From a virus (taxonomy: Duplodnaviria > Caudoviricetes), in the IMG/VR virus record IMGVR_UViG_3300025503_000166, positions 1 to 33,024 of that record: a DNA stretch of 33,024 bases; one strand, given 5' to 3'. This document shows positions 1-33,024 of this stretch, piece by piece; within the stretch, counting starts at the first letter, position 1, and every line of letters begins with the position of its first letter. The translations under genes and the position numbers were made by a program. The notes beneath the pieces were generated by a model. The model saw only the letters and a list, made by a program, of their open reading frames with translations. It was not told the DNA's origin and did not search any database.

Positions 1-723
1 TTCTTCCACCTCGCCGGCTTGGAGGTCGCGCGTCAGCTTCGCCACCCAAAGCGAAACGGCATCGCCGTAGGGCGGATTCATATAGATGCGGCCCAGCCAG
101 CGCCGCGTAAGGCCGTCATCTGTCTTGATGATGTGGTTGCGCGCGGGGACATTGGCCTGTTCGCGCCGCGCATTGCTGCAGGGGTCCAAATCGATCTCGC
201 CGAGCACGGCGAGCACGGCCTGGACGATCTCCGGCGGCGTCAGCCATTCGTCGGAGTTGGAGGACATCGCCGCGCCGCTTGCCAGAAAGCTGTTCGTGCT
301 CGCGGTGCGCTTCATGCCCCGCAGGCGCTGCAGGCGCGCGTCGAACTCTTGCGCGGTCATCCGCGCGATCTGCTGCCACGCGGCCGACTGCTTCTTGGTG
401 ATGCCGAGGTCGTCGAGCGAGCAAAGTTCCGTTTTGGTACTTTGGTCGCCTCCGCGGCCGCGGCGCTCGCCCTTCTCAAATGCGACAAGCAGAAACTCGC
501 CCGCCTTGCGCTCAGCGTGCAGGCGCGCCTCGCGCGCCAAGCTCTCTAGTTCGCGGGCCTGCGCCTCGCGGGCGTACTGCCGGATCGCTTCGATCCGATG
601 GCGCACCTCGCGAGTTTCGGCCAGGGTCGCCGCGACGTCGATCGCGGTACGCATCTGGGTGAAAACCTGCATTGGCTCCGCATCTAGGGCGCGCGGCCCG
701 AGGGTGGCAACGGCGTGGGTCAC
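1..723 (-). CDS. Phage Dam-family DNA N6-adenine methyltransferase with N-terminal helical domain (3' end runs off the window)
   Basis: Translated by hand; no stop in the window, so absent from the track. Motifs DEWLTPPEI, IDLDPCS, DDGL..W.GRIYMNPPYG. GTG at 723 overlaps the ner stop (GTGA) and follows GAAGGGAG; alternative ATG at 672. Confidence 0.88.
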   Translation of the reverse strand, partial: MTHAVATLGPRALDAEPMQVFTQMRTAIDVAATLAETREVRHRIEAIRQYAREAQARELESLAREARLHAERKAGEFLLVAFEKGERRGRGGDQSTKTELCSLDDLGITKKQSAAWQQIARMTAQEFDARLQRLRGMKRTASTNSFLASGAAMSSNSDEWLTPPEIVQAVLAVLGEIDLDPCSNARREQANVPARNHIIKTDDGLTRRWLGRIYMNPPYGDAVSLWVAKLTRDLQAGEVEE

Positions 724-1022
724 CGGCGTGCTCCCTTCGCACAGGGCTTGCGTCTACGGTGGCCGCTGGGCATCAGGGGCGCGGCGTAACGCGACGGCCA
801 AATCTGTTCGGGTCGCATTCCGAGTGCGAGCGCGATCAGGCGCTCGGCCTTCGGGTAGGGACGCTGTAACGCCTGTTGAAGAGTGCCGACCGCGTAGCCG
901 TAATGGGCTGACAGCGCGCGCAGGCTTTTTCCGCGCTTCTTTAACGACGCGACAATGTCGGCGGGATGCATATCCTTGACATAAGCTCTCGGGTCAAATG
1001 GAATTGACTGGCGTGTCTGCAC
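720..1022 (-). CDS. ner: Ner/Nlp-family HTH transcriptional regulator
   Basis: MHPADIVASLKKRGKSLRALS...PYPKAERLIALALGMRPEQIWPSRY is the Ner signature. Start is GTG 1022 or ATG 971. Confidence 0.92.
   Translation of the reverse strand: MQTRQSIPFDPRAYVKDMHPADIVASLKKRGKSLRALSAHYGYAVGTLQQALQRPYPKAERLIALALGMRPEQIWPSRYAAPLMPSGHRRRKPCAKGARR
976..1004 (+). promoter_or_regulatory. Candidate repressor promoter (Pc)
   Basis: TTGACA (976-981), 17 bp, TGGAAT (999-1004). The -10 is imperfect. Confidence 0.4.
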
Positions 1023-1030
1023 AACGACAA

Positions 1031-1059
1031 ACCTTAGCGAAACATGTTTCGCTCGTCAA
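1031..1059 (-). promoter_or_regulatory. Early lytic promoter (Pe)
   Basis: Minus strand TTGACG (1059-1054), 17 bp, TAAGGT (1036-1031), upstream of ner. Confidence 0.7.
1036..1053. promoter_or_regulatory. Operator: perfect 18-bp palindrome
   Basis: AGCGAAACATGTTTCGCT equals its own reverse complement and fills the Pe spacer between ner and the repressor. Confidence 0.75.
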
Positions 1060-1078
1060 GAGACATGATTCGCCTCCG

Positions 1079-1537
1079 ATGAAAAAAAACGATCGCGGGG
1101 ACCCGGGGCTGATCGCGCGCCTGCAAGAGCTCGAAAAGGAAGAGGGAAGCTTCGCGGCTCTCTCGCGTCGCACGGACGTCCACGAGGCCGCCTTACGCAG
1201 TTACGTGCGCAAGGGGATTCGCATCCCGTCGGATAACATCCTCAAGATCGCGGACTCGATGGACGTATCGATCGAATGGCTGGTGGCGGGCCGCGGTCCG
1301 AAGAAGTTGCCGCGCGACGAAGAGGGGCGCCCGGTGCGCCCCTTTAACGCTCGCCTGATGCGCGAAGCGGTCGAGGTGATGGAGATCCTGAGTCGGAAGG
1401 AAAAAAAAGGAGAGTACGCTCCCGAGCAGAAGGCGATCGCCGCTCTCAGGCTGTACCGGATCTGCGATGACAAGGAGCATAGCGGGGAGCGTGTATCCCG
1501 GGAAAAGATGATAGAGATCGCGAGAGCGGTAGCATGA
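1079..1537 (+). CDS. Xre/CI-like phage repressor without an S24 peptidase domain
   Basis: HTH SFAALSRRTDVHEAALRSYVRK...ILKIADSMDVSIEWLVAGRG; divergent from ner. ATG 1079 preferred over the track start at 998. Confidence 0.85.
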   Translation: MKKNDRGDPGLIARLQELEKEEGSFAALSRRTDVHEAALRSYVRKGIRIPSDNILKIADSMDVSIEWLVAGRGPKKLPRDEEGRPVRPFNARLMREAVEVMEILSRKEKKGEYAPEQKAIAALRLYRICDDKEHSGERVSREKMIEIARAVA

Positions 1538-1691
1538 GTTACCCACTTTGCGCGTTAGCGTGCTATGGTGGCCCATCTCGGCGTCCAGGAGCACCAGGTG
1601 GGGGACGAAGATCGGCGCCCGCGCGACAGCGTTCACAAACCGGATTACAAGGCGGAGCTTCTCCAGTTGTTTGACGGGCAGCCAAAGGACC

Positions 1692-1931
1692 GTGCGAATC
1701 GTGGTGACCGTTGAGGCCCCGCACGGAGATGGACCGAAGCGCGCGCCCAAAAAGAGCTGGATCGACGAGCTGGCGCAGATCGTCCTCGACGAGGGGGCCC
1801 ACCACGGGATGACCAGCGAGGAGCTGATCAGCTTGGCGGCGCAGCAGTTCGGCAAGAAAGTGTCCGCGCTGGCGGCGCTGAGTGCCGACGAACTGCAACG
1901 GTTGTACGAATCTCTCAAGCACCGGCGCTGA
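1692..1931 (+). CDS. Small helical hypothetical protein; start uncertain
   Basis: The C-terminal part of track ORF 1548..1931 looks protein-like; AAGGA precedes GTG 1692/1701. Confidence 0.5.
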   Translation: MRIVVTVEAPHGDGPKRAPKKSWIDELAQIVLDEGAHHGMTSEELISLAAQQFGKKVSALAALSADELQRLYESLKHRR

Positions 1932-1954
1932 AAAAAACGAGGAGAGGAAGATCA

Positions 1955-2575
1955 ATGGACGCGGTCGTCGGCCTGATCTTTGTTGTCGCGGCATTTGCGT
2001 GGTGGGCGTGGCTGCCGATAACGATGGCGCGGCTGAAGTTGGTCGAAAAGGACGCGCGCGAGTCCGCGAAGCTGACGGAAGACGAGAAGGAAAAGCTTCC
2101 GGCACGTCACGCCAGGGCAAAAAAGGGGCTGGCGCGAGCCTGGTGTGCGGTCGCTTCCCTAACGGTGGCATTTTGGATCGGGGTCGCGGTCGTCAGCTCC
2201 GAGAGAAGTGGCGACTTGGCTGCGACACCCACGGCGAGCGATCAGGATAATGCGCAGACCCCGCTGAGCGAGAGGCAGATCCGGGATGCACGCCTGGCGC
2301 TGTGCGCAGCGGCGGCGGACGAGTATCCGGACGTGCTGGCCGGGAAGGGTCACAAGGACGCGATCACGCTCGCCAACCAGTATGCGGTCGGCGAGCGTGC
2401 GGGTGGCCGCGCGATTGGGCATGAGTGGGGTAGTTACGAGAACGGCGCGTGGAAGGATGGCGACTGCCGCGCGCTCTCGGTGGCCCAGTGGGCGCCTAGC
2501 GACGGCTACGCGGGCGATCCGATCGATCTTCCGCGGGGGGCGATTTCCGTGGTCGTGAAATCCCCAGGATTCTGA
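1955..2575 (+). CDS. Membrane protein with two TM helices and a soluble C-terminal domain (accessory gene behind the repressor)
   Basis: GAGGA/GGAG-rich RBS region; hydrophobic segments at about aa 4-22 and 63-80. Confidence 0.75.
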   Translation: MDAVVGLIFVVAAFAWWAWLPITMARLKLVEKDARESAKLTEDEKEKLPARHARAKKGLARAWCAVASLTVAFWIGVAVVSSERSGDLAATPTASDQDNAQTPLSERQIRDARLALCAAAADEYPDVLAGKGHKDAITLANQYAVGERAGGRAIGHEWGSYENGAWKDGDCRALSVAQWAPSDGYAGDPIDLPRGAISVVVKSPGF

Positions 2576-2625
2576 TCCAGTATGTTAGCGGCGGGCTTGC
2601 CGCAGCCGCGGCGTTCGTTGACCTG

Positions 2626-2676
2626 ATCAGCGGACAAATGTCCGCCCTACCGGAGGATGGAGGGCGCGCGTAACCT
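2626..2676 (+). promoter_or_regulatory. Activator-dependent late promoter of the lysis operon (Plys-like)
   Basis: 29-bp ATCAGCGGACAAATGTCCGCCCTACCGGA, identical to 12907-12935, with dyad GCGGACA-AA-TGTCCGC; -10-like TAACCT at 2671-2676. Confidence 0.78.
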
Positions 2677-2683
2677 CGCACGC

Positions 2684-2737
2684 GTGTCCATCTATGCTGC
2701 TCCTATCATAGCCACCATCGCCGGGGTGCTCCGATGA
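2684..2737 (+). CDS. Possible leaderless 17-aa hydrophobic mini-ORF
   Basis: GTG 7 nt after the -10; encodes MSIYAAPIIATIAGVLR; its stop overlaps the endolysin ATG (ATGA). Confidence 0.3.
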   Translation: MSIYAAPIIATIAGVLR

Positions 2738-3144
2738 GTGCCCCGGCGAACTGGTCTGAAGAGCGCGCCGCGATCCGGCGTGTCGCCGAGCGTTTTGGCG
2801 TCGATCCGCGTTTTGTCGCGGCTATCCGCAAGCAGGAAAACGGCGGTCCCGGCCGCGAGTTCGGCGTGCTGGACGGCTACGCCACCACCTACGATCTGCA
2901 GCTACAAGAATGCTGCCGCACCGTCGCCCATCGAGTGTTTATCTACCAGGCGCGCGGTCGCCTGTTCGCCTACAACGAGTCCGGGCTGACCTACAGCCGG
3001 GAGTTCTTGCACTATTTCGCGGCCATCTGGGCGCCGATCGGCGTAGCGAACGATCCCACGAATCTCAACGCGAACTGGCTGCCCGGCGTGACCCAGTTGT
3101 ATGCGATGTTCACCGGCCCGAACGGCCTGGACGCCCTGGTCTGA
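2734..3144 (+). CDS. Endolysin, minimal lysozyme-fold glycosidase
   Basis: AERFGVDPRFVAAIRKQE (catalytic Glu at helix end) and WAPIGVANDPTNLNANWLPGV; first main gene of the late operon. Confidence 0.72.
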   Translation: MSAPANWSEERAAIRRVAERFGVDPRFVAAIRKQENGGPGREFGVLDGYATTYDLQLQECCRTVAHRVFIYQARGRLFAYNESGLTYSREFLHYFAAIWAPIGVANDPTNLNANWLPGVTQLYAMFTGPNGLDALV

Positions 3145-3156
3145 AGGAGACGGCTC

Positions 3157-3249
3157 GTGGCGGAGATATCTGTGCCCGAGCTTTATTTACGCCGTCCCGT
3201 ACGCGCTAGGGCCAAGACCTCGGCGCCTGTCGAAAGGAGAGACCCGTGA
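3157..3249 (+). CDS. Possible 30-aa peptide
   Basis: AAGGAGA 6 nt before GTG; encodes MAEISVPELYLRRPVRARAKTSAPVERRDP; stop overlaps the next start (GTGA). Confidence 0.35.
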   Translation: MAEISVPELYLRRPVRARAKTSAPVERRDP

Positions 3250-3860
3250 AGCTTAAGCATTACGTCACTCTGGCGCTCGCGTTCGTGCTCACCCTGGCGC
3301 CTCAGGCAATGACTTTCGTGCCCCCCGCTTATCGCGACCTCGCCAGTGCCGTAATGGCGCTGCTCTCCTCGATCTATCACCTTTTTCAGGCGACTCCGGC
3401 CCCGGCCGCCGCCGTCATTAAGCTGCCCGGCCGCGGCCTGACGGCCCTGTGGGTGGTGCTCGTGCTCGGCGCTCTGGCGCTCCAAAGTTGCACGTCCTCC
3501 AGTCTTGCTACGGCCGAGAGTTCCGCCGGCGAGCTGGTCAGTTACGGGATCCCCTACACCCAGGCAAAGATGACCGCCGCATGCGCGCGTCCCAGCTCGG
3601 ACGTGATCGCGGCAACCGCCTGCCTCAATATGAAGACTTTCGCGGCGTTCTGCCTGGCGAACCTGCCGCAGCAGGCCCAAGGCGTCAACGCCGCGATTGG
3701 CGCGGCGGGCGCGGTGGGCGCGGCTACGGGTAATGCCGCTGTGGCGACGGGAGCGGCAGTTGCGGCGGCAGCAAACACAGCGCTCGTGCCGGCGTTCTCG
3801 GCTGCCCAATTGGCGCAGTGCGCTTCGGGCGGCTTTCCGATGGCGAGCGCGGCTCACTGA
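3246..3860 (+). CDS. Lysis-region membrane protein: holin-like N-terminus plus internal lipobox
   Basis: RBS AAAGGAG; two N-terminal hydrophobic helices, a third ending LALQSC (Cys82), Ala/Gly-rich tail. Confidence 0.7.
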   Translation: MKLKHYVTLALAFVLTLAPQAMTFVPPAYRDLASAVMALLSSIYHLFQATPAPAAAVIKLPGRGLTALWVVLVLGALALQSCTSSSLATAESSAGELVSYGIPYTQAKMTAACARPSSDVIAATACLNMKTFAAFCLANLPQQAQGVNAAIGAAGAVGAATGNAAVATGAAVAAAANTALVPAFSAAQLAQCASGGFPMASAAH

Positions 3861-3869
3861 GGATTTCAG

Positions 3870-4430
3870 ATGACGCTGCCCTTCCTGCCCTTCCAAGCAA
3901 AGCCCGGCGATATCATGGGCCTGAGGGGATCCGGTTGGATTTCAGACCAAATCTGCGAACTGACCCGGCCGTCATCTCCGATCATCTGGGAGGGCGTCGC
4001 GATCGAATGGAGTCACGTCGGCATAGTTACCGCGGTGGCGCCCTTCGTCCAGGTGACCGAGGCGCTGACAAAGGTGCGGACGCGCCCCATCGATGTTTCG
4101 ATTGCAGAGGCTGAGTTCGCGTGGATCGCCCAGTTGGGGGCTCTGACGGATCAGCAGCGCGCAATGCTCGCGCGCAAGGCGCTGAGTTTCTCGGCGGACG
4201 ATTACGGGTACGCGGATATCGGGCTGCAGGCGCTGGATAGCGTGACGCGGTCGCGCTGGTTCACCCAGCATTTTGCAGAGCGTCGATTCCCTATCTGCTC
4301 AATGCTGGACGCGCTGGACTACGACTCGATCGGCATCCGGTTGGGCATCAGCGCGAGCAGCGCCACTCCCAACGACCTTGCGCGCTATGTCACCACCCAC
4401 GCGGGCTGGGCGGTCCAGGCGGTGAAGTGA
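3870..4430 (+). CDS. Permuted papain-like (NlpC/P60, YaeF/YiiX-type) hydrolase
   Basis: KPGDI, WSHVGIV (His), DYGY and ICS (Cys), with His before Cys. Confidence 0.8.
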   Translation: MTLPFLPFQAKPGDIMGLRGSGWISDQICELTRPSSPIIWEGVAIEWSHVGIVTAVAPFVQVTEALTKVRTRPIDVSIAEAEFAWIAQLGALTDQQRAMLARKALSFSADDYGYADIGLQALDSVTRSRWFTQHFAERRFPICSMLDALDYDSIGIRLGISASSATPNDLARYVTTHAGWAVQAVK

Positions 4431-4705
4431 CGCCTCGGCGCGGCGCCATCGCGGTACTGATACTCGCGGGAGCGCTGGGATGCGGCGTGCGTCAGACCTA
4501 TTACCAGAATGAGCCGGCGCGCGGATGGTGCGTGGTGACACGAGTCTCCGGCTACTTCTGGGAGCCCATCGCAATCAATCACACCTGCCGCGACGCAAGC
4601 GGACACTACACCCAGAAGCTGGGCACGATGTCGGCGAGCATCCCGGGCCTGAGCGGCCTGGCAAGCGAAGTTGGACCGACGATGCCTATTACTCCGACGC
4701 CGTAG
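4427..4705 (+). CDS. Small lipoprotein (possible o-spanin)
   Basis: Basic N-terminus, hydrophobic core, lipobox ALGC; GTGA coupling to the upstream gene. Confidence 0.6.
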   Translation: MTPRRGAIAVLILAGALGCGVRQTYYQNEPARGWCVVTRVSGYFWEPIAINHTCRDASGHYTQKLGTMSASIPGLSGLASEVGPTMPITPTP

Positions 4706-4712
4706 GCCCCGC

Positions 4713-5024
4713 ATGAATGATACGCAGATCCTAACTTTTATCGCGGCCCACCTCTTTGAGCTGCTGAACCTCTTTATTTGGTTGATCGTCTGGCTCGTGG
4801 GCCAGACGATCGCAAAGAAGAAGGATCTGCAACCGCTGCAAGAGCGGCTGCACGAGTTGGAGCTACGCTTCGAGGCCGCTCCCGGGTGGCCCACCGCACG
4901 GGCATTGGATCGCCAGCTCGCGGAATTGTCGGCTGAGACTCGGGCGATGCGCGAGTCCGTGGTGTTGCTCAAGCACGCGATTGAGATGATTCAGAATCAC
5001 TTGCTGGAAAGCGCGCGGCAATGA
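4713..5024 (+). CDS. DUF2730 / Mu gp25-like membrane-anchored coiled-coil protein
   Basis: N-terminal TM, then RLHELELRFEAAP and a coiled coil ending NHLLE; expected position before gp26. Confidence 0.8.
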   Translation: MNDTQILTFIAAHLFELLNLFIWLIVWLVGQTIAKKKDLQPLQERLHELELRFEAAPGWPTARALDRQLAELSAETRAMRESVVLLKHAIEMIQNHLLESARQ

Positions 5025-5311
5025 ATTTCAGCGAGCGCATGACCCAAGATCGGCGCCTCATGATTCTGCGGCTGCTGGCCGAGTCGGATGACCACGCGGC
5101 GACCGAGCCGCTCCTCTGGAACGCGCTCAGCCGGGCCAGGGCGACCCTGGACCAGATCCGGGGGGACATCGCGTGGCTGCGCGAGCAGGAGCTCGTCAGG
5201 ACCGATGAGATAGCGGGTATCCAGGTCGCGATAGCAACGCAGCGGGGGCTCGACGTGGCCGCTGGGCGAGCGAGCGTGCCGGGCGTACGGCGCCCATTCC
5301 TCGAGGACTGA
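5021..5311 (+). CDS. Mu gp26-like winged-helix protein
   Basis: DRRLMILRLLAE, IAWLREQELV, TQRGLDVAAGRASVPGVRRP. Confidence 0.88.
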   Translation: MNFSERMTQDRRLMILRLLAESDDHAATEPLLWNALSRARATLDQIRGDIAWLREQELVRTDEIAGIQVAIATQRGLDVAAGRASVPGVRRPFLED

Positions 5312-5314
5312 GCG

Positions 5315-5488
5315 GTGACCATCGCGCAAAGGCAGCGCGAGATAACACGCCTGCGCACCGAGATTGGATGGGCGCGCACCCTGCACGATCACGGCGGTCC
5401 GAACTGCGAGCAGAAAGTTCTGGAGCTGCAGCGCGAGCTGCGCGAGATCGAGACGATCGAGCCAAGCGATGCGCAAATCAAAGGTTAA
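5315..5488 (+). CDS. 57-aa helical hypothetical protein (below the track cutoff)
   Basis: GAGGA RBS then GTG; MTIAQRQREITRLRTEIGWARTLHDHGGPNCEQKVLELQRELREIETIEPSDAQIKG fills the gap between gp26 and gp27. Confidence 0.55.
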   Translation: MTIAQRQREITRLRTEIGWARTLHDHGGPNCEQKVLELQRELREIETIEPSDAQIKG

Positions 5489-6026
5489 GCGGCTGCCGGC
5501 ACCGCTGCGCGAGGCGCTGGAAAGCCTGTGGCGCGAGGGGCGCTACACGCTCGATGAGCTGCTGAACCGCTTGCGCGAGATGGCACCGGCGGTCGGCGCG
5601 CGCCCGGAAGAACTTCCCTCGCGCAGCGGACTGCACTCGTATTTGCAGCATTTCGAGAAAAAATTGGCGCGCTACCGCGAAGCCCAGCAGGTAGCGGGCA
5701 TGTGGGTCGCGAAGCTTGGCGAGGACCCACAGGGCGACGTGGGACGACTGTTGGCCGAAATGCTCAAGTCGATCGCGCTGCAGACGATGGACGCGGCGGG
5801 CGAGAGCGGCGAGCCCACGGGCGCGCAGGATCTGATGCTGTTGTCGGCGGCGCTCAAGAACCTGGCCGCCGCCGAAAAAACCTGGGCGGACCGGGAATTG
5901 AGGATACGCAAGGAGCTGGCCGCGCAGGTCGAACAGGTAATCGAGCAGGAAAAGCGGCCTGGCGGCGGCTTGTCGGAAGATGCCGCGGCACGGATCCGCG
6001 CCGCGCTGTTGGGAGGCGAGAAGTGA
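5469..6026 (+). CDS. DUF3486 / Mu gp27-like putative small terminase
   Basis: RKSKVKRLP...SRSGLHSY...GLSEDAAARIRAALLG; upstream of the large terminase. Confidence 0.88.
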   Translation: MRKSKVKRLPAPLREALESLWREGRYTLDELLNRLREMAPAVGARPEELPSRSGLHSYLQHFEKKLARYREAQQVAGMWVAKLGEDPQGDVGRLLAEMLKSIALQTMDAAGESGEPTGAQDLMLLSAALKNLAAAEKTWADRELRIRKELAAQVEQVIEQEKRPGGGLSEDAAARIRAALLGGEK

Positions 6027-6253
6027 TGAACCCAGGAGAAGAAGTGAGACTGCCCACCATCGGCCAGATCGTAGTGTTCGTGCAGCCTGAGCACGAGCAA
6101 CCCTTCAATGGGCACCGGGAGCACCCAGCAGTTGTTACCGCCGTATGGGCTGCCGACTGCGTCAACCTGAAAGTGCTCTTCGATTGCGGCCCGGTCGAGG
6201 ATCGGACCTCTCAGCTTCGTGGCGAGAGCTGGGTCTGGCCCGTGGACGCCTGA
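6026..6253 (+). CDS. Small beta-barrel-like phage hypothetical protein
   Basis: PTIGQIVVF...PAVVTAVW...VNLKV...WVWP; TGATG coupling and GGAGG RBS. Confidence 0.7.
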   Translation: MNPGEEVRLPTIGQIVVFVQPEHEQPFNGHREHPAVVTAVWAADCVNLKVLFDCGPVEDRTSQLRGESWVWPVDA

Positions 6254-6262
6254 AGAGTCGCT

Positions 6263-7780
6263 ATGCCTGATAGCCTGGAGATCCTCTTGCCCTACCAGCG
6301 CGATTGGATCGCCGATCGCGCGCCGGTGAAGGTGTACGAAAAGTCGCGCCGCATCGGCATCTCCTGGACCGAGGCCGCGGATTGCGCGCTGAGCGCCGGC
6401 ACGGCAGGCGTGGCGGGACAGGATGTTTCCTACGTCGGCTACAACCGCGAGATGGCGCGGGAGTTTATCGACGATTGCGCGTTTTGGGCGCGCCGGATTC
6501 ACCGCGCAGCCGTCGAAATCAACGAAGAGCTCATCCAGGACGAGGGACGCGACATACTGGCATACCGGATCGATTTCGCCTCCGGGCACAAGATCCAAGC
6601 GCTGTCGTCGCGGCCGAGCAACCTGCGGGGACGCGAGGGAATCGCGGTGATCGATGAAGCCGCGTTCCACGACGATTTGCCCGAACTGCTCAAAGCGGCC
6701 CTCGCGTTTCTGATCTGGGGCGGATGCGTTCGGGTCATCTCGACCCACAACGGTGCCGACAACCCATTTGCGGAGCTGGTCGCCGACATCCGCGCCGGAC
6801 GCAAGTCCTACTCGCTGCATCGGACGGACTTCGACGAAGCACTGGCCGCGGGCCTCTATCGCAAGATCTGCGAGCGCAAGGGTGACCTCTGGACGCTCGA
6901 CGGCGAGCGCGCCTGGCGCGCCGAGATCATCGCGCTGTACCGCGACAACGTTGACGAGGAGCTGTTCTGTATTCCGCGGCGGGGGGGAGGCGCATATCTG
7001 CCGTCGCTCCTGATCGAGTCGCGGATGCGCGCGGAGATCCCGGTCATCCGCTGGGATTTCCCCCAGGATTTGATGTTCGACGACGAGGTAGCGCGCCGGC
7101 GCGCCGCCGAGGACTTTTGCGACGAGCATCTGGCGCCGGTTTTGCCGCGGCTCAATGACCAGCTGATCAGCGTGTTCGGCGAAGACTTCGGCCGCACCGG
7201 CGACTTGACCGTCATATGGCCGCTGCAGCTCGGCGCGGGGCTGACACGACGCACGCCATTTGTCGTCGAGCTGCGCGGCGTCCCGTTCGAGCAGCAGCGC
7301 CAGCTCCTGTTCTTCATCGTCGATCGATTGCCGCGATTCGTGGCCGGCGCGATGGATGCGCGCGGCAACGGGCAGTACCTGGCCGAGCAGGCGGCGCTCA
7401 AATACGGCGCGTGCGTGGAGCAGGTGATGCTGTCCGCGGGTTGGTATCGGGACAATATGCCGCGCTACAAGGCGGCTTTCGAGGACGGCACGATTGAGCT
7501 CCCCAAAGACGCGGACATCCTGGGGGACCATCGGATGCTGGTGATGGATCGGGGCATCGCCCACATTCCGGATCGCCGGGAGCGCGGCAGCACCGGGATG
7601 CGCCACGGCGACTCGGCGATCGCCGGCGCGCTCGCCTGGTACGCGAGCACGCTCGACCCTCCGACCTGCCGCGGTTTTATTCCGGTCGCGCGCATTCGAC
7701 CTTTCACGGAGAGGCCGAGCGACGACACGCTGGATCGCGGCGCGCAGGGAATCCGGCGCCGCCGCTTTCGAGCTTACTGA
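6263..7780 (+). CDS. terL: Terminase large subunit (Mu gp28-like)
   Basis: LLPYQ, KSRRIGISW, Walker B VIDEAAFH, GEDFGR, HGDSAIA. Confidence 0.95.
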   Translation: MPDSLEILLPYQRDWIADRAPVKVYEKSRRIGISWTEAADCALSAGTAGVAGQDVSYVGYNREMAREFIDDCAFWARRIHRAAVEINEELIQDEGRDILAYRIDFASGHKIQALSSRPSNLRGREGIAVIDEAAFHDDLPELLKAALAFLIWGGCVRVISTHNGADNPFAELVADIRAGRKSYSLHRTDFDEALAAGLYRKICERKGDLWTLDGERAWRAEIIALYRDNVDEELFCIPRRGGGAYLPSLLIESRMRAEIPVIRWDFPQDLMFDDEVARRRAAEDFCDEHLAPVLPRLNDQLISVFGEDFGRTGDLTVIWPLQLGAGLTRRTPFVVELRGVPFEQQRQLLFFIVDRLPRFVAGAMDARGNGQYLAEQAALKYGACVEQVMLSAGWYRDNMPRYKAAFEDGTIELPKDADILGDHRMLVMDRGIAHIPDRRERGSTGMRHGDSAIAGALAWYASTLDPPTCRGFIPVARIRPFTERPSDDTLDRGAQGIRRRRFRAY

Positions 7781-7792
7781 GGAGATTCTGCG

Positions 7793-8215
7793 ATGGCCGA
7801 GCTGCAAAGCCTGCTGGGACGCCTGGAGGACGCGCGCATTCGACTGCAACGGATGCGCGATCAGCGCGAGAAACTGGCGGCAGCGATCGCCGAGGGTGAG
7901 CGCCAGGTCAAGGCGATTCTCGCCGATGTCCAGCTCGAAGCGCTGGGCAGTAAGCCGGCGGCTGGCCGCGTTCGGCACCGCACCGGGGAGATGCGCGAGG
8001 GCGTGATCCATCTGTTGATGGCCGAGGATGCGATGCGCGTGCCGGAGATCGCGGCGCGGATGAGCGCCACGACGGCGAGTGTCTACGCGTGCCTGGCGGC
8101 GCTCAAGAAAGAGGGCATCGTCGTCGCCCTGGAGGACCATCACTTTGGCCTGACCTTCGAGGAGCGCGATCGGCGCCGAATCGCCGGCGCGGGAGAATCG
8201 CATGCCGCTGTATGA
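7793..8215 (+). CDS. Coiled-coil plus winged-HTH protein
   Basis: GAGGAG RBS; MRVPEIAARMSATTASVYACLAALKKEGIV. Confidence 0.7.
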   Translation: MAELQSLLGRLEDARIRLQRMRDQREKLAAAIAEGERQVKAILADVQLEALGSKPAAGRVRHRTGEMREGVIHLLMAEDAMRVPEIAARMSATTASVYACLAALKKEGIVVALEDHHFGLTFEERDRRRIAGAGESHAAV

Positions 8216-9986
8216 CGCATATGGGCGTCCCGTCGATACCCAGGCGCTGCGCGGCGAGCAGGCCGCGCCGACCGTCGCGGGCATCCGCAATATTTATTCT
8301 GTCGTGCACCCGAGTCAGAACCTCTCGCCAGAGCGGTTGGTCGCGGTGTTGCGTACGGCGGAGATGGGCGATCCGTGGCTGTACCTCGAGCTGGCCGAGG
8401 ACATGGAAGAGAAGGACCTCCATTACCTGAGCGTGCTCTCTACGCGCAAGCACGCGGTGGCCCAGCTCGAGTTGAGCGTGCAGGCGGCCTCCGAGGATCC
8501 CGCCGATATCGCGGACGCGGATTTCGTGCGCGAGGCGCTGTTGGAGGGTCCGCTGGACCTGCGCACTGCTCTTTTCGACATCCTCGATGCGATCGGCAAG
8601 GGCTTCAGCGTAACTGAAATCAGCTGGGACACGGGAGGCCGCGAATGGATCCCCGTGCAACTTACCTGGCGCGATCCGCGCTGGTTCATGTTCGACTGGG
8701 TATCGGGTGAGCAATTGCTCGTACGCACGCTCTCGAGCGACGGCACGCCACTTCCCGCGGCGACGGCCAACAGCACTTCGAGCGGCGGATCGCACCTGGC
8801 GTCGATCGCGCCGAACCTCTCGATGACGCGCACTGGGGCGGAGATCGGCATACAACCGGCGACCGCCCCGCTGCGACCATTCAAGTTCATCACGCATCTG
8901 GGACGCGCGAAATCGGGGCTCCCGATTCGCGGGGGCATCGCAAGATTGGCGGCCTGGGCGTACCTGTTCAAGACCTATGTGCTCAAGGACTGGGTCGCGT
9001 TCGGCGAGACTTACGGGCAGCCCCTGCGCGTGGGCAAGTACGGGCCGGGGGCCAGCGAGCAGGACAAGCAGGCGCTGCTCCAGGCGGTGGCCAGTATCGG
9101 CGCCGACGCGACCGCGATAATTCCGCAGAGCATGGTGATCGAGTTCATCGAAGCGAAGGTCACCGGCTCGATCGATCTATATGAGAAACTGTGCGATTGG
9201 CTGGACCGGCAGACCAGCAAGGGCGTGCTCGGGCAGACGCTGACCACCGAATTGCCCAAGGGGGGCGGCTCGCGGGCGGCGGCCGAGGTGCATGACGCCG
9301 TGCGGCGCGATATCGCGGCCGACGACGCCCAGCGGCTGTGCGGGTCGCTCAATCGCGACCTGGTAAAGCCGCTGATCGATCTGAATCGCGGGCCGCGCGC
9401 CCGTTACCCCAAAATCATGCTGGGATTCCCCAGCGATGAAGATCTGGAGACCCTGAGCGCCGCGATTACACCATTTATCGACAGGGGTCTGCCGGTCGAG
9501 CAACGCGAAGTGCTCAAGAAATTTGGCTTGTCGCTGCCAGCGGCGGGCGCGCCGATTCTGCATCCGGCGGAGAAAATCCAGGGTCAGGATGCGGGCAGCG
9601 CGCCACAACCAGCATCTGAGGTCGGCGATATCGGCGCGGCTCCATTCACCGAGGTGACCGCGGCGCGCAAGGGCAAGGGCAACGGCAAGAGCGATACGCC
9701 GGCGCTGGACGCGATCGATCGGTTCTGCGCGCGGTTGCGGGACGAGTCCGATCCAGCGATGGCGCCGATTATCCGGCCGCTGCTGGCCGAGATGCGCCAG
9801 GCGCGCGGTTATGAGGATCTCAAGCGCCGGATGGTGCGGGCGGTGGCGGCGATGGATCCGGGCAAGTTTGAGGAGCTGATGGCGCGGGCGGGATTCGCGC
9901 TGAACGTCGCCGGGAATCTGGGCCTCAGCGTCGCGCAGGACGCGCCGCGCCGGCGCCGGGCAACTAGGATAGCGGGCCGGGAATAA
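8202..9986 (+). CDS. Portal protein (DUF935, Mu gp29-like)
   Basis: LYDAYGRP, DMEEKDLHY, DAIGKGFSV, YGQPLRVGKY, SKGVLGQTLTT. Confidence 0.95.
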   Translation: MPLYDAYGRPVDTQALRGEQAAPTVAGIRNIYSVVHPSQNLSPERLVAVLRTAEMGDPWLYLELAEDMEEKDLHYLSVLSTRKHAVAQLELSVQAASEDPADIADADFVREALLEGPLDLRTALFDILDAIGKGFSVTEISWDTGGREWIPVQLTWRDPRWFMFDWVSGEQLLVRTLSSDGTPLPAATANSTSSGGSHLASIAPNLSMTRTGAEIGIQPATAPLRPFKFITHLGRAKSGLPIRGGIARLAAWAYLFKTYVLKDWVAFGETYGQPLRVGKYGPGASEQDKQALLQAVASIGADATAIIPQSMVIEFIEAKVTGSIDLYEKLCDWLDRQTSKGVLGQTLTTELPKGGGSRAAAEVHDAVRRDIAADDAQRLCGSLNRDLVKPLIDLNRGPRARYPKIMLGFPSDEDLETLSAAITPFIDRGLPVEQREVLKKFGLSLPAAGAPILHPAEKIQGQDAGSAPQPASEVGDIGAAPFTEVTAARKGKGNGKSDTPALDAIDRFCARLRDESDPAMAPIIRPLLAEMRQARGYEDLKRRMVRAVAAMDPGKFEELMARAGFALNVAGNLGLSVAQDAPRRRRATRIAGRE

Positions 9987-10049
9987 AAACGGCCGTACGG
10001 GCCATGAACGAAGCGCTAGCGCTTTGTTTGGATGACGGGAGGATGGGTG

Positions 10050-10292
10050 ATGAGGAAATGCAGCGGGTGCGATGCTCAGTTCGAGCCGAAACGCAAAGAT
10101 CAGAAGTATCACAGCACGCCGTGCCGCCGGGACCATCAGAACCAGGTCGCCAGGCGCGCACTGGCGCGCACCACGAAGGCGCGCGCGCGGCGCCTATCCT
10201 TCGAGCCGGTGGTCAAGCGATGCGCGGTACGCGGATGTCGGGCGATCTTTCTGCCGGCGATCGACGCGACCGGGGCCGACGCAGCGCTCTGA
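10050..10292 (+). CDS. Small Cys-rich zinc-finger-like protein (frame stays open to 10484)
   Basis: CSGC...FEPKRKDQKYHSTPCR and CAVRGC; GGGAGG RBS. Confidence 0.55.
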   Translation: MRKCSGCDAQFEPKRKDQKYHSTPCRRDHQNQVARRALARTTKARARRLSFEPVVKRCAVRGCRAIFLPAIDATGADAAL

Positions 10293-10480
10293 TTCAGCCA
10301 TCGGCGGTCCGAAGATGCGCGTGCGCTTTTCGCCCTATCTAATGATGGGACGAGAAATGCGTCGGCCGTCGCGCAATTGAATCCGCGCCAGGAGATAGAG
10401 CTGGGGCGAATCCGGGACGTGCTGCGCGGGGCCTGCGAAATATGGCACGGCGCGCCCTGCGAACATCAGGGGTGCGCCTC

Positions 10481-10987
10481 GTGAGGACGCGGGTCGAGCC
10501 ACTGACCGAGGAGTGGCTGAGATCAGTCGGATTCAAGTGGCATCAACTGGAGCGGCAGCCCGAAAAGCATTGGCTGTTGTGGCTCGGCGACTGCCTCGGA
10601 GGGGGTCTGACGAGCTATGAGGACCTGGGCGTCGAGGTCGCGTACGGCTCCTATGATCGCGCGACCAGGACTCGCGATCATTGGTTCTGTTGGCTGCGGG
10701 GCGACTCAGCCGGCCTGTACCACCGGTTCATCCATGTCCGCGCCCTGTACTATCGCGAGGAGCTGATCGACCTGGTCGAGGGGCTCACCGGCCACGTGTG
10801 GGACCCGACCAATCATCTATATGGCAGTATCCGGACCGCGCGCGCCGCGGAGCATATCCGGCGCGAGGACGAGCGCCTGGATCGGCAAATGATGCGCGAG
10901 CGCCCCTGGGCGCAGATCGAAAGAGACGAGTCGCGCGGACGCGCGCTGCCCGAGCATAAGGAAGCCGTCGAAGGAAAAAGCAAATGA
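10481..10987 (+). CDS. Trp-rich hypothetical protein
   Basis: Track ORF 10442..10987; GTG 10481 is a GTGA-coupled start; phage-like codon usage. Confidence 0.7.
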   Translation: MRTRVEPLTEEWLRSVGFKWHQLERQPEKHWLLWLGDCLGGGLTSYEDLGVEVAYGSYDRATRTRDHWFCWLRGDSAGLYHRFIHVRALYYREELIDLVEGLTGHVWDPTNHLYGSIRTARAAEHIRREDERLDRQMMRERPWAQIERDESRGRALPEHKEAVEGKSK

Positions 10988-11400
10988 GCGAGCCGAAGCT
11001 GATCGATGTCGGAGGCGGCCTGCATATAGTAGATGACGCCGAGGCCCGAAACGGTCCCGAAACGGAACCGTTTGGACCGCGCCGGGATCCTGCGAGCGAG
11101 GAGCTGCGCGAGATCGGCGCCGAGCTGCGCAAGCCGGTAACGGCGCAGCGGCGGGACTATCCCAACCTGATGCTGGCGATCGGCTTGGAGGCGCTGTACC
11201 GGCAGACGCAGGAACATATCGCGCGGCAGGGTCATATTCTCTCGCGCAAGGAGTTCATGGCGCTGGGCTTCTCGCTCCTGGTGCCCGCCCCCACCCTCCT
11301 GCAGCTCATGCAGCGGGGGCTGCCGTTCATGCTGGTGCAGCAGCCGCAACCGCCGGGTCAGGTCCCGCGCAATCCGCTGAGTATCATCAAGCGTGGCTGA
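10984..11400 (+). CDS. Hypothetical protein
   Basis: ATGA coupling upstream; overlaps the MuF start. Confidence 0.7.
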   Translation: MSEPKLIDVGGGLHIVDDAEARNGPETEPFGPRRDPASEELREIGAELRKPVTAQRRDYPNLMLAIGLEALYRQTQEHIARQGHILSRKEFMALGFSLLVPAPTLLQLMQRGLPFMLVQQPQPPGQVPRNPLSIIKRG

Positions 11401-12739
11401 TTATCGCGGCAATAACGCGGCGGACTTCGACTTCGCGGCGTTGCCGCCGGAAGAGGCGGTCGAGTTTTTCCGCAAGAAGGGCTACCAGGTCGGTTTCGAT
11501 TGGCGCGACGTCTGGCAGCAGGAGCATCAGCGGGCCTTCACGGTCGCCAAGGCGATGACGGTCGATCTCCTGCAGGATATCCGCGCGGTGGTCGACAAGG
11601 CGATCGCCGAGGGGATCGACTTCCAGGATTTCCGCGAGAATCTGGAGCCGATCCTGCGTGCCCGCGGATGGTGGGGGCGCCAGGAGATGGTCGATCCGCT
11701 GACCGGAAAGAAGCGGGACGTGCAGCTCGGATCCGCGCGCCGATTGCAGATCATCTATGACACGAACCTGCGCACGAGCCTCGCGGCCGGCCATTGGCAG
11801 CAGATCCAGCGTACCAAGAAAGACCTACCGTACCTGCGCTACGTCGACCCGGATCCGAATCCGCGGCCGCAACATCTGGATTGGAGCGGCACGATCCTGC
11901 CGGTCGATGATCCCTGGTGGTCGGCGCACTATCCGCCCAACGGCTACAACTGCAAGTGCTACGCCGACGCGCTCTCCGACGATGACCTGGAGCGCTACGG
12001 CTTTGAGCGCAGCCCGGCCGCGCCGCCTTCGCCGACGCACACGTACACCAATCCGCGCACGGGGCAGAGCTACGAGGTGCCTGATGGGGTAGCGCCGGAG
12101 TTCGCATACAATGTGGGCGAGACGGGAATCGTCGAGCCGGCGGAGCAGATGCTGGAAGCGAAGCTCGCCGCCGCAGACCCGGATATCGCGCATGCGGTGC
12201 GAGAGATGGTCGCGCCGAGCGCGGCGCTGCCCGATGATGCGATCGCGCGCAAGCTGGCGCGGCGTCCCGAAGCTCACCGGATCATGCAACGCGTACCGGC
12301 GCGCGAATGGCGCGCGGCGTGGGATTACTGCACCGACTCCGACCCTATCAACGACCCGTGGCGGCGGCATGGAGAGCTAACACCGCAGGCGAAGGACCTG
12401 CTCGCGCTGATGGGCAAGTTGCCGCGATTCAGCGGAGTTACCTGGCGCGGGGAAGAGCGCGCCTTGACGCCGGGCTTGATCGCAGATCTCACACCGGGAA
12501 GCGCTGTGACGCCGCAGGCCTTCTGGAGCACCAGCCGGAGCCGCTATCGGGGTCGCCGGTTTGCCGGGGCCGAGGGCATCCTCTACGAACTGCACGGGAT
12601 CCGCGGGCGCCAGATAGAAGCACTGTCGCCGTTCCCGCGGCAGAAGGAGGTCCTCTTTGACCCGTGGGCTCGCTTCGAGGTAATATCAGCTAATCGCGAG
12701 GGGAAAATCCTCCATGTCGTTATCAAAGAAAAGCCCTGA
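11393..12739 (+). CDS. MuF (gp30) minor head protein fused to a C-terminal ADP-ribosyltransferase domain
   Basis: MuF motifs RAFTVAK, RRLQIYDTN-like RLQIIYDTN, PPNGYNCKC; ART motifs TWRG, WSTS, SPFPRQKEVLF. Confidence 0.92.
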   Translation: MADYRGNNAADFDFAALPPEEAVEFFRKKGYQVGFDWRDVWQQEHQRAFTVAKAMTVDLLQDIRAVVDKAIAEGIDFQDFRENLEPILRARGWWGRQEMVDPLTGKKRDVQLGSARRLQIIYDTNLRTSLAAGHWQQIQRTKKDLPYLRYVDPDPNPRPQHLDWSGTILPVDDPWWSAHYPPNGYNCKCYADALSDDDLERYGFERSPAAPPSPTHTYTNPRTGQSYEVPDGVAPEFAYNVGETGIVEPAEQMLEAKLAAADPDIAHAVREMVAPSAALPDDAIARKLARRPEAHRIMQRVPAREWRAAWDYCTDSDPINDPWRRHGELTPQAKDLLALMGKLPRFSGVTWRGEERALTPGLIADLTPGSAVTPQAFWSTSRSRYRGRRFAGAEGILYELHGIRGRQIEALSPFPRQKEVLFDPWARFEVISANREGKILHVVIKEKP

Positions 12740-12902
12740 TGCGCGCGCCCGCGAAGCGTCTCCCAACGAACCGCCCATCTGGCCTCGCGGTAGCGTCGGT
12801 CTCGTGCCAGTCGGTAAAGCGCCGAAAGTAACCCCGGAGGTTGCCGAGGAGCTGCTCGCGCTAGGTATCCGCGTGCCGCCAGATCGCATCGCGCCGCGCT
12901 AG
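12714..12902 (+). CDS. 62-aa hypothetical protein, candidate immunity protein
   Basis: Overlaps the MuF-ART 3' end, preceded by GAGGG, and ends just before the late promoter. Confidence 0.5.
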   Translation: MSLSKKSPDARAREASPNEPPIWPRGSVGLVPVGKAPKVTPEVAEELLALGIRVPPDRIAPR

Positions 12903-12906
12903 TCCA

Positions 12907-12957
12907 ATCAGCGGACAAATGTCCGCCCTACCGGAAAGGTCTGATGTCGCGCACAAT
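12907..12957 (+). promoter_or_regulatory. Activator-dependent late promoter of the head operon (PI-like)
   Basis: Second exact copy of the 29-bp element; CACAAT (12952-12957) at the same 16-bp offset as TAACCT in copy 1. Confidence 0.78.
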
Positions 12958-12965
12958 GCGCGGCG

Positions 12966-14606
12966 ATGGCCACCGTTCCGACTCGCACGCAGGATAGACT
13001 GCCTGATTCGGCGTTCGCTTATATAGCGCCCGGCGGCCGCAAGGACTCGACTGGGCGCACGGTCCCCCGCTCCAAACGCCATCTGCTGATCGACGACGCC
13101 GCTCATGTGCGCGACGCGGCCGCTCGCTTCAATCAGACCCAGTTTCATTCGCTGGCCGCCAAGCGCGCCGCGTGGCTCAAGATCGAGCGGGCGGCCGGCA
13201 AGTTCGGGATCAAGCTGACCAAGCGCTTGGGCGCGAACGGTCAATTAATCGATCGCAAGGTCGAACGCGCTGCTTCGGACAACGTAATTACTTCCGCGTA
13301 CAGCGTCGTGATCGAGGGCAATCCGCCGGAGTGGGTCGAGCTGCTGCCCTGCAACGGGAAGCCGTTCAAGGCCAGCGACGGAAGGGGACCGTTCACCCTC
13401 TCGGACCCGATGGCGGTCATCAAAGCCAGTCTGAGTGCCGCGGCGGGTGAATGCCTGCCGATCGATTACGACCATGCGACCGATTTCGCGGCTCCCGAGG
13501 GGCGGCCGGCGCCGGCCGCAGGGTGGATCCGCGAGTTGGCCGTGCGCGACGGCGCCATCTGGGGGCGCGTCGAATGGACGGAGCGCGGTGCGCAGTCCGT
13601 ATCCGCGAAAGAGTATCGATTCATATCGCCGGTGTTCGACGTGGCGCAGGATGTTGCGTCGGATGACGTGCGGGGTGAGATCACCCTGATTCGTCGCGCC
13701 GCCCTGACGAACAATCCGGCGTTGGAGCTTACCGCAGTCGCCAGCAAGAGGAGTTTCGCGATGGCCAAGAAGAGCAAGATTGACGCCCTGGTCGAGCAGA
13801 TCCAGGAAGCGGCCGATGAAACCGGGCTGCCGGTCGATACGCTGCTGGAAGGTATAAGCCACAAGCTGGGCGGCGATCTGACGGATCCCGATGGCGGCGG
13901 CGAGAATGACGAGCCGGCCGACGATCCGGCCGATGAGGGTGCCGCGGGCGGCGGCGATCCCGCCGGCGCGGCACCCGACGATGACGATGAAGAAGCGATG
14001 GCGCGGGAGCGCCATCGGGAGGCCGCGGCGACCCGCGAGCGCGACGGAATCGTCGAGGCGCCGGCCGAGCGGATGGAGCGGGAGACGGCCGAGCAGGAAG
14101 AGTTGGCCGCGGCGCGCAAGTCGAAGAAAGCCCGGGAGGACGAGCGGCGCGCCGGGCGCCTATCGAATGCCGAGCGCGACGCGCGCCGGGCTGGGGACCG
14201 GAACCCGCGCGAGGACGCTCTGCGCGATATCCATCGGACCTCCGCGCGGGCGATCGCGAGCCATCCCACGGTGCTCAAGATGGCGCGTGAGCTGCGCGAT
14301 CTGCAGCTCGAGCGCGCCCGAGAAAAAGCGACTACCGCGGTCACCGCAGCCATTCGCGAGCGGCGCCTGCCCCCGAGCCAGCGCGACTGGGCGATCGCGT
14401 ACGCAATGGAATCGCCGGCCGGGTTCCAGAAATTCATCAAGTCGATGCCGGTGATGATCGACGATGCGCCGGCCGCGGCGGGCTCTCCGCAGCAGGGTGT
14501 AACGCTGTCGCGTAGCGAGTTGGCCGTCTGCTCGGCCCTGAAGCTCGACCCCAAGCAGTTCGCCCAGCGGCGCAGCGTCGCGATGGCGCGCGAGCTCGGC
14601 GCGTAA
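12966..14606 (+). CDS. Mu I-type head maturation protease/scaffold with N-terminal DUF6582-like domain
   Basis: PEWVELLP, DGRGPF, IDYDHA, APAAGWI, VEWT, EYRFISPVF, ALTNNPAL; N-terminal LPDSAFAY...DAAHVRDAAARFNQ. Confidence 0.92.
   Translation: MATVPTRTQDRLPDSAFAYIAPGGRKDSTGRTVPRSKRHLLIDDAAHVRDAAARFNQTQFHSLAAKRAAWLKIERAAGKFGIKLTKRLGANGQLIDRKVERAASDNVITSAYSVVIEGNPPEWVELLPCNGKPFKASDGRGPFTLSDPMAVIKASLSAAAGECLPIDYDHATDFAAPEGRPAPAAGWIRELAVRDGAIWGRVEWTERGAQSVSAKEYRFISPVFDVAQDVASDDVRGEITLIRRAALTNNPALELTAVASKRSFAMAKKSKIDALVEQIQEAADETGLPVDTLLEGISHKLGGDLTDPDGGGENDEPADDPADEGAAGGGDPAGAAPDDDDEEAMARERHREAAATRERDGIVEAPAERMERETAEQEELAAARKSKKAREDERRAGRLSNAERDARRAGDRNPREDALRDIHRTSARAIASHPTVLKMARELRDLQLERAREKATTAVTAAIRERRLPPSQRDWAIAYAMESPAGFQKFIKSMPVMIDDAPAAAGSPQQGVTLSRSELAVCSALKLDPKQFAQRRSVAMARELGA
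13761..14606 (+). CDS. Nested in-frame scaffold protein (Mu Z-like)
   Basis: AAGAGGAG 7 nt before in-frame ATG 13761, right after the protease domain. Confidence 0.7.
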   Translation: MAKKSKIDALVEQIQEAADETGLPVDTLLEGISHKLGGDLTDPDGGGENDEPADDPADEGAAGGGDPAGAAPDDDDEEAMARERHREAAATRERDGIVEAPAERMERETAEQEELAAARKSKKAREDERRAGRLSNAERDARRAGDRNPREDALRDIHRTSARAIASHPTVLKMARELRDLQLERAREKATTAVTAAIRERRLPPSQRDWAIAYAMESPAGFQKFIKSMPVMIDDAPAAAGSPQQGVTLSRSELAVCSALKLDPKQFAQRRSVAMARELGA

Positions 14607-14645
14607 GCGGCAATTTAAATCGGTCCATAACCGAGAGGGATTTCG

Positions 14646-15359
14646 ATGGCTCTTCTGACTTCGCAACGAAACACCGAAATGCTGGGCGACCGGCGCATGT
14701 TCAACTATCCGGTCGAGGCGAACACGAATGTCTACCTCGGCGCGATGGTTGCCCTGGACGCAAACGGCAACGCGGTGCCGGCGCAGCCCTTTGGCGCCGC
14801 GCCGCTCAGCGCATTGACCGTGGTGGGGCGCGCGGACCGGCTCGTGGGCGGTGTCCCCGGCCAGGACGCGCTGAACAATCCCGGCGTGGCTGGCGCGATC
14901 AGCGTGACGGTGCGCCGAGGCGTTTTCAAATACGACAACGACGGCTCGATCGCGCAGGCCCAGGTGGGGGCGAAGTGCTTCGCGCTCGATGACCATACCG
15001 TGGGCGCCAGCGACGGATCGGGCGCCACCGTGGTGCCGAACACCACCGAGATTACCTTTCCCGCGGCCGCGCCCCTGCTGGTGGTGCTGGGCGGCGAGAA
15101 TATCGTCAAGGGATCGGTGATCGCGACGAGCCTGTCCGGCGGCGCCGGCACCGTGTATGTCGAGGGCACTGATTACCTGATCGACTATCAGGCAGGACTG
15201 ATCACGGCGCGCGCCGGGGGCGGAATCGCCGCCAGCGCCAACGTGTACATCACCTACAAGTACGGCGCACCGACTCGGCCCGTGGTCGGCCGCGTGGTGC
15301 AGCTCGACACTGACGGGGTCTGGGTGGACTTCGAGGACCAAGGCGCACAGGCCGTTTGA
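14646..15359 (+). CDS. Head decoration/cement protein with inserted beta module
   Basis: Between protease and capsid; YLGAMVALDA, VTVRRGVF, CFALDDHTV, then an insert, then GRVVQLDTDGVWVDF. Confidence 0.8.
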   Translation: MALLTSQRNTEMLGDRRMFNYPVEANTNVYLGAMVALDANGNAVPAQPFGAAPLSALTVVGRADRLVGGVPGQDALNNPGVAGAISVTVRRGVFKYDNDGSIAQAQVGAKCFALDDHTVGASDGSGATVVPNTTEITFPAAAPLLVVLGGENIVKGSVIATSLSGGAGTVYVEGTDYLIDYQAGLITARAGGGIAASANVYITYKYGAPTRPVVGRVVQLDTDGVWVDFEDQGAQAV

Positions 15360-15395
15360 TCGCCTTGAGCGGTCCAATCTAACAGAGGACTAGAC

Positions 15396-16367
15396 ATGGA
15401 ACTATCGGCTGCGAATCTGAACACGCTCTTTACCGGGTTTGACATGGTGTTCCAGCGCTCGTTCGAGGCGGCGCCGAGCTACTATGAGCAGATCTCGACG
15501 GTCGCAAAAAGCTCGACCAAGATCGGCTCGTATCCCTTCATGGGGCGCACCACCGCGTTTCGCCGATGGCTGGGCGAGCGCGTGATTCAGAACCTGGAAG
15601 CCCACAACTACACGCTGATCAATGAGCACTTCGAGGACACTATCGGAATCGATGTCGACGACATCGAGGACGATCAGTATGGGGTGTACGAGCCGTCGAT
15701 CGCTCAGCTCGGCATGGATGCCAAGGTCCATCCGGATACCCTGATCTTCGGACTGCTCAAGAACGCGGTCGCGACTATCGACAATCCCTCGGCTGCCGGC
15801 GCCGTAGTGGGCTACGACGGCAAGACGTTCTTCAGCGCGGCCCATCCGGTGGGCAAAGCCGGAGCTACCACCGGCATCGCCAACGTGAATACGAGCGGCA
15901 CCGGCGCGTACTGGTTCCTGGTGGACGGCGGCCGGCCGCTGCGGCCACTCATCTGGCAGTTGCGCAAGCCGTACACCCTGGTGCGGATGAACGCCCTGAC
16001 CGACGAGGAAGTCTTCAAGGAGCGGATGTTCCGGATCGGGGTCGACGGTCGAGGCGCCGCGGGGGTGGGTCTGTGGCAGCTCGCATACGCGAGCAACACG
16101 GATCTGAGCAATCCCAGCAACTTCGGAGCCGCGATCGCCGCGATCCGCAGTATCACGACCGACGCGGGGCTACCCTTTGGCGGATGGTCCTCGCCGGCAA
16201 ACAAGAAATTCCTGTGCGTGCCGCCCTCCCTGGAGGAAGTGGCGCGCCAACTGCTCCATTCGGACTTCGGTGCGATTTCGGGCGCCGCCGGTGCGGTGGC
16301 CGGAGTGCCCGGCACCAACATCTGGAAGTCCGAATGCACGCTGCTCATCAGCGAGTATCTGGCCTGA
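15396..16367 (+). CDS. Major capsid protein (Mu gpT-like)
   Basis: WLGERVI, NEHFEDTI, IEDDQYGVY, YDGKTFF, PLIWQLRK, GLWQLAY. Confidence 0.95.
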   Translation: MELSAANLNTLFTGFDMVFQRSFEAAPSYYEQISTVAKSSTKIGSYPFMGRTTAFRRWLGERVIQNLEAHNYTLINEHFEDTIGIDVDDIEDDQYGVYEPSIAQLGMDAKVHPDTLIFGLLKNAVATIDNPSAAGAVVGYDGKTFFSAAHPVGKAGATTGIANVNTSGTGAYWFLVDGGRPLRPLIWQLRKPYTLVRMNALTDEEVFKERMFRIGVDGRGAAGVGLWQLAYASNTDLSNPSNFGAAIAAIRSITTDAGLPFGGWSSPANKKFLCVPPSLEEVARQLLHSDFGAISGAAGAVAGVPGTNIWKSECTLLISEYLA

Positions 16368-16369
16368 TT

Positions 16370-16500
16370 CGAAATGAAGTAATCGCGCCGCGGGCCATCC
16401 CCCGCGGCGCGTGGCTCAAAGGCACAGCGAACCGAGACGCGAGCGAGAAGTAGAGCAATGGGTTGGGTAGCGGGGGTGCCCGCGCAATAAGCGCGGTGAA
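16370..16500 (+). ncRNA. Structured intergenic element after gpT (position of the Mu-gpT-DE RNA motif)
   Basis: 11-bp stem CGCGCCGCGGG/CCCGCGGCGCG (16384-16411) without a U-tract; further stem CGCGC-AATAA-GCGCG near 16480-16494. Confidence 0.4.
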
Positions 16501-16503
16501 AAA

Positions 16504-16932
16504 GTGATCTACGCGCAGCCATCGGACATGGAAGCCCGCTACCCAGCTCGCGATCTCATCCAGATCACCGACCCCGCCGGCCACGCGATTCAGATCGCGG
16601 CGCTGACCCAGGCGCTAACCGACGCGTCGGCCGAGATCGACGGCTATATCGAAAGCCGCTTCGCGTTGCCGCTGAGCGATCCGCCCGCCGTGCTGAACCG
16701 GTTGGCTTGCGATATCGCCATGTACCGCCTCCAGGCGCTGCGCCCCCTGCATAATATCGAGGACGCGCGGCAACGGTACGAGGACGCCGTCAAAGTGCTG
16801 GAGCAGGTCGCGCAGGGTAAGGTCACGCTGGGACTGTCCAGTGACGGGATCGAGCCGCCGATCGCGCAGGCTGTCGAAATGACCGAGGGCCCGCGCAAGA
16901 TGTTCACGCGGCGGCGGTTGCGAGGCTACTGA
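16504..16932 (+). CDS. Head-tail adaptor (DUF1320, Mu gp36-like)
   Basis: ALTDASAEIDGYI..RF.LPL, ACDIAMYRL, RYEDAVK.L. Confidence 0.92.
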   Translation: MIYAQPSDMEARYPARDLIQITDPAGHAIQIAALTQALTDASAEIDGYIESRFALPLSDPPAVLNRLACDIAMYRLQALRPLHNIEDARQRYEDAVKVLEQVAQGKVTLGLSSDGIEPPIAQAVEMTEGPRKMFTRRRLRGY

Positions 16933-17465
16933 TGAGCGCCGGCATCCAACTCAAGGTCGATATCGACGATCAGGAGCTGCGCACCGCCCTGCGCAAGGTC
17001 GCGCATCGGGTGACCGGCCTGCGTCCCGCATTCGAGTCGATCGGACAGACATTGCTCACGGCCACGCGCCGGCGCTTCGAGACGCAATCCGGTCCTGACG
17101 GCCGCGCGTGGAAAGCACTGGCGCCGTCCACAATTGCAGCCCGACAGCGGCGCAACCGGCGCGGCAGTAAGCGCAAGGCCGCCATGGCGGCACTCTCAGG
17201 CGACAACGGATTGCGAATCCTCTTTGTGACCGGGCGTCTGCTCGGGTCGCTTACCTACAAGGCCACCGAGCGTGCGGTCGCCGTGGGCACCAACGCGAAA
17301 TTTCCCGGCGGCAATTACTCCCGTGCGGCGATCCATCAGCTAGGCGGCGAGCCCGGCATGGCACCAGGCCCAGCGGCCATACCGGCGCGGCCGTTCCTGG
17401 GAGTCAATAGCGCGGATCAGCGCGTGATCGCGCGGCTGCTGATGCGCCATATGGAGGCCGTCTGA
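16932..17465 (+). CDS. Virion morphogenesis/tail completion protein (Mu gpG, P2 S-like)
   Basis: RRFETQSGPDG..WKALAPST, VGTN, AAIHQLG, IPARPFLG. Confidence 0.92.
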   Translation: MSAGIQLKVDIDDQELRTALRKVAHRVTGLRPAFESIGQTLLTATRRRFETQSGPDGRAWKALAPSTIAARQRRNRRGSKRKAAMAALSGDNGLRILFVTGRLLGSLTYKATERAVAVGTNAKFPGGNYSRAAIHQLGGEPGMAPGPAAIPARPFLGVNSADQRVIARLLMRHMEAV

Positions 17466-18316
17466 TGGCGGTCCAACTCGATACGCCCTGGGCGGGTACG
17501 ACATACAACCCGCCGGCGCCGGCGGGGATCGCCGCGATCGAGGCCGCGATTGTCGCGCAGCTCAAGGCGTCATTCGCGACGGTCGCCGGCATGGGCGGGA
17601 TCGATATCGAGCATTTCCCGGATGCGCCGCAAAAGTACCGGGCGGTCAGTCAGCTCGGGACCGTGCTCGTGGTTTACCGCGATGATGACTACAAGGACCC
17701 AGAGCCGACCGACCGGATCGTGCAGGAGCGCGTGCTGCAATTCGAGATCGACGTCATCTCGCGATCGCTGGGATGGGCATACGCCAGCGGCGATCCCAGC
17801 GGTCCGGGCGCGTATCAGATGCTGGGTCAGATCCGCCAGGCGCTGATGGGCTATGCGATTCCCGGGTGCAAGAAGATGTACCCGCGCCGCACCCGCTTCG
17901 TCGAAGATGCAGAGGGCGTCAATTACATCTACGCGATGGACTGGGAGATTCCGACCATGGCGGTCGAAGTCTCTACCGTCGATAACTATCCGGTCCTGAC
18001 CAAGGTGATGGCCCTGGAGGAGAACGCGCAGACCACGATTTCCGTGCCTGCGATCGACTATACCTTCAATGCGCAGGACCAGATTCAGCTCCCGGACCAG
18101 AATATCTCAAGCGTCGTAGTCAAGAGCCAGGACGGCTCGATCACTTATTCGCTGAATATCGATTATTCCGTCGATGCGGTCAACGGCGTCATCACCAACC
18201 TCGGGGGCGCCAGCCTCATTCCGGCCGGCGCGACGGTGTCGGTCGGCTACTCGAAGGCGGACGTCGTAACGGCGATAGCCGGAGGAGGGAACGCGCCGAC
18301 ATGGCCGACCAACTGA
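17465..18316 (+). CDS. Mu gp37-like tail terminator with C-terminal beta extension
   Basis: Position; IEAAIVAQL, GAYQML..IRQALMGY; extra domain with DYSVDAVNGVI. Confidence 0.78.
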   Translation: MAVQLDTPWAGTTYNPPAPAGIAAIEAAIVAQLKASFATVAGMGGIDIEHFPDAPQKYRAVSQLGTVLVVYRDDDYKDPEPTDRIVQERVLQFEIDVISRSLGWAYASGDPSGPGAYQMLGQIRQALMGYAIPGCKKMYPRRTRFVEDAEGVNYIYAMDWEIPTMAVEVSTVDNYPVLTKVMALEENAQTTISVPAIDYTFNAQDQIQLPDQNISSVVVKSQDGSITYSLNIDYSVDAVNGVITNLGGASLIPAGATVSVGYSKADVVTAIAGGGNAPTWPTN

Positions 18317-18642
18317 CAGTGACGGTGCAATTCTCGGAGGATGGTACGCTTTACTACGTGCCCTCGATGGCCGCGAAGCATGCGTGGCTATCGGTCAAGC
18401 GGTACGAGGACCGTGCCGCCGTGCCAGCATCCGTGATGCCTTTCTCCGGACTCTGCCGATGTGCCGCTGGTTACTATCGCACCTTTCTGAACCAGAGTTA
18501 TTTCGCCGTGCGCCTGGGCAAGAGCGAACCGCGCGCGGCCGGCGATCCAATGGTGATGGATTATCGCGACGCGAAGGCCGAGACCCCCGCGGTCGCGCAA
18601 GCCAAGCAAGTGTCGCCTCGCGCGAGAGGCGGAAGGAAGTAA
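18301..18642 (+). CDS. Hypothetical protein upstream of the sheath gene
   Basis: GGAGG upstream; fills the gap between gp37 and the sheath. Confidence 0.55.
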   Translation: MADQLTVTVQFSEDGTLYYVPSMAAKHAWLSVKRYEDRAAVPASVMPFSGLCRCAAGYYRTFLNQSYFAVRLGKSEPRAAGDPMVMDYRDAKAETPAVAQAKQVSPRARGGRK

Positions 18643-18645
18643 CCC

Positions 18646-20229
18646 GTGGCTGCATTTTTTCACGGCGTCTCGATAAACGAGTCCAATATCGGGCCACAGC
18701 CGGTCCGTACCACCCCATCGGCGGTGATCGGCCTGGTGGGATCGGCCCCGAGCTGGCTGGTCGCGTCGCCCGCAGTCGCGGCGCCGCTAAACACGCCCAC
18801 CCTGGTCTCCTCCCAGGTTGATGCGGCGAAATTCGGGCCATTGATTCAGGGGTACTCGATCCCCTACGCCCTGGCGGCGATTCAGCAGCAGAACCTCGGG
18901 AAAGGCTTCGGTCAGGTGATCGTGGTCAACGTGTTCAACCCGGCCACGCACAACACGGCTGTAGTGGCCACCGCATTCGCAATGCCGGCCAGCGGCCCGC
19001 AGGTCGTCAACCTGGGTCACATGGGGATCCTCGGCCCCGGGCTGCCGGGATTCACCGGCGCGACCACCGTGGTGGTGACCAACTCCGCCGCTACGACCAC
19101 CTATGTCGAGGGCACTGATTACGCGGTCGATTACATCAACGGCCTGGTGACCGGCAAGAGCGGGGGGTCCATTACCGCGGGCGAGGCGCTGAAGATCGCA
19201 TTCAGTTACTGCGACCCCAGCAAGGTGGCGGACCCGGACATCATCGGCGCGGTGACCGGCGGCGCGTACACCGGCCTGCAGGCGCTCCAGCTCGCCTACG
19301 GCACGATCGGCTTTTTCCCGTCGATGCTGGTCGCGCCGGGTTATTCCAAGGATGAAACCGTCGCGGCCGCGATGGACTCCCTGTCGTATAAGATCTACGC
19401 CAGAGCGCTGGTGGACGGCGTGCCCGCGACCACCGTTGCTGCGACGATCGCCAATCGCGGCACGGTGGGCAACGTCTTCGACACCAGCAGTAAGCGCACG
19501 GTGCTGTGCGCACCAGGCGCCGATTTTACGGATACCGGGATCATCCCCACCGGGGTCACCGTCTCTGCCGCGGGGACCGCGGCGCAGAACAGCGCGAACG
19601 TGACTGCCGACTCGCCGTTCTCGCAATGGGTAGCAGGCGTTTGGGCCGCGGCCATCCTGCAATACGGCTTTTGGGAGTCGCCGTCGAACAAGGCGATCAT
19701 CGGGGTAATCGGACCGGACGTGGCGATGTACGCCTCTCCTTTCGACGCCGGCGCCGACACCAACACGTTGAACGCGCAGGGAATTGTGACCATCTTCGAC
19801 GCTTTCGGAACCGGGAACCGTGTCTGGGGGAACCGCAGCGCGGCGTACCCGACCAGCACCGCGCCCGATAATTTCGTCGCCATCCGCATGGCGATGGACG
19901 TGATCGAGCAGACGGTGCAGCTCACGTCGATGCAATACCTGGACGGACCGATCACCAATGCCGACATCACCACCGTGCTGCAGGCGGTCAATTCGTATTT
20001 GCGATCGCTGGTGCAGCAGGGCGGCTTGGTCGGCAATCCGCAAGCGACCTTCAACCCGGCCGAGAATCCCGCCAGTCAGCTCGCCGCTGGCCAACTCGTG
20101 CTCGACCTGGACGTGATGCCGCCGCCCCCCATGGAGCGGCTGACCTGGAACGTGATGATCGACACCAGCCAGCTCGCCAGTCTGACCGCTTCCCAGAGCG
20201 CCCAGGCCTCCGGGGTGATCGCCAGCTGA
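18646..20229 (+). CDS. Contractile tail sheath protein (P2 FI-like)
   Basis: FFHGVSI, AVIGLVGSAP, LVAPGYS, GFWESPSN, RVWGNRS, PPPMERL. Confidence 0.95.
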   Translation: MAAFFHGVSINESNIGPQPVRTTPSAVIGLVGSAPSWLVASPAVAAPLNTPTLVSSQVDAAKFGPLIQGYSIPYALAAIQQQNLGKGFGQVIVVNVFNPATHNTAVVATAFAMPASGPQVVNLGHMGILGPGLPGFTGATTVVVTNSAATTTYVEGTDYAVDYINGLVTGKSGGSITAGEALKIAFSYCDPSKVADPDIIGAVTGGAYTGLQALQLAYGTIGFFPSMLVAPGYSKDETVAAAMDSLSYKIYARALVDGVPATTVAATIANRGTVGNVFDTSSKRTVLCAPGADFTDTGIIPTGVTVSAAGTAAQNSANVTADSPFSQWVAGVWAAAILQYGFWESPSNKAIIGVIGPDVAMYASPFDAGADTNTLNAQGIVTIFDAFGTGNRVWGNRSAAYPTSTAPDNFVAIRMAMDVIEQTVQLTSMQYLDGPITNADITTVLQAVNSYLRSLVQQGGLVGNPQATFNPAENPASQLAAGQLVLDLDVMPPPPMERLTWNVMIDTSQLASLTASQSAQASGVIAS

Positions 20230-20269
20230 GCGCAGAGCTTTAACGCGGACCCGTAAGGAGAGAGAGCCG

Positions 20270-20794
20270 ATGCCCGACATTCAAGTGAACTCGCTCAATA
20301 ATTGCGCGGTGTACATCGATGGGATCGGCTATATCGGTCGCGCCAGCGAGGTCGATGTCGCCCATCCCAAACAGGTGATGACCGATTACAAGGGCGCCGG
20401 CATGGTCGGCAAACTCGAGCTGTGGGCCGGGGTGGACAAGCTCGAGTCGCGCATCAAGTGGGCGAGTTTCGACACCACGGCATTGCTCGCGGCCAGCGAC
20501 TTCACCGTCGCGCATATGTTCCAGGTACGCGGCAACTTGCAGCAATACAACTCGCTGGGCCTGGCGGCCGAATTGCCCGTGGTCTACCTGATGACCGGAG
20601 TCTTCAAGGACGGCGGCAAGGCCGCGTTCAAGCACCAGGAACAAGTCGAGACCGAATCGACGATCAGCGTCTATCACACCGAGCTGTGGGTGGCCGGCAT
20701 CCAGATCTTCTTGTACGACGTGTACTCCAACACCTACATGGTCGGCGGTATCGACAAGCTTGCCGCGATGAAAGCCAACCTCGGCCTGATCTAA
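20270..20794 (+). CDS. Tail tube protein (P2 FII-like)
   Basis: VYIDG.GYIG, GMVGKLEL..GVDKLE, VGGIDKL; follows the sheath. Confidence 0.92.
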   Translation: MPDIQVNSLNNCAVYIDGIGYIGRASEVDVAHPKQVMTDYKGAGMVGKLELWAGVDKLESRIKWASFDTTALLAASDFTVAHMFQVRGNLQQYNSLGLAAELPVVYLMTGVFKDGGKAAFKHQEQVETESTISVYHTELWVAGIQIFLYDVYSNTYMVGGIDKLAAMKANLGLI

Positions 20795-20826
20795 CTCGGG
20801 CCGCGAGAAGGGAGCGTAATCCGTAA

Positions 20827-21204
20827 ATGGCCGAGCAACTGACGGTGAATGGAGTGCCAGTCCAGCGCGCGGCGCAATGGACTGCCGACCGCACTATCAC
20901 GCTGCCGAGCGGCGCGAGCGCCGAGATCCGCAAGGGCAAAGGCCGCGACCTGCGGCGCGTGATGACGCGCCTGGCCGCGGCCGCGGGCAGAGAGGAGGAC
21001 AGCGCCGGCGCCGACGCGGTCTTTGGGTTGATCGCCGAGCTGGTGCGCGTCGAAGGTGCCCCGATCATGCTCGAGGACCTGGAGGAGATGGAGCTGGCGG
21101 ACGTGTTCATGCTCCAGAATGAGGTAGTTGGCCGAAATTTTTCGCCTGCTCGGCGCCCGGTCTCCTCGCCCTCGTCGAGCGCGGGTTCTCCCTCGCGGAA
21201 CTGA
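20827..21204 (+). CDS. Tail assembly chaperone (gpE-like)
   Basis: ITLPSG, RKGKGRDL, EDLEEMELAD; lies between tube and tape measure. Confidence 0.82.
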   Translation: MAEQLTVNGVPVQRAAQWTADRTITLPSGASAEIRKGKGRDLRRVMTRLAAAAGREEDSAGADAVFGLIAELVRVEGAPIMLEDLEEMELADVFMLQNEVVGRNFSPARRPVSSPSSSAGSPSRN

Positions 21205-21302
21205 GCGAGATGGAGCTTGAGGAGATCGCGATGTGGCTGCGCACGTCGATGGCGGCCGAGGCCGCCAAGGCGCGCGCCATTCGCGACGCCGGGCGCGAGT
21301 AA
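21135..21302 (+). other. -1 programmed frameshift site and gpE'-like extension
   Basis: Slippery A AAT TTT (21135-21141); -1 frame reads FACSAPGLLALVERGFSLAELSEMELEEIAMWLR... to TAA 21302. Confidence 0.82.
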
Positions 21303-21333
21303 CGCAAACGCAACACGGGCGGACTAATTGATT

Positions 21334-21645
21334 ATGACCAGAGTGTTTGTCGGCAATCTTTCCTACGACGCAGACGAGCATGATCTGCGCGGGCTGTTCA
21401 GCGCGGCCGGCGCGCTGGAGGGGATCGAGATCGTGCGCGATCGCCAGACTGGCAATTCACGCGGTTTCGGCTTCGTCTCCTTCATGATGTCGAGCGACGC
21501 CGAGCGGGCGGTCGAGGACCTCAATGGCCAGGATCTCAAGGGGCGCCCACTGCGCTTGGAGTTGGCCCGGGCCCGCGAGCCGCTGCGCGAGCGCCATGAT
21601 CGCAGGGTGCATGAGACGGCGACCGCGACGCGCCGCCGCTGGTAA
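21334..21645 (+). CDS. RRM-domain RNA-binding protein
   Basis: RNP2 VFVGNL, RNP1 RGFGFVSF, LNGQDLKGRPLRLELA, Arg-rich tail. Start ATG 21334 or TTG 21328. Confidence 0.93.
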   Translation: MTRVFVGNLSYDADEHDLRGLFSAAGALEGIEIVRDRQTGNSRGFGFVSFMMSSDAERAVEDLNGQDLKGRPLRLELARAREPLRERHDRRVHETATATRRRW

Positions 21646-21668
21646 GGAGCAACTGAGGGTATCGCGGG

Positions 21669-23564
21669 ATGTTCGGGAACCTGCTCAATTTCGCGTTGAC
21701 GATCAAGGCGATCGACCAAGCCAGCCGCGTCATCAAGGGCGTGCAGGAGCACGTCGAGAACCTGAACGCGTCCGTCAAGGCGACGGGCGCGATGCGGGAA
21801 TACGCGCAGAATCTGGCGATGGTGGGAGCGGGATTCGGCGCGGCCGGCGCCGCCGGCCTGTACGCGATCAAGGAAGCGATCGAGCCGTTGATGGAATTGG
21901 ACGCCGCGCAGCGCCATCTGCTGACCGCGCTGCCCGCCGGCGCCGAAGGGATGCGCCAGATGCGCGCGGCGACCGAAGCGGCCGCGGCTGCGTCGATCAA
22001 GTTCAACGTCTCGCAGGAAGATTACCTGCAAAATGTCTATCTCGGCGTGTCCGCCGGGCTCTCATTCAATGCCGCGATCGCCAATGCCACCGACTCGATA
22101 GAAGTGGCGAAGGGCACGATGGGGGACGCGGCCGAAACCGGGCGCATCCTCGGTCAAGTGTACAACGATTTCGGCGACACGACGCGCGCGGCTGGGCCAC
22201 AGGTGCAGCATTTCGCGGACGTGGTGGCGTATGCGGTGCGGCAGTTCGCGTTCAAGAATGTGGGCGAGTTCAACGAGGCGCTGAAGGAATCGATCGGCGC
22301 CGCAAAAGCCGCGGGGCTCTCTTTCGAGGAGACCACCGCGCTGGTCGCCGGTTTCCAAAAAGTGGGAATTACCGGCAGCGAGGCCGGTAGCGCGATCCAG
22401 GAGATGATGCAGGCTATCGCGCGAGGCGGATTCGAGAAATTGGGTGTGCCGCTTGAGCGCTTTAACAACGGCGCGATCGACGTTATCGGCACGCTGACCA
22501 ACTTCAAGCGCGCCATGGGCGACGGGGTCATCACGGCGGAGCAATTTCAGCGCGTGTCCAAGGCGCTGGGCGTGCGCGGCTCGCGGTTGCTCACCCTGGA
22601 CCCGGCGCAGCTCGCGGCGATGCATGATCTGCTGACGAGCAGCACGGTAGTGGGGGCTGCCGCCCAGGGCGCCCAGATTGTGAGCGCCGGCGCTATTGAA
22701 CAGCTCGGGCGACTCAGCCAGGCGTGGACGCAACTGCGCGAGGCTTTTGGGCAGCCGATCTTCAATTCGATGGGGCCGTGGATCGCGGACCTGGTGGGCG
22801 CGGTCAAGTGGGTGATCCAGCTCGCGAAGGCGCATCCCGAGGTGGTCAAGATGGTTGCGCTGTTCACCGCGTTCGCCTCGGTGGCGGCGGTGCTGGTGGG
22901 GGGACTGTTGGTGGTGGGCGCTGCACTCGCCGCCGCCGCGAGCTTCGGGGTAGCACTCGGCCCAGCGATAGCGACAATCGCCACCATCGTGGTCGGGATC
23001 GGCGCGATCGGCACGGCGGCCGTGATGGTCGGCCCGCGGCTTTATCGCGCGTTCGAGGCCCAGATGAAACGGCTGGAGGCGCTGGGCTTCGGCAGCGGGA
23101 CGGCGTTCGTCCTCGCGATCGCCCACGGAATTACTGCCGTGGGCGCCAAGGTATATGACGCTCTCGCGTCGGTGTTGCACGATGCGCGCAAACTGTTGCC
23201 ATTTTCGCCAGCGAAGGAAGGCCCGCTGCGCGATCTCCATCGGGTGCGTATCGTGCAGACGATCGCAGAGCAGATTCGGCCCGCGCCGGCGGTCCTCGCG
23301 ATGCGGCGGGTGGCCGCGGCCGTCGCTATCGCGGCGGTCCCGACCTTCGCCGCTGCTCCCACGTTCGCGCTGGGTACGGCGCCTCGCGCTGGCTCAGTCG
23401 CGGCCGCGGGCGGCGCAACGATGAACATTACGGTCAACGCGCCAGTGACTATTCATCACGCGGGCAGCGAGCAGGACCTGGGCCGGGCGCTGGAACAGCA
23501 TCGGCGCAAGATCGCTCGCCTGGTCGCGGACGAAGTGGCCACGCGCAATCGGACGAGGTTCTAA
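21669..23564 (+). CDS. Tail tape measure protein
   Basis: TIKAIDQAS, GITGSEAGSA, hydrophobic Ala/Gly stretch, LLPFSPAKEGPLRDL. Confidence 0.92.
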   Translation: MFGNLLNFALTIKAIDQASRVIKGVQEHVENLNASVKATGAMREYAQNLAMVGAGFGAAGAAGLYAIKEAIEPLMELDAAQRHLLTALPAGAEGMRQMRAATEAAAAASIKFNVSQEDYLQNVYLGVSAGLSFNAAIANATDSIEVAKGTMGDAAETGRILGQVYNDFGDTTRAAGPQVQHFADVVAYAVRQFAFKNVGEFNEALKESIGAAKAAGLSFEETTALVAGFQKVGITGSEAGSAIQEMMQAIARGGFEKLGVPLERFNNGAIDVIGTLTNFKRAMGDGVITAEQFQRVSKALGVRGSRLLTLDPAQLAAMHDLLTSSTVVGAAAQGAQIVSAGAIEQLGRLSQAWTQLREAFGQPIFNSMGPWIADLVGAVKWVIQLAKAHPEVVKMVALFTAFASVAAVLVGGLLVVGAALAAAASFGVALGPAIATIATIVVGIGAIGTAAVMVGPRLYRAFEAQMKRLEALGFGSGTAFVLAIAHGITAVGAKVYDALASVLHDARKLLPFSPAKEGPLRDLHRVRIVQTIAEQIRPAPAVLAMRRVAAAVAIAAVPTFAAAPTFALGTAPRAGSVAAAGGATMNITVNAPVTIHHAGSEQDLGRALEQHRRKIARLVADEVATRNRTRF

Positions 23565-23863
23565 TGCACAGCGTAAGTCTGGAGCCGGGATACGGAGAGA
23601 GCGCGCGGGTCGATCGCACGCAAGAACCCGAACTGCGCCTGATGAGCGCCGTGTTGAAGGATGCCCTGGAGCATTACGCGCGCTCCCCACACGGCCCTGG
23701 GCGCAAGGCAGCGCTCGCGCGAGAGGCGCGCGCATGGGTCCGTGACGACAGCGATTCCCTCTTCGGCTTTCGGAGTGTCTGCGAGCATCTGGAGATCGAC
23801 GCCGCCGCGCTGCGCGCGGCGCTTGCGGAGCGCGAGGCTGCGCGCGTGGAGGGCTCCCTCTGA
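23564..23863 (+). CDS. Small helical hypothetical protein
   Basis: Coupled on both sides (TAATG, TGATG); PELRLMSAVLKDAL...EARAW...FGFRSVCEHLEID. Confidence 0.75.
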   Translation: MHSVSLEPGYGESARVDRTQEPELRLMSAVLKDALEHYARSPHGPGRKAALAREARAWVRDDSDSLFGFRSVCEHLEIDAAALRAALAEREAARVEGSL

Positions 23864-24447
23864 TGTTCGCGCAGCTCGGCGATATTACCTTCGAGGTCCT
23901 CGGCTCGCCGGAATCGATGCGGATCACGCGCGGCTGGCGTTACCCCGAGCATCCCGTTATCGACGGGCTGCCCAAGCTGCAAGCGGTCGGCGCTGCGCTC
24001 GACCAGATTGAGCTGGACCTGCGATTGCACGCGAGCATCGCGCCGCCGGCGGCGCAGCGCGACGCGATCTACGCGATGGCGGATCAGCAGGTGGCCGCGC
24101 CGCTGGTTTTCGGCAGCGGAGTCCATCGCGGCTACTTCGTCGTCACCGACGCGACCGAGGCGACCGCGCTAACCACCGACAGCGGCGACCCGATCGCGAT
24201 CGAGATGCATCTGACGCTGAAGGAGTGGTCGCCCGGCGCGGCGCTGAATCCGAACGCGCCGCCCAAGCCGGCGACCGCGCCCCCCGCGATTATCCAGGGT
24301 GCCGCGCCAGGCGCGACGAGCACGCGCTCCGCGGCGGGCGCCGGGACCTCGGCCCTGATGAGCCTGGGCAGCGCGGTGCCCTCGATTCCGGCGACCTCAA
24401 ACCCGGCGTCGGTGCCGTTAACGACGATCGTCAGGAGCGATAGCTGA
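23863..24447 (+). CDS. Tail tube initiator (P2 gpU-like)
   Basis: MFAQLGDITF, YPEHPVI..LPKLQ, PLVFGSG..RGYFVV, LTLKEW. Confidence 0.88.
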   Translation: MFAQLGDITFEVLGSPESMRITRGWRYPEHPVIDGLPKLQAVGAALDQIELDLRLHASIAPPAAQRDAIYAMADQQVAAPLVFGSGVHRGYFVVTDATEATALTTDSGDPIAIEMHLTLKEWSPGAALNPNAPPKPATAPPAIIQGAAPGATSTRSAAGAGTSALMSLGSAVPSIPATSNPASVPLTTIVRSDS

Positions 24448-24674
24448 TGGCTGCTTCCGCGCCATACATGATGCACGCCGCGCTGGGCGGCGAGCGATGG
24501 GATCAGATCGCGTGGACATATTACGGCGATCCCACGCTGATTAGTCCGATCATCATGGCGAATCCGAGCGTGCCGATCGTCGCGGCGCTCGACCCGGGGA
24601 CGCAAATCATGGTGCCGCTCCTGGAGCAATCGCAGCCCGTCGCGAGCGAACTGCCCCCGTGGGAGACCCTCTGA
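24447..24674 (+). CDS. Tail protein X (LysM-like)
   Basis: GERWDQIAWTYYGDP, IIMANP, LPPW. Confidence 0.9.
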   Translation: MAASAPYMMHAALGGERWDQIAWTYYGDPTLISPIIMANPSVPIVAALDPGTQIMVPLLEQSQPVASELPPWETL

Positions 24675-25687
24675 TGGCGGCGCTGGCGACAATACCGGTG
24701 CGCCGCCCGCGATGGCATCTCAGCTATCAGGGGATGGCGATCACCACGCGGATTGAATCGATGGTGCGGTCGGTCAAGTACACGTCCAAGCTCGCCGGCG
24801 ATGCCAGCGAGATGGAAATCGAGGTCGAGGATCGCGATCGCAAATGGCAGGGACCGTGGCTGCCGCAGCGCGGCGATCGCGTGAGCCTGATGATCGGGTA
24901 CGGCGGCGAGGCGCTGGCCGACTGCGGCCATTTTCAGATCGACGAGGTCGAGCTCGACGACTCGCCCGAGGACGTGGTGCACATGCGATGCGTGGCGGCG
25001 TATATCACGCCCGCGATGCGCACCGCGAACACGGTGGGCTGGGAGAATCAGAGCCTGCCCGCGATCGCGGCCGCGATCGCGGCGAAGTATGGCCTCACGG
25101 TGGTGGGAGCGCCGGCGGTGACGGTCAATTTCGCGCGGGTGACGCAGCGCCAGGAGACCGACCTGGCATTCCTGAAGCGCCTAGCCGAAGAGAGCAACTA
25201 CGAATTTTCGGTGCGCGGCAACAAGCTGGTTTTCTACGCGCGGCCGGTGCTCGAAGCGCAGGCGCCGGTGCTGACCATCCAGCGCTCGCACCTGACCCGC
25301 TTTCGCGCCAAGACGCAGACCGAGACCCATCAGGTTTACAGCGCCGCGCAGGTCTCATGGCTCGACCCCGCGAGCAAGTCGCTGGTCACCGCGACCGTGC
25401 AAGCCGACACTCCAGTGCCCACCGGCGACACGCTGGTAATCCGGCGCCGGATGGAGAACGGCGCGCAGGCCGCGATGTACGCGCGGTCGGCACTGCATCA
25501 ACTGAACATGCTCCAGACCACGGGCACAATCGCAGCGCCAGGCGAAACGCTCTTCGCCGCGGGCTCCAACGTGATGCTTTCGGGATGGGGCAGCTTCGAC
25601 GGCAAATATCAGATTCGCGAGGCGCACCATACGATGACGCGCGAGGCGGGATGGGGAACCGAAATGGAGGTGCGCCGTGTCGCGTGA
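24674..25687 (+). CDS. Baseplate hub (P2 gpD-like)
   Basis: CGHFQIDEVE, RVTQRQETDLAFLKRLA, GWGSFDGKY; TGATG coupling. Confidence 0.9.
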   Translation: MAALATIPVRRPRWHLSYQGMAITTRIESMVRSVKYTSKLAGDASEMEIEVEDRDRKWQGPWLPQRGDRVSLMIGYGGEALADCGHFQIDEVELDDSPEDVVHMRCVAAYITPAMRTANTVGWENQSLPAIAAAIAAKYGLTVVGAPAVTVNFARVTQRQETDLAFLKRLAEESNYEFSVRGNKLVFYARPVLEAQAPVLTIQRSHLTRFRAKTQTETHQVYSAAQVSWLDPASKSLVTATVQADTPVPTGDTLVIRRRMENGAQAAMYARSALHQLNMLQTTGTIAAPGETLFAAGSNVMLSGWGSFDGKYQIREAHHTMTREAGWGTEMEVRRVA

Positions 25688-26204
25688 CGAACTGCGCAGC
25701 CGATCGCCGCTTCGTTACGGCGTCGTCACCGAGCAGGATCTGACGCTATGCCGCGTGCGCGTGAAGTTTCCCGACATGGGACAGGTGCAGAGCTACTGGC
25801 TGCACGTGCCCCAGCGCCGCACGATGAATGACAAGGGCTTCGAGCTCCCCGATATCGGCGAGGAAGTCGCCTGCCTGATGGACGATTGGGACGAGAGCGG
25901 CGTGGTGCTGGGCGCGCTCTATTCCTCGGCCGATAAGCCGGCGCCGGGCATGACAGCGAACCTCACCTATCGGGGCTGGGATGATGGCACGGTGGTGGAA
26001 TACGACCGCGGCGCGCACGTGCTGACGGTGACCGCTCCCGCGCCGGGAGCGCAGGTAAACGTGGAGGCGGCGGCCGGCAGCGTGACCATCAACGGGGCCG
26101 TGCAGGTGCAGCTCGCGCAAGGGGGCGCGAGTATCACCCTGGTCGGTGACCAGGTGCAAATCACGCCGCCGCCAATTCTCTTTGCGCAGGCGACACTGCA
26201 ATGA
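25677..26204 (+). CDS. Baseplate central spike (gpV-like)
   Basis: CRVRVKFPD, SYWL, LPDIGEEVACL, GVVLGALYS, DGTVVEYDR. Confidence 0.9.
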   Translation: MSRDELRSRSPLRYGVVTEQDLTLCRVRVKFPDMGQVQSYWLHVPQRRTMNDKGFELPDIGEEVACLMDDWDESGVVLGALYSSADKPAPGMTANLTYRGWDDGTVVEYDRGAHVLTVTAPAPGAQVNVEAAAGSVTINGAVQVQLAQGGASITLVGDQVQITPPPILFAQATLQ

Positions 26205-26656
26205 ACTTCTCGCCTAACCAACCGCCAACGCTGGGGATGTTCGGGCTGGCTGCGCCCTTCCCGGTTGTGCCCCCGATCGCCAGCGCGGACTGGTCACTCG
26301 AGCTCGACTCCACCGCCGGCGGCGCGCAAGGCGCGGGCTTCGGCCAGGTGGTGCAAGGGATCGCCGATATCCAGCAGTGCATCCAGATTATTCTGACGAC
26401 TCCACCGGGAAGCGATCCTTTCCGCCCGGATTTCGCCTGCGATCTGTTTCGATTCCTTGATCGGCCGCTGACCCGCGCACTGCCCGCGATCGTCGGCGCG
26501 GCGGCCGCGGCATTGGCCAAGTAAGAGCCGCGGATTGCGGTGCTTTCGATAACCGCGGCGGTCGACCCCGAGAATATCGGTCACATGACCGTGAGCGTGC
26601 TCTGGCAGCTCAAGACCGCGACCAGCAAACCTGTAACGACAACGGTGAACATCTGA
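26201..26656 (+). pseudogene. Baseplate wedge gpW/gp25-like gene interrupted by in-frame TAA at 26522-26524
   Basis: IILTTPPGSDPFRPDF; the frame continues ALAK*EPRI (conserved [WY]EPRI) to TGA 26656, which overlaps the J start. Confidence 0.82.
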
Positions 26657-28056
26657 TGGCGGCCGCCAATCCGATATGGCTCGCCAATTCGGCGGTGGCA
26701 AAGGGCGCCGTGATCGTCGACTCCAACGGCAACGTGCAGCAGGCGTTGATCTCGGGGTTCACCGGAGGGCAGCCACCGACGTGGCAGGCGGCGGTCGGCC
26801 AGAGTACTCCAGACGGCAGCGTCACCTGGATCTGCGTCGCGGTGCTCGCGGCCCCGACCGCGCCCACGTTGCCAGGCCCCTTGGGCGGTCTGCCGCCCCC
26901 AGTGTTCGTTGCCGACGCGGACGGCCTCGACCCGACCTCGATCCTCAGCGACATGATCGCCACTTTCCAGATCGCTGCGAATCGGACCTTGCAGCCCGCG
27001 CAGGTCGAGCGGCTGCTGATCAATCTGTACGCCTATCGCGAGGCGCTGATTCGCAACGCGATCCAATACGCCGGCCAGCAATGCCTGCTCGCCTTCGCGA
27101 CCTTTCCGATGCTCGATTACCTGGGCCAGCTCCTGGGCGTGAAGCGGCTCGCCGCGCAGGCCGCCGTGACTACGCTGCAGTTCACGCTGATCCAGGCGCT
27201 CACGGTGTCCTTTACCATTCCCGCAGGGACGCCAGTGGGAACTTCGGATGGCCAGTATCAGTTTCAGACCGATAGCGACCTGACGATCGTCGCTGGATCG
27301 ACCACGGGGTCCGTCACTGCCACGGCCACGGCCGCCGGACCTGGCGGCAATGGCTATCTGGTGGGGATGGTCGATGTTCAGCTCGCGCCCAACGCGATGA
27401 TTACGAGCGTGAGCAACACCACCACGACGGCTGGTGGCTCGGACCCGGAGACCGACGATCATTACCGCGAGCGTATTCAGCTAGCGCCCAACCAATTTTC
27501 GGTCGCCGGCCCCAGCGGCGCGTACCGGTTCTTCGCGATCGGCGTGGACCCGTCGATTATCGACGCGCAGGTGGTGTCCCCGGCGCCGGGCCAGGTGACC
27601 GTCTATGTGCTGACCGGCCCCATCCTCACGCAGCCAGCGGCGAGTCCGAACAACGCGGGCATCGCGAACTCGGCCCTCCTGGCCGAGGTCCTCGCCGCGC
27701 TCTCGGCCGACACCGTGCGGCCGCTGACCGACACGGTCGCGGTGGACGCGGTCAGCGAGGTCGATTACACGATTGCCGGCACGATCGAGCTGTTCAGCGA
27801 TGCGGACGTGACCACGGTGACGGCCGCGGTTAACGAGGCCGCCCAGCAGTTCGCGATCAACCTCGCCTCGCGCATCCAGCGCGATATCGTGCCCGAGGAA
27901 ATCATCGCGGCGCTGGGCAGCGTGGCAGGCGTCTATCGATGCACCCTAACCTCGCCGGCGTACACGCAGCTCACGCCGGGCCAATGGGCCAACTGCACCG
28001 CGATTAATCTCAGCCAGACCGCCAGCTCGGAGCATTCATTAGATGGCGTCGCTTGA
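26656..28056 (+). CDS. Baseplate J/gp47-like protein with N-terminal extension
   Basis: PAQVERLLI, LDYLG, GGSDPETDD.YRERI, FSVAGP.GAY, VRPLTDTV. Confidence 0.92.
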   Translation: MAAANPIWLANSAVAKGAVIVDSNGNVQQALISGFTGGQPPTWQAAVGQSTPDGSVTWICVAVLAAPTAPTLPGPLGGLPPPVFVADADGLDPTSILSDMIATFQIAANRTLQPAQVERLLINLYAYREALIRNAIQYAGQQCLLAFATFPMLDYLGQLLGVKRLAAQAAVTTLQFTLIQALTVSFTIPAGTPVGTSDGQYQFQTDSDLTIVAGSTTGSVTATATAAGPGGNGYLVGMVDVQLAPNAMITSVSNTTTTAGGSDPETDDHYRERIQLAPNQFSVAGPSGAYRFFAIGVDPSIIDAQVVSPAPGQVTVYVLTGPILTQPAASPNNAGIANSALLAEVLAALSADTVRPLTDTVAVDAVSEVDYTIAGTIELFSDADVTTVTAAVNEAAQQFAINLASRIQRDIVPEEIIAALGSVAGVYRCTLTSPAYTQLTPGQWANCTAINLSQTASSEHSLDGVA

Positions 28057-29521
28057 GCCACAGCCGTCGATCGCGCCCGACCTGCGCGTGCAGGCGCTGA
28101 TGAAGCTGATTGCGCGGCTGGACGGGATAGATCTGTCGCCGATGCTGGTCTATCGAATCGATTCTGCGCCGGCTAGCGCCATCCCATATCTGGCGTGGCA
28201 GTTCGATGTTGCGTCACCCCTGTGGCAGTTGATCGAAGCGATCGATCAGCGATCGATGATCAAGGCGATGGCGGCGTTGCATCAGACGAAGGGGACGCCG
28301 GCGGCGATCAAGAGCGCGCTGGCGGCGCTGGGATGGCCGCAGGCGCAGTTGCTGGAGGGGCAACAATCGTGGGGCGGCAGCAGCTATCCCAGCAGCCAGG
28401 GATGGGCCGCGTGCCGCGTGATGAACCGCATGGGCGTCACACTGAGCACGTACGATCTCGCGGTGCTCGCGCTGAATCCAACCGCATATTGGAAGCTCGA
28501 CGATCCGGGTTACGTCGCGCGGGACGCGACGCCGGCGCGCCGAGACCTCCTGGGCTCGCCGGCTGGCGGTTTCGTCAGCCCCGGGGCGGCTCCGCTTCTT
28601 GGGGACGGCGAGACGTCGATGTCATTCAGCCAGGGATACCATCCGCCGCTTTTTCCCTGCCTGACGGCTGCGGTCGAAGGCGTGCTGCTCGGCCCTGACA
28701 CGACCGTCACTGCGTGGGTGAGTCTTGATCCGGCAGCGCTCACTCCGGGCAATCAACTGGCGATCGTGTCCCAGCGCGGCTGGGACGGCGACGACGGGTG
28801 GTTCGGCCTCAACTACGACACGGGGTCGCCGCTCGGGCTGATGGTAAACTCTTATGTTTCTGGCCAGTTTTACGCTCCGTTTCCGACAGACGGAGCGGTC
28901 CATTTCGTAGGGTACAGCACGGACGGCGCGACCACCCGAATCTACGTCGATGGAAGCCTCGTGGCGAGGGGATCGCAGCCGCTTGTCGCCGGCGGCGCCA
29001 CGTACTTCCAGGTCGGCTGGGACCGCGGCACCCCGGGAGCAAACTGGCGGGGGCGTATCGGTCGCGTCGCGACGTTCTCGGGCGTCCTCACCGACGCGCA
29101 GATCGCGGCGCTCTACCAGGCGGGGATCTCCTCGCGCGCAGCGGCTGCGGTGACCCCATCGGCCGCGCCGGCCGCCGCTCCGGGGCTGATCACCGCGGCC
29201 TTCAACTTCTTCAAGCCGGCGCGCGTTTGGCTCGATGCGGTCGTATTCGAGTCGGCGCCGCAGGCCGACGCGATTAGCTCTCCCGCGGACGCCGCCAGCG
29301 GCTTCTCCGGCTACTTTGACATCACCGGCGTCTTCGACGTTCTCAACGCGCCGCGCGATTCCTTCTCCTTCACTTTGCCGGCGGCGAGCGACCCGTACGC
29401 GCTGCCCCTGACCTACGACAAGCGCTCGCAGCATGCCGGCGACAGCTACGCCAATGTGCGCGTCGGCCCGAGCGACGGCGCCACCACGCTCAACGGAAAT
29501 CCGGTGGAGGGTAATCGATGA
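28043..29521 (+). CDS. Tail protein I (P2 gpI-like) with inserted LamG/ConA-like lectin domain
   Basis: IPYLAWQF, HQTKGTP.AIK; insert PTAYWKLDD...RIYVDG...VLTDAQIAALYQAG; resumes FKPARVWL. Confidence 0.85.
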   Translation: MASLEPQPSIAPDLRVQALMKLIARLDGIDLSPMLVYRIDSAPASAIPYLAWQFDVASPLWQLIEAIDQRSMIKAMAALHQTKGTPAAIKSALAALGWPQAQLLEGQQSWGGSSYPSSQGWAACRVMNRMGVTLSTYDLAVLALNPTAYWKLDDPGYVARDATPARRDLLGSPAGGFVSPGAAPLLGDGETSMSFSQGYHPPLFPCLTAAVEGVLLGPDTTVTAWVSLDPAALTPGNQLAIVSQRGWDGDDGWFGLNYDTGSPLGLMVNSYVSGQFYAPFPTDGAVHFVGYSTDGATTRIYVDGSLVARGSQPLVAGGATYFQVGWDRGTPGANWRGRIGRVATFSGVLTDAQIAALYQAGISSRAAAAVTPSAAPAAAPGLITAAFNFFKPARVWLDAVVFESAPQADAISSPADAASGFSGYFDITGVFDVLNAPRDSFSFTLPAASDPYALPLTYDKRSQHAGDSYANVRVGPSDGATTLNGNPVEGNR

Positions 29522-30027
29522 TCGCTCCCGCTCGCATGAATCGAAAGCCGCGCGGCCACGTGACGATCCGCGCATGGCGCCGCGGGAAGCTGCTCTGGAC
29601 GCGCGAGGGCGACAACCTGATCGTCAACGCGGCGCTGGGGCCGATCGCCAACCTGGTGGGCGGCGCGGTCGTGGCCACGAACGCGATCGCGGTGGTGGGC
29701 TTCGGGAGCGGCACCACGGCGCCCACGGTTAACGACACCGATATCACGGCGCCGGCCTACTACAAGGCGGTCGCGTCCGTCAGCTATCCGCAATCCGGCT
29801 ACGCGCAATTCACCTGGGAGATCGTCGGCTCGACCGATACCGGCGCGGTCGGAATTAACGTGCAGGAGCTCGCCTTCTACGCGAACAGCGGCAGTGTCGC
29901 GCTGCCGATCGCGCGCGCGGCCGGCGCGGGCGCGCCGAACCTCACGATGATGGCGCATATACTGCTCAATGTCGGCGTGATCGCGAGCAACGGCAGCTAC
30001 ACTGGCACCTGGACCTTCGAGGCGTAA
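29518..30027 (+). CDS. Tail-fibre attachment/collar-like protein
   Basis: NLIVN, FGSGTTAP..DT, GINVQELAFY; follows gpI. Confidence 0.72.
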   Translation: MIAPARMNRKPRGHVTIRAWRRGKLLWTREGDNLIVNAALGPIANLVGGAVVATNAIAVVGFGSGTTAPTVNDTDITAPAYYKAVASVSYPQSGYAQFTWEIVGSTDTGAVGINVQELAFYANSGSVALPIARAAGAGAPNLTMMAHILLNVGVIASNGSYTGTWTFEA

Positions 30028-30032
30028 GCGCG

Positions 30033-30599
30033 ATGAGCACACTGACGGATACCCCCGAGTTCACGGCGAACGAGATTTACGAGATCGAATCGACCGATCC
30101 GGTCGAGGGCGCGGCCGCCGGCGCGAGTTATGGCGGGATCGGGGTGAGCAATCAGCCCCATCAGCAACTCGCGAATCGGACCGCATTCCTGAAGGGGCGG
30201 CAGGACACGAATATCGGCAATATCGCGTCGCTGCAGTCACAGGTCGCCGCGCTCAACAGCTTCATGGGCGAGTTCAGCGGGCTGCTCGCGGAAAATGGGT
30301 ATGCGTGGATCGGCCTGGGCGCGCAAAAGATGCTGGTGCAGTGGGGGATGTTCGCGCCGACCATCGGCATCACCGGAGATACGGTCTACACCGTGGCATG
30401 GCCGACCGCTTTTCCCACGGTCTGCATCGCTGCCTTCGCGACTCCGATTTACAGCAACTCGGCCGACCTCGGCGTGGGGGTGCAGGCCGACCAGTACAAC
30501 AATCCTCAGCTCACGATTGCTCAGGGGACCTTCTTCGTGAACCGCTTCAACGTGAACGGATACATCACGGGATTCTACTGGCTGGCGATCGGATGGTGA
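30033..30599 (+). CDS. Short tail fibre protein with gp53-like C-terminal domain
   Basis: IYEIE..DPVEG, NQPHQQLANRT.FLK, ENGY...VQWG, WPTAFP, YWLAIGW. Confidence 0.82.
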   Translation: MSTLTDTPEFTANEIYEIESTDPVEGAAAGASYGGIGVSNQPHQQLANRTAFLKGRQDTNIGNIASLQSQVAALNSFMGEFSGLLAENGYAWIGLGAQKMLVQWGMFAPTIGITGDTVYTVAWPTAFPTVCIAAFATPIYSNSADLGVGVQADQYNNPQLTIAQGTFFVNRFNVNGYITGFYWLAIGW

Positions 30600-30612
30600 C
30601 GGCGGCCGCCCG

Positions 30613-32529
30613 ATGAACCTGTACACCGCCAGCTATCCGAGCCTGACCGCGTACCTGAGCACCATCCAGTACACGGTGCAATTCAACGCGCCGAACACGG
30701 GACCTGCGGAGCTTCAGTTCAACGCGCTGGCCGCGGTCCAGATCGTCAAGCCGGGCGCGACCGGAAACGTGCCGCTGGCCGGCGGCGAGATCGGCGCCGG
30801 CGCGACGATGAATCTCACGTACGACGCGACCGGTTACGAAGGAGGGCCGGCATTCGTGCTGGGTGCCTCGGTGCCGGTAATCCCAGACCATTCGCTGGGC
30901 GCGCAGCAGATGGCGGGCGACGCCAACGCGAACCTGGTCGCGGACAGCGGCTTTCAGCTCGGCTCCTCGTATTGGGACTTTTCGGGCGCCGGCGCTATCG
31001 CGATCGCGCAAGGCGCCGGCGGCGGCGGCCAGAACGCGCTTGAGCTCGCCGGCACCGGCGCCGCGAGCGGCAACCTGGAGGTGGTGAGCGCGGCGATCCC
31101 AGTGATACCGGGTCAGAGCTACGTGCTGAGCGCATATATCGACTCGCGCTTCGTCAGCAGCGGGACGCCGGCGTGGCTCCTGATGTCGGTGGACCGCACG
31201 ACCACGTATGCCAGCGTCGAGGTCGGCGCCGGCGCCCTGGGCCGCACGCCCGGCGCGGCGGTGACGATTCCCGCAGGCGTCGCGTCCGTTGTGGTGGTGT
31301 TCGTCACCCAGAACTGCACGGTGGAAAGCGGCGAGAAGCTGCTCGCCAGCGCGCCGCAACTCGAAGTCGGCGCCACCGTCACGCAGTACAAGTCTCAGCC
31401 CGTGGGAGCTGCTTTCTCGCTGGATAATCTGCCTGACGGCTCGACTTACGCGCGGATGGTCGCGGCGGCGCTGCTCGGCGGCAAGTTAGCGAATTTCCTC
31501 GCCGGGGTGCAGGGAGGAACGGCGTTTCCGGCGTCGCCGGCGACGGGTGCTGTCTTCTTTCGCAGCGACACAAACCGCTTCTTCCTGTACGACGGCTCGG
31601 CCTGGATTCAGGTATCGCTCGCCTCGCTCGATGAACTCGCGGACGGGGCGACGTACGGGCGCACGCTGCTGAGCCGGCTGAGCGCCGGGGTGCCGTACAC
31701 GTTTCTGGGCGCGTGGAGCTCGACGACGGCGTACAGCGTCGGTGACGAGGTGGTGAGCGGCGGCAATTACTACATTTGCATCGCGGCCAACACCAACAGC
31801 GCCCCGCCCAGCGCCAATTGGCAGTTGGAGGGACCCGACTCGCTGGACAACGTCTCTGATGGCACGACCTACCAGCGGATGCCGGTCGCAAACATGGACA
31901 GCAATCGGCGCGGGCTGATCGATTTCTCGCAGAGCGGGCACCTGAACAAGATCCTCGACGAGATCGCGGACGGCAGCACGTACGGGCGCACCCTGCTGAC
32001 CGCGCTGACCAGCGGCCAGGTGGATCTTTCGCGCGCCGGGGTGATCAACAAGACGCTGGATAACATCGCAGACGGCGTGGCGCGCGCCGCGCAACTGAAG
32101 TTCTCGCTGCCCAATGTAGGCAGCGCACAGTGGGTGCATCTGGGCACGTGGGTTTTTGCTGGCGAGCCGTCACAATTCAAGGCCGAGCTGGTCGCGGGAG
32201 GCGGCTACAACTCCGGCGGCGCGCAACAGGGAACCTGTCTGCTGTACGTGCGCACCGCGAATGGGGGCACTGCGCCTAACATCTCGGGTGCGTCGTATTT
32301 TGGCTTCGGCGGCGGCACGCTGATCGGAGGGTTCAAGGTCGTCGCGACCGGGAGCAGCACGAGCGCGACCAACACGTCGTGGGAGCTGTACATCTACCAG
32401 GAGGGCGCGACCGGCGGCATCGTGTTGGTCGACCTGCAGGAGGGCGACACCTTCACTTATTCGGGCGCGACGGGGCAGACCGATCCTGGTGCGGCTTCGT
32501 CGACGGTGGTGGTCGGCACCGGCGGCTAG
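30613..32529 (+). CDS. Modular tail fibre/receptor-binding protein with carbohydrate-binding-like domains
   Basis: CBM4/9-like NLVADSGF...PQLEVG; FPASPATG..FFRSDT; CBM5/12-like WSSTTAYSVGD; repeated LDxxxDGxTY linkers. Confidence 0.82.
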   Translation: MNLYTASYPSLTAYLSTIQYTVQFNAPNTGPAELQFNALAAVQIVKPGATGNVPLAGGEIGAGATMNLTYDATGYEGGPAFVLGASVPVIPDHSLGAQQMAGDANANLVADSGFQLGSSYWDFSGAGAIAIAQGAGGGGQNALELAGTGAASGNLEVVSAAIPVIPGQSYVLSAYIDSRFVSSGTPAWLLMSVDRTTTYASVEVGAGALGRTPGAAVTIPAGVASVVVVFVTQNCTVESGEKLLASAPQLEVGATVTQYKSQPVGAAFSLDNLPDGSTYARMVAAALLGGKLANFLAGVQGGTAFPASPATGAVFFRSDTNRFFLYDGSAWIQVSLASLDELADGATYGRTLLSRLSAGVPYTFLGAWSSTTAYSVGDEVVSGGNYYICIAANTNSAPPSANWQLEGPDSLDNVSDGTTYQRMPVANMDSNRRGLIDFSQSGHLNKILDEIADGSTYGRTLLTALTSGQVDLSRAGVINKTLDNIADGVARAAQLKFSLPNVGSAQWVHLGTWVFAGEPSQFKAELVAGGGYNSGGAQQGTCLLYVRTANGGTAPNISGASYFGFGGGTLIGGFKVVATGSSTSATNTSWELYIYQEGATGGIVLVDLQEGDTFTYSGATGQTDPGAASSTVVVGTGG

Positions 32530-33024
32530 GTCCTCGGGCCCGGGGGCGCCGGCCTCGACGCCGTGCTCGACGGCGGCATCTACATCCGGATTCCCGCCGG
32601 CAACGTGGACGGCAATCGCGCCGTCATCACCGGCGGCATCAGCCCCAACGCCGTCACCGGTTCCGCGGTCCAGACGATCACGTCGGGGAGTTTCGCCGTC
32701 GATGCGTGGACGCACGCGCTAACCGTCACCCTGGTCCTAGAGGCGAGCAGCGACTTACGCCTCGTGTCGGTCCTTGGGGTGCTGGCAGGCTGCCCGACTG
32801 ATGCATATTATCCTGTGAAGCTTACGGACTCGGCGGGGAACACTATCATCATGTCATCCGTCGTGCCCGACCCTAGCAACGAAACCGTGACGTGGACCGC
32901 CATCCTAGATCCATCGTACGAGATCCCTGCAGACGGGGCGTATTGGGTCTGGTTTTGGAACGGCTTCAGCACGGCGCCTGGGATCACGCGACTGTCGGTG
33001 TCTATGGTGGACGTCAAGCGATGA
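32530..33024 (+). pseudogene. In-frame continuation of the fibre gene beyond TAG 32527-32529 (or a separate ORF from GTG 32563)
   Basis: Same frame as 30613; carries another linker repeat GLDAVLDGGIYIRI that spans the putative GTG start; no clear RBS. Confidence 0.6.

Follow-up and report, generated by a model that had tools for sequence, protein, structure and literature searches.

Bacterial proteins built around a single RNA recognition motif (RRM) are described as binding mRNA and ribosomes (PMC12232666) and as global post-transcriptional factors (PMC13370968). An RRM-fold protein encoded by a phage is also known, the RNA-binding translational repressor RegA of T4 (PMC7824862). Proteins can also stimulate ribosomal frameshifting, as described for arteriviruses, where trans-activation by nsp1beta/PCBP requires a conserved downstream motif (PMC5009743).

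The tail operon examined here has the gene order of BcepMu and phiE255 and of the lambda/P2 G-GT cassette: sheath, tube, chaperone with a −1 frameshift, tape measure, gpU. In BcepMu no gene separates the frameshift product from the tape measure, whereas here a gene for a single-RRM protein, hereafter P0001, occupies this slot. HK97 gene 15 presumably also sits between chaperone and tape measure. Like the morons HK97 gp15 and JBD26 Tab/anti-Tab, the RRM gene is an accessory gene in a morphogenesis operon and is patchy among relatives. It differs from them in lacking a promoter or terminator consensus and a GC anomaly, and in its long, strongly constrained retention. Unlike a late-operon moron that encodes a membrane protein, it specifies a soluble RNA-binding fold.

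P0001 resembles cyanobacterial Rbp1–3 and Bacteroides RbpA–C (PF00076) in having one RRM of ~80 aa with canonical RNP1 and RNP2 motifs and a short tail, and its neighbors among predicted models in the Atlas are bacterial RRM clusters (feature score 0.94, TM 0.85). Unlike these bacterial proteins, it is encoded in a phage virion operon and its tail is Arg-rich and Gly-free. It shares with T4 RegA a phage-encoded RRM fold and a proposed post-transcriptional role, but it is a cellular-type RRM with canonical RNP1/RNP2 and its gene lies in the tail operon of a temperate phage. P0001 is most likely an accessory RNA-binding gene product of a known family in a new setting. A literature search, with most subscription journals outside its coverage, found no publication describing an RRM gene within the tail or virion operon of a phage and none on the Binataceae gene cluster described below.

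An RRM gene in the tail operon of a Mu-like prophage

The window (the whole stretch of DNA analyzed, 33,024 nt) is the last part of a provirus record, G001, of 43,860 nt that is 90% complete. The left arm of this record carries MuA, MuB, Gam and a late activator (phrog_310, phrog_296, phrog_491 and phrog_836), and the window holds a Mu-type head module (Mu gp27, portal, F, I, T and gp36) and a P2-type contractile tail. The genes that define Mu-like transposable prophages are all present, and together with the P2-type tail they indicate that G001 is an intact-looking member of this group. Among cultured phages, nucleotide matches are confined to the BcepMu and phiE255 types and to the tube gene. 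Judging from relatives only, the host is probably a Binatota-like bacterium.

Two further observations concern the same prophage. The MuF minor head protein (11393–12739) has a C-terminal extension resembling the ADP-ribosyltransferase family PF01129 (E 1.5e-4, under the cut-off), and is possibly a fusion of the MuF-toxin type. Three unannotated open reading frames (10442–10987, 1955–2575 and 3870–4430) have homologs with 34–51% identity in the second intact prophage, G142, introduced below.

Table 1. Positions in the window of the RRM gene, the frameshift cassette and adjoining tail genes
Feature	Position	Strand	Basis or remark
Tail tube gene (P2 FII type)	20270..20794	+	PF04985, E 6e-33
Tail assembly chaperone (G-type), 125 aa	20827..21204	+	phrog_21320, E 9e-14
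GAGGT, Shine–Dalgarno-like word, predicted cis stimulator	21121..21125	+	9 nt ahead of slippery site
Slippery heptamer A AAT TTT, predicted −1 shift	21135..21141	+	AAATTT(T/C) in nearly all close relatives
−1 frame extension (GT part), 53 codons, TAA stop 21302	21141..21302	+	fusion product 158 aa
AACGCAAACGCAAC repeat	21301..21314	+	not conserved, probably incidental
Single-RRM RNA-binding protein gene (P0001, 103 aa)	21334..21645	+	ATG start; PF00076, RNP2 + RNP1, Arg-rich Gly-free tail
RNP2 motif VFVGNL, residues 4–9 of P0001	21343..21360	+	
RNP1 motif RGFGFVSF, residues 43–50 of P0001	21460..21483	+	
Full-length tape measure gene, 631 aa	21669..23564	+	PF10145, E 2.1e-25; phrog_28

The initial annotation described an intact RRM with an Arg-rich tail, inserted between the −1 frameshift product and the tape measure, and each of these points is borne out. 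P0001 aligns with all 70 positions of the PF00076 (RRM_1) model (1–70; E 2.5e-23), scoring 82.2 bits against a curated cut-off of 20.7. Both RNP motifs are present and the stacking aromatics F5, F45 and F47 are intact. The protein matches 98 solved RRM sequences at E ≤ 1e-10, and comparison of its Atlas model with RRM clusters (TM 0.79–0.85, with predicted models on both sides) is consistent with an RRM fold. The C-terminal tail of 23 aa is 35% Arg/Lys and 0% Gly, unlike the tails of Gly-rich-tail bacterial RRM chaperones. Canonical RNP1 and RNP2 motifs occur in all 60 distinct RRMs found in this slot. A PHROG search with P0001 matched no family, RegA included.

The RRM gene begins 31 nt past the GT stop and ends 23 nt ahead of the tape measure, on the same strand. 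Its GC content is 0.67 and its GC3 of 0.825 falls among those of nine neighbors (0.81–0.88), so that the foreign base composition of a classical moron is not seen. A scan of 20700–21800 for sigma-70 promoter and terminator consensus gave 0 matches, with a consensus that may miss the signals of this taxon. Between 20000 and 24000 no Rfam family scored above its cut-off, and there was one chance-level match.

The tail chaperone frameshift cassette

The chaperone occupies the same position as BcepMu gp42/43, which are annotated as G/T frameshift genes. The heptamer near its end and the conserved open −1 frame are the features expected of a G/GT frameshift cassette. Relatives of the chaperone retain N-F at the shift site, and homologous −1 extensions with complete ends are 49–72 aa long. 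In bacterial cases of −1 frameshifting, a Shine–Dalgarno (SD)-like word can serve as stimulator, and by analogy the GAGGT word may stimulate the predicted shift. Among loci that have the heptamer, an SD-like word lies 5–18 nt upstream of it in 61 of 68 with the RRM and in 21 of 23 without the RRM. Folding 3′ of the shift site was not significant in windows of 78–81 nt.

The A/C-rich repeat that the initial annotation noted ahead of the RRM gene does exist: this 14-nt sequence, AACGCAAACGCAAC, overlaps the TAA stop of the −1 extension. It is not conserved. Six of the 329 fetched loci contain it, each a copy of the window's own contig, and tandem 6-mers occur at 26 positions of the window. We rejected it as a binding site since it is present in self copies only. 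A different word, resembling GACTA(A/T), occurs once at 21322–21328. Similar words, often in two copies, are found in RRM leaders of the Binatus clade and are missing in most other lineages. The motif GA[CG]TA[AT], defined post hoc, lies upstream of the RRM in 4 of 13 dereplicated lineages versus 0.9 expected, and it is not enriched within the window. As an autoregulatory site it is a weak lead.

Distribution of the RRM gene among phages

RRM genes are rare in phages generally. Besides the missing PHROG family, only 3 of 50,697 INPHARED records match P0001, and the two that were inspected (L388 and L389) look bacterial chromosomal, with zur and mggB, and topA, rep, rpmG and rpmB. IMG/VR holds 198 stretches with an RRM relative. 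Among the best 80 of these 198, the RRM lies behind a homolog of the window's chaperone in 53 (including the window itself), and in the other 27 no homolog of a structural gene lies nearby. Several of those 27 loci (among L098–L171) are on contigs of 150–470 kb.

A search from the chaperone side gave 57 viral and 34 genomic loci, or 86 once the window itself and four loci cut by contig ends were removed. In 67 of these 86 loci, which are redundant, the next gene past the −1 product is an RRM gene of the same orientation. By comparison, tape-measure similarity led to 88 more distant loci, the window excluded, and none of them had an RRM; by a count made by eye, tube and tape measure are both present in 58. 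Locus searches that started from one sequence, either P0001 or the tube, returned only the window or unrelated loci. The slot arrangement is lineage-specific, and is neither general nor random in position.

Resident copies in Binataceae and a second intact prophage

The chaperone profile matched 103 of 151 sampled genomes of the Binataceae, the family of genome G023. The profile of the slot RRM matched 61 of the 151 at E ≤ 1e-33, always downstream on the chaperone's contig and, by a by-eye comparison, within about 0.5 kb of the chaperone in 60 of the 61. These tallies include unpublished genomes (7 for the chaperone profile and 3 for the slot-RRM profile), on which the conclusions do not depend. 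Of a further 40 chaperone loci, 9 carry an RRM, seven of them as divergent copies in new genomes and two as second copies; 23 are RRM-less operons running from tube to gpU, and 8 lacked tail context or were cut. The slot RRM is carried by at least 68 of the 103 Binataceae-family genomes with this chaperone, mostly in chromosome-resident clusters whose tape measure has shrunk.

In seven genomes that were mapped widely, the cluster has head and tail genes and is often interrupted by host genes, with flanks common to four. The genes seen in the resident cluster (L172–L191, L332 and L334) are a repressor, Mor, a GH108 lysin, TerS/TerL, portal, protease, capsid and a contractile tail. MuA and PF10145 were unmatched in 5 of 5 Binataceae genomes searched, the MuA query having no positive control, and neck and MuF were undetected in the stretches of resident cluster examined. 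This Mu-derived cluster is a candidate for a tamed particle, GTA-like or tailocin-like.

Median dN/dS values over 33 loci, whose pairs are not independent and some of which are near-duplicates, are 0.041 for the tube, 0.058 for the RRM, 0.17 for the chaperone and 0.52 for the short tape measure. The slot RRM is under strong purifying selection. Resident tape measures are short, and their C-terminus is conserved. The example at L105:5315–6421 and its homologs are about 260–500 aa, often basic and of low complexity, and still open; conservation is restricted to ~60 aa at the C-terminus, with dN/dS of 0.59 in the N-terminal part and 0.24 in the C-terminal part.

One of the two second copies belongs to a second intact Mu-like prophage (G142:C22), which carries MuA, MuB, Gam, Mor, MuF and neck genes, has the order chaperone, RRM, long tape measure, and has a tube that is sister to that of the window (91/86). 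Because this prophage is intact, the slot arrangement exists in free phages and not in tamed copies only. In the tube tree, the tubes of both intact prophages (L001 and L377) fall within a clade of resident copies supported at 100/100. This placement could reflect more than one taming event, renewed capture by phages or long-branch attraction.

RNA sequence data were also searched. The Binataceae RRM region gave only small shares in the run search, and contigs from four RNA runs on L064 cover the RRM, the tube and parts of the baseplate. These contigs are uninformative on expression, since contigs cannot rank genes.

Origin of the RRM gene

The initial annotation took the gene for a captured host RNA chaperone and proposed a phylogeny against host RRMs. 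P0001 is a cellular-type RRM, and its GC3, like that of its neighbors, indicates that the capture is old. In the trees P0001 falls outside the Binataceae housekeeping RRMs, which form supported clades of their own. Such paralogs are numerous, with 2–7 RRMs per genome (slot copy included) in 29 of 30 Binataceae-type genomes searched. Tails with more than 30% Gly are found in 25 of 34 sampled host paralogs and are absent from the slot RRMs.

The only close relative of P0001 is P0002 (73%), for which no viral contig was found. In RRM trees built on 82 columns, P0001 joined the Binataceae slot RRMs in two of five (SH-aLRT 92; 98/80) and stood apart in three, and an AU test of a single clade containing both (p 0.40) neither rejects nor demonstrates it. 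The profile scores of P0001 are 99.7 bits for slot RRMs, 86.6 bits for host RRMs and 99.9 bits for other viral RRMs. Orthology with the Binataceae slot RRMs is suggested by synteny, that is, by the shared slot in a homologous operon, where identity is about 58% for tube and sheath and about 70% for baseplate J. It is possible that the slot copy was replaced by a different RRM.

Loss of the RRM gene and uncoupling from its neighbors

On a tube tree of 44 rows, the presence of the RRM requires 7–8 changes. This patchiness among relatives is a classical property of morons. Given these changes and its absence from 23 related operons, the RRM is not essential. In several RRM-less lineages, the slot is taken by one small antisense ORF or a pair of them, with hydrophobic stretches, and by eye these ORFs fall into two recurring families (L345, L351, L352, L360, L363, L366, L369, L372, L374 and L375).

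The repeated losses bear on the proposal that the protein tunes frameshifting, either as an activator or as a damper, by binding just 3′ of the slippery site and setting the G:GT ratio. Several observations invite this idea. The RRM usually lies directly behind the GT stop, and in one operon (G050) its ATG follows that stop without a gap; frameshifting is stimulated by proteins in arteriviruses, as noted above; and Rbp3 is described as binding ribosomes and RNA near stop codons (PMC12232666). Median downstream folding is also weaker in loci with the RRM than in those without it (−10.8 vs. −21.5 kcal/mol). However, this difference stems from one oversampled clade, and both hairpin strengths occur in each class, with strong hairpins in RRM-bearing lineages (L055, L339 and L357) and weak ones in RRM-less lineages (L046, L345 and L369). 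The SD-like words are likewise common to both classes. The slippery sequence A/GAATTTT is kept in 19 of 23 RRM-less operons, and no downstream motif exclusive to RRM-bearing loci was seen by eye. Thus, unlike in arteriviruses, the shift site does not co-vary with the protein and no dedicated motif tracks it, even though a slot RRM could act near the site. RRM genes also occur in head operons. We judge a dedicated role in frameshift control to be quite unlikely.

Rearranged operons offer a second view. In G022, the chaperone and tape measure have moved to a position between capsid and gp36, and the RRM still stands behind the tube. In G024 the RRM abuts gpU, and a short tape measure sits before TerL. 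The notion that the tape measure is absent, with RNA serving as ruler, was rejected for G024 once this tape measure was found; the gap is shared by four viral records, but these are fragments, 19–31% complete. Relocation alone does not decide against frameshift control, because the protein would act in trans, and the repeated absence of the RRM from operons that retain the shift site is the stronger argument.

Relocation also bears on a partnership with the tape measure, whether the RRM would act in cis where translation of the tape measure begins or serve as an assembly factor for the protein, including the Arg-rich disordered Binataceae version. The RRM is usually directly upstream of the tape measure, and the resident tape measures behind a slot RRM that were scored are basic and lack hydrophobic segments, whereas many RRM-less ones keep such segments. 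Basic tape measures also occur without the RRM, however, in L051, L053, L088, L350, L355 and L362. The RRM stays in place where the tape measure moves, which speaks against the suggested role in tape-measure translation. It precedes a tape measure of normal length in the window and a long one in G142, and its RNA-stacking aromatics are intact. A tape-measure partner is accordingly a very unlikely identity for the slot RRM.

RRM genes are found in other positions as well. An intact Mu-like prophage with MuA, MuB and Gam (G012:C281; L236:9887–10219 with L338) has an HK97-like head module, and its RRM gene lies in the head operon between portal and prohead protease. Two integrase-bearing elements have RRM genes just past the terminase large-subunit gene (L232, ~9750–10070; L233, 9741–10383), as a single copy and as a tandem pair of degenerate ones.

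Possible functions of the RRM protein

We assign a probability of about one half to the reading that the slot RRM is a trans-acting RNA-binding helper of the late operon and not a dedicated frameshift switch. The gene is likely co-transcribed with the virion genes and its product would be made together with their proteins. The RNP1/RNP2 surface and basic tail could then bind single-stranded late mRNA in trans and, if bacterial single-RRM proteins are a guide, bound long late phage mRNA would be kept stable and translatable. Same-strand tight embedding, the use of one slot both in the G142 prophage and in most Binataceae copies, strong constraint, the recurrence of RRM genes at other late-gene positions and independence from where chaperone and tape measure lie make a late-mRNA role the best reading among those that the initial annotation offered, and a long-resident helper gene the best description of the slot RRM. 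Besides the absence of the gene from 23 related operons, two points count on the other side. A generic RNA chaperone may be redundant, since 29 of 30 sampled host-type genomes have 2–7 RRMs, and the RRM-less slots with small antisense ORFs resemble a cargo site.

The latter observation fits a moron that benefits the host, in which the prophage would supply an extra RNA chaperone for cold or stress and the tail slot would be a tolerant insertion site. The patchy presence of the RRM agrees with this, as does the finding that different small genes occupy the slot in L049 and in lineages that lack the RRM. The RRM is also retained under strong constraint in chromosome-resident copies. Bacteroides RRM-1 proteins are described as cold-induced (PMC13370968), and a moron in a late operon has been documented in the case of Tab (PMC10884400). 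Against this, every slot copy found is on the same strand and tightly spaced, to the point of a direct stop–start junction in G050. The base composition of the RRM gene is ameliorated, and the Gly-rich tail of most host paralogs is lacking. The hosts already have several RRM paralogs, and the absence of a promoter or terminator consensus around the RRM is a further point, a weak one for this taxon. A host-benefit moron is possible, if doubtful.

The gene could also act in counter-defense, as a decoy or by shielding late phage RNA against host RNases or defense systems that sense RNA, a role that the initial annotation had raised. Placement in a late operon times counter-defense genes, as described for anti-Tab (PMC10884400), and the distribution of the RRM is patchy. 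In resident copies, however, dN/dS is very low and the gene has long been retained by vertical descent, which is unlike an arms-race gene, and we regard this explanation as highly improbable.

A broader scenario would have Binatota phages repeatedly installing an RRM as a morphogenesis regulator that sets tail stoichiometry, including G:GT, in trans. The RRM would have survived the taming of a Mu-like ancestor into a headed particle that is family-wide and lacks a transposase, as the tape measure turned into a short Arg-rich disordered protein. We think this scenario unlikely.

Implications

For a cluster present in about two thirds of the Binataceae genomes sampled, the window supplies the counterpart from an intact phage. 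Operons with and without the RRM, and with long and short tape measures, form a natural comparison for the role of the RRM and for the taming of Mu-like phages. A conserved RRM in a virion operon suggests that phage morphogenesis has a post-transcriptional layer that has gone unstudied.
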